A DNA stretch of 36,030 nucleotides from a virus (taxonomy: Duplodnaviria > Heunggongvirae > Uroviricota > Caudoviricetes): positions 1 to 36,030 of the IMG/VR virus record IMGVR_UViG_3300042535_000037, one strand, 5' to 3'. The position numbers were made by a program, and so were the translations under genes. Shown piece after piece: positions 1-36,030 of this stretch. Within the stretch, counting starts at the first letter, position 1; the number at the start of each line of letters is the position of its first letter. Under the pieces are notes generated by a model that did not search any database, was not told the origin of the DNA, and saw nothing but the letters and a program-made list of their open reading frames with translations.

Positions 1-53
1 CAATTTTTTTCTTTTGACATTAACCTTTTATACCTTCACTCCTACTTCTATTC

Positions 54-254
54 ATGGCTCTAAGAAAAGAAACCAGAACGTTTGATGGAAGAGTTTTCAA
101 GTTTTTGAAGTACCTGAACATTCGTACCAACAAGAATGTAGACATTGTTGCAGAAAAAGCAAAACTCAAGAGAGCAGGAAAGCTTGTACGTGTCATAACA
201 GTGACCGACAGACAGACAGGATACGTAGAAGGTTATGAAATTTACATCAGATAA
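54..254 (+). CDS. Small basic hypothetical protein (66 aa)
   Basis: ORF with TTTTATA box about 25 nt upstream; no recognised domain. Confidence 0.6.
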   Translation: MALRKETRTFDGRVFKFLKYLNIRTNKNVDIVAEKAKLKRAGKLVRVITVTDRQTGYVEGYEIYIR

Positions 255-313
255 TACCTTCTATAATTTTTTATAACGTTACCTTCATATACTTATTTCC
301 CTTATTTTTAGTC

Positions 314-652
314 ATGCCTAAGCAAAATGGAATAGACTTCAAGTTCAGTGTATTACTAGCTTGTATAGTCTTAGACCTAGTAGACTATCTTGTAGATGCA
401 GTGCAGGCTACAGGTGGTGACATTCCCATATTCGGAGCAGCAGTAGATGTTCTGGGTGGGAGCATTGACCTAATTGCGGTCATTGTTGGTCTGCTATTTT
501 TCGCTAAAATGAAAGCAGGAATTGTAGTTTCTACAATTGCAGTCATTGACCCAATAATAACAGATGCACTTCCTCTGTACACGGTATCGTACCTATTGGC
601 ATCAGGGTTTGACCTTGACTCTGCTAAAATTAAGAAAATAATAGGTGCATAA
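314..652 (+). CDS. Small multi-pass membrane protein (112 aa)
   Basis: Several hydrophobic stretches (FSVLLACIVLDLV, LIAVIVGLLFF); first gene of a tightly packed operon. Confidence 0.7.
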   Translation: MPKQNGIDFKFSVLLACIVLDLVDYLVDAVQATGGDIPIFGAAVDVLGGSIDLIAVIVGLLFFAKMKAGIVVSTIAVIDPIITDALPLYTVSYLLASGFDLDSAKIKKIIGA

Positions 653-654
653 AC

Positions 655-1086
655 ATGAAGCAAAGCGATGCGAACAACATAATTAGAATAATAGCGGTGT
701 TGGGCTTGATAACGTTAATCGTTATCGCTGGACTATACTACGTTCCTGTCTCTGACAAAAAGAACGTAATAGTCACAACTGTAGTGAAAAAACCACTGCT
801 TTCCGATGCTGAAATCATCAGTGTGAAAACAGAAGTCAAGCCCAACACAATATTATCTCAAGCATCCATTCTTTCTATCTTCCAAGATATAACCAAGAGT
901 GGAGAACTTGAAGTAAAAGCACAAATGGGAGACATTTCTTCCTCTGAAATACTCGGAAGAATCTACCGTAACTCTGAAACTACATCAACAATAATACTTT
1001 ATGGAGTATCTGCTGATGTAAATACAGGGCAAGTCACCCTCTACGAAGACAACGTAGTAGTGTCAGAAAAGGTGATTACCTTATGA
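655..1086 (+). CDS. N-terminally anchored membrane protein (143 aa)
   Basis: Hydrophobic N-terminal helix IIRIIAVLGLITLIVIAGLYYV; overlaps the next gene (ATGA). Confidence 0.7.
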   Translation: MKQSDANNIIRIIAVLGLITLIVIAGLYYVPVSDKKNVIVTTVVKKPLLSDAEIISVKTEVKPNTILSQASILSIFQDITKSGELEVKAQMGDISSSEILGRIYRNSETTSTIILYGVSADVNTGQVTLYEDNVVVSEKVITL

Positions 1087-2876
1087 AAAATACTAACATG
1101 GCTCTATTAATACTGCTAATTGCAGTAGCAGCTATAGTGTCTCTACAGGGGAACTTGCTACCAGCTAACGTTCTTGGTAATTCTCAAATAGAGATGCAGC
1201 TTGGAGTAGACTCTGACGTTTCATCCTCATATTGGGTGCTAACGACAGCAGAAACCAAAGTATCATCCACAGATTTCATCTCAAAAACAGATGGTACTCA
1301 ACTTAGTGCAGGCTCTACCTCTGAATCAGGGGAAGGTGTAACAGCAGATGGAGAAGCAGCAAAAGCCGCAATTCAAGCTCAATATTTCTATAACTTGGAT
1401 GCAGGAACCCTTGGCTACACAACTCACATAGTCAAAGACACTACTCCAACTTACATTAACTCTTACACAACAAAGACTACTGCATATGTTCTGAAAAGTA
1501 TCCAGACATCAAAATCTGCAACAGGTATAGACTTCTATACTCCTGCTGAAGAGACTTGGACCTACAATGCTGACTATCAACCATCGGTAGTCATTACTAC
1601 AAATGGACAGGCAAAGACCTATACTGCTCAGAAAATAACCGAAACAGGAAATCTCTACGCGGTAAAGGGAACGGAACCTACTATATTCTTCAAAGAGAAT
1701 GCAATAGCTTCTGAACGTAACACTAACACCCCACCAACTCTAAGTGATTACCTTGCTATAGTTCCATATGGAGAAAACAACTTGTTCTTCATGGATACAT
1801 CAAGCAAATCACCATCTGAAGTTGTAAACTCTTGGAACGCCAAGACAGGAAATGGCTGGTATGTAGATTGGAACAGGAACAACAAGCTTGATGATGCAGA
1901 CAAAACATCTCACACTATGGATGTAGATGACTTCTGTCAGGAACAAGCCTTCACTACTCTACAAACTGGTCTAGGAACCACTACAAAGGTAGATACTCTC
2001 AAAACCTATGAGTACACCAAGATTGCAGATGAATCCAAGTACACAATAGTAGATGACAACACTCTCGCCTACGCTACAGACTTCGTAATCCTTGGTACTT
2101 GGTATATCCCTATTGAGTATGGTAACATTACCATGATTCAACACGTTACTGTACCTGTAATTGGAGATGTGACTCTTCCAAATATGTATGAAGGCGGAAC
2201 TTCCCGTATCCAAGCTATGATTACTAACACTGGCGATGCTGGAAAAATCACAGTACGCCTCAACGGTGTGAACACATCTCATGTGAAAATCAATGATTGG
2301 CAACAGAACCTTAACTTCGAGAAAGGACAAACTCTTCCTGTACTCTTCGAGGTAACAGGTATGGAAGTCAATGGAAACCTTCAGAACTGCCTTACAATCG
2401 AAGCAGAGGGTACTACAGGCGAAATTGCAACTAAGGATATATGCTTCTTCGTTCTGGATACCGATACAGAAGAATACGAATCAAGTCTTCAACATATCGA
2501 AATCACAGCAGTAGACAAGAAGGGCAATGAACTCCCAGATATGACAATAGAAGTATTCGCACAAGATTCTGTACAGAAAGGTGTCTGGTATGGTGAAGTA
2601 CCAGTTGGTCCTCTCTCAGTCAGTGGAGAAAAGAAGTATGATTACAACCCTGTTACAACATCTATAACAATTGAAGAAGGTAAGGAAGACTATCAGTTTG
2701 TGTATGAGCAATTGTATACTGGTTCCAGTACAGCAGACTCTTCAAACACTTACAAGTATCTTGCTTATATCCTGTTAGCGATTGTTGTTATAATGCTGGT
2801 TACAGGAAGCTATTTATACCTCAGTTCCAATAAGAAAGGTACAAGGAGAATCAGAAATGTCAACAAGAAAAGGTAA
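1083..2876 (+). CDS. Type I membrane surface/spike-like protein (597 aa) with signal peptide, Thr-rich beta region, CARDB/Ig-like and PEGA-like domains, and C-terminal TM anchor
   Basis: GGTGA RBS; N-terminal signal; Ig-like IQAMITNTGDAGKITV segment; C-terminal YLAYILLAIVVIMLVTGSYLYL followed by a basic tail; domain names come from motif resemblance only. Confidence 0.7.
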   Translation: MKNTNMALLILLIAVAAIVSLQGNLLPANVLGNSQIEMQLGVDSDVSSSYWVLTTAETKVSSTDFISKTDGTQLSAGSTSESGEGVTADGEAAKAAIQAQYFYNLDAGTLGYTTHIVKDTTPTYINSYTTKTTAYVLKSIQTSKSATGIDFYTPAEETWTYNADYQPSVVITTNGQAKTYTAQKITETGNLYAVKGTEPTIFFKENAIASERNTNTPPTLSDYLAIVPYGENNLFFMDTSSKSPSEVVNSWNAKTGNGWYVDWNRNNKLDDADKTSHTMDVDDFCQEQAFTTLQTGLGTTTKVDTLKTYEYTKIADESKYTIVDDNTLAYATDFVILGTWYIPIEYGNITMIQHVTVPVIGDVTLPNMYEGGTSRIQAMITNTGDAGKITVRLNGVNTSHVKINDWQQNLNFEKGQTLPVLFEVTGMEVNGNLQNCLTIEAEGTTGEIATKDICFFVLDTDTEEYESSLQHIEITAVDKKGNELPDMTIEVFAQDSVQKGVWYGEVPVGPLSVSGEKKYDYNPVTTSITIEEGKEDYQFVYEQLYTGSSTADSSNTYKYLAYILLAIVVIMLVTGSYLYLSSNKKGTRRIRNVNKKR

Positions 2877-4929
2877 AAATGACACTAAAATATACAAGGT
2901 AGGGCTAGGAGCTCTACTTCTTATATTAGCATTAGTCGGAGTAGCATATTACATGTATGTTGACTCTGCTAGTTCATCTTCTTCATCTAATAGCTATGAC
3001 CTAGTTGTAAATACAGATGAAGCTACGGTGGATGCTATACTTAATGAAGATGGTGAAATTATAACACCTACTAATGGAGCAAGTGATAGTGAATCGTATA
3101 AATTCAAGTTAAGTAATGGGGATGAAATTAATGTCGCAGCAAGCGATATTGATATTACAAAACAAGGAATTTTATACATAGTTTGTCCAGTGTTTGATGA
3201 AAACACAAAAATATTCGTGGATGAAAAGTCTGTAAGTGAAGTTCCATATTTAGGTATTTATGATATGGGAACCCATGAAATAAAAGTTACATATGCAGGA
3301 ACTCAAATAAAAGATATAGCAGCAAATGTAGTAGCTGGTGAAGTTCAACAAGTAACTATTTCATTTGATAAAGAAGCTGTAGCTAATTTAATTCCAACTA
3401 CAGGTTCAACAGGTTCAACTTCAGGCACTTCAACAAGCTCGGAAACATCTTCTTCTGTTAATACAGATACTTCTTCAGGTGAACCAGATTTATATCAAGT
3501 GACAATTAATGTTAAACAAGACAACTCATTGGTATACTATAATGGTTTCCAAAAAGGGTATGCTCCACAAGTCATATATATGGAGAAAGGAGAATTAGGT
3601 GCTCTTGATATAACTAACAGTTTATATACAGGAGTGTACCAAAAATCAGTTAAGTACAATGAAGGAAGTATCACTATAGACTTAGACTCTGTAAGCGGAG
3701 TTACTAAAATAAATGATGCAAGTATAGTAGGCGATGGTACAAAAATAGAAGATGTAACAACTACTGACCCAACGTCTGATGATGCTATCCTTGATGATGA
3801 AGAGAGTTTATCTAATCCAGATGAATTTGACAATGATGAAGTAACAATTACTTTCCAATCAAATGTAAAAGGAACCACAGTTAGTTACTATGACATATAT
3901 TCAAATTCTGTAACCTCAAAGATAGGTAGTACCAGCTCTTCAAATCCATCAACTCTAGCTAAGAAGTTTACAATACTTTCAAATAAAGTATGGTATGTAC
4001 AATTCTCTGCAAATGGATATGACTCAAAAGTAGTGACTTTTTCACCTTGGCAAGACCAAACTATTCCAGTAACTCTTGTTAAGGCGGGTTCTACTACTCA
4101 GAGTGGATATTATGATAGAGTATTTGAAATTCGTTCACTGATAGCAGATGCAAATGGTAATAATCTTGTATCAGAAAAAGGAACAATAACTCTGTCTTCA
4201 TCAACACCAATGTACTACAAACCTTCTGGCTCATCTGAATACAAAGAAGCTAAGTCTATAACATTGAATTACGATGCTGGTAAGACTATCCTTGGACAAA
4301 TTCAAACTAAGGCTGGCTCACAAGTTAATTATGTAGTAGAAGGTTCTGGAATAGTAAGGAACACAGGTTCTATATCTATATCAGAAACATCACAGTCTGT
4401 AGCCAAAATATATGTCATTCCAGATTTAGTATATTTCAAATTAAATTCATATAGAATGACTTCAGGCTCTCAGAGTTGGGTGTATAATAGAATTGGTGAA
4501 GTAAGAGCAAGTGACACTAAATTGATGTACCTAGCAGATATACTTGCAACTGTAACATCTGCTGCAAATACAGATGGCGCAAATGTATACATTCAAGTAA
4601 AGGGAGATTCATATACAGGTAAGAGAATATTATTAAATACATATTCATTCTCAAAAATAGACCCTCAGTTGTCATCAAAATCAACATCTATAACCATTAA
4701 TGACAACATGAAGTCTGACTATATATACACACTTGTAGTCTACCCGAAGCAACCTGTATCTTCTGCAACATACTCAAGTGCTGAAATATCTGTGTATCAA
4801 ATAGACCTTAGTGGTGGAAAAATTGTTACTACAGAAGTAATGAAACCACAAATGGTTAGTCTAACAGACTTAACTCAGTATGGTGCAGATTTGCCAACGT
4901 TGGCATCTAAATATGGTTTCAACATGTGA
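2857..4929 (+). CDS. Large N-anchored surface protein with PEGA-like repeats (690 aa)
   Basis: N-terminal TM helix; PEGA-like segments IFVDEKSVSEVPY..GTHEIKVT, VTINVKQDNSLVYYNG..GYAP and ITFQSNVKGTTV; Ser/Thr-rich linker. Confidence 0.7.
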   Translation: MSTRKGKNDTKIYKVGLGALLLILALVGVAYYMYVDSASSSSSSNSYDLVVNTDEATVDAILNEDGEIITPTNGASDSESYKFKLSNGDEINVAASDIDITKQGILYIVCPVFDENTKIFVDEKSVSEVPYLGIYDMGTHEIKVTYAGTQIKDIAANVVAGEVQQVTISFDKEAVANLIPTTGSTGSTSGTSTSSETSSSVNTDTSSGEPDLYQVTINVKQDNSLVYYNGFQKGYAPQVIYMEKGELGALDITNSLYTGVYQKSVKYNEGSITIDLDSVSGVTKINDASIVGDGTKIEDVTTTDPTSDDAILDDEESLSNPDEFDNDEVTITFQSNVKGTTVSYYDIYSNSVTSKIGSTSSSNPSTLAKKFTILSNKVWYVQFSANGYDSKVVTFSPWQDQTIPVTLVKAGSTTQSGYYDRVFEIRSLIADANGNNLVSEKGTITLSSSTPMYYKPSGSSEYKEAKSITLNYDAGKTILGQIQTKAGSQVNYVVEGSGIVRNTGSISISETSQSVAKIYVIPDLVYFKLNSYRMTSGSQSWVYNRIGEVRASDTKLMYLADILATVTSAANTDGANVYIQVKGDSYTGKRILLNTYSFSKIDPQLSSKSTSITINDNMKSDYIYTLVVYPKQPVSSATYSSAEISVYQIDLSGGKIVTTEVMKPQMVSLTDLTQYGADLPTLASKYGFNM

Positions 4930-4937
4930 GGTAAATC

Positions 4938-5705
4938 ATGCCATTTGTAGCAAAAGGAAAATTGGGAAGTACGAGCGGGGAGTTATTTACTCTCCCGTTC
5001 ATTACTTTGTTATCATGTATTTTTCTCATTCTACTTACTGAGGACTACTCCTACAATGTTTTTGCATATATGGTAATCATATACTTGTTATATGCTGCAC
5101 TACAAAGTAAATCATCTGTAGAAAAAAGCCTTGCTAACGTAGGATTTAAGAGAGACAATTTCCCTTACTGTGCTGGTCTTGGTCTCATAGCATCTGTAGT
5201 TTGTATAATAATAGGAAATCTTATATACAGTGAATTTGATTCAACTGCATCTGTATTTGTACCATCGTTTACATTCATGGCTTCATCGGTCACTCCTTCA
5301 GTACTCGTTGGTTTGAATGTAGTATCTCAATATCTAGTGGTTGGTATTTCTGAAGAGTTAGGGTTCACGTACTTTGCATCTTCCCTTTTCAATAAATTTG
5401 TTAATGGTTCCATAATAGCTTACATACTCTCTAGGCTCCTATGGGCTGCAAACCACTATCCTAACTGGTCAGAGTCCAATACTCCCGCCATCATGTATGT
5501 AATTCTGTTTATATGGGGTCTAGTATTCGTTTCACTATACGTACTTACAGGAAATATCTTAACCTCAGTAGTAGCACATGCACACATGAACGCGTTGGTC
5601 ATCCTATCTCAGTCAACAAACATCCTTTACTTGATGGTATTCACTGTAGTATTAGGAATAATTCTAATGACCAACCCTGATAAACTCAAAAGGAAAATAA
5701 GATGA
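4938..5705 (+). CDS. CPBP family (CAAX/Rce1/Abi-like) intramembrane metalloprotease
   Basis: Multi-TM protein with family motifs SEEL (EE), LWAANH (F/WxxxH) and HAHMN (HxxxN). Confidence 0.85.
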   Translation: MPFVAKGKLGSTSGELFTLPFITLLSCIFLILLTEDYSYNVFAYMVIIYLLYAALQSKSSVEKSLANVGFKRDNFPYCAGLGLIASVVCIIIGNLIYSEFDSTASVFVPSFTFMASSVTPSVLVGLNVVSQYLVVGISEELGFTYFASSLFNKFVNGSIIAYILSRLLWAANHYPNWSESNTPAIMYVILFIWGLVFVSLYVLTGNILTSVVAHAHMNALVILSQSTNILYLMVFTVVLGIILMTNPDKLKRKIR

Positions 5706-5857
5706 AAACCAAAACCAAAAAAGTAATTAGAAAGAAGTCCAGAACTACACCCAGAACTCCAATTGACGTTTTCTACGCCAAAAAGGGTTCAGAACAACTT
5801 CTGCTATACATCGCTTTAGCAGTTCTCGTAATTACAGGACTTCTATTATTCGTGTGA
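5702..5857 (+). CDS. Small (51 aa) protein with basic N-terminus and C-terminal TM helix, below the ORF-track cutoff
   Basis: ATGA overlap with the CPBP stop; translates MKTKTKKVIRKKSRTTPRTPIDVFYAKKGSEQLLLYIALAVLVITGLLLFV*. Confidence 0.65.
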   Translation: MKTKTKKVIRKKSRTTPRTPIDVFYAKKGSEQLLLYIALAVLVITGLLLFV

Positions 5858-5894
5858 TGGATACACTTTTATACCATCACATCTTCTTTTCTAT

Positions 5895-6410
5895 ATGCAA
5901 AAAGGTTCAGGCTTCTTTCTATTCGTCTTGATATTTTCATCGGCACTTCTATCACTGACGATTTTCCATGACCCCATTCTTCATGGAGCAATAGCTATGC
6001 TTTATGGATGGCAAATTACCGACTTCAATGTTGGTATCCTAAATGGCTACACATCGATAACTACACTCACTGCAACAACCCTTCAGATGTGGACTTTCTA
6101 CATGTTTCCAGCAGTATTCCTTTGCTCTCTATCATTCATTCTACTCTATCTACATCCGAATAGGCTTACCTTCATATTCGTACTCATCTTATTCATCCTA
6201 AACATTAACTCTCTCAACCCTTATGCTTCAGGGTCAGATGCCTACAAAGCCTCTGAACTTCTCTCAAAAGCACTCCTACCAGCAGAGGCAATACATTTAA
6301 GTATCTTCATATTCTTCGTTCTATTATTCGCTGCAACAGCTTACGTAGTTGTTGAAAACAACACCAATGATGCAAATAAACGCCTAAGAGCGATGAAAAT
6401 CAAGAGGTAA
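5895..6410 (+). CDS. Membrane protein, divergent M50 (site-2 protease)-like
   Basis: HDPILH in a TM helix where HExxH normally sits, and NSLNPYASGSDA resembling the NxxPxxxxDG motif. Confidence 0.45.
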   Translation: MQKGSGFFLFVLIFSSALLSLTIFHDPILHGAIAMLYGWQITDFNVGILNGYTSITTLTATTLQMWTFYMFPAVFLCSLSFILLYLHPNRLTFIFVLILFILNINSLNPYASGSDAYKASELLSKALLPAEAIHLSIFIFFVLLFAATAYVVVENNTNDANKRLRAMKIKR

Positions 6411-6412
6411 CT

Positions 6413-6838
6413 ATGAAAAAAATGATACTCGTATTAATGCTCCTTTTTTCAGTAGGAGCAGCAGCCGCAACAGAAGACACCATTAACACCGAGCTCAACG
6501 AGCTTCTTGTTAATTCACAAACCGCCCTTATGAACCAAGAAGGAACCATGAACTTTAATGTTCAGCTAAACATTGACAATTCCCCATACGGTCTCTACGT
6601 GGTCAATGACCAAGTAACCATCAAGGAAGGAATTGTCAAGGAACCTTACATGGTCATAGACACAACTGAAGAAGACCTTGAAACTACAAACAAGCTTCTT
6701 ACCTCATACAACGAAGACGGCAAACTTTCTATCTTCGAAAAGATGACCCTTTGGAAACTCATGTTGGAATATAACCTTAGCGATGACATAGTAGTCTACG
6801 TTGACAACGAACTTTCCGGCAACCTCAAGATGTGGTAA
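6413..6838 (+). CDS. Secreted acidic hypothetical protein (141 aa)
   Basis: GAGGT RBS; signal peptide MKKMILVLMLLFSVGAAAA. Confidence 0.7.
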   Translation: MKKMILVLMLLFSVGAAAATEDTINTELNELLVNSQTALMNQEGTMNFNVQLNIDNSPYGLYVVNDQVTIKEGIVKEPYMVIDTTEEDLETTNKLLTSYNEDGKLSIFEKMTLWKLMLEYNLSDDIVVYVDNELSGNLKMW

Positions 6839-6980
6839 TTTCACATCTTTCCTTCTTTTTCTGTCTAACCGCACATCGTCAATCTACAAAATCCTTATAT
6901 ACTTCTATGCCAATTTCTAACCTAGAGTGAGCACCAAAAATTAGGTGCTATCTGAGAACAAAACTAAAGGTGAAAAGAAA

Positions 6981-7205
6981 ATGGCAAAATCCCCACTTGA
7001 TTTGAACGGTAATGGTAAGATGGACATGGGCGACATAGTATCTTTCGGTACTTCCCTTATATTCGGTATTGTTGGTCTCTGGCTCGGTCAGTACCTTGGC
7101 ATTGTAGCCGCAATGGACACTATGGCAGCAGCCTACGTGGTCATCTTTGTTGGTATCGGTGGAATCATCGGTGCAACAGTGAAAGGCATGATGAAGAAGA
7201 AATAA
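6981..7205 (+). CDS. Small 2-TM protein (74 aa) with N-terminal DxNxNxxxD Ca-binding-like loop; candidate abundant structural protein
   Basis: GGTGA RBS at 6969-6973 supports ATG 6981 over GTG 6945; TTATATA at 6895-6901; DLNGNGKMDMGD then two hydrophobic helices. Confidence 0.7.
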   Translation: MAKSPLDLNGNGKMDMGDIVSFGTSLIFGIVGLWLGQYLGIVAAMDTMAAAYVVIFVGIGGIIGATVKGMMKKK

Positions 7206-7263
7206 CCTTTCTTCCTTCTTCTTTCTCGATACTTTTTTATTCTATTACTCCCTTTTTCTCTCT

Positions 7264-7626
7264 ATGTCAACTGAACAGCAAAGAGTAGACTATATCATCG
7301 AAGATATAAAAGCTAAAAAGCATCTCCCCAAACTTGATATTGGTATGGCTAGAGAGCTAGTTGTTTTTGGAGAAAATGACTATCCATCCTATCAACGTAT
7401 TCTAGTCTGGAAAGACCTCTACGCAAAGAAAATTAAGAGCGGAAAATACAACTACAACATGGCTGTGAAAGGTCTCGCTACTAACCTTGTTCCTGAAATT
7501 GTCGAAAACTACAGAAAAATCTTCGGAAAATCCTCTGTAGGTCGCCTATCCCTCGAAACTAAAGTAGCAGCAGGCATGGAACTTGAAAACTCAATTCGCA
7601 CCATGATAAAAGAAAATGTCAACTGA
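7264..7626 (+). CDS. Hypothetical protein (120 aa)
   Basis: ORF with the element's typical codon usage; no function assignable. Confidence 0.7.
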   Translation: MSTEQQRVDYIIEDIKAKKHLPKLDIGMARELVVFGENDYPSYQRILVWKDLYAKKIKSGKYNYNMAVKGLATNLVPEIVENYRKIFGKSSVGRLSLETKVAAGMELENSIRTMIKENVN

Positions 7627-7708
7627 ACAAATACAATTCAGGGCAAGAATATGTACTTTCTTGCAATTTCTTTTTCTAATTTGTTTCTTTGTTAGTTTAA
7701 TCTAACAA

Positions 7709-7760
7709 TAAACTTTATATATAATCCCAACGATTACTTATCTTGGTGATTCAAAATGTC
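7709..7760 (+). repeat. 52-bp direct repeat, copy 1 (TATA box + RBS + ATG)
   Basis: TAAACTTTATATATAATCCCAACGATTACTTATCTTGGTGATTCAAAATGTC, identical to 8338-8389. Confidence 0.97.
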
Positions 7761-8340
7761 GTTTTCAACTAAAATAATCTTGATATTTTCTATATACTCA
7801 TTTATAGCATGTGCAGGTTCAGTTGATAATTCTAAGAAGCTGGACTTTACAGCAGCAGGTGACTTATATATTTCAAATAATCCATGTGCTCAAGACCCAA
7901 CCTACTCACAACTAATCTCATTCCTACAAAACGATACAACTGACCAAATTCCATATACTCCAAATGAATTTGTATGCGGAGAATATGCAGTACTTATTCA
8001 TGACAATGCAGAATCCCAAGGAATTAGAGCAGGTGTAGTTAACATTCGTTTCCAAAATGAAACAGTTGGTCACGCTATAAACGTATTCAATACAACAGAC
8101 AATGGAACTATCTACATAGATTGTACTAATGCAGGTCATCTAAACGATGATAAGATTGTAACTCTTTCAATTGGAAATCTATATGAAACAGAATCAATCT
8201 TCAACAAGAGAACAACAACTATAGAGTACAAAAATGTAACATTTATAGATGGCACTACATATACTTTACCAATAATAACTAATTCAGGATATTCATACAA
8301 CTATAATTATACAGTTTCAATGTATACAGAAACATGGTAA
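7756..8340 (+). CDS. Secreted/lipoprotein-like transglutaminase/papain-fold cysteine hydrolase-like protein
   Basis: Hydrophobic N-terminus ending IACAGS; putative triad in FVCGEYA (Cys), GHAIN (His) and YIDCT (Asp). Confidence 0.6.
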   Translation: MSFSTKIILIFSIYSFIACAGSVDNSKKLDFTAAGDLYISNNPCAQDPTYSQLISFLQNDTTDQIPYTPNEFVCGEYAVLIHDNAESQGIRAGVVNIRFQNETVGHAINVFNTTDNGTIYIDCTNAGHLNDDKIVTLSIGNLYETESIFNKRTTTIEYKNVTFIDGTTYTLPIITNSGYSYNYNYTVSMYTETW

Positions 8341-8389
8341 ACTTTATATATAATCCCAACGATTACTTATCTTGGTGATTCAAAATGTC
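8338..8389 (+). repeat. 52-bp direct repeat, copy 2 (TATA box + RBS + ATG)
   Basis: Exact copy of 7709-7760; its first TAA is the stop codon of the upstream gene. Confidence 0.97.
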
Positions 8390-9890
8390 TGAGATTGCAA
8401 ATATTAAAATAGATAACTCATACTTCTTGAAGAGTAGAAATGAATACTCCAACCCTATTGAATGGATTTGGTTCAGGGAAGCAATTCAAAACTCTTCAGA
8501 TGCAAAAGCAAAAAACATCAATATAAACATAGAATACAATGTAGTCACCTTTGAAGATGATGGATACGGAATGGATGAAAACATAATCCTTAACAAACTT
8601 CTAACCCTTGGTGGCTCCCAAAAGGATTCCGATTCAGTAGGTGGATTCGGAAAGGCTAAGGAAATACTTTTCTACACATGGCAAAAGTGGTCAATCTCAT
8701 CTAACAAGAACGGAACAAACTATTACATAGATAATTCCATGATAGGAAAATCCCCTATTCGTAAGTCTCTAACTTCATCTAAGAATGGAACCACTATTTC
8801 AATCACAATCGATGACAATATGCTTGAAACATATTGGTTATCAAATGCAGAATCATTCATAGGAACATGCAAATCATCAATTACCTTCAGACTCAACGGA
8901 GAAATAATCCCAACCTCTACTCTGAGAGGTCGCTATGCAGACTTCGATTGGGCTTCTATCATGACCAACAAGACTAACAAGTCCTATACATGCTACGTTC
9001 GTATGGGTGGCATCACAATGTTCACTATGAGGCTTGCAGTGCCTCTCACAGCAGTCATAGAACTCAAGGGAACCTCAGTAGAGACAATGAATAGTTCCAG
9101 AGAGAATCTTCGCTATGAATACAGAGAAAAATTCGAATCCTTTATTGCAGACCTGAACATTAATCCCAATGAATCGACTCGTAAGAAGAATCAGTCTCAG
9201 ACAATATACTTCGTGGGAGACTCCTTAGCAGAGAAAATCAAAAATATGATTCTTGAGTGCAAAGAACTTCTTGCCGCACAGGGTCATGATGTTGATGAAT
9301 TAGCTTATTCGATGGATTCAATAGCTAGTGGAGTCGTTAATATTCATGACATTAAGGCAAAAGTAGCAGAAATGAACCTTCCTCAGAGAATATCAGAGGA
9401 TATTGATGGAGTCATCAAGGAAAACTCTAAGTTCTTTGGAAAGATGGGCTACCAATACATAGTTCGTCTAGAAGGAGTTCAGAAACCATATATGGACCCT
9501 AACGCAAGAAACGCTCAGACAATTCTTCATATGTGGACTAAAATTGTAATGTACCTTGGAAAGAAGACATCCAATCCAAATCTCTCCGTAGGTCTAATCT
9601 TCAGAAACAAGGAAGACGATGAACAATGCAGAGGTCTCAACATATATTTCCATGAAAAGGAATACATACTCATCAACCCTATGATTGTTCGCTCAATCAA
9701 GAATCCTATAGAACTTGGACTCCAACTATTTCCAGTTGCATGTCATGAAGTTGCTCACCACAAGGAACAAAATCACAACGAGGACTTCACATCACTCTAT
9801 GGAACCTATCTACAGTTCCTCTCCGAAGATTGGGATGAACTTAGAAAAATGTTCATTCAGGCAAAAATGGAAGCATCTTCTTCCATTTAA
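8385..9890 (+). CDS. GHKL (HSP90/MutL/MORC-like) ATPase with C-terminal HExxH zincin-like motif
   Basis: REAIQNSSDA (N box), EDDGYGM (G1), GGFGKAK (G2), NGTT (G3); C-terminal ACHEVAHHKEQNHNEDF. Confidence 0.8.
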   Translation: MSEIANIKIDNSYFLKSRNEYSNPIEWIWFREAIQNSSDAKAKNININIEYNVVTFEDDGYGMDENIILNKLLTLGGSQKDSDSVGGFGKAKEILFYTWQKWSISSNKNGTNYYIDNSMIGKSPIRKSLTSSKNGTTISITIDDNMLETYWLSNAESFIGTCKSSITFRLNGEIIPTSTLRGRYADFDWASIMTNKTNKSYTCYVRMGGITMFTMRLAVPLTAVIELKGTSVETMNSSRENLRYEYREKFESFIADLNINPNESTRKKNQSQTIYFVGDSLAEKIKNMILECKELLAAQGHDVDELAYSMDSIASGVVNIHDIKAKVAEMNLPQRISEDIDGVIKENSKFFGKMGYQYIVRLEGVQKPYMDPNARNAQTILHMWTKIVMYLGKKTSNPNLSVGLIFRNKEDDEQCRGLNIYFHEKEYILINPMIVRSIKNPIELGLQLFPVACHEVAHHKEQNHNEDFTSLYGTYLQFLSEDWDELRKMFIQAKMEASSSI

Positions 9891-9920
9891 TTTATATACA
9901 TTGAACGCGTATTCTTTCTT

Positions 9921-10106
9921 ATGTTACAGGTTGGAGATACCTTTGGGATTTTTAGTCCAGATGGGATAATAACAGAACGTGCATTCATTTCCAGACTAAG
10001 TGATGCTTCTATCTGGTACACAACAAAAAGCAATAATAGGAACCAGAGAGTCTCTCGCAAAACTTTCATGGATTGCATAATAGAAGGAACATTCAGAAAA
10101 ATCTAA
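9921..10106 (+). CDS. Small hypothetical protein (61 aa)
   Basis: TTTATATA at about 9891 in front of the ATG. Confidence 0.55.
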   Translation: MLQVGDTFGIFSPDGIITERAFISRLSDASIWYTTKSNNRNQRVSRKTFMDCIIEGTFRKI

Positions 10107-10145
10107 ACCATTAGTTTTTTATACATAAAACTCCTTTCTTCTACT

Positions 10146-10595
10146 ATGCGATTATTTACTGAAAAAGAACTTCGTTTAAAAGTTCAGCAGATGCTTGCTA
10201 CAAACAAAGGTGACTGCTCCATCACTGCTGAAGTTAAGAAGTACAGAGGAATCTCATATTCTCAGGTGTATGTACTTCAGCTTAATACGGAAGATGAACT
10301 CGCTTACTTCAATGTAATTTTCCAAATCAAAGACAAAAAAGTAGTCTCAATGATGGAAAAATACTGTGAATTTAACTATTCTATAGAGGTTGTTTCAAAT
10401 CCAGTTTGGACAACAGATAATGAATTGGCTCACAAGTCAATTGTAGAAGAAGCAGAAAATGATTTCTTTAAACAGCTAGATTTCATTATCTCCAAGCTTC
10501 TTGAGCGCAACACAAAAATTATGTTGACCCTCAGAAACTCACTCAAGAATACACAGGTAGACAACAAATATATACTCAAAATGCTAATGGAGTAA
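10146..10595 (+). CDS. Hypothetical protein (149 aa)
   Basis: TTTTATACATAAAA box upstream; ORF abuts pth2. Confidence 0.7.
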   Translation: MRLFTEKELRLKVQQMLATNKGDCSITAEVKKYRGISYSQVYVLQLNTEDELAYFNVIFQIKDKKVVSMMEKYCEFNYSIEVVSNPVWTTDNELAHKSIVEEAENDFFKQLDFIISKLLERNTKIMLTLRNSLKNTQVDNKYILKMLME

Positions 10596-10596
10596 C

Positions 10597-10953
10597 ATGT
10601 TTGAATTTAAACAAGTCATAGTAGTTAGAAAAGATATTAACATGTCTCCCGCCAAACTCGGAGTTCAAATTGCTCATGCCTGCGTTGGAGCCTTGGAAAA
10701 ATCCAACCACAAGAATTTTGACCATTGGTTCGGAAATGGCTATGAGCAGAAAAAAGTGGTTCTTCAGGTTCCTACCCTAGAAGCCTTGAATGACCTCTAT
10801 GTTCACGCCTGTAAAGAAAACTATCAACCTTTCCTAGTCATAGATGCAGGACTCACAGAGCTCCCACCTGACACTCCTACTTGTATAGGCTTTCCACCGT
10901 ACAACTCAAAATTCATTGATGTGTTGACGGGTAAGCTTAAATTATACAAATGA
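10597..10953 (+). CDS. pth2: Peptidyl-tRNA hydrolase, Pth2 family
   Basis: KQVIVVRKDINMSPAKLGVQIAHA, KKVVLQV and IDAGLTELPPDTPTCIG..P...IDVLTGKLKLY match the Pth2 signature. Confidence 0.93.
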   Translation: MFEFKQVIVVRKDINMSPAKLGVQIAHACVGALEKSNHKNFDHWFGNGYEQKKVVLQVPTLEALNDLYVHACKENYQPFLVIDAGLTELPPDTPTCIGFPPYNSKFIDVLTGKLKLYK

Positions 10954-10974
10954 CATATTATATATGGTGACATT

Positions 10975-11814
10975 ATGGAAGTTAGAGAAAATTTGAATAG
11001 ATTGGAAAAAACCAACGCTGATATTGCCACAATATTCAGAATGGTTCCAAGTGCTATAAACGAGCATTTGAAAGCCATCAAGGATACAGAAGAAGAATTC
11101 AACAGAATGGAAAAGAATCACGAATTGGTTCTCAAGAAGAATCTTCTGTTGACTAAGAAACTTTCTCTTGCGGAAGGCGAACTTGAAACTCTTCGCAAAA
11201 TCAAAGAGGATTTCAACTCCACACTTGAGGGTATGACAAGAGAAATCTCTGAGAAGGATTCCACTATCAACAAACTTAGCACCGAAGAAGTAGAAGCTTT
11301 TCAAAAATTCAAGGAAGAGCATGAAAAAGCTATGTTCAAACTAAGAGAAGAGATAGCTGAGAAGAATGCAATCATAGATGAACTCAGAGCGGAAGTCATT
11401 AATGCTCTTAACAAGGTTCCAGAGGTAGTCTATATACCAGAAAAAGTAGAAGTGCCTCAAGTCGTTGAACCTGTACAGGAAGTCCTTGAAAAATCAGAAG
11501 TCTCAATTCTTCAGACACCAATCCTCATCCCTCAAATAGAAATTCCAAAAGAAGTTAACGGTGTCACATTTGAAGGATTCCACTTGGAAAAGACCCCAAC
11601 TCACTACAGATTTGGAATGTCTTCAAAGATGTACAAACTCAAACATGCAGAAGTAGAACAAATCATTAGTGAGATTCCAGAGGACTTCAGCACCGAAAGC
11701 GAAACTTACGGTAGCAGGCGTAGAATTGGTTCTATAATGCGTCTACTCTACTTGGTATATGGTGGAACTATCTATAGTGCCAAGAGAAGCGTAACTCACT
11801 ACAAGAAGCCTTAA
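10975..11814 (+). CDS. Coiled-coil protein (279 aa)
   Basis: GGTGA RBS; long E/K/L heptad-rich N-terminal half, P/V/E linker, small globular C-terminus. Confidence 0.75.
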   Translation: MEVRENLNRLEKTNADIATIFRMVPSAINEHLKAIKDTEEEFNRMEKNHELVLKKNLLLTKKLSLAEGELETLRKIKEDFNSTLEGMTREISEKDSTINKLSTEEVEAFQKFKEEHEKAMFKLREEIAEKNAIIDELRAEVINALNKVPEVVYIPEKVEVPQVVEPVQEVLEKSEVSILQTPILIPQIEIPKEVNGVTFEGFHLEKTPTHYRFGMSSKMYKLKHAEVEQIISEIPEDFSTESETYGSRRRIGSIMRLLYLVYGGTIYSAKRSVTHYKKP

Positions 11815-11839
11815 ATATCATCAAAGTATATGTGATATC

Positions 11840-13462
11840 ATGAGATTAGATACATTTGGACTCACACAGGAAGAAAACGACTTGGTGAAAGACGGTATCT
11901 TCGTACCGCCTAAATTCATCAATTCCTTCACTACAACTCAACACGACTTCGAGGAAGTCACCCTGAGACTCGCTTCTCTGGATACATATTATCTCTCAGT
12001 CTATATAGAAGACCTCTCTCCTATATATGCATATGAAGCCAACAGGAAGGGAAATGTAGCCTTTGTAATGAAAGCCGACAATAGCTATGTTCTTGACTTC
12101 ATCAGAATGCAGACATCGGCAAAGAAATTCATCATAGTTAGTGACAGCTTCCTTCACACAATGGCTGTTGGAACAATCCCCGCGTCAAATAAGGGCATGA
12201 CCAATTTCATTTCTCCAAAAGAAGTCATGCAAACCCTCTATCAAGAGAAAGAGCAAAACATAGCAATATTCTTTGAATCTCAAATGGCTGCTAAGTATCC
12301 ATTTGCAAACAAAGAACTATTGATGCCAACTTACCACTGCAACTTCACAGAACCAAACATGGTAGTTCTATCTTCATATCTCAACATCAAAGACTCCTAC
12401 GTATCTTCTCCTGATGGAATGAGAACTGACTATACGACTCTCCAAACCATATCAAAACTCTCAGTTGACATCATGAGAAAAATCTACCTTGGATACCAAA
12501 ATGTATGTCCAATCCCAACTCAAAAAATGGTAGAAAACTTCAACAGTAACCCACAGTGTTTCATCAACATAATTGGTGTTGAAGACCTCATGAGCAATCT
12601 CAACCTTAACAATTTCGCAAGCTTTGATACTCTTTCAAAGATAGTTAAGGTTGTTCAAGAGCAGATGTGGATAGAAAACAACAAGCTTGGCGGTAGAAAA
12701 CCATTTTCATCCTTCGCACAGTCAAGACTCAAGGAAAACAAGATGCTTACATCGCCTGTTTTCTCCACTCTAACATCTATGGTATCAGTACCATATACAG
12801 AAAACTATCTTTCAGTGGGTGATATTCCATCTGCTATAGCAGTTCAAAAAGACCTTCAAAACATTGTTGATAATGCAGTCTACATGAAATTTGATGTCTC
12901 AAAGATATCTGAGCAGTCCTTCATATCACTTGCTAAGACCCTCTGTGAACGAAAAGTGACATCTCTTGTCTATAGAGACATAGAAGTCAAGTCTATGCCA
13001 ATCCAAGTGCATAGACCTGAAATTGTACTTCCAGAAAACGCCCAAACTAAACCAATTCAGGAAGACCAGAAAGCTTCAACCAAGCCAATTCCCAATGTGG
13101 ATGACCTTAACGGGAAATCCATCTTTGAAGTTGCAACTGAAGAAGGTCAAATGTATGTCGAACCTGAAATACTTCCAGAGTATACAGAAGATGATTTCGA
13201 GGAAGAGCCTGACCTAGTTCCAGAAGAAGAATTTGAAGAAAGTGAACCCGAATCCGAAAGACTTATATCCGCTCCAACCCCTATAGTACCTTCCCGACCT
13301 GTGAGGCAGAACTTGAACACAATATATGTATCCAAGAAAATAGATGGAATATGGAACCTATACGTCATAGAAGATGGCGAATGCATTGCTGTTCTGTCTT
13401 CCGAAGGTGAGGCAACTCCCGCGCAACTGATAGAGCAATACAAGAACCTTGCTCTTCCTTAA
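11840..13462 (+). CDS. Hypothetical protein (540 aa) with acidic low-complexity C-terminal region
   Basis: Long ORF; EEEPDLVPEEEFEESEPESE tract. Confidence 0.8.
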   Translation: MRLDTFGLTQEENDLVKDGIFVPPKFINSFTTTQHDFEEVTLRLASLDTYYLSVYIEDLSPIYAYEANRKGNVAFVMKADNSYVLDFIRMQTSAKKFIIVSDSFLHTMAVGTIPASNKGMTNFISPKEVMQTLYQEKEQNIAIFFESQMAAKYPFANKELLMPTYHCNFTEPNMVVLSSYLNIKDSYVSSPDGMRTDYTTLQTISKLSVDIMRKIYLGYQNVCPIPTQKMVENFNSNPQCFINIIGVEDLMSNLNLNNFASFDTLSKIVKVVQEQMWIENNKLGGRKPFSSFAQSRLKENKMLTSPVFSTLTSMVSVPYTENYLSVGDIPSAIAVQKDLQNIVDNAVYMKFDVSKISEQSFISLAKTLCERKVTSLVYRDIEVKSMPIQVHRPEIVLPENAQTKPIQEDQKASTKPIPNVDDLNGKSIFEVATEEGQMYVEPEILPEYTEDDFEEEPDLVPEEEFEESEPESERLISAPTPIVPSRPVRQNLNTIYVSKKIDGIWNLYVIEDGECIAVLSSEGEATPAQLIEQYKNLALP

Positions 13463-13480
13463 ATTTTTTGAGGAATAATC

Positions 13481-15829
13481 ATGAAAGTACAAAAGAGAAA
13501 TGGTCTAGTCGTAGACTTCGACAAGTCAAAAATCGTAAATGCCATTAATAAGGCAATGGAATATTCCGAATCTGGAATAGACACTGCTCTATCACTTGAA
13601 ATTGCCGACAATATAGAAGGTATCACTTCTATGTATCCTAAAAACTACATTACTGTAGAAAAGATACAAGACCTTGTGGAAACCCTTCTTATGTCTTCCG
13701 AGAGGAAAGAAGTAGCCAAGCGTTACATTCTCTACCGTCAGCAAAAAACTACGGAACGCCTCATCGAGAAAAATGAACCAAAACTCCTTTCAGAAGAATT
13801 TATTTCTGAATATAAACATGCTCCATCACCATTCACATCTCAGCTTGGTCTTTTCATCTACTACCGCACATATTCCCGCTTCCTTCCAGAGTTAGGTAGA
13901 CGCGAAGATTGGCTGGAAACAGTTCGCAGAGTCGTTGAATACAACTGCTCCCTCGTACCTACAACAAAAGATGAAGCAGAAGAACTATTCGATAACATCT
14001 ATAACCTTCGTCAATTCCCTTCAGGTCGTTCTCTATGGGTAGGTGGTACAGACATAGTTTCCGACTATGGTCTCTCAGCTTTCAACTGTACTTTCACACG
14101 AATCCAACGCTTCACTGATTTCACAGAGCTCTTCTACCTGCTCATGTTAGGTGCAGGTGTAGGCTTCCGTATCCTTAAATCAGATGTTCAATCTCTACCA
14201 AGAGTGCGCACAGGTTATACTCTCATTCATAAGGATTACGAGTATAACTCAGAAAAAGTAGATTTCACATCAACTGACTTCACCTCTGATGAAACCGTAA
14301 CCATCCGAGTAGGAGACTCCAAAGAAGGTTGGACCCAAGCCCTAGAAGCATATTTCCGTATCATCTCTGACTCAAAATATCGTACCATCAAAACAATCAT
14401 CATTGACTACGATTATGTTCGAGAAAAAGGCTCCAAACTCAAGAAATTTGGCGGAACCGCTTCAGGTCACGAATCCCTCAAAGATATGTTCACAGGAATC
14501 GACAAAACTCTCAAGCGTGAAAACACATCACCCCTCAAACTTCGCCCTATCCATTGTCTCGACATCTGTAACATCATAGGAGAAAATGTTGTTAGTGGTG
14601 GAGTTCGTAGAACTTCAGAAGTAGGACTCATAGACTCAGATGATGAGGAAGTCATAAAAGCCAAATCTAATCTCTACATAGAAAAAGATGGCAAGTGGCA
14701 ACTTAACAAGGAAATAGGTCACAGACGATACTCCAACAACACCATTGTCTATACATACAAACCTTCAAGAGAAGAATGGCATACTCATATGACGACCATG
14801 CGCTATTCTGGCGAACCAGCTTTCATGAATCTGGTAGCAGCTATGCTCAGACGTGCAGACGCAGAAGGCGGAAATCCATGTATGGAAATCCTCTTGCGTG
14901 ACAAAGGAACCTGTAATCTTACTACAGTCAACGCTATGGCATTCGTAGAATACGATGAAACCATAAGAGACTACGTTCTCAGTATAGATGGACTCATGAG
15001 AACCTGCTATATGTCTGCTCGCGTTTCCTATAGAATGACTTGTATAGAACTTGAGATGGAGCACTGGAATGACGTTCACAAGGAAGACCGTCTTACAGGA
15101 TGTTCCCTGACAGGATGGCAAGACATGGTTAATGCTTGCGACTTCACCAAGGATGAGGAAGCTTCAATACTTGCATCTCTCAGACATGCCTCTAAGAAGG
15201 GTGCATACGACCTAGCCGATGCTTTAGGTCTACCTAGACCAAAACTCGTCACTACGGTCAAGCCAGAAGGTTCCCTGAGTCTTCTACCTGTAGTATCTTC
15301 AGGTGTACACTACTCTCACTCTCCATACTACATCAGAAGAGTACGTATATCAGCAGATGACCCACTCTGTAAAGTTTGTGAAGAGCTTGAATACCCTGTC
15401 TTCCCAGAGGTCGGAGAAAGTGAGGAAAGCTGTAAGACCAAAGTGATTGAGTTCCCCGTCAAAGCACCTGAAGGAAAAACCAAGAGAGATGTATATGCTC
15501 TTGAGCAACTTGAGAACTACAAGCGTTTCATGACTCATTACTGTGACCAGAACGTATCAATCACCGTTCACGTTCGTAATGATGAATGGCAACTTGTAGA
15601 AGATTGGGTCTACGAAAATTGGGATGGCGTGGTAGCTATGTCTTTCCTATCATACGATGAGTCTTTCCATCAGCTTCAACCATACGAAGAAATCACAGAA
15701 GAAGAATATAGAAATCGTGTAGCATTGATGAAACCATTTGACCCAATGCTAATTTCTAAGTATGAAGTCGAACAAGCCGAATACGAAATCGATGAAAAGT
15801 GTGAGTCGGGTGCTTGTCCGATTCGCTAA
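13481..15829 (+). CDS. nrdJ: Class II (B12-dependent) ribonucleotide reductase with N-terminal ATP-cone
   Basis: ATP-cone VQKRNG..V.FDKSKI..AI; YYRTYSR, FPSGRSLW, AFNC, NPCMEI (thiyl Cys), TTVKPEG, C-terminal CESGACPIR. Confidence 0.93.
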   Translation: MKVQKRNGLVVDFDKSKIVNAINKAMEYSESGIDTALSLEIADNIEGITSMYPKNYITVEKIQDLVETLLMSSERKEVAKRYILYRQQKTTERLIEKNEPKLLSEEFISEYKHAPSPFTSQLGLFIYYRTYSRFLPELGRREDWLETVRRVVEYNCSLVPTTKDEAEELFDNIYNLRQFPSGRSLWVGGTDIVSDYGLSAFNCTFTRIQRFTDFTELFYLLMLGAGVGFRILKSDVQSLPRVRTGYTLIHKDYEYNSEKVDFTSTDFTSDETVTIRVGDSKEGWTQALEAYFRIISDSKYRTIKTIIIDYDYVREKGSKLKKFGGTASGHESLKDMFTGIDKTLKRENTSPLKLRPIHCLDICNIIGENVVSGGVRRTSEVGLIDSDDEEVIKAKSNLYIEKDGKWQLNKEIGHRRYSNNTIVYTYKPSREEWHTHMTTMRYSGEPAFMNLVAAMLRRADAEGGNPCMEILLRDKGTCNLTTVNAMAFVEYDETIRDYVLSIDGLMRTCYMSARVSYRMTCIELEMEHWNDVHKEDRLTGCSLTGWQDMVNACDFTKDEEASILASLRHASKKGAYDLADALGLPRPKLVTTVKPEGSLSLLPVVSSGVHYSHSPYYIRRVRISADDPLCKVCEELEYPVFPEVGESEESCKTKVIEFPVKAPEGKTKRDVYALEQLENYKRFMTHYCDQNVSITVHVRNDEWQLVEDWVYENWDGVVAMSFLSYDESFHQLQPYEEITEEEYRNRVALMKPFDPMLISKYEVEQAEYEIDEKCESGACPIR

Positions 15830-15879
15830 TCTTTTTACCGATACATTTTTATATACAAAAAACAATAAGTAGTGATTAC

Positions 15880-16326
15880 ATGGCTAAACCAAATATGATG
15901 GACTTGTTTTCCGTATCGGATGACTCTATTGATTGCGGGAAAAATGTGGGAATATGCACAGGAGCATCATGCCCTAAGTTCAGTGAAGAACTAGTGTGTT
16001 GCCACAACTGCAAAAAGAACACCACATGCGCAATCGTTTGCAAACTTGTCAAACGTGATATGGATGCTCATGAAAAAAATCACAAAGCAATTCCATTCTA
16101 CCCAAAGAAATGTAGAATACATGATGATTGTCCACCCATATCTCACTTCGAAGAATGTGACTATGACCCGATTTCTTCAAAAAAGCTAATCGGATATTCT
16201 CAAACTTGTTGTGAATTCTGCTCAGAGAAGCCAAAATGTGACATAGTATGTCCAATTATCAGAGCGGGAATCACCGGAAAAGACGATAAGTTCTACAATG
16301 ACTTGGTGCAAATCACCAAATCATAA
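15880..16326 (+). CDS. Cys-rich metal-binding protein with duplicated CC-x2-C-x5-C-x3-C motif (148 aa)
   Basis: Start moved to ATG 15880 downstream of the TTTATATA box; motifs CCHNCKKNTTCAIVC and CCEFCSEKPKCDIVC. Confidence 0.7.
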   Translation: MAKPNMMDLFSVSDDSIDCGKNVGICTGASCPKFSEELVCCHNCKKNTTCAIVCKLVKRDMDAHEKNHKAIPFYPKKCRIHDDCPPISHFEECDYDPISSKKLIGYSQTCCEFCSEKPKCDIVCPIIRAGITGKDDKFYNDLVQITKS

Positions 16327-16469
16327 CTTTATTATATACAAATTATTATAATAGTGTAAACTGTTGACATTCATCAAAAAACTGGCATCCACAATCCTTA
16401 AATACAAAAAGTTACTATAAGGGTGTGTTTACAAGTTTTTGATAAATAGATTGAATTGGAGAAAATACA

Positions 16470-17495
16470 ATGAGTAATCAAAAGATTGAACTCTTAGCAT
16501 ATATGAAAGAATGGACTATATTGACCGCTCAGACATATGGAAAAGACACAGCAGAAATTGAAGCCGTACTCGAAACAGCCATTGATGCAAAGCTCTCAGA
16601 ACTTGCACAGCTTGGATATATTGCAGGAAATGATATTTCCTACGCAGATGTCGCAGAAATGATTCAGACAGACATCGTTACCGAGTTCAAGACCGAAGCT
16701 GCAATTACAAAAATGCCCTTCAGAATCCTTGTAGTAGGAAGACACGCTACAGGAAAAGGAAAAACCTCTGGAAAACACAACGTCACTGCTGTTGTATGGG
16801 TATATGGAGAAAATGACCCCAACATGGCAATCAAGAAAGCAAAAATCTCAGCCTTTGAGGATGCAAACTTCGGAGACATCAACGTCAAGAAGGTTGAAGG
16901 TCTCAAGTCATTGGAATCATATTCCGCAGTTCTCCAATACAGAAAAGAAGAGATGGATGCCAACGGAGAGCTTGGCTTGAGTGCAGTCAAAGATACAGAG
17001 TTCGTGCCTGCTGAATTCGAACCTATTCCATCTACCGACATGAAGCGTAGAAAAGAAATCGTCATCAAGAACTATCCTCTCATTGAACTTGCACAGGCAA
17101 CAGCAAACAAGTCAAAGCAGCAGAAGGACACCAAGTTCACGGACCCCACAGACCTTCGTGTAATCAAGGTTTCAATCAAGGAAGTCTCAATCACCACTTC
17201 AAAAGATGGCGTGGACAACGGAAGATATGCTGTCATGGACTCTTCATACATGAAGTCAAAGTTCATCAACTTCAGCGTATTCATATCCCCTCGCCTCATT
17301 GAAGAAGCAGATTGTGGTGTAGGTTCTCAAGTACAGATACTCGGAACAATAGATATCAACTCAACCAATGGCGAACCTTCCATGAGAGCAGTTGCAGTCA
17401 TCCCAATCATGAGAAAACCTCTCAGCGATGAATACAAGGGTCAGATTCAGAAGCCTGAACAGCAGGCAGTATCCGGTGGCATATCACTCGACTAA
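16470..17495 (+). CDS. Putative OB-fold ssDNA-binding protein
   Basis: Beta-rich C-terminal domain (LRVIKVSIKEV...VGSQVQILGTI...MRAVAVIP) and position at the head of the replication operon; inference. Confidence 0.5.
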   Translation: MSNQKIELLAYMKEWTILTAQTYGKDTAEIEAVLETAIDAKLSELAQLGYIAGNDISYADVAEMIQTDIVTEFKTEAAITKMPFRILVVGRHATGKGKTSGKHNVTAVVWVYGENDPNMAIKKAKISAFEDANFGDINVKKVEGLKSLESYSAVLQYRKEEMDANGELGLSAVKDTEFVPAEFEPIPSTDMKRRKEIVIKNYPLIELAQATANKSKQQKDTKFTDPTDLRVIKVSIKEVSITTSKDGVDNGRYAVMDSSYMKSKFINFSVFISPRLIEEADCGVGSQVQILGTIDINSTNGEPSMRAVAVIPIMRKPLSDEYKGQIQKPEQQAVSGGISLD

Positions 17496-17508
17496 ACGAG
17501 GCTAAAGA

Positions 17509-18426
17509 ATGGCTGGAATTACAATTCCGCCACCTTCGGGTGGCATAAGTATACCAAATATCAACGGTGGATTCCAGAATCCACTTGCTCAGAAGAAGCA
17601 GGTGGACCCATTCAAGACCATCGAGGATATCTACACTGAAGACCAAGATAGAACCGTCAGAAAAGTACTCATATATGGACAAGAAGGGGTCGGAAAGACC
17701 CACTTCATGTACACAGCACCAAAACCTCTCTTCATCCTTGCCACTGAGGAACGAACCAAGCTCATCTTGCCAAAATTCGCCAACCTTGATAACAAGAATG
17801 ACATTGGAATAGTGCTTGTCAAATCCTATGATGATGTACTTCGCATGGCAGAGCTCGCAATTAAACGCCTCCAATCTGTCGAAAAAGAGAAAGGAGTCAT
17901 AGGCACAATTGCCATAGACTCAATCTCAACATTCAAAGACTACTGCATGATGAAACGTGCGGTAGAAAATGGATTCGATGGAAGAGACTTTGCTCAAATT
18001 AAATTCTCTCCACGCGATGACTACGGATTCATCAATGCCTATCACGATAAGGTAAGAGATACCATCATAGATAGTGGTTTCAACGTGATTGTAACTGCTA
18101 AGGAAAAGGCAAAATACAACACTACAGACCAATTCAAGATTGATGACTATCTTCCAGAAGGCAAAAATGACAATGCTCATGCATTCGATATCGTAATCAG
18201 AAACCTCATCAAAAATGGTGAGCCTTGGAGTGTCTTCAGAAAGACATCAATTGATGTTGGTATCGGTGGTCGGGAATATAGGATGATGGATTTCGCTGGA
18301 ATGTGTGTCAGTCTTGAAAATTTCAAGAAGAATCAACGTATGTTCACGTTCTCAGACTTCCAGAAACTCAAGAATGTAGAGGCTGCTAGAGAAGCAGCTA
18401 AAGAAAACTCAGAGGCAACTCAATGA
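17509..18426 (+). CDS. AAA_24/Sak4-like P-loop ATPase (putative recombination protein)
   Basis: KVLIYGQEGVGKT Walker A, IAIDSIS Walker B, VIVTA; position next to the SSB-like gene. Confidence 0.75.
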   Translation: MAGITIPPPSGGISIPNINGGFQNPLAQKKQVDPFKTIEDIYTEDQDRTVRKVLIYGQEGVGKTHFMYTAPKPLFILATEERTKLILPKFANLDNKNDIGIVLVKSYDDVLRMAELAIKRLQSVEKEKGVIGTIAIDSISTFKDYCMMKRAVENGFDGRDFAQIKFSPRDDYGFINAYHDKVRDTIIDSGFNVIVTAKEKAKYNTTDQFKIDDYLPEGKNDNAHAFDIVIRNLIKNGEPWSVFRKTSIDVGIGGREYRMMDFAGMCVSLENFKKNQRMFTFSDFQKLKNVEAAREAAKENSEATQ

Positions 18427-19415
18427 AACAGATGTGTATGGATTGCAGTAAGGAGATAGATTCACCTTCTACTGTAACTATTTGTGATTGCGGCTCCGCA
18501 AATGTGGTTCCCGTAGTCGGTAACGTTCAGACTCCAATCGTGAAAAATCCCACAAATAACATCGGATTCGTAGCATCAACCAAGAAAATCTACGAACTTC
18601 TGAAACTGTGCGGTCTTCAGAAAGGAGCAGGCAAGTTTGTCTTTGACAAATACGTTCTTATCGTGAAGCCTGATGGACTCGGAGTATCAGTTATCCAGCA
18701 GACACCAGATGGACAGTTCTACAACTATGGATACGTCAAGAAGTCCTACTTCAACGAATTATGGGGTAACGGCAACATGCCAATCAATGCAATTGAGACT
18801 ATCCCAGACGTTGACTATATGCGAAAGTTCGATAAATGCTACGTCAACTACGATAAAGATAAGGCTGTAGTTCAGGTCTACACAGGAAAAGAACACATCC
18901 TTTCTTCCAGAGCAGAGACAGCAGAAGCAATCATGACAGCCCGCTTCGAGCCTATCAACTTTGACCTTGCTAAGTTCGTACCACTTCCAAAATCAGGTGT
19001 CGTCTTTGACAACATCACATTCGATGTCCGTGTAGCAGACCTGCTCTCTATGGAAGAACTACTCAAGAGAAAGATAGACACAGGAAGCAAGAAGGACAAG
19101 GCTGTATTCTACCCATTCCTGCTCAACGATGAAGGCATATTCCTCTCAATGGGCGATGTAGACAACCCCATTACATCTTCTCTTCACGAAAAGATAGACA
19201 CAATCGAATACAAAAAGCCTGCATCTGCAATGCGTGTCATTGTAGGCGAAGTGCTCACCGATGTTCTCAAGAACCTCGATAAGAGTGCTATCATCCGAAT
19301 CCACGTCATTTCTCCTGAGAATCCAGTATGGGTCTCTACAGAAATCCTTGATGAAGGAAAGGATGTAGGAAGATTTGGATACATCATCTCTACCAAATCC
19401 GAAGAAGAAGAGTAG
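18423..19415 (+). CDS. Putative sliding clamp (PCNA-like) with N-terminal Zn ribbon
   Basis: CMDC...CDC N-terminus; PCNA-like C-terminal pattern VLTDVLKNLDK...IRIHV..PENPVWV....FGYIIS; RFC and PolB nearby. Confidence 0.5.
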   Translation: MKQMCMDCSKEIDSPSTVTICDCGSANVVPVVGNVQTPIVKNPTNNIGFVASTKKIYELLKLCGLQKGAGKFVFDKYVLIVKPDGLGVSVIQQTPDGQFYNYGYVKKSYFNELWGNGNMPINAIETIPDVDYMRKFDKCYVNYDKDKAVVQVYTGKEHILSSRAETAEAIMTARFEPINFDLAKFVPLPKSGVVFDNITFDVRVADLLSMEELLKRKIDTGSKKDKAVFYPFLLNDEGIFLSMGDVDNPITSSLHEKIDTIEYKKPASAMRVIVGEVLTDVLKNLDKSAIIRIHVISPENPVWVSTEILDEGKDVGRFGYIISTKSEEEE

Positions 19416-19430
19416 TCGGAAGACTATATC

Positions 19431-20513
19431 ATGGATGAAACTATTGCTTGGATGTTCCATGCTACACCTCGGTATGTCGGAAATCCCCGACAGACCCTTG
19501 TAGAAAGTGACTATGAAATCACTTCTTACATGGCAGCCAACAGTGGTTTCAACCCATGTTTCATAGGAGTATATCAACAAAACATCATAGACAAAGTATT
19601 TTTCGATATAGACTATGCCTCAATAGACGAAACCCTCAAGGTTTCACAAAAAATGTTTCAATATTGCAAAGACCTAGGAATTAAGCACGTCATCCCTAAC
19701 TGGTCAGGCTCTCGCGGTGCTCATATCTATCCTCTTTTCAAACCTGAAATTCACGATGACCCTGTATACTTACTCCGCAACTTTTCATATGGAGTAATCA
19801 ACGAAACAGGCACGTACTACATCGACAAGGGAAAGAAAGTTCCATATGCAGACACAAGAGTAATAGGCGACCTTCGTAGGCTCTGTCGCTACCCCAACAC
19901 TCAGCGAACTACAGATGGTGGAATTCCAAGAGGTTCCTACTGCATTCCACTCGACCCCGCTCGTTTCATGGACATGGACATCTCTGAAGTCCTAGACCTA
20001 GCCCGTACTCCACAACTCAACATAGAATATGATTTTTCAGTACCTACTAACTCTCTCAAGAGTGTAGCCACTTTCCACGTAGACTACTCAGAATTCAAGT
20101 CATCCAATTTCATTGAAATCGAAGAAGAAATAACAGCAGACTCTCCACATACTGAAACTGGAAAAGCAAGAGCTCTCATGAAAAACATCATCAAACGCCC
20201 TTGCATCTCAAAGTACATCTGCACGAACAACCCACCTGATATGATGAGGGTAGCAGCAGTTATCGAACTTCAGAAACTTGGATACAAGCCAAACTTTATA
20301 TACAACAGACTTGCATCTCTCAACTGGCATGACTTCGACCCCGATGTAACCAAGTATCAAATCTCATCTATATACAAAAAAGGACTTACACCAATCTCTA
20401 AAATGTCCATCAATAATGCCGGATTATGCTTCAATCCAGAAATCAAATGTGGTGAATGCATTCGAAGCCATAGAGAAATTCCAAAAATTCCAAAAAAACA
20501 GGTGATACTATGA
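19431..20513 (+). CDS. Archaeo-eukaryotic primase PriS fused to a PriL/PriX-like C-terminal domain
   Basis: FFDID (DxD), SGSRGAHIY, DLRRLCRYPNT; C-terminal RPCI...RVAAV.EL..LG....DFDPDVTKYQI..I...GLC...C. Confidence 0.8.
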   Translation: MDETIAWMFHATPRYVGNPRQTLVESDYEITSYMAANSGFNPCFIGVYQQNIIDKVFFDIDYASIDETLKVSQKMFQYCKDLGIKHVIPNWSGSRGAHIYPLFKPEIHDDPVYLLRNFSYGVINETGTYYIDKGKKVPYADTRVIGDLRRLCRYPNTQRTTDGGIPRGSYCIPLDPARFMDMDISEVLDLARTPQLNIEYDFSVPTNSLKSVATFHVDYSEFKSSNFIEIEEEITADSPHTETGKARALMKNIIKRPCISKYICTNNPPDMMRVAAVIELQKLGYKPNFIYNRLASLNWHDFDPDVTKYQISSIYKKGLTPISKMSINNAGLCFNPEIKCGECIRSHREIPKIPKKQVIL

Positions 20514-21241
20514 ACCTTGATGTGAAAATAGACTTCCGCGAAAAGAACTCTCAAGTGAATCGTGCATCAATGATGAAAAATTATATCCTTGAACAGAACA
20601 ATGTAGAAATTTTCAAGAATAAAGGAGTAGTTTTCAATCCCACTATAGAATCCCTTCCAGTAGGCGATGTCATCTGTGGAAATGTAGCTGTAGAAATCAA
20701 GATGACTCCCTCGGACCTTATTTCATCTTCTAAAGACGAGCGTCTAAAGAATCAAGTAGAAAACATGTGTGCTAATTTCGAGCATGTCTATCTTATCCTT
20801 ATGTTTTCAGGCTCAGACCTCAGAACACATTGCTCCACTTCTAGAATTCCACCAGAAATGGTACTTGGTCTACTTGCTTCTGTAGAGACTAGAAACAAAG
20901 TTCACGTCAAAAAATACGTAGGTTTCAAAGAAGGCGAAGGTCTCAAAATGGTAATGGATGACCTTCTCAGAATTTTCCCAAAAGCCAACGATGGAAAAGA
21001 AACTGCTATCAATCACAACCCTCAACGTATCCAAGCCTCAACCTCTGACGAGCAAATCAGAGTCCTCACAGGATACCCCATGATTTCTTATGACCGCGCA
21101 AAGAACCTACTTCTCCACTTCGGAACCCTCGACTCTATCTTCCGAGCTTCCGAAAAAGACCTTCTGCAAGTAGACGGAATAGGCAAGAAAATCGCACAAA
21201 AGTTCATAGAAGTCAACCAAAAGCTTTATAACTCTTCATAA
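20510..21241 (+). CDS. ERCC4/XPF-family structure-specific nuclease with HhH2 domain
   Basis: IDFRE, LPVGDV, VEIKMTPSD (ERKxxxD-like); C-terminal AKNLLLHFGTL..I..AS..DL.QVDGIGKKIA. Confidence 0.88.
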   Translation: MNLDVKIDFREKNSQVNRASMMKNYILEQNNVEIFKNKGVVFNPTIESLPVGDVICGNVAVEIKMTPSDLISSSKDERLKNQVENMCANFEHVYLILMFSGSDLRTHCSTSRIPPEMVLGLLASVETRNKVHVKKYVGFKEGEGLKMVMDDLLRIFPKANDGKETAINHNPQRIQASTSDEQIRVLTGYPMISYDRAKNLLLHFGTLDSIFRASEKDLLQVDGIGKKIAQKFIEVNQKLYNSS

Positions 21242-21253
21242 CTTTTTCTCACT

Positions 21254-21691
21254 ATGAAAACATACACTGTAGAAATCATAGACCTGAAGCAAGACTTCGG
21301 TATGGGAATGCCTGATGTCAAAGACATAGAAGCAGCAGACAATAACAGCGCAAGAACCAAAGCCCGTAGAATGCTCTCTAATCAAGGTCTAGTAGAAGGA
21401 AAGGACTACAAAATCACTTCAGTCAAACTCTCCGAACTCGATAAAGATGAAAAGCTGAGATACGTTCTTTTTATTCTGGAAAATAATCATGTTGACGCAA
21501 ATATGATTGACTACTACAATGGAAAGAAAAAGGCAAAACCAAACATGAAAGGGCTTGAGGGAATTCCTCAGTCAGTATGGATAAAAGCCTTTGACATAGC
21601 CAAGAAAAAAGGCAAAATAAGTGTAAAGGTATCCAACGGTGCTGGCAATCATCCAGACTATATTTCCTACAGAGAATATATGAAAAGATAA
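21254..21691 (+). CDS. Hypothetical protein (145 aa); N-terminal domain resembles 29553-29753
   Basis: ORF with a TATA-like box upstream; shares an A.DN..AR......G....DYKI..K motif. Confidence 0.7.
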   Translation: MKTYTVEIIDLKQDFGMGMPDVKDIEAADNNSARTKARRMLSNQGLVEGKDYKITSVKLSELDKDEKLRYVLFILENNHVDANMIDYYNGKKKAKPNMKGLEGIPQSVWIKAFDIAKKKGKISVKVSNGAGNHPDYISYREYMKR

Positions 21692-21758
21692 TCACGACAA
21701 AAATCATACAATTTTGTCGCTATTAAATTTTTTATTTTTTTATTTTTACCAATATCTT

Positions 21759-21766
21759 TTTATATA
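21759..21766 (+). promoter_or_regulatory. TATA box of tnpB
   Basis: TTTATATA ending 20 nt before the GTG start; fits a leaderless archaeal transcript. Confidence 0.65.
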
Positions 21767-21786
21767 TTAAATTCCATTATACTACT

Positions 21787-22926
21787 GTGGCAAAGAAAGA
21801 CGATGGAATAGTAAGAATCGGATACAAGTACCGAGCTTACCCCACCCCTGAACAAAAAGTCTTAATCGACCAGCAGTTCGGAGCTTGTCGCTACGTCTAC
21901 AACTTCGCACTACGCCTCAAACAAAAGGCATACAAGTACGCAAGGGTCAGCCTCGATATCACAAAAGATATCAGACCCCTACTTACCCACATGAAAAAAG
22001 AAGATAAGTGGGAGTGGCTTGCAGATGCCGAATCTCAATCACTATATGAGGCATATCGTAACTTAGAGAACGCTTACGATAGGTTCTTTGACCCTGAATT
22101 AAAAGCAGGGTTCCCACAGTTCAAAACCAAGAAGAATCCTAAGCAGTCGTTCCAAATAACCAACGGTGCAGTGATACCCAATTTTGATGCAGGTTACGTG
22201 CGTATACCCAAGATAGGCAATATACCTATACGTGTCCACAAAGACTTCGTAGGAACTCCAAAGACCGTTACAGTGTCAAGGAAGCCAAGTGGCAAGTACT
22301 ATATCTCAATTCTTAACGAGACAGGAAAGCTATATCCTGAGACTCAATCCTATGAGCCTCACTCAACCCTTGGCATTGACCTTGGACTAAAGAACTTTGC
22401 AGCCCTTTCAACAGGTGAGCTTATACCCAACTCTCACTTTAAAAAGGATTCAGAGCCACGAATCAAGTGCCTACAGCGCAGACTATCCCATAAGAAGATA
22501 GGTTCTGCCAACTTCAAGAAAGCCAAGCTCAAGCTTGCTCGCCTTGAAGAACACATTTCCAATCAACGCTCCTACTTCCACCACAACCTGAGTGCTCGAT
22601 TAGTTAGCGAAAACCAAGCTATTATAGTCGAAAACCTCAATGTTGCTGGTATGCTGAAGAATCCTAAACTTGCAAAATCAATAGCAGACGTAGGATGGAG
22701 TACATTTATTAACCAATTAGAATATAAATCCAAATTACAGGGCAAATATTTCAATAAGGTAGGTAGGTTCTTCCCATCATCGAAGCTATGCTCCGAATGT
22801 GGATACAAGCTACCTTCACTATCCCTTGACATCAGAGAGTGGACTTGCCCTGTCTGTAACACAACTCACGATAGAGACTTCAATGCCTCTATTAATATCA
22901 GAAACACGGCTGTTCAAGTCGGATGA
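21787..22926 (+). CDS. tnpB: TnpB (IS200/IS605 family) RNA-guided nuclease, CRISPR-associated (Cas12-like intermediate candidate)
   Basis: N-terminal YKYRAYPTPEQ...FGACRYVYN; RuvC-I GIDLG, RuvC-II VENLNV, Zn finger CSEC...CPVC, RuvC-III HDRDFNA; all three acidic catalytic residues present. Confidence 0.95.
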   Translation: MAKKDDGIVRIGYKYRAYPTPEQKVLIDQQFGACRYVYNFALRLKQKAYKYARVSLDITKDIRPLLTHMKKEDKWEWLADAESQSLYEAYRNLENAYDRFFDPELKAGFPQFKTKKNPKQSFQITNGAVIPNFDAGYVRIPKIGNIPIRVHKDFVGTPKTVTVSRKPSGKYYISILNETGKLYPETQSYEPHSTLGIDLGLKNFAALSTGELIPNSHFKKDSEPRIKCLQRRLSHKKIGSANFKKAKLKLARLEEHISNQRSYFHHNLSARLVSENQAIIVENLNVAGMLKNPKLAKSIADVGWSTFINQLEYKSKLQGKYFNKVGRFFPSSKLCSECGYKLPSLSLDIREWTCPVCNTTHDRDFNASINIRNTAVQVG

Positions 22927-23030
22927 GCCTACCGAGAGGTCTCACACATCCCATAGGGATAGAGACTCGATGAAGTAGGAAGTAACTTACCCCGAACTCG
23001 CTCGTCAGCGACAACGCTATCAGCTACAGG
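22927..23030 (+). ncRNA. Putative omegaRNA/tracrRNA-like scaffold (may begin inside the tnpB 3' end)
   Basis: Long hairpin 22928-22979 (CCTAC/GTAGG, CGA/TCG, GTCTC/GAGAC, ATCCC/GGGAT) carrying the IS605 right-end-like motif TCGATGAAGTAGGAAG; second hairpin TCGCT/AGCGA at 22998-23011; no TATA box. Confidence 0.65.
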
Positions 23031-23431
23031 GTTAACGACTAAGGTCAGTGACAAGTTGCATTGAAACACAGAAGAAAGTAATGTGGCAGAAGTACCAATT
23101 CTGGTTAACGACTAAGGTCAGTGACAAGTTGCATTGAAACGCAAGAAAAACTCCCATAGATGCAAAAATGGTAGCCTAGTTAACGACTAAGGTCAGTGAC
23201 AAGTTACATTGAAACGAAACCAAACGGTTGACGTGGTAATTATTAGATACTGTCAATGACAAAGTTCAGTGATTTGTTGCATTAAAACTAATCAAGTCCA
23301 AATATAGTGCGATGGCTATTTGTGTCAACAACAAAGTTCGTTGATAAGTTACATTGAAACTGAGACAAGGATACCTCAAAAGGTGTGATGACAAATCAAC
23401 GGCAAAGTTTAGTGATTTGTTGTATTGAAAC
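23031..23431 (+). CRISPR. CRISPR mini-array: 6 repeats of 37 nt and 5 spacers of 36, 38, 36, 35 and 34 nt
   Basis: Repeats at 23031-23067, 23104-23140, 23179-23215, 23252-23288, 23324-23360 and 23395-23431; consensus GTTAACGACTAAGGTCAGTGACAAGTTGCATTGAAAC; R1=R2, R3 has 1 mismatch, R4-R6 are degenerate. Confidence 0.97.
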
Positions 23432-23517
23432 ACGAAAAATTCTTGTATTTTTTCTATAAACAAATATATAAATACAAGAATCATAACGCTTATATACTTA
23501 TATTTCAATGATAAAGT

Positions 23518-23640
23518 ATGACCAAGACTAAAAAGCAAAAAGTATTCAAGGATTATATAGGCGTGGATTTTGAAGAATTTTTACGTTTAGCTTTAATTGC
23601 AAGTATAATAATTTTAACTATAGATATAATGTTATTATGA
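23518..23640 (+). CDS. Small (40 aa) basic-N/C-terminal-TM protein, below the ORF-track cutoff
   Basis: CTTATATA at 23489-23496; translates MTKTKKQKVFKDYIGVDFEEFLRLALIASIIILTIDIMLL*. Confidence 0.5.
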   Translation: MTKTKKQKVFKDYIGVDFEEFLRLALIASIIILTIDIMLL

Positions 23641-23646
23641 GGAAAT

Positions 23647-23970
23647 ATGGAAAATAAAAATAAAAGATATTTAATAACATTTATATTAGCAATAATTTTA
23701 TATTTAGTTAAATCATTGATATTTAATATATTTTTTGTTTTAGCTATATCTTACGTTATATATATTTTCTTAAATAGTGAAATAAAAAATGATGAACAAA
23801 AATTTTCAAAGGTTAATCGTACACTTGAATTGGTATTTATTATTCTTGGTGTATATTTAGTATGGATTTCATTGGTGGATAAAAATAGTATTTATAACAT
23901 CAGTGGAACCTATGTAAATGGTAAAATAGACTTAGTGATAGAAAAAGCTGCTTCCATTCTAAGCTTCTAA
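23647..23970 (+). CDS. AT-rich small membrane protein (107 aa)
   Basis: Three hydrophobic segments; markedly AT-rich DNA. Confidence 0.6.
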   Translation: MENKNKRYLITFILAIILYLVKSLIFNIFFVLAISYVIYIFLNSEIKNDEQKFSKVNRTLELVFIILGVYLVWISLVDKNSIYNISGTYVNGKIDLVIEKAASILSF

Positions 23971-24027
23971 TCCATTACCTTTTTATACATAAAAACCTAT
24001 AATCTACCAATTGAATGAGGTCACTAA

Positions 24028-25074
24028 ATGGACATTTTAGATACAATTGAATTTACGGCTCCTGAAGGAGCAGTTGTAGAAACCGTCACACCGATAGATA
24101 CTGCTTTGTGGTTCGAAAAATATAGACCAAAAAAGCTTGATGATGTGATAGGTCAGGAAGACGTTGTGAAAATTGCGAAATCAAATATTCTAGCAGGCAA
24201 CGTCACAAACTACATATTTGCGGGAGAATCCGGTATAGGAAAGACCACTATTGCTGTCTGTATGGCAAGAGAACTTTTCGGAGACAACTACCGTATTGCA
24301 TTCACAGAATATAACGCATCTGATGACAGAGGCATCAACTTTATTCGTGAAGATATCAAATCCATTGCTTCTAAGAATGCAGGTATGGGAGTCAAGCTGA
24401 GAATTATTCTTCTGGATGAATCCGACCAACTCACTGATGACGCACAGAACGCTCTCAGGCGTATCATAGAGCAATATTCTGCTTACGCTCGCTTCATATT
24501 CACCTGTAACAACAGTTCCCGCATCATAGATGCAATCAAATCAAGATGTACCATGATACGTTTTTCACGTATGAGCGATGAAAACATTTCAAAAATAATT
24601 GAGTACATTGCATTCAATGAGGGTCTCACTATTGCACCGGAAGCCTACCAAGTCTTGATAGACCATGCTGAAGGCGACAACCGTAAGGTCATCAACCTTC
24701 TCCAAAACATAGCGGTAGTCACAAAAGACATCAATGCTTCTACTGCACAGCGTTTCGCCAAGGTTCCAGACAGAGTACTCCTGAAGCAAATCCTAACTAC
24801 AGCCTTTTCAGGTGAATTCGTGAAAGCCCGCCAAACCATGCTCGACACGTACATCAACAACGGTTTTGATGCACTGGATATAATCAAGGCTTGCTACAAG
24901 GTGCTCCCTGAGATGGTAGACGGAATTCCACTCATGAAATCCATGAGTCTCCTTGGAGAAATAGAGCACAGGCTCAATGCTGGCGATAACCCACACATCC
25001 AGCTAAACGCAATGCTCGCGCAACTCGCTCTCATCCAACTGATTCCGGCATCATGCACAGCGATGAGAACCTGA
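24028..25074 (+). CDS. rfcS: Replication factor C small subunit
   Basis: WFEKYRP, GESGIGKT, NASDDRGI, LDESDQLTDDAQNALRR, SRC. Confidence 0.95.
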   Translation: MDILDTIEFTAPEGAVVETVTPIDTALWFEKYRPKKLDDVIGQEDVVKIAKSNILAGNVTNYIFAGESGIGKTTIAVCMARELFGDNYRIAFTEYNASDDRGINFIREDIKSIASKNAGMGVKLRIILLDESDQLTDDAQNALRRIIEQYSAYARFIFTCNNSSRIIDAIKSRCTMIRFSRMSDENISKIIEYIAFNEGLTIAPEAYQVLIDHAEGDNRKVINLLQNIAVVTKDINASTAQRFAKVPDRVLLKQILTTAFSGEFVKARQTMLDTYINNGFDALDIIKACYKVLPEMVDGIPLMKSMSLLGEIEHRLNAGDNPHIQLNAMLAQLALIQLIPASCTAMRT

Positions 25075-25328
25075 TGTTCTATGTGTATATCCTTGACTGC
25101 GGAAAATCCGTATACACAGGACATACACAAGACCTTCTTGTACGATGGCAACAGCATAAGAGCGGAAAGGGTGCTAAATTCACAAAGTTGAATCCACCCA
25201 AATCCCTCTTATACTATGAAATCTATCCTACTAGAAGTGAAGCGATGAAACGCGAAATTTTCATCAAGAAACTAACAAGGAAGCAAAAGCTGGAATTATG
25301 TCAAAATCAGAAACCGAAGAACAACTAG
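25074..25328 (+). CDS. Standalone GIY-YIG nuclease (UPF0213/YhbQ-like)
   Basis: MFYVYILDC..SVYTGHTQDL..RWQQH.SGKGAKFT...EAMKRE..IKKL; TGATG overlap with the rfcS stop. Confidence 0.88.
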   Translation: MFYVYILDCGKSVYTGHTQDLLVRWQQHKSGKGAKFTKLNPPKSLLYYEIYPTRSEAMKREIFIKKLTRKQKLELCQNQKPKNN

Positions 25329-25486
25329 CACACAGAATCTACAAATCGTGGTGCGTTGGTCTTCTCAAAGAAGATGATATCACAAATGACCAGCTAATAC
25401 TACTCTACAGACATTATCCATTCATATTTACTCCATATCAGAAATTTCTCATGAAAAGGTGGCTACAAGAAAATGGCATCCGATGA
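25298..25486 (+). CDS. Small hypothetical protein (62 aa)
   Basis: Fills the gap and overlaps both neighbours in operon fashion. Confidence 0.55.
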   Translation: MSKSETEEQLAHRIYKSWCVGLLKEDDITNDQLILLYRHYPFIFTPYQKFLMKRWLQENGIR

Positions 25487-26366
25487 AATGGCAAAAGAAG
25501 ACCTAATGGTATTTTCACCAACATCCCTAACCGTGTATCAAAAATGTCCAAGAAAATACTACTTGGCGAAGATAGCGAAGGCGAAACCTCTCCCAAAAGA
25601 CAAGACAGGTGCAGAGTTTGGAAAATGTGGTCACTCCATTCTTGAAAAATTCGAAAGCAACTTTAACATAGATGAACTTATAGCCGTCAACGATGTATCC
25701 CGCTACTTTCATGCCCTGCTTGAAAAAATGATAAGCGAAAATTGGGATTTCAAAATACAGAATCAATGGAACACCAACGATAAATTGAAAAATGAAATGA
25801 AGGAAATCCTCAACGTATACATAGAAGACAGAATTGTTGTTTTCAACGAAAGAGCAGCACAGAACAAACTTGATACATACTTCCCTATTGCTGTAGAAGA
25901 AGATATTCGTTCTGAAAAATTCAACATCAGATGCATTATCGACAAACATAACGCCAACCATACCCTTCTCGACTACAAGTTCTCCAAGTACTTCCCCGAA
26001 ATTCTGCTCAAGCAATATTCTGCTCTTACTCCTACAGAAAAAGCCGAATATGACAAGACCAAACTTCAATACGAAATACAAGCCCTGATGAACGCCCTTG
26101 TAGTATACGACAAGTACAATGTACTTCCAGCAAAGATGACTTTCTTCTTCCCTCGATTCATGAAGTCTGCTCATCATGGAATATACGTAGTGGAAATCAC
26201 ACAACAACGTATCAATTGGATTGCCAATCTCATCAATCAAGCAGCAGAGAAAGTAAGAAGCAATAATTTCCAGAAAACTGAAGATAAATCCGTATGTGCA
26301 GAATATGGTGGTTGCGAATACATGCACTACTGCGACTTCTCTGAAATATGTATCATGAGCCTGTAA
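25473..26366 (+). CDS. Cas4/AddB-like PD-(D/E)xK nuclease with four-Cys Fe-S motif
   Basis: SPTSL..YQKCPRKYY, G..GH..LE, IIDK, DYK, YEIQ, C-terminal CAEYGGCEYMHYC. Confidence 0.85.
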   Translation: MASDEMAKEDLMVFSPTSLTVYQKCPRKYYLAKIAKAKPLPKDKTGAEFGKCGHSILEKFESNFNIDELIAVNDVSRYFHALLEKMISENWDFKIQNQWNTNDKLKNEMKEILNVYIEDRIVVFNERAAQNKLDTYFPIAVEEDIRSEKFNIRCIIDKHNANHTLLDYKFSKYFPEILLKQYSALTPTEKAEYDKTKLQYEIQALMNALVVYDKYNVLPAKMTFFFPRFMKSAHHGIYVVEITQQRINWIANLINQAAEKVRSNNFQKTEDKSVCAEYGGCEYMHYCDFSEICIMSL

Positions 26367-29176
26367 TCATGCTTCCACAGAACATTCTCTCCAACATCAG
26401 AAATTTCGCTACTCAAAACGCGAAACCAAAAGAAGAGGAATTCGAATATGTGTTTCCTACTTCATTAGAATATGAGGAAACAGAAGGAGTAGCCACCATA
26501 AAAATGTTTGGGCGTTCTCTTGATGGTAGACGTGTCCAGAAAATCATCACTGGATTCATGCCATATTTCTATGCACCTCTGGACCTTACTTTTCGAGAAG
26601 ATGTTCATTCCGGCATCCACAAAATAGAACGTGCTCAACCTGACGGCTCAAGGTTTTTCGCCATAGACAACTCAGCAGTCATGAAAGTGATAGCAACTAA
26701 ACCTTCTATCATTGGTGGAAAATCCGAAAAAATAAACTACTTGAGAGACCTCTTCACTCATTCTTTCGAAGCAGATATCCCCTACGTAGACAGAGCTCGT
26801 ATAGACTTAGGTCTCAATGATTTCGTTCGCGTTCCAAAATCCAATATATTTTCATATACTCAAATTCAACATCCCACTGAAGAAGAACTTAAATTAGAAA
26901 AATCCAAATATCCAAAATTCAGCTTGAGAATTCAGATAGCTGATATTGAAAACCTAGATGACAAATCAATCAAGGATGCGAAAAAAGGTCTCTCAAAAGT
27001 GGTATGCCTAACCGTATACGACAATTATGATAAAACATACCATGTCTTCACATGCTTATTTCTTTCAGATATGCAGAAGGAAATAGTAAGAGAAAAACTT
27101 CGTAATCACTGGAAAGATTCACAGAAATATAGCTCCGAATCTGAATACAATATTGAATACAATATCACCGAAGGAGAAACCGAAGAAGAAGCAGAAAAAA
27201 ACATGTTCGAAGCCTATAAAGTTTGGACCCGTCAAAACTATCCTGATATCCTAGCAGGCTGGAACTTCAAGGAATACGATATTCCTGTAGAGCTTTGTAG
27301 AGCCGGAAACCTTGGAGTAGAAATCAATTCCTTTTCCGAAGTCAACAAGGTTTCAAAATACTTCAACCAAGAAACACTATCCGACTCCTTTAAAATTCGC
27401 GGTCTCCTAGTACTAGACCTAATGAGTATGTATGACAAGATTCAGCCCAAGGCTCTTCGTTTTACTAACCTCAATCATATCTCCAACATAGAACTCGGAA
27501 CTCAGAAAATAGGTAGAGAATCAATCATCCAGCTTGTACACACCGATATACCACATCTCATCGCCTATAACATAATAGATGTCCAACTCACTAAACTCAT
27601 AGAAGAAAAAGCCCACCTGATTGAATTCTTCAGTATGCTTTCTTTCAAATCCTTCACAGAGATAGGAACCACATCAAACTCTCAGTTCATCGATAAGCTT
27701 CTCCTGAAATTCGTGCATGGTCGTTTCTGCGTTCCAACTAAAGTCAAATTAGAAAAAGATGAAGATGAAGATGATGACTTTATAGGTGGAAAAGTGTACG
27801 ATTCCACAGCAGGACTTCACGAATATATCATAGTTCTCGACTATTCAGGTCTGTATCCCTCTATTATGCGTTCCCTGAATATCTCTATCGAAACTAAAGA
27901 CCCTAACGGTGAAATCCTTGCGGCTAATGGAATCCGTTTCCGCAAATCCCCTCGCGGTGTAGTTCCATCCATTCTTGAAATGCTTCTAGATGAAAGAAAT
28001 CACTATAAGAAACTTGAAAAAGAAGCAAAGAAAGCTAGAGATGATGAACTGGAACACATCTACAACATGAAACAAATCTCCGTGAAAATCCTGATGAATG
28101 CATTCTTCGGAGTTTTGGGATGGGTAGACTTCAGGCTCAACGACATAGACACTGCTGAAGCAATCACATCCACAGGACAAGACCTCTCAATGAACACCAA
28201 GACCTACGTTGAATCTATGGGCTTCCAGTGCATCTACGGAGACACAGACAGCCTATTCATACGTCTGGGAAGAGAAGTCACTCCTGAAGAAGCTAGAGAC
28301 ATTGCAAAAGACCTCTGCTCCAAAATCAACGCCTTCCTTGGAGACTTCGCTAAGGAACGCTACGGCATAGACTCTCATTTCTTCAACATCGAGTTTGACA
28401 AGTTTGCAAAAACCCTCTTCCAACCCATTAAGAAATCTACAAAGGCAGGAGAAGCAGAAACAGGAGCAAAGAAGCGTTACGCTGGCTACTTCTACAACTA
28501 CGACAAGCAAGAATATGAATTCAAGGCTCAGGGTTTTGAACTCAAGAGAGCATCCTCTTCTCTTCTAACTCAAGAGTTCCAAGAGACCCTTCTACGCATG
28601 ATTCTCAATAAAACATCAGACAGAGAAATCAAAAAATTCTATACAGAAACAAAGGAAAAACTCTATTCAGGTGGAGTAGACCAACAGAAAATAGGTCTCC
28701 GCTACAACATCAAAAAAGATATAGTAGACTTCTCTCTTAATCCAGACCTAGTAGGCAATACTAATTTCATGGCTAAATCCAAGGGTCTCACAGGAACTCT
28801 CAACGCCAACTATATCCTCGGAAGAAAATACGGCATAGGAGACAAGGTAATGCTCTACTTCCTAGACAAATCCAAATCTCTAGCAGGTGTAGATATGCTC
28901 TGTCTCGACTACGAAGAAGAGATACCTTCTGAATTCACCATCAGCTACGACCAATGTTGGGAATCCTTCATCAGAGACCCTACAGAAAGCGTACTGAAAG
29001 CCTACGGCATATCCTTCGAGTACATTGAAACTGGTCTCAAAACCAACAATACCATGAATGTAGTCATTGAAGGAGTAGAAGTCAAACAAACCCAACTCAA
29101 GCAAGCCATCGAAAAACCAAAAAAGATTAAATTAAATACAAAAGAAAATAGAATAAGACTATTTGAAAATGAGTAA
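26348..29176 (+). CDS. polB: Family B DNA polymerase with 3'-5' exonuclease (start may be 26369)
   Basis: ExoI ADIE, ExoII GWNFKEYD, ExoIII YNIID; DYSGLYPS, KILMNAFFG, YGDTDSLF; no intein apparent. Confidence 0.95.
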   Translation: MYHEPVIMLPQNILSNIRNFATQNAKPKEEEFEYVFPTSLEYEETEGVATIKMFGRSLDGRRVQKIITGFMPYFYAPLDLTFREDVHSGIHKIERAQPDGSRFFAIDNSAVMKVIATKPSIIGGKSEKINYLRDLFTHSFEADIPYVDRARIDLGLNDFVRVPKSNIFSYTQIQHPTEEELKLEKSKYPKFSLRIQIADIENLDDKSIKDAKKGLSKVVCLTVYDNYDKTYHVFTCLFLSDMQKEIVREKLRNHWKDSQKYSSESEYNIEYNITEGETEEEAEKNMFEAYKVWTRQNYPDILAGWNFKEYDIPVELCRAGNLGVEINSFSEVNKVSKYFNQETLSDSFKIRGLLVLDLMSMYDKIQPKALRFTNLNHISNIELGTQKIGRESIIQLVHTDIPHLIAYNIIDVQLTKLIEEKAHLIEFFSMLSFKSFTEIGTTSNSQFIDKLLLKFVHGRFCVPTKVKLEKDEDEDDDFIGGKVYDSTAGLHEYIIVLDYSGLYPSIMRSLNISIETKDPNGEILAANGIRFRKSPRGVVPSILEMLLDERNHYKKLEKEAKKARDDELEHIYNMKQISVKILMNAFFGVLGWVDFRLNDIDTAEAITSTGQDLSMNTKTYVESMGFQCIYGDTDSLFIRLGREVTPEEARDIAKDLCSKINAFLGDFAKERYGIDSHFFNIEFDKFAKTLFQPIKKSTKAGEAETGAKKRYAGYFYNYDKQEYEFKAQGFELKRASSSLLTQEFQETLLRMILNKTSDREIKKFYTETKEKLYSGGVDQQKIGLRYNIKKDIVDFSLNPDLVGNTNFMAKSKGLTGTLNANYILGRKYGIGDKVMLYFLDKSKSLAGVDMLCLDYEEEIPSEFTISYDQCWESFIRDPTESVLKAYGISFEYIETGLKTNNTMNVVIEGVEVKQTQLKQAIEKPKKIKLNTKENRIRLFENE

Positions 29177-29208
29177 ATTTTATATACATTAATCTATATG
29201 TATGAACT

Positions 29209-29556
29209 ATGGAAAATGAAGACAAAAGTTTTATTGTTGTGTACCTCATTCATGGATTAATTTTATCATTTATTATATTTTTGACTATTAGTTTCAAGGA
29301 AAATATATTATATATATTAAAAGCGATTGAGTGGCATTTCAATCTTTTGTTATCACTTACTATAGGCATTGTTAATTTTCATAATATACTGATTTCAATA
29401 TTTATGGGGTATATTTTGGTTTTGCTGATATACTCTTTTTTGGATGATGCTACCAATCAAGAAAATCAATTATCTATTCCAGATGAATTCACCGAAAAAG
29501 AAGAAGAATATACAAAAAGATATTACAAAGCCTTTCCAGAATTAAAGAAAGACTAA
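29209..29556 (+). CDS. AT-rich membrane protein (115 aa)
   Basis: Own TTTTATATA box; 2-3 hydrophobic segments. Confidence 0.6.
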   Translation: MENEDKSFIVVYLIHGLILSFIIFLTISFKENILYILKAIEWHFNLLLSLTIGIVNFHNILISIFMGYILVLLIYSFLDDATNQENQLSIPDEFTEKEEEYTKRYYKAFPELKKD

Positions 29557-29753
29557 TAGTATCTTCTAGGCATCGGCTTAACTTTACTTCCTTTTATTTT
29601 CAAAATTTTGTAATCATAGTTATTTTTGTATCCATTTTTATTCATCAACTCTACAAACATCTTTCTTGCGGCAGCATTATCACGCGCCTGAACAGAAGCA
29701 CCTACCAAATTTCCACTTCTATCCTGATAGGCAATGAAAAATTCTTTTGTCAT
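29553..29753 (-). CDS. Small hypothetical protein (66 aa), paralog of the N-terminus of 21254-21691
   Basis: Minus-strand TATA box at 29775-29783; shared A.DN.AAR...DYKI.K motif. Confidence 0.65.
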   Translation of the reverse strand: MTKEFFIAYQDRSGNLVGASVQARDNAAARKMFVELMNKNGYKNNYDYKILKIKGSKVKPMPRRYY

Positions 29754-29774
29754 ATTTCCAACAAAGCATAAAAG

Positions 29775-29805
29775 TATATAAAGCTTATTGCAAAAACCTT
29801 ATATA
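29775..29805. promoter_or_regulatory. Divergent promoter pair
   Basis: TATATAAAG at 29775-29783 (minus-strand TATA) and AAAAAC-CTTATATA at 29798-29805 (plus-strand BRE/TATA-like). Confidence 0.55.
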
Positions 29806-29840
29806 ACGTCACATCATCATACATCGAAATGGTGAACTAA

Positions 29841-30401
29841 ATGACCAAGACACATCTCGTTATTGAGGAAGAAATAGACCTTGAGCAGCTTGGACTCAAT
29901 GGAAAAATAATTGACGGTAGGACCGAAATATACTTCTTCCCTTACTCTAAGGCTCAGAAAGAAGTCATCTCAGCCATTGAGCATAAAATTTCCGAAGTAG
30001 TCTCATACATATATTGTGAGTCAGGTGGACTCTCCGAAGAAGGCGGGAGTGCCTACATATGTGCTACAGTTGGCGGATTCCCTATTAAAAAGACTAGGCG
30101 TAACAAACAGAATAAAATTTATTCAATTGTAAACTACAAGTACGCTAAATGTTATGTCAAACGCAATAGTGGAAATCTATATATAAAACTTAGTACCATA
30201 ATACCATCATATCCTCTTGATATAGAAACAATTATATGGGAATATGAAGGCGACTCCATCAGAGTACCAGCTAGACTTGCCCGCTACGAATCCCTAGTCA
30301 ACGCAACAGTTGAACGTAGCTACTCTCAAGAACCAGAAAATACATACTACTATGAGGAATTACATGAAAAAAACACTATTGGAATCATTTCATCCGAATG
30401 A
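29841..30401 (+). CDS. Hypothetical protein (186 aa)
   Basis: GGTGA RBS and upstream TATA box. Confidence 0.65.
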   Translation: MTKTHLVIEEEIDLEQLGLNGKIIDGRTEIYFFPYSKAQKEVISAIEHKISEVVSYIYCESGGLSEEGGSAYICATVGGFPIKKTRRNKQNKIYSIVNYKYAKCYVKRNSGNLYIKLSTIIPSYPLDIETIIWEYEGDSIRVPARLARYESLVNATVERSYSQEPENTYYYEELHEKNTIGIISSE

Positions 30402-32226
30402 GAAACCTAGAGAAATACAAACAATTGCTCTCAACAAACTTGATGAATTGCTAAACTCTCCAACTTATGCCAAAAAGGAAGTTTTCTTCCTAGAGCTTCC
30501 TACTGGATTTGGAAAGTCTCTTCTTGCAGATGCAATCATACGCTACTACGGAGAGGGATATGTCTGCACTCAGACCAAACAGCTCCAAGAGCAATATCAG
30601 AAAATTGGATTTAAGACCTGTAAAGGTCGCGCCAACTTCGATTGTAAAATCAATGGAATGACATGTGATGTCGGAGAATGCAAAAAGGTCTCTAGATACG
30701 ATTGCCCTCATAAAGCAAAAGAAGGAGAAGTCAAGGTAATAGACATAGATTCCAATGGTAATGAAATTACTAATTTTGCTTTCATAGCCAACGGCAACAC
30801 ATATGTATGGTTAAGTGGCGACCACTGCAATTACTGGCAACAAAAAGCAGATGCAATAAACGCTTCTCATGTTGTATTTAACTACAAATATATGTTAGGA
30901 GAGATGAATTTCTCCAAGCAGTTTGGGAAAAGAGCGGTAATCGTAGCTGACGAAGGTCACAACCTAGACTCAGAAATAGCATCCTTCTTCGAACTTGAAT
31001 TCTCAAGGAAACAACTTGATTTCATCTATAAGCTTTCAAATCTTTCCATCCCAAAGCTTTTCAAGGTATCTCAAAAAGACCCCATGACTCAAGAAATGGT
31101 CGAATCATGGATTAGTTATCTCACTTTAATCATCAACAGAAGAGATGTTCTGCTCCAAAACCTTCTACTTGCGTATGAAGGAAAAATTGCAAATCTGATA
31201 AGTCCAAATCCAAGTCTACTGAGATTCATAGACGAAATTGAGGACATGCCACTCAATAAAAGAGAAGAACGTTCCGTAAAAGACAGTGAATACTTTGAAA
31301 GCGTGATGAATAGAATCGAAATGATTCTAAAATACTACAAAGAAGACCCTGAGAATTGGCTTGTAGATGAAAGTGGAGACTACAGCAGCAGAGTAGTTTT
31401 CGGTGTCAAATTTAAGCCAGTTTTCATATCTGAGATGGCACGTAACGTATTTTTCAAGCACTGTGACTACTGCTTCATAATATCTGCAACACTTCATGAT
31501 GAATTACTATCATGCAGACTTCTAGGGCTTGATAGGGAAATAGTTCTCTATGCAAGAAAAAATCCAGTTTTCCCTATAGAAAACTCCCCGATATTCGACT
31601 TAGAGGTCGTAAAACTAAACAAAGATACCCTGAAAATGAAGGATACAGTGACTCGACTTGTCGATAGTATAGATGCTATATGTGACTTATATCCTGAATC
31701 TAAAGGCATGATACACACCGCTACATACGATATGTCTGAAATGCTCAGAAATTGTAGAAATGCAGATAGATTTATCATTCACGATAGAAAAAACAGAGAA
31801 CAAATGCTACAGGAACATCTTAGAAAAGAAAACACAAACACAGTGCTTGTATCTCCGTCTATGACAGAAGGTGTGGACCTTCCAGATGACCAATGTCGTT
31901 TCCAAATTATTCCAAAAGTCCAATACAAGAGTATGGCAGATGGAGTCATCAGGAAACGTATGGAAAAAATAGAAGGATACTTAGATAAACTTGCAGCCAT
32001 ATCTCTTGCTCAATCCAAGGGTAGAGGAACAAGAAGCGAGACAGACTATTGTGACACATACTTACTGGATACCAATTTCGAGAGACTCATAAAAAATAAC
32101 ACTGAGTTATTCCAGAAGTCGGTAATCCCGTACAAAAAAGAGACAAAAGACCTAATCGCCAAACATGGCAAAAATCTCAAAGAAATTGTATCCAAATACC
32201 CTAGAAACTTGGAGTGGACTAGATGA
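30352..32226 (+). CDS. XPD/DinG/Rad3-family SF2 helicase with Fe-S cluster
   Basis: PREIQ (Q motif), LPTGFGKS, KGRANFDC..C..C..C, DEGHN, SAT, EGVD, QSKGRGTR; ATG 30352 or 30364 preferred over TTG 30310. Confidence 0.9.
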   Translation: MRNYMKKTLLESFHPNEKPREIQTIALNKLDELLNSPTYAKKEVFFLELPTGFGKSLLADAIIRYYGEGYVCTQTKQLQEQYQKIGFKTCKGRANFDCKINGMTCDVGECKKVSRYDCPHKAKEGEVKVIDIDSNGNEITNFAFIANGNTYVWLSGDHCNYWQQKADAINASHVVFNYKYMLGEMNFSKQFGKRAVIVADEGHNLDSEIASFFELEFSRKQLDFIYKLSNLSIPKLFKVSQKDPMTQEMVESWISYLTLIINRRDVLLQNLLLAYEGKIANLISPNPSLLRFIDEIEDMPLNKREERSVKDSEYFESVMNRIEMILKYYKEDPENWLVDESGDYSSRVVFGVKFKPVFISEMARNVFFKHCDYCFIISATLHDELLSCRLLGLDREIVLYARKNPVFPIENSPIFDLEVVKLNKDTLKMKDTVTRLVDSIDAICDLYPESKGMIHTATYDMSEMLRNCRNADRFIIHDRKNREQMLQEHLRKENTNTVLVSPSMTEGVDLPDDQCRFQIIPKVQYKSMADGVIRKRMEKIEGYLDKLAAISLAQSKGRGTRSETDYCDTYLLDTNFERLIKNNTELFQKSVIPYKKETKDLIAKHGKNLKEIVSKYPRNLEWTR

Positions 32227-33530
32227 GTACTGACTTATGGATAGAAAAGTATCGACCTTCCTCTTTCAAAGAGGTAAAAGGCTCAAAAAAGAACAATGAC
32301 GACATAATTGCATGGACTAACCGTTGGTCTACCGGAATTCCCACAACACAAAAAGCCCTTCTGTGTCACGGAAAACCGGGAACGGGAAAAACTTCTTCGA
32401 TGCACGTCATCGCTAAAGAATACGAATTCAATGTAGTGGAACTCAATACTTCAGATGTTCGTACACACTCCACAATCAAAGAACGTTTAACTACAGTTGT
32501 TACAGGTAGGGATATGTGGAACCCACTCAAGAAAACACTCATCATTCTCGATGAAGTAGACAACCTTGACGTTGGAGCAGACTCAGCCATTATAGAGCTC
32601 ATACAAAAATCTACAAATCCAATAGTGATGACCTGCAACGATGCCTTCTCTGTCTCTCCGAAAATCCGTGAACAGTGCCTAGAAATCCAGTTCAATATGA
32701 TTCGAGTAGACACTAGAAGAAAAATCCTAAATGACATCGCTAAAACCGAAGGTCATACTCTTCCAGCAGATATACTTGAAAAACTTGGTGAAGTATCGGA
32801 CCTTCGTTCCGCTATCAACTCACTCCAAATATATTGTCAGAGTGGAGTCCTGATGAGAGATACAACTCAGGAATCATTCTCTAACTTCCAAGCCATTGAT
32901 GAAATATTCAAGACACAAGACCTTAACTCTCTTGTAGACATTCTTAGGAAGGCAGATATGAAGCCCACAGATGCTATCCTATGGATAGAAGAGAATCTAC
33001 CCTTACGCTATCAAGGTGTTCAACTTTTTTATGCCTACAAGATGATTTCACAGGCTTCTGAGTGCCTCGGTATCGCAATGAAGACTAAGAACTTCAGGCA
33101 ATGGGGTCCAGCCATCAACCTCATGACATTCGGTGTCTCTTCATGCAAATCTCCAATTAAAAAAGAAGGATTTGTCAAAACAGAATATCCAACATATCTA
33201 AAAAAGATGTCTGCTACTAAGGAAGTTCGTAGAAACCAGAAAGACCTAGCAGAAAAACTCTGTTCAGATTGTCATTGCTCAAAGCAAGATTTCATAAAAA
33301 ATGCTCTTCCAATTCTTACTTCCCGTTGCAACGCTTCAGAAGAGCTACTTGGAAACATCGCTCATCACTACCAACTAACCGAAAAGGAAGTAATGACCCT
33401 TCTCGATACGTATCCACATGACCCACGTATAAAAAAGGTGTTCAGCAAGAAGACATCCCTGTCAAAAGAAGCGGCTTCCATTCTTGACAGAAGAGAAAAA
33501 GGACTTTGTAATATCAATGACTTTTTCTAA
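32223..33530 (+). CDS. rfcL: Replication factor C large subunit
   Basis: LWIEKYRP, GKPGTGKT, ELNTSD.R, LDEVD; PIP-like C-terminus NINDFF. Confidence 0.88.
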   Translation: MSTDLWIEKYRPSSFKEVKGSKKNNDDIIAWTNRWSTGIPTTQKALLCHGKPGTGKTSSMHVIAKEYEFNVVELNTSDVRTHSTIKERLTTVVTGRDMWNPLKKTLIILDEVDNLDVGADSAIIELIQKSTNPIVMTCNDAFSVSPKIREQCLEIQFNMIRVDTRRKILNDIAKTEGHTLPADILEKLGEVSDLRSAINSLQIYCQSGVLMRDTTQESFSNFQAIDEIFKTQDLNSLVDILRKADMKPTDAILWIEENLPLRYQGVQLFYAYKMISQASECLGIAMKTKNFRQWGPAINLMTFGVSSCKSPIKKEGFVKTEYPTYLKKMSATKEVRRNQKDLAEKLCSDCHCSKQDFIKNALPILTSRCNASEELLGNIAHHYQLTEKEVMTLLDTYPHDPRIKKVFSKKTSLSKEAASILDRREKGLCNINDFF

Positions 33531-33542
33531 CTTTTTTCTTTT
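33531..33542. terminator. T-rich gap between convergent genes (oligo-T terminator candidate for the + strand)
   Basis: CTTTTTTCTTTT between the rfcL stop and the stop of the minus-strand gene. Confidence 0.4.
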
Positions 33543-36030
33543 TCACGGTTTAATTATCATCATTGTAACGCCATTTTCAAGCATCTTACATCCGTTAAGA
33601 TGATACTGCTTAAAACTTTCGTTATCTGGAAACAGCTTTTTCAAAATTTCTCTTAAATCCTTGTTGTCAACAACAACTGTTTTGTTAACTTCATTTTTGA
33701 CATCCTTCAGCTTCAAAATATACTCATTGGAGTGATTATACCACCCAAGGATTACATCAAGTACAATCCTATTCAGCTTACTTGTCAAAAGTAATTGTGT
33801 CTTCTTATTTTTAACATCTTTTCTGCATTCTTCAGCAGAGTGAGGTTTGACCCTCTTAGTTATTTTTTCTCCTTCCAGCTTCCAAGAGCTACCTTCCAGA
33901 ATCTTATTTTCTATTATAAATTCCATTACTTCATTTTTCTCTTTATCATCAAACTTATTGAAATTTACTATTTCGCTAACATTTACAACATTTTTCTTAT
34001 GTTTAAAAGTATCTCTCAAAAACCTGATTGTGTTTCCAAGTACATCATAATTCTTTTGCATTTGCTCAATATTTCTCTTAACGTTATTATCACAATCACT
34101 TCTTCTAAAAATAAATCTGGATGCGGAATCCTTAATTGTTTCTATTCCATCCATTCCATACACTAGGAATGCATTTACGGACCCTACCATATATCCATTC
34201 TTGTAATCTTCATCATAGTGACCTATATTCATATTTTTAGTTAGCTCTAACCAAACCTCTTCACTTGTCACTTCATCTGTCCTACAGAGCATATCCATGA
34301 TTCCAAAATACAAATCAATATCAAATCCAATATTCTTGATATCAACTGATTTTCCATAGAGCCAATCCATTATAGGTTGATACTCGCCTATTAATTTTAG
34401 AACGTTTGGCGGTGCAATTAGATGTTCCTGCTTGACTGCATATCTTGTAACACTTCCCCTATCGCTAAAAACAGGCAAATACTTGACTGTCTCAGAGTCT
34501 CCCCATCGTACAAGTTCCCAAATCTCCTTATGTTTCCATCCAATACAAATCAGAGTACTTCGTACCTTACCTTCAGAGTCTTTAGCTCTACTTCCAGCTT
34601 GCCAAGTGTCCATATAGGTTCTTTCGTGCTGGATTGTATCTCCCATCTCCTTTAAAATAGCTTTTAGTTCCTTTGGAACATCCTTAATCTTGATGGTCCT
34701 GTCACTAAGTCTAATTCCCTTCTTAAACTTTTCAAGAAGAGCTCTATATTCATCTTCAGCCATTCCTTCTTTTTCAGCAAATCTCTTAATTTCCTTATCG
34801 CTAAATGTTTTCCAATCACTTCTCTGCATATAGGCTACATGTTTATAGCTGTCTATAGGCTTACTTGCTTTTCCTAAAAGAATCTGCACTCTCCTATTAC
34901 ACTTAATTCCTCTCGTAAGAGGACTCCCATAGTAAGTCACCAGCACTTTTCCTCTCACTAGATGATATTTATGCTTTTCATCATTTACAAATTGCATATA
35001 GTCATCCATACTACAGAAATTAATTTTTTCTCCATTAATTTCCTTCAGGGAAAGTCTATACTCTAATTCTTCACATATCTTCTTACTTGGGGTCCAAATC
35101 AGAATTCCACTATCTTCATCATCATCAATCTCTCTATAGAAATTAAAATAGTATATCAAATCACAAATCCTATCTATTATCTGGTTTTTATATGCGATAT
35201 TATTGTTCCATCTCCTGATTCCAAAATCATACATACCCTTATTCTTATCGTTGATAATTAGCATCTGTGAATTAGTCTTGAGTGGGTCTCCAAAATGAAT
35301 AGAGTGACAATGTTTCTTAAAGTTCTGAAGATAATAAGCAGGCATTGTAGCATCAGTAAATAAAACAGTTTTTCCTTCTGTCCAGCTCTCAATTGCCTTC
35401 AAAATATTTTCTGTAGTTGGATATATTGTAGTCACTTCATACTCTATTTCATCGTGCTCCATATCAGGGAATCTTCTCTTATACACAACAAATTCATCAT
35501 CCTGAATCAATTGAAGTACTTTCAAAGCCCATTCTACCTTAGCAGAGTTTTTAACACTCTTCCCTATGATTACATCTTCCATTTCTATATAGTATTGTGA
35601 AAACTCATTCCTGATTGCTTCCAGCTTAGAAGTTATTATTTTCTTGTTGAATTTACCCTTTTTAACATATGTAGCAGTAGGAATAGTACTTAAAATATTT
35701 TTGACATATCTTGGGTCTCTGAGGTCTATTTCTCCACTTAAATCCATATCTATATATTTTTTACAACAGTTAAGTGTAAAGTCTCCAAAGAAAGTAGTTA
35801 CCATTTTTACGATGCTATCTATTTTCTTGTAATTGTAACCATTTTCCTTTAAATTATTCAAGTATCTCAAAAATTCCAATTGCTGCTTCATTACATTAGT
35901 TGTTACTTTTTCTGTTTTATTTACTCTATTAATTTCCTTTGTGTATATGTCCAAACCGCCCTGAAAGTCCGAGAGGTACTGACCAATCTCATCAAAGAAA
36001 ATAATGTCCATCTTACTGATTAGGTCCGTG
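33543..36030 (-). CDS. Large SF2-helicase-like protein, 5'-truncated at the window edge
   Basis: Frame stays open to the edge (TDLISK precedes MDIIFFDE); IIFFDE Walker-B-like, TDATMP motif III-like, LIWTPSK motif IV-like, TRGI motif V-like, QAGSR motif VI-like; Walker A not in the window. Confidence 0.6.
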   Translation of the reverse strand, partial: TDLISKMDIIFFDEIGQYLSDFQGGLDIYTKEINRVNKTEKVTTNVMKQQLEFLRYLNNLKENGYNYKKIDSIVKMVTTFFGDFTLNCCKKYIDMDLSGEIDLRDPRYVKNILSTIPTATYVKKGKFNKKIITSKLEAIRNEFSQYYIEMEDVIIGKSVKNSAKVEWALKVLQLIQDDEFVVYKRRFPDMEHDEIEYEVTTIYPTTENILKAIESWTEGKTVLFTDATMPAYYLQNFKKHCHSIHFGDPLKTNSQMLIINDKNKGMYDFGIRRWNNNIAYKNQIIDRICDLIYYFNFYREIDDDEDSGILIWTPSKKICEELEYRLSLKEINGEKINFCSMDDYMQFVNDEKHKYHLVRGKVLVTYYGSPLTRGIKCNRRVQILLGKASKPIDSYKHVAYMQRSDWKTFSDKEIKRFAEKEGMAEDEYRALLEKFKKGIRLSDRTIKIKDVPKELKAILKEMGDTIQHERTYMDTWQAGSRAKDSEGKVRSTLICIGWKHKEIWELVRWGDSETVKYLPVFSDRGSVTRYAVKQEHLIAPPNVLKLIGEYQPIMDWLYGKSVDIKNIGFDIDLYFGIMDMLCRTDEVTSEEVWLELTKNMNIGHYDEDYKNGYMVGSVNAFLVYGMDGIETIKDSASRFIFRRSDCDNNVKRNIEQMQKNYDVLGNTIRFLRDTFKHKKNVVNVSEIVNFNKFDDKEKNEVMEFIIENKILEGSSWKLEGEKITKRVKPHSAEECRKDVKNKKTQLLLTSKLNRIVLDVILGWYNHSNEYILKLKDVKNEVNKTVVVDNKDLREILKKLFPDNESFKQYHLNGCKMLENGVTMMIIKP

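Follow-up and report, generated by a model that had tools for sequence, protein, structure and literature searches.

The window analysed here, the whole 36,030-nt stretch, belongs to a virus genome of 183,084 bp, rated complete and bounded by direct terminal repeats of 127 bp. The carrier is a large virus of Methanosarcinales-like, methane-producing archaea. Logan contigs from the probable source run, a sediment sample, confirmed the assembly and reproduced the array described below, and they also contained short tnpB fragments of a relative. The features at the locus are as follows, with R1 to R6 denoting repeats and S1 to S5 spacers.

21749..21786, plus strand: leaderless virus-type promoter, with a TATA box about 30 nt upstream of the GTG, in place of the IS left end
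21787..22926, plus strand: tnpB, GTG start, 379 aa, single copy in the genome
22891..22990, plus strand: diverged omegaRNA core, matched by the family covariance model
22991..23030, plus strand: GC-rich linker, 40 nt, 60% GC
23031..23215, plus strand: younger part of the array, R1–R3, nearly identical and ending in ATTGAAAC; S1 36 nt, S2 38 nt
23216..23431, plus strand: older part of the array, R4–R6; S3 36 nt, S4 35 nt, S5 34 nt
Repeats: R1 23031–23067; R2 23104–23140; R3 23179–23215; R4 23252–23288; R5 23324–23360; R6 23395–23431
23439..23481, plus strand: 12-bp inverted repeat and T6 run directly after the last repeat, read from the sequence

The tnpB product matched the Pfam models HTH_OrfB_IS605, OrfB_IS605 and Cas12f1-like_TNB above cut-off. 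In an alignment with 23 relatives, D198, E282 and D364 of the RuvC triad fell in invariant columns, as did C335, C338, C354 and C357 of the zinc finger; the Pfam matches and the invariant columns agree with the sequence-only reading, which had described an intact 379-aa TnpB with a D/E/D triad and a zinc finger. The best similarity of the protein was to the ISDra2 TnpB (E 1e-68, residues 13–376), compared with E 4e-34 for LaTranC, in the C-terminal part only, and E 1e-4 for Cas12f. These values bear out the earlier view of a canonical IS605 TnpB rather than an expanded Cas12f and support its assignment, on sequence grounds, as an ISDra2-like TnpB without REC/WED expansion. The gene's own TATA box, also proposed earlier, was recovered as part of a TATA-type promoter ending ∼30 nt before the GTG, and the same promoter cassette, with the same spacing, lies upstream of the virus genes at 10146 and 24028. 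No IS left end was found in the window with the left end of an ordinary family member (L118) as the query. The only close relative of tnpB, 95–97% identical and known from 151-nt fragments in two freshwater runs of other metagenomes, showed five listed differences, all of them synonymous and at third positions, which places the gene under purifying selection. Because the left end and the right-end hairpin (see below) are both missing, the promoter is viral and the differences are synonymous only, we conclude that tnpB has been immobilised, with both transposon ends gone. Overall, the results support the view that tnpB is a former IS605-type gene that was adopted by the virus and wired into it.

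A covariance model built from the omegaRNAs of 34 relatives, searched against 21000–24500, gave a single significant match, the diverged core overlapping the 3′ end of tnpB (22.3 bits, E 6.7e-5, compared with 95–120 bits in the relatives). P1 of this core is contained in the final part of the ORF and a long-range P3 encloses an enlarged P2, after which comes the AUGAAG..GGAAG motif; P1, P2 and P3 were all recovered in the MFE fold, and the folding energy of 22900–23067 was overall unexceptional (z −0.46). The terminal hairpin P4, which corresponds to the transposon right-end hairpin, is absent (0 nt aligned to P4), and the 8-nt tail of the model aligns to 22983–22990. The linker that follows has three readings: the omegaRNA's own fixed guide, a P4-like hairpin that has moved, or a substitute leader. 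Neither the virus nor 177 Methanosarcinaceae genomes contained a target for it, and its reading as a remnant of a host-type leader was rejected because host arrays have A-rich leader ends, which it does not resemble. The array itself lacks both leader and promoter. Beyond it, the inverted repeat with its T6 run likely marks the transcript end of a tnpB–omegaRNA–array unit, and the three elements appear, from their arrangement, to form one transcription unit.

The array consists of six 37-nt repeats with a period of 71–75 nt, and the gap between the tnpB stop (22926) and the first repeat (23031) is 104 nt, so the repeat count, length and distance first reported were correct. Compared with R1 over a 48-nt window, R4–R6 are 65–69% identical. 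The earlier description of the distal repeats as decayed holds in that R4–R6 have diverged but not as simple decay: they have common states at repeat positions 3, 10, 14 and 22, which marks them as an older repeat generation. Mismatches of these older repeats to R1 are concentrated in the repeat body (25 of 87 positions, 29%) and nearly spare the 8-nt 3′ handle (1 of 24, 4%; Fisher p 0.013), a distribution that indicates selective conservation of the handle. In conclusion, the array is real, is co-oriented with tnpB and is polar, and its growing end is the tnpB-proximal one, as had been proposed; the presence of two repeat generations, the younger beside tnpB, fits polar growth driven by an integrase.

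The format of the repeats bears on who reads them. In five of the six repeats the 3′ end is ATTGAAAC, and the class 1 8-nt handle is given as ATTGAAAC/G. The 37-nt length, the 71–75-nt period, the 5′ GTT/GTC and the 3′ ATTGAAAC are as in the arrays of 97 of the 177 Methanosarcinaceae genomes. By contrast, the repeat showed no similarity to the 3′ end of the omegaRNA (gapped, p 0.85), and treating that 3′ end as a degenerate “repeat 0” was rejected on the same gapped test and on an in-register identity of 8/37 by hand count. Judged from these sequences, the reader would be either host class 1 machinery, our tentative first choice, or TnpB itself, which is possible but doubtful. A conserved handle on drifting repeat bodies could also be expected of an array transcript that acts as an RNA decoy (an RNA anti-CRISPR) and soaks up host Cas6 or effector subunits, and repeat units carried by viruses have been described that mimic crRNAs in a dominant-negative manner (PMC11656645). 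However, decoys need neither regular, unique spacers of 34–38 nt nor polar growth, and the repeat body matches no known host repeat; we consider a decoy very improbable.

Genome-wide searches of the virus found no cas1, cas2 or cas6; this inventory covered the Cas6, Cas1 and Cas2 Pfam models. A Y1 TnpA was likewise found nowhere in the 183,084 bp, so the earlier remark that transposase and adaptation genes are not adjacent applies to the whole genome. TnpB alone emerged as an RNA-guided effector candidate from targeted searches, and the genome contains one spaced-repeat array, that behind tnpB. By the same Pfam models, this array lies beside its candidate effector gene and is unlinked to another CRISPR-Cas type. 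Among the neighbouring genes, an RFC-like gene had distant relatives only (≤38% identity) and a 360-aa gene had no relatives found. Neither Rfam models nor a tRNA scan gave a match in the window, and no listed RNA run contained the locus.

We looked for the repeat and for spacer targets in several collections. Exact and degenerate queries did not find the repeat in IMG/VR and gave single chance matches only in 185,579 species representatives; in 392 host-class genomes, allowing ≤3 mismatches, no array with this repeat was found, again with single chance matches only. The repeat body had no significant similarity to Methanosarcinaceae repeats, and the 40 nt upstream of R1 did not resemble host leaders. 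Protospacers above chance were found neither in the virus's own genome and the fetched loci, nor in INPHARED phages, nor in the 177 Methanosarcinaceae genomes (BLAST with array and linker); in IMG/VR, exact queries with 24 nt of S1 and 26 nt of S2 had no match. A repeat family absent from every collection searched, with half of its repeats degenerate, no spacer targets and no recognisable leader, is what would be seen if the adjacency were historical only, that is, if an IS605 element had landed beside a long-standing orphan or “neo-CRISPR” array, or had come with it, and the array had since lost its reader. TnpB may then serve another role through a fixed guide while the array decays, and some chance adjacencies are to be expected when very many windows are scanned. 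However, the near identity of R1–R3 and the conserved handle argue for recent activity or selection, tnpB is under purifying selection, and a precise, co-oriented, promoterless site right after the omegaRNA core is improbable by chance in 183 kb. We therefore regard a purely historical adjacency as improbable.

The explanation we prefer, while giving it somewhat less than an even chance, is that tnpB and the array are separate modules on one transcript and that host class 1 machinery, and not TnpB, reads the spacers. In this mechanism the host Cas1–Cas2 integrase would have inserted the spacers, its ruler producing the 37/36-nt format, and the pre-crRNA would arise by read-through from tnpB. 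Cutting 8 nt from each repeat end would then yield the universal class 1 handle AUUGAAAC, and the crRNAs would guide host complexes of type I or III, with competing viruses as the probable targets. Separately, TnpB would use its own omegaRNA with a fixed guide from 22991 onward. This explanation draws on the repeat format and the 3′ ATTGAAAC as in the 97 genomes, on the handle selectively kept in the decayed repeats, on the two repeat generations and their polar order, on the lack of resemblance between repeat and omegaRNA 3′ end together with a global duplex test that was likewise negative (p ∼0.6), and on the lack of cas1, cas2 and cas6 in the virus genome. That virus arrays exploit host CRISPR machinery is established (PMC11656645). 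Several results count against it: the repeat body is unlike Methanosarcinaceae repeats and the repeat occurs in no genome or IMG/VR set searched, the 40 nt upstream of R1 are unlike host leaders, and no spacer target was found. No host array carried an identical or near-identical repeat, which could reflect an unsampled host and still allows the mechanism. Independence of the two modules also leaves an unexplained coincidence, because the only array of the 183 kb lies 104 nt behind the only tnpB, co-oriented and promoterless. Finally, the guide-adjacent hairpin is lost exactly where a 7–8-bp repeat helix with an 8-nt tail could replace it.

This last point leads to the possibility that capture of an array gave rise here to a nascent, TranC-like type V system, in which the immobilised TnpB reads the spacers; we hold the locus to be a good candidate for such a system, though the reading is possible but rather doubtful. 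The omegaRNA core at 22891–22990 would serve as the tracrRNA, with 22982–22988 pairing with the repeats in place of the right-end hairpin, the 3′-terminal 8 nt of each repeat would form the guide-adjacent tail, and host Cas1–Cas2 would supply spacers in trans. The loss of both transposon ends, the viral promoter and the purifying selection on tnpB fit such a system, as does a co-oriented, leaderless array 104 nt past the stop with the omegaRNA core in between. A downstream layout of this kind is typical of nearly all Cas12–array associations (PMC10691335), and the gap fits the 100–200-nt tracr zone searched in TranC loci (bioRxiv 10.64898/2026.03.27.714800). That TnpB is the sole effector candidate recovered by the targeted searches also favours it.

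The pairing itself gave divided results. Nucleotides 22982–22988 (GUAACUU) can pair with repeat positions 24–30 (AAGUUGC/AAGUUAC), leaving an 8-nt tail before the spacer, and both the MFE and the centroid folds contained this long-range omegaRNA–repeat helix with a tail as in the family model. The 7–8-bp helix at the site of the lost P4 had a nominal p of ∼0.03, in a position-specific test set up post hoc, once the helix was known. Consistent with pairing, G-to-A changes in R3 and R5 convert a wobble pair in the helix into a Watson–Crick pair. On the other hand, the helix has only 7 bp, or 5 bp in the case of R4 and R6, and the global omegaRNA–repeat duplex was no better than with shuffled repeats. 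An anti-repeat scan covering both strands of 21600–23700, with 60 kb of the genome as background, found no plausible tracr site, the top 0.1% of duplexes being confined to the tnpB coding region (RuvC-I motif) and the linker antisense. For comparison, the real anti-repeats of the sister clade described below have duplex energies of −18 to −30 kcal/mol and did better than shuffled sequences in three of the four loci. Further points against a type V system are that the repeat ends in the class 1 handle ATTGAAAC, which is unlike both the family tail UAGUUCAC and the aligned tail of the window, and that no protospacer was found from which a TAM or PAM could be read. The specific proposition that an ISDra2-like TnpB of 379 aa became a CRISPR effector on an archaeal virus, by swapping its right-end hairpin for a short pairing with the repeats of a class 1-format array that host Cas1–Cas2 extends in trans, is in our judgement possible but rather doubtful. 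The earlier interpretation is thus partly supported. Its suggestion that a type V system arose here independently and very early is not borne out, given the class 1 format and handle and a repeat that is not omegaRNA-derived.

The relatives of the protein were informative on both sides. None of ∼170 fetched TnpB relatives has a downstream array, which makes the association a singleton and weighs against a type V system. The tnpB–array pair was not found in a second protein cluster of the clade, whereas Altae-Tran et al. 2023 (PMC10691335) ask for conservation in at least two. A divergent IS200-type tnpA is still present in many relatives. However, the homologues are not all ordinary IS copies, as one clade (L010, L011, L019–L022, L099, L101 and L103; mostly virus-like contigs) carries arrays 5′ of tnpB. 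Its TnpB proteins are 49–52% identical to that of the window, and its arrays likewise have a 37-nt repeat and a ∼73-nt period; the repeat demonstrably derives from an omegaRNA paralogue, of which it comprises the 3′ arm and the tail, and has a strong anti-repeat. These arrays lie upstream of tnpB inside an intact transposon, with a recognisable left end upstream, whereas the array in the window lies downstream, is unrelated to the omegaRNA in sequence and accompanies an immobile element. That TnpBs of this family can work with omegaRNA-derived arrays of 37-nt format, as the clade shows, speaks for the type V possibility. Membership of the window TnpB was rejected: the clade has 99% support without it, and the protein is a long branch (1.43 substitutions per site) in a polytomy. 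In this tree the protein falls outside the array-bearing clade, and the inspection proposed earlier of homologous loci yielded one clade with omegaRNA-derived arrays and no locus sharing the downstream array.

Several known systems resemble the locus in part. With ISDra2-type IS200/IS605 TnpB (PDB 8H1J, 8EXA) it shares full-length protein similarity, the three Pfam domains, the RuvC triad and the zinc finger, as well as an omegaRNA core overlapping the 3′ end of the gene; it differs in lacking TnpA, the left end and P4, and in having a viral promoter, a single copy and a CRISPR array behind the gene. TranC transposon–CRISPR intermediates are summarised in published accounts (PMC13565253; bioRxiv 10.64898/2026.03.27.714800), LaTranC being PDB 9JFO, and type V-U* candidates, including V-U6-45, have also been published (PMC10691335). 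With these the locus has in common a TnpB-sized effector, a short downstream array, the absence of cas1 and cas2, carriage by a virus and repeats in the 36–38-nt range, but it lacks a convincing tracr or anti-repeat, has a class 1 handle and an unconserved association, and its protein is much nearer to ISDra2 TnpB than to LaTranC. Because TnpB–array intermediates are already known, the locus is a variant and not a new kind of system. The viral mini-arrays of SPV1 and SPV2 of Saccharolobus have 1–2 spacers directed against related viruses and repeats identical to those of the host (PMC11656645). The present array resembles them as an orphan array on an archaeal virus, without cas genes and with class 1-type repeat termini and spacer lengths; it is unlike them in having five spacers, two repeat generations, no host-repeat match and no targets, and in lying in the 3′ region of tnpB instead of behind a leader. 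Arrays of omegaRNAs and omegaRNA-derived CRISPR-like arrays are known from Sigma-TnpB and V-U40–43 (PMC10691335), and the omegaRNA-derived arrays of the 5′-array clade share with the locus the TnpB family, the repeat length and the approximate period.

Two proposed routes lead from TnpB to Cas12: an array grows from the omegaRNA, or a transposon settles by an existing array (PMC10691335). The first seems to be represented by the 5′-array clade, whose arrays lie within transposons, and the window may show the second at its earliest stage, with a canonical nuclease, lost ends and a hairpin missing where the array begins. Together, the window and the sister loci form a matched pair on the switch from one flank-derived guide to many, and for adaptation the archaeal virus would have to borrow host enzymes. 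If TnpB does not read the array, the virus would be packaging a nuclease of transposon origin together with a CRISPR array that depends on the host, apparently in one transcript, which would be unusual; if the type V possibility is true, a system would have been caught at birth through capture of an existing array format. A TnpB that reads the array would moreover be a multi-guide nuclease of very small size. With 379 aa it would be smaller than the members of the TranC9 clade at ∼414 aa, the smallest TranC clade named in bioRxiv 10.64898/2026.03.27.714800, where the phage-borne CauTranC9 has 414 aa.

The tnpB gene encodes, as a sequence-only reading had proposed, an intact canonical TnpB of 379 aa rather than an expanded Cas12f. 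All three TnpB Pfam families matched it, and the D/E/D triad (D198, E282, D364) and four zinc-finger cysteines were invariant columns in an alignment with 23 relatives. The closest solved structure was ISDra2 TnpB (E 1e-68, residues 13-376); LaTranC (E 4e-34, C-terminal part only) and Cas12f (E 1e-4) were much more distant. In the tree of relatives its branch was very long (1.43 substitutions per site), and the named relatives, all from Methanosarcinales (Methanohalophilus, Methanosarcina, Methanolobus and Methanococcoides), showed a top identity of just 52%. Contigs of 151 nt in two runs labelled freshwater metagenome were 95-97% identical to tnpB (window 22026-22334), with five of five listed differences synonymous and in third positions; a sister virus therefore exists, though its depth is too low to show whether it retains the array.

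The window covers the first 36 kb of an IMG/VR virus record (183,084 bp, 127-bp direct terminal repeats, rated complete), which contains a single tnpB, with no second copy, and a single array, and this locus lies inside the replication module:

17509-29176, replication/repair module, interrupted by the tnpB-array unit and including an AAA_24 ATPase
20510-21241, ERCC4/XPF-like nuclease with HhH motifs
21787-22926, plus strand, tnpB, GTG start
24028-25074, RFC-like clamp loader
25053-25328, small GIY-YIG protein
25473-26366, plus strand, PD-(D/E)XK nuclease (PF12705), 2 kb downstream of the array
26348-29176, family B DNA polymerase

The absence of transposase and adaptation genes beside tnpB, already remarked on, extends to the whole 183,084-bp genome, in which no Y1 TnpA, Cas1, Cas2 or Cas6 was found. 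The PD-(D/E)XK nuclease gave a weak, sub-threshold match to Cas4 (13.6 bits); among viral Cas4 homologues, some are known to disrupt CRISPR adaptation (PMC11656645).

Many of the relatives form complete IS200/IS605 elements, which carry either what looks like an IS200-type tnpA in divergent orientation (N-terminus identified by eye in the DNA) or a recognisable left-end hairpin and their own promoter. The window has neither a divergent tnpA nor a recognisable left-end hairpin with an IS promoter. The TATA box ascribed to tnpB is indeed present ~30 nt before the GTG, in a cassette ending CTACT that also precedes other viral genes (e.g. 10146 and 24028). We built a covariance model on the omegaRNAs of 34 relatives, in which P1 forms a hairpin, P2 lies within a long-range helix P3 that shows covariation, and a terminal hairpin P4 (the right-end hairpin of the transposon) leads into an 8-nt tail, UAGUUCAC, just before the guide. 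The one significant match in 21000-24500 was at 22891-22990 (22.3 bits, E 6.7e-5, compared with 95-120 bits for the relatives), where P1-P3 were kept and P4 aligned to zero nucleotides. Overall, the picture suggested by these results is of an immobilised, fast-evolved yet selected gene expressed as a viral gene. A conserved internal motif of the relatives' omegaRNAs (..CAAGGGAUGAAAC..) resembles by eye the 3' end of Methanosarcinaceae class 1 repeats (..CAAGGAUUGAAAC), which may be chance.

Direct measurement bore out the description of the array (23031-23431): six 37-nt direct repeats (R1-R6) with a period of 71-75 nt, the first 104 nt past the tnpB stop, separated by mutually unrelated spacers of 34-38 nt and reproduced by contigs of the probable source run. 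The claim that the tnpB-near repeats are conserved also stood, R1-R3 being near-identical. The distal repeats had been described as decayed, yet R4-R6 have the same alternative states in common at positions 3, 10, 14 and 22, which makes them an older repeat generation instead of a product of random decay; the array has grown at the end next to tnpB. No leader or promoter was found between tnpB and R1, and the 40-nt linker between omegaRNA core and R1 (22991-23030; 60% GC versus ~38% in spacers and virus) is unlike the leaders of host arrays, which have A-rich ends. The linker contains alternative small hairpins (TCGCT/AGCGA, AGCG/CGCT), with CCC/GGG closing them, and instead of a guide it could be a relocated counterpart of the missing terminal hairpin. 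Behind R6 comes an inverted repeat with a T-run, and the simplest reading is a single transcript that would carry tnpB, omegaRNA core, linker and array.

Of 177 Methanosarcinaceae genomes, 97 have arrays whose 37-nt repeats recur every 72-74 nt, start GTT, GTC or ATT and end ATTGAAAC, and the window repeat matches them in length, period, 5' GTT/GTC and 3' ATTGAAAC. The last 8 nt of the decayed repeats were selectively retained, with 1/24 mismatches compared with 25/87 in the repeat body (p 0.013, Fisher). In archaeal type I and III systems, crRNAs typically carry an 8-nt ATTGAAAC/G handle that Cas6 leaves behind. Class 1 format and handle conservation favour a class 1-type origin and, by default, host readers, and it is quite possible, if short of probable, that the array is host-read and TnpB separately guided. 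However, a simple host-copied mini-array is at odds with the first 29 nt of the repeat, which showed no significant similarity to Methanosarcinaceae repeats, and searches for arrays with this repeat turned up none in 392 genomes of the class (up to 3 mismatches per 22 nt), among 185,579 species representatives or in IMG/VR (exact-match scans only). Nor were protospacers found in any collection searched, IMG/VR again by exact match only. Archaeal MAGs often come without their arrays, limiting both searches. The mini-arrays known from viruses contain one or two spacers, directed at related viruses, and their repeats are identical to those of the host (PMC11656645), whereas the window repeat matches no host array found and its spacers no targets found. 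De novo birth of the array from the omegaRNA was not supported, because the repeat ends in the class 1 octamer, which an omegaRNA-born repeat would have no reason to do, and bears no resemblance to the 3' end of the omegaRNA at this locus (p 0.85).

Juxtaposition, domestication and the missing hairpin point instead to a coupling with TnpB: the sole array lies directly behind the sole tnpB, co-oriented and without a promoter, and the omegaRNA of this domesticated element has lost exactly the guide-adjacent hairpin. That TnpB reads the array, TranC-like and by capture, is a reading we hold only tentatively. MFE and centroid folds of 22900-23067 paired GUAACUU (22982-22988), directly 3' of the conserved GGAAG, with AAGUUGC of R1, so that the 8 nt ahead of spacer 1 are left as a tail, a geometry that P4 plus tail have in the family model; in R3 and R5 a G-to-A change makes the wobble pair Watson-Crick. 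A position-restricted test, devised once the helix was already known, gave p ~0.03. However, the helix has just 7 bp (5 bp in R4 and R6), and an unbiased omegaRNA-repeat duplex test was negative (p ~0.6), in contrast to the strong anti-repeat pairing of relatives with arrays upstream of tnpB (-18 to -30 kcal/mol, better than shuffles at three of four loci). Further, a wider scan found no tracr-like site, and the fold as a whole was not unusually stable (z -0.46). Both leading models, host-read and TnpB-read, fall short of some features that define their class; a historical adjacency to a dying array is unlikely, and an RNA-decoy role very improbable.

Forty V-U groups of TnpB-array associations (PMC10691335), TranC intermediates (summarised in PMC13565253), a phage-borne TranC9 of 414 aa without domain expansion (bioRxiv 10.64898/2026.03.27.714800) and class 1 arrays on viruses (PMC11656645) have been published. 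What is new is that an archaeal virus combines a TnpB of 379 aa, canonical and immobilised, with a class 1-format orphan-repeat array, apparently in one transcription unit; the locus would gain interest if TnpB does use the spacers.

The linkage was also checked in homologous loci, where it recurs as upstream, in-transposon arrays in one clade (99% SH-aLRT; L010, L011, L019, L020, L021/L100, L022, L099, L101, L103 and truncated L012, all loci of relatives). None of the relatives examined has a downstream array, so the window locus falls outside conserved association as defined in PMC10691335, which counts against reading by TnpB. The upstream arrays are located as follows:

L010:4580-5000
L020:2649-3000
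L021:2552-3000
L022:2204-2490
L019:270-520
L099:268-480
L011:4760-5000
L101:1-236
L103:2105-2271

The clade TnpBs, mostly on virus-like contigs, are 49-52% identical to that of the window, which lies outside the clade in the tree, and because of this placement its array association arose independently. Immediately upstream of tnpB, and downstream of its promoter, these loci carry a second omegaRNA-like gene (21-29 bits with the family model) and then between one and four 37-nt repeats, whose spacers are unique and ~35 nt long. In the two alignments inspected the model match stops where the first repeat ends, and the clade repeat is therefore the 3' arm of an enlarged P4 together with its tail. 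In L010, L019 and L099 the left end typical of ordinary copies was located still further upstream, which places the array within the transposon, with the tnpB promoter on one side and tnpB on the other, and means that it travels with the element. Spacers differ between clade elements with the same repeat, and upstream arrays are rare for Cas12/TnpB (PMC10691335). The last guide of one upstream array (L101:213-236) is the reverse complement of the tnpB RBS/start-codon region in L012, L103 and L099, and may be directed at competing copies or serve in antisense regulation.

Follow-up and report, generated by a model that had tools for sequence, protein, structure and literature searches.

Why does the gene of a TnpB nuclease stand directly before a short CRISPR array in the genome of an archaeal virus, and what guides that nuclease? 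The window analyzed here (the whole stretch of 36,030 nt) belongs to a 183-kb virus of Methanosarcinales-type archaea. Transposon-CRISPR intermediates, known as TranC, have been described (Jin et al., Cell 2025, cited by PMC13565253), and spacer-directed TnpBs have been proposed for Methanoperedens elements (bioRxiv 10.1101/2023.08.02.551345) and for V-U* candidate groups (PMC10691335). Two routes to such systems have been named: duplication of an omegaRNA segment, or insertion beside an existing array (PMC10691335). The locus in the window is probably a split-omegaRNA system, TranC-like and proto-type-V. The features of the locus are the following.

21759-21766, plus strand: TATA-like box TTTATATA, about 25 nt before the tnpB GTG start (read from the sequence)
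21787-22926, plus strand: tnpB, 379 aa (Pfam domains, PDB matches, invariant columns)
22879-22886, plus strand: TTCAATGC, a perfect 8-nt complement of repeat GCATTGAA, of doubtful role (sequence; RuvC-III codons D-F-N-A)
22907-22921, plus strand: stem 1, 5 bp (22907-22911 with 22917-22921), with loop GUUCA at 22912-22916 (covariance-model alignment, fold)
22928-22979, plus strand: long stem, equivalent to stems 2-3, carrying GAUGAAGUAGGAAG (covariance model, covariation, fold)
22982-22988, plus strand: GUAACUU anti-repeat, where the 5' strand of the lost stem 4 belongs (GGAAG-motif position as in relatives, pairing counts, chance test)
22989-23030, plus strand: G+C-rich linker of 42 nt with a small hairpin (sequence, fold)
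23031-23431, plus strand: array of six 37-nt repeats, starting at 23031, 23104, 23179, 23252, 23324 and 23395
23068-23103, 23141-23178, 23216-23251, 23289-23323 and 23361-23394, plus strand: five spacers of 34-38 nt
23439-23481, plus strand: perfect 12-bp inverted repeat and six-T run (23448-23453) directly after repeat 6 (inverted-repeat pair, sequence)

The product of tnpB has the marks of its class. Pfam searches found all three TnpB domains (HTH_OrfB_IS605, OrfB_IS605 (RuvC) and the TNB zinc finger), and the protein combines a RuvC-like fold carrying the D-E-D triad with that zinc finger and an N-terminal HTH/WED-REC part. D198, E282, D364 and two CxxC pairs are kept, all in invariant alignment columns, and 73 of 73 invariant residues of the family alignment are retained, the catalytic and zinc-binding ones included. 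In a PDB search, the protein is much nearer canonical ISDra2 TnpB (8H1J, 8EXA), which has the same architecture and matches residues 13-376 at 1.4e-68, than LaTranC (9JFO), the one TranC protein in this comparison, which is more distant than the canonical TnpBs and matches the C-terminal part only (3.9e-34). Cas12f is only remotely similar (E about 1e-4). At near-invariant columns, the protein departs from its family at 31 of 72 positions, against 15 or fewer in any other member, which could reflect altered function rather than adaptation, and its branch in the tree is long (1.06 versus a median of 0.19).

Contigs from sequencing runs, covering the repeat and one piece of tnpB of a close relative, differ from the window by 4 and 8 letters in two 151-nt pieces, and all five listed differences in tnpB are synonymous, third-position changes. 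A relative at 95-97% occurs in two freshwater samples, and no RNA run was among those listed. By these measures, tnpB is intact and under purifying selection. It is present in one copy; a second TnpB, 25% identical and with a canonical right end, lies far away in the 183-kb genome, in which neither a Y1 TnpA nor Cas1 or Cas6 was found. Neither sign of a mobile TnpB (multiple copies, or a TnpA nearby or elsewhere) was therefore seen, and no transposon right-end tail was found at the tnpB locus. Among 5.8 billion proteins searched, the closest to this TnpB had 52% identity; INPHARED contained no close relatives of the locus, and the neighbouring genes had no synteny to any viral locus compared. 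With no relative above 52% identity in the databases searched, this lineage offers no covariation of its own.

The gap between the tnpB stop codon (22924-22926) and repeat 1 (23031) has 53% G+C and no TATA-like element, against 18-19% G+C upstream of tnpB and after the array, in agreement with the original observation that it is no AT-rich leader. It had also been read as an omegaRNA-like scaffold, and covariance model R1 recognizes it as such. This model was built from 22 related omegaRNAs, which covary (97.7% of cells paired, 21 pairs with a compensatory change, 0/500 shuffles as good), and it matches 22890-22990 at 26 bits with stems 1-3 aligned (E-value 2e-6 over ten sources, 2e-8 locally); all canonical relatives score 36-112 bits. 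The alignment deletes 20 model positions, namely the terminal hairpin (stem 4), and in it the tail GGUAGUUCAC, the 8 nt before the guide in relatives, is absent from the scaffold. The region is thus not a complete omegaRNA, which would lie at the 3' gene end and finish at the transposon right end by the guide; the right-end hairpin is missing, as first suspected, and the array stands in its place. On this comparative evidence, 22890-22990 is a true TnpB omegaRNA scaffold.

Its individual elements also correspond to those noticed earlier. Stem 1 accounts for the 5-bp hairpin. The long stem, in which CCUAC (22928-22932) pairs with GUAGG (22975-22979) around an inner hairpin, is part of the minimum-free-energy fold of the scaffold alone and corresponds to the covarying long stem of the 22 related omegaRNAs; its motif GAUGAAGUAGGAAG matches the near-invariant GAAUGAAgCAGGAAG of the family. 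Rfam gave no match in the window at gathering thresholds. A sub-threshold RAGATH-18 match on the long stem (26.3 bits versus a gathering score of 44.9, E up to 1) was too weak, and this identity was dropped.

The missing stem 4 is the place at which the repeats fit. In the cryo-EM structure of ISDra2, the stem-4 tetraloop connects 'tracrRNA-like' and 'crRNA-like' halves, and positions -5 to -3 form a pseudoknot with -103 to -105, with non-canonical pairs at -6 and -2 (PMC10097598). The relatives of the window have GGAAG, then a 6-bp stem 4, the tail UA-GUUC-AC and the guide. Their pseudoknot joins loop GAAC to tail GUUC at -6 to -3, which is the cryo-EM register (PMC10097598); between stem-1 loop GGAAC and tail GUUC, 98.9% of cells are paired in the 22 relatives with one compensatory change, and L093 has the compensatory pair GAGC:GCUC. 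The registers of the window are the same, since GGAAG is followed directly by UAACUU and the repeat ends in AAGUUGC-AU-UGAA-AC. GUAACUU (22982-22988) is complementary to repeat AAGUURC at positions 23-29, i.e., -15 to -9, so that the 7-nt pairing first read from the letters falls exactly at the split of the ancestral stem 4. In the register of the pseudoknot (-6 to -3), repeat UGAA is the complement of the stem-1 loop UUCA (22913-22916). TTCAA (22913-22917), complementary to repeat TTGAA and initially listed as an alternative contact, lies in the stem-1 loop, in the pseudoknot register of ISDra2 and related elements. This loop is near-invariant GGAAC in the relatives and GUUCA in the window, which is what the new tail requires.

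Repeats 1 and 2 form six Watson-Crick pairs and one G-U pair with GUAACUU, and the G-to-A change in repeats 3 and 5 yields seven Watson-Crick pairs, just as had been pointed out. In repeats 4 and 6, five of the seven pairs form, two of those in repeat 6 being G-U; the pseudoknot is complete in repeat 5 and has three of its four pairs in repeat 4. For a chance test, the registers were fixed beforehand from the related omegaRNAs. Among shuffled repeats, the frequency was then 5.8e-4 for the stem pairing and 7.9e-3 for the pseudoknot pairing; jointly, the two occurred in 0/100,000 shuffles in exact register (<1e-5) and in 4.3e-4 when the registers could slip by a few bases. These counts argue against the reservation, made when the matches were first seen, that they could be chance. 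Folding speaks for the contacts in part: the GUAACUU:repeat duplex has an energy of -7.3 kcal/mol and the scaffold-alone fold leaves AAGUAACUUAC unpaired, while folding 22860-23067 without constraints gives no significant result (z = -1.5), and the support for the scaffold pairings is for this reason comparative, not thermodynamic.

A second anti-repeat had been proposed in TTCAATGC, inside tnpB. Its 8-nt complementarity to repeat GCATTGAA is real, and it pairs with repeat 1 in the unconstrained fold; its role as the second contact finds no support from homology. The segment is 21 nt away from stem 1 on the 5' side and overlaps none of the conserved scaffold elements, its letters are mostly fixed by the codons of the RuvC-III motif (D-F-N-A), and it competes with the pseudoknot for the identical repeat bases. 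In the linker, 10 of the 11 bases of 23004-23014 agree with repeat positions 14-24; this segment is possibly the relic of a repeat. The linker as a whole was rejected as a full degenerate 'repeat 0' (15/37 bases in register, no proper spacer). Its hairpin (around 22998-23012) was likewise rejected as a candidate for the true stem 4, since its register is off by 15 nt and no sequence 3' of it can form the loop pseudoknot. Pairing of linker GAAC (22994-22997) with loop GUUC is possible, but has a chance probability of about 0.15 (a 4-mer in 42 nt) and its order with respect to stem 4 is wrong.

The array starts 104 nt after the tnpB stop, on the same strand. Each repeat consists of a 5' hairpin (positions 1-22) and a single-stranded 15-nt 3' part, AAGUURC-AUUGAAAC, which is unpaired in the fold. 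Repeats 1 and 2 are identical, repeat 3 has one change and repeats 4-6 have 8-10 changes, the degenerate repeats being distal to tnpB and beside the AT-rich trailer. Tandem Repeats Finder did not report the array because its repeats are spaced. The repeat was not found as an array in IMG/VR (single chance matches only), nor was it found in JGI metagenome contigs. Upstream, in a stretch of 18% G+C (21692-21786), the TATA-like box is likely the promoter of a leaderless tnpB-scaffold-array transcript, and the inverted repeat with its T-run likely marks the transcript end; a bacterial promoter/terminator scan was set aside as not applicable to archaea.

These features can be joined into one model. 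The ancestral omegaRNA would have been split at the loop of stem 4. Its 5' part, at the 3' end of tnpB (22905-22988), would be a tracrRNA-like scaffold comprising stem 1, the long stem and the 5' stem-4 strand; its 3' part would be the last 15 nt of every repeat, comprising the 3' stem-4 strand, the pseudoknot strand and two pre-guide bases. One transcript probably runs from the tnpB promoter through gene, scaffold and array to the T-run after repeat 6. The scaffold would pair with a repeat by GUAACUU:AAGUURC and by loop UUCA:UGAA, either in cis (repeat 1 and spacer 1) or in trans (processed units), and this would rebuild the TnpB-bound fold with a spacer in the former place of the transposon-flank guide. 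We infer transcription, processing, TnpB binding, DNA cleavage and use against competing mobile elements from the sequence. The split-omegaRNA reading is the best one because tnpB is intact, single-copy, under purifying selection and without transposon ends. It is also rather likely, in our judgment, that this tnpB has ceased to be part of a transposon and that its product serves, or served until recently, as a minimal CRISPR effector.

Points against the split-omegaRNA reading include the shortness of its duplexes, of 7 bp and 4-5 bp, the reduced pairing in repeats 4 and 6, and spacers that, at 34-38 nt, exceed the roughly 16-nt guide of TnpB. For the five spacers, no protospacers were found in the virus itself, in the loci compared, in INPHARED phages or, with the first 20-21 nt of all five, in IMG/VR. 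The search of 284 Methanosarcinales genomes gave none beyond chance; its six spacer matches (E 2e-4 to 8e-3 per genome, 80-90% identity) are at chance level.

The split-omegaRNA model alone also leaves the class 1 grammar of the repeat unexplained. The repeat is 37 nt long, starts with GT and has the class 1 handle ATTGAAAC as its 8-nt 3' end. With such grammar, the array could serve host Cas6/Cascade or be captured from an array that does. Mini-arrays on archaeal viruses are known, and they copy the host repeat closely. In the first case, the window would carry such a mini-CRISPR array for a host class 1 system (type I-B/III): host Cas6 would cut 8 nt before the spacers, host complexes would target competing viruses, tnpB would be an unrelated IS remnant deprived of its right end and the complementarities a coincidence. 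The locus resembles archaeal-virus mini-arrays in its short array, host-type 8-nt handle and virus without cas genes, the lack of its own Cas6 and Cas1 being expected of a hijacker. The small 5' hairpin and the spacer length also fit class 1, and arrays with 30- or 37-nt repeats ending in ATTGAAAC occur in 63 of the 121 Methanosarcinales genomes sampled (a control pattern had zero hits in nearly all). However, only these last 8 nt are in common. The remaining body is unlike any sampled host repeat, agreeing at best at 14/29 bases, a value that 10/300 shuffles reach, with a gapped score that is not significant and no close body among the hosts sampled. The base before ATTGAAAC is G in the recovered host repeats and C in the window, and no array ending in TTRCATTGAAAC was found among 284 genomes (at most 4 scattered hits per strand per genome). 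An AT-rich class 1 leader with its own promoter is likewise missing, the tnpB-array gap holding the TnpB scaffold instead. The mini-array explanation accounts neither for two complementarities at homologous registers, by which the repeat fits the neighbouring TnpB scaffold, nor for the loop change from GGAAC to GUUCA; moreover, a tnpB lacking both stem 4 and tail would be expected to have no use, whereas this gene is intact and differs from that of the close relative by synonymous changes only. We consider this explanation, the main rival, unlikely.

In the second case, which we regard as doubtful, a class 1-type array (37 nt, ATTGAAAC) would have been captured by the adjacent TnpB element rather than grown from its omegaRNA; the window may thus represent the second route of PMC10691335, insertion beside an existing array. 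The element would have landed beside the array and then lost its own stem 4 and tail. Compensatory changes in the scaffold, from loop GGAAC to GUUCA together with the new 5' strand GUAACUU, would have enabled it to use the end of the class 1 repeat for the crRNA half of its guide.

A further rival to the split-omegaRNA reading confines function to the first unit, in which scaffold, linker, repeat 1 and spacer 1 would form a long omegaRNA-like guide with a fixed target, and the other repeats would have arisen incidentally by tandem duplication and would not act in trans as crRNAs. The scaffold is contiguous with repeat 1 and both pairings are possible in cis; repeats 4-6 are degenerate, repeats 4 and 6 pair less well, the genome has no adaptation gene and no spacer has a known target. 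Yet the five spacers are unrelated to one another and to the genome, which duplication alone does not yield. Repeat 5 keeps seven Watson-Crick pairs and the full pseudoknot despite 8 changes elsewhere, the change rate of the repeats is 16% in the 3' 15 nt versus 29% in the 5' 22 nt, and loci of a related clade with common flanks differ in their spacers, all of which make this explanation quite improbable. Finally, that the whole locus is a decaying relic, its right end lost beside an old array and both nuclease and array unused, would agree with the long tnpB branch, the 31 near-invariant departures, the degenerate distal repeats and the lack of targets found, but is very improbable indeed given an open reading frame with every invariant residue in place, only synonymous differences from the close relative, identical repeats 1 and 2 and pairings that are specific.

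The related clade consists of six viral loci (L006/L007, L008 and L089-L092; 99% support), in which a free-standing scaffold and an array lie upstream of tnpB. There, loop GGUAC pairs with repeat tail GUACC, and the stem-4 strands pair as AUGAUA:UAUCAU. The tnpB genes keep a canonical omegaRNA downstream, with loop GGAAC and tail GUUC, and each scaffold therefore fits its own partner, GGAAC:GUUC in the downstream omegaRNA and GGUAC:GUACC in the array scaffold. Loci of this clade with common flanks carry differing spacers, for which no targets were found among the sequences searched. The window falls outside the clade in the free tree, and the AU test did not reject a single clade of window and six loci (p = 0.47). 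The clade is an independent parallel, with the same logic in different sequences. Its repeats look like duplicated omegaRNA ends, i.e., the first route of PMC10691335.

Among known systems, TranC is the closest in organization. According to PMC13565253, these systems have a TnpB-sized nuclease beside a short array without adaptation genes, and a guide derived from the right-end RNA that is split into tracrRNA-like and crRNA-like parts; computationally, the window has the same right-end-derived scaffold and anti-repeat pairing with the repeat. CauTranC9 (Caudoviricetes), whose array has five 38-nt repeats, is likewise phage-borne and without enlarged domains (bioRxiv 10.64898/2026.03.27.714800). 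Unlike TranC, the window has an archaeal host range and a repeat with a class 1 handle. The omegaRNA of ISDra2 has the same stem-1 loop pseudoknot to -6 to -3, long middle stem and stem 4 before the guide, but is one RNA running to the transposon right end with a fixed flank guide (PMC10097598); in the window, the two strands of stem 4 are separate, the 3' strand occurring six times with different spacers, and the pseudoknot is UUCA:UGAA rather than GAA:UUC. Cas12f (type V-F) is similar in its small effector, its array downstream of the gene and its two repeat:anti-repeat contacts, one of them the conserved pseudoknot. This likeness had been anticipated, and the two contacts are here the stem-4 strand and the stem-1 loop. 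Cas12f differs in its enlarged REC and WED domains, its dimer, and a tracrRNA that is a separate unit and not the 3' end of the effector mRNA. In Methanoperedens extrachromosomal elements, carried by Methanosarcinales-related archaea, a TnpB also adjoins a CRISPR array (bioRxiv 10.1101/2023.08.02.551345), but the reports on these elements and on V-U* groups contain no model of scaffold-to-repeat pairing (bioRxiv 10.1101/2023.08.02.551345, PMC10691335).

The class of event is thus already known, and the window is a fresh natural example of CRISPR-Cas12 arising from transposons. Splitting of the omegaRNA is the current explanation for how Cas12 arose from TnpB, and natural intermediates near canonical TnpB are few. 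The protein of this archaeal virus has no added domains, and comparison with unsplit relatives and with the solved structure of ISDra2 allows the split to be followed one base at a time. The locus yields precise, testable pairings of 7 nt and 4-5 nt and is accompanied by a sister clade that keeps both omegaRNA and array; if active, its 379-aa TnpB would be a very small programmable enzyme. If the array was captured, its transcripts could serve both the viral TnpB and host Cas6/Cascade, host Cas1-Cas2 could extend it in trans, and together with the six-locus clade both routes from TnpB to Cas12 would be seen side by side in related viruses. Whether a type V-like effector can take over a class 1 repeat is a further question that the locus poses.

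The 3' ends of 22 tnpB genes related to that in the window yielded a family model of the guide RNA (omegaRNA) with 109 shared positions. Stem 1, of 5 bp, has loop GGAAC; next come a long stem ending in GAAUGAAgCAGGAAG and a terminal hairpin of 6 bp, in which the loop is often UUUA. Last is an 8-nt tail, UAGUUCAC, beyond which the sequences diverge as the guide. Support for this structure is strong, with 97.7% of cells paired, compensatory change at 21 pairs and 0 of 500 shuffles equaling it. In the same alignment, tail positions -6 to -3, counted back from the guide, read GUUC and can pair with loop GAAC (98.9% of cells), and one relative, L093, carries a compensatory pair, GAGC:GCUC. This pairing is the pseudoknot of the ISDra2 cryo-EM structure, in which -5 to -3 pair with -103 to -105 beside stem 1, and -6 and -2 form non-canonical pairs; the UUUA tetraloop of ISDra2 stem 4 was described as a natural joint between tracrRNA-like and crRNA-like halves (PMC10097598).

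The covariance model of these RNAs matches the window at 22890-22990 with 26 bits (E 2e-6 over ten sources, 2e-8 locally); all other tnpB-linked matches score 36-112 bits. The relevant features are as follows.

Features of the tnpB-array region of the window
17509-29176, all + strand: archaeal-type replication module around tnpB and the array (AAA_24 ATPase, ERCC4-HhH (ERCC4/XPF-like) nuclease, RFC-type clamp loader, PD-(D/E)XK nuclease, family B DNA polymerase)
21759-21766: TATA-like box, about 25 nt upstream of the tnpB GTG start
21787-22926, + strand: tnpB ORF, 379-aa TnpB with the three Pfam domains of IS605 OrfB
22907-22921: stem 1, aligned by the covariance model
22928-22979: long stem, aligned by the covariance model
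22982-22988: GUAACUU (UAACUU directly after GGAAG), the site where the stem-4 5' strand starts in all relatives

The original prediction of an omegaRNA-like long stem at 22928-22979 is thus borne out by its alignment to the model. Because 20 terminal-hairpin positions are deleted in this alignment and the tail UAGUUCAC is absent from the window scaffold, the proposal that the usual right-end hairpin had been replaced is also correct. A sub-threshold match to Rfam RAGATH-18 (RF03064; 26.3 bits against a gathering score of 44.9, E 0.013) lies on the long stem, at 22928-22981.

What is missing from the scaffold appears to be supplied by the repeats, whose 3' end reads AAGUUGC-AU-UGAA-AC. Repeat AAGUUGC (-15 to -9) pairs with GUAACUU in the stem-4 register, a pairing that had been proposed from the sequence and that falls at the relatives' register in 5.8e-4 of shuffled repeats; in the third and fifth repeats A replaces G, which, as predicted, gives seven Watson-Crick pairs. 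The pseudoknot register, -6 to -3, is UGAA in the window repeat. The window stem-1 loop is GUUCA, whereas GGAAC is near-invariant in relatives, so UUCA (22913-22916) pairs with UGAA (7.9e-3 of shuffles at the exact register); the alternative anti-repeat TTCAA (22913-22917) had therefore been well placed. Loop G22912 lies opposite A-2, resembling the G:A pair of ISDra2. Both pairings occurred jointly in 0 of 100,000 shuffles at exact registers and in 4.3e-4 with register slip allowed. In predicted folds, AAGUAACUUAC is unpaired in the scaffold alone, and each repeat forms a 5' hairpin (positions 1-22) with its 3' 15 nt free; variation among the six repeats is 16% in these 15 nt versus 29% in the first 22.

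The other proposed anti-repeat, TTCAATGC, gained no support from homology. Its 8 nt are fully complementary to GCAUUGAA and are paired in the unconstrained fold, but it lies 21 nt 5' of stem 1, in a part without conservation in the family, and would contend with the pseudoknot for identical bases. Since it falls within the RuvC-III motif codons D-F-N-A, the protein dictates most of its bases; we estimate the chance of such an 8-mer complement at ~0.02. It may still be an extra or alternative repeat contact. The original observation is confirmed; by sequence comparison, its interpretation is supported at the core, with one detail corrected.

Six virus-like loci (L006/L007, L008, L089, L090, L091 and L092) group as a single clade at 99% support and carry scaffold and array directly upstream of tnpB.

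Scaffold-array regions of the six-locus clade
L090:2175-2500
L091:2078-2500
L092:2230-2480
L006:2605-3000
L008:2786-3000
L089:296-510

First comes a promoter-like, AT-rich stretch, then the free-standing scaffold, followed by 1-4 repeats with their spacers and a truncated repeat; tnpB and, after it, a canonical omegaRNA complete the order. The free-standing scaffolds score 25-32 bits with the window's covariance model and are likewise without stem 4. The repeats are 37-38 nt and end in UAGUACCU; L090, L091 and L092 have near-identical flanks and different spacers. An AUGAUA strand 3' of an AAGAA motif pairs with repeat UAUCAU, and most of these loci have a further pairing, CCUGUAUC with GAUACAGG. 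Loop GGUAC of the upstream scaffold matches GUACC in the repeat tail, UA-GUACC-U; the downstream omegaRNA keeps loop GGAAC, with tail GUUCA. With that of the window, the loop:tail pairs thus give three pseudoknot sequences, each fitting its own partner in one register. The clade indicates that TnpBs of the window's group use arrays, and the window's two pairings are, by the same sequence comparison, those expected from it. One TnpB of this clade may use two guide classes. The window TnpB falls outside the clade in the free tree, which points to a separate origin, but an AU test did not reject a single clade of window and six loci (p = 0.47).

Two further observations concern these relatives. 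In Segatella copri, the gene of a TnpB relative (38% identical) is followed by four repeats of 36 nt (L087:2770-3010; GATGAACATGCA...GTACAAC), so that array linkage in this broad TnpB group extends to a bacterium. Upstream of the clade's promoter-like stretch lie omegaRNA-end-like fragments, with a UUUAG-loop hairpin followed by GGGAUGAAAGC or GAUGAAGCAGAAC, which may be remnants of an earlier element.

OmegaRNA-end-like fragments
L090:2050-2095
L092:2108-2150
L006:2440-2500
L089:150-215

The window array has six 37-nt repeats, the first 104 nt past the tnpB stop codon, and spacers of 34-38 nt. The first two repeats are identical, the third has one change and the last three have 8-10; these degenerate repeats are the distal end and adjoin a trailer of 19% G+C, in which lie an inverted repeat of 12 bp and a T6 run. 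The gap ahead of repeat 1 has a G+C content of 53% and no promoter-like element, in agreement with the earlier view that it is not an AT-rich leader and has no TATA box. The simplest reading is that a single transcript would run from tnpB through the array; TnpB is described as processing its own mRNA into omegaRNA (PMC10278001). In the gap, 10 of 11 bases of linker 23004-23014 (GTCAGCGACAA) agree with repeat positions 14-24 (GTCAGTGACAA; rough chance ~0.007); this stretch may be left over from an older repeat or from a junction event.

The viral record that opens with the 36 kb of the window is 183,084 bp long and has direct terminal repeats of 127 bp; no Y1 TnpA, Cas1, Cas6 or second copy of this tnpB was found in it. 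The window TnpB matches ISDra2 TnpB over the full length (1.4e-68) and LaTranC in the C-terminal part only (3.9e-34). It keeps 73 of 73 residues invariant in a 30-member alignment, including D198, E282, D364 and two CxxC pairs. Contigs of 151 nt from two freshwater metagenome runs are 95-97% identical to parts of tnpB (22026-22334 and 22606-22643), so a close relative exists outside the source sediment sample; the five differences listed all fall at third codon positions and are synonymous. The TnpB tree branch is 1.06 (median 0.19), and the protein departs at 31 of 72 near-invariant columns, double the next-worst member, which we infer to reflect changed constraint after domestication rather than decay. 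The full record also encodes, at about 132865-133996 on the minus strand (G000; L272:1501-2632), a 371-aa TnpB, 25% identical to the window's, whose 3' end is overlapped by a canonical omegaRNA end (stem 4 and GGUAGUUUAC); it looks like an ordinary IS-type copy.

The window repeat terminates in ATTGAAAC, the 8-nt crRNA handle in many class 1 systems. Of 121 sampled host-order genomes, 63 have arrays whose repeats, of 30 or 37 nt, likewise end in ATTGAAAC; length and GT start are common to these and the window repeat. Outside the handle, the best host-repeat match among sampled hosts is 14 of 29 bases, reached by 10 of 300 shuffles. No array ending in TTRCATTGAAAC was found in 284 genomes. A pure split-omegaRNA model, with a tracrRNA-like scaffold and repeat ends as the crRNA-like half, accounts for the pairings, the altered loop and the selected, incomplete TnpB, but not for the handle. 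Capture, in which TnpB took over a class 1-type array and the scaffold adapted, would explain both handle and pairings; we hold it improbable, as a part of the best explanation's share. These are the two routes named previously (PMC10691335). A pure host-hijacking mini-array accounts for the handle but leaves unexplained the two pairings, the altered loop and the selected yet incomplete TnpB.

The step from TnpB to Cas12 has been placed in a split that turns the right-end RNA into a tracrRNA and a crRNA, the transposon-CRISPR intermediates being named TranC (Jin et al. 2025, cited in PMC13565253). Phage-borne TranC without enlarged domains (bioRxiv 10.64898/2026.03.27.714800) and Methanoperedens elements with TnpB beside CRISPR arrays, without an RNA model (bioRxiv 10.1101/2023.08.02.551345), were also reported; the kind of event at the window locus is therefore already known. 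The closest relatives of its TnpB, in Methanosarcinales and Methanomicrobiales genomes and virus-like contigs, are 44-52% identical; no relative exceeds 52% in the protein databases searched, and the locus is a separate lineage.
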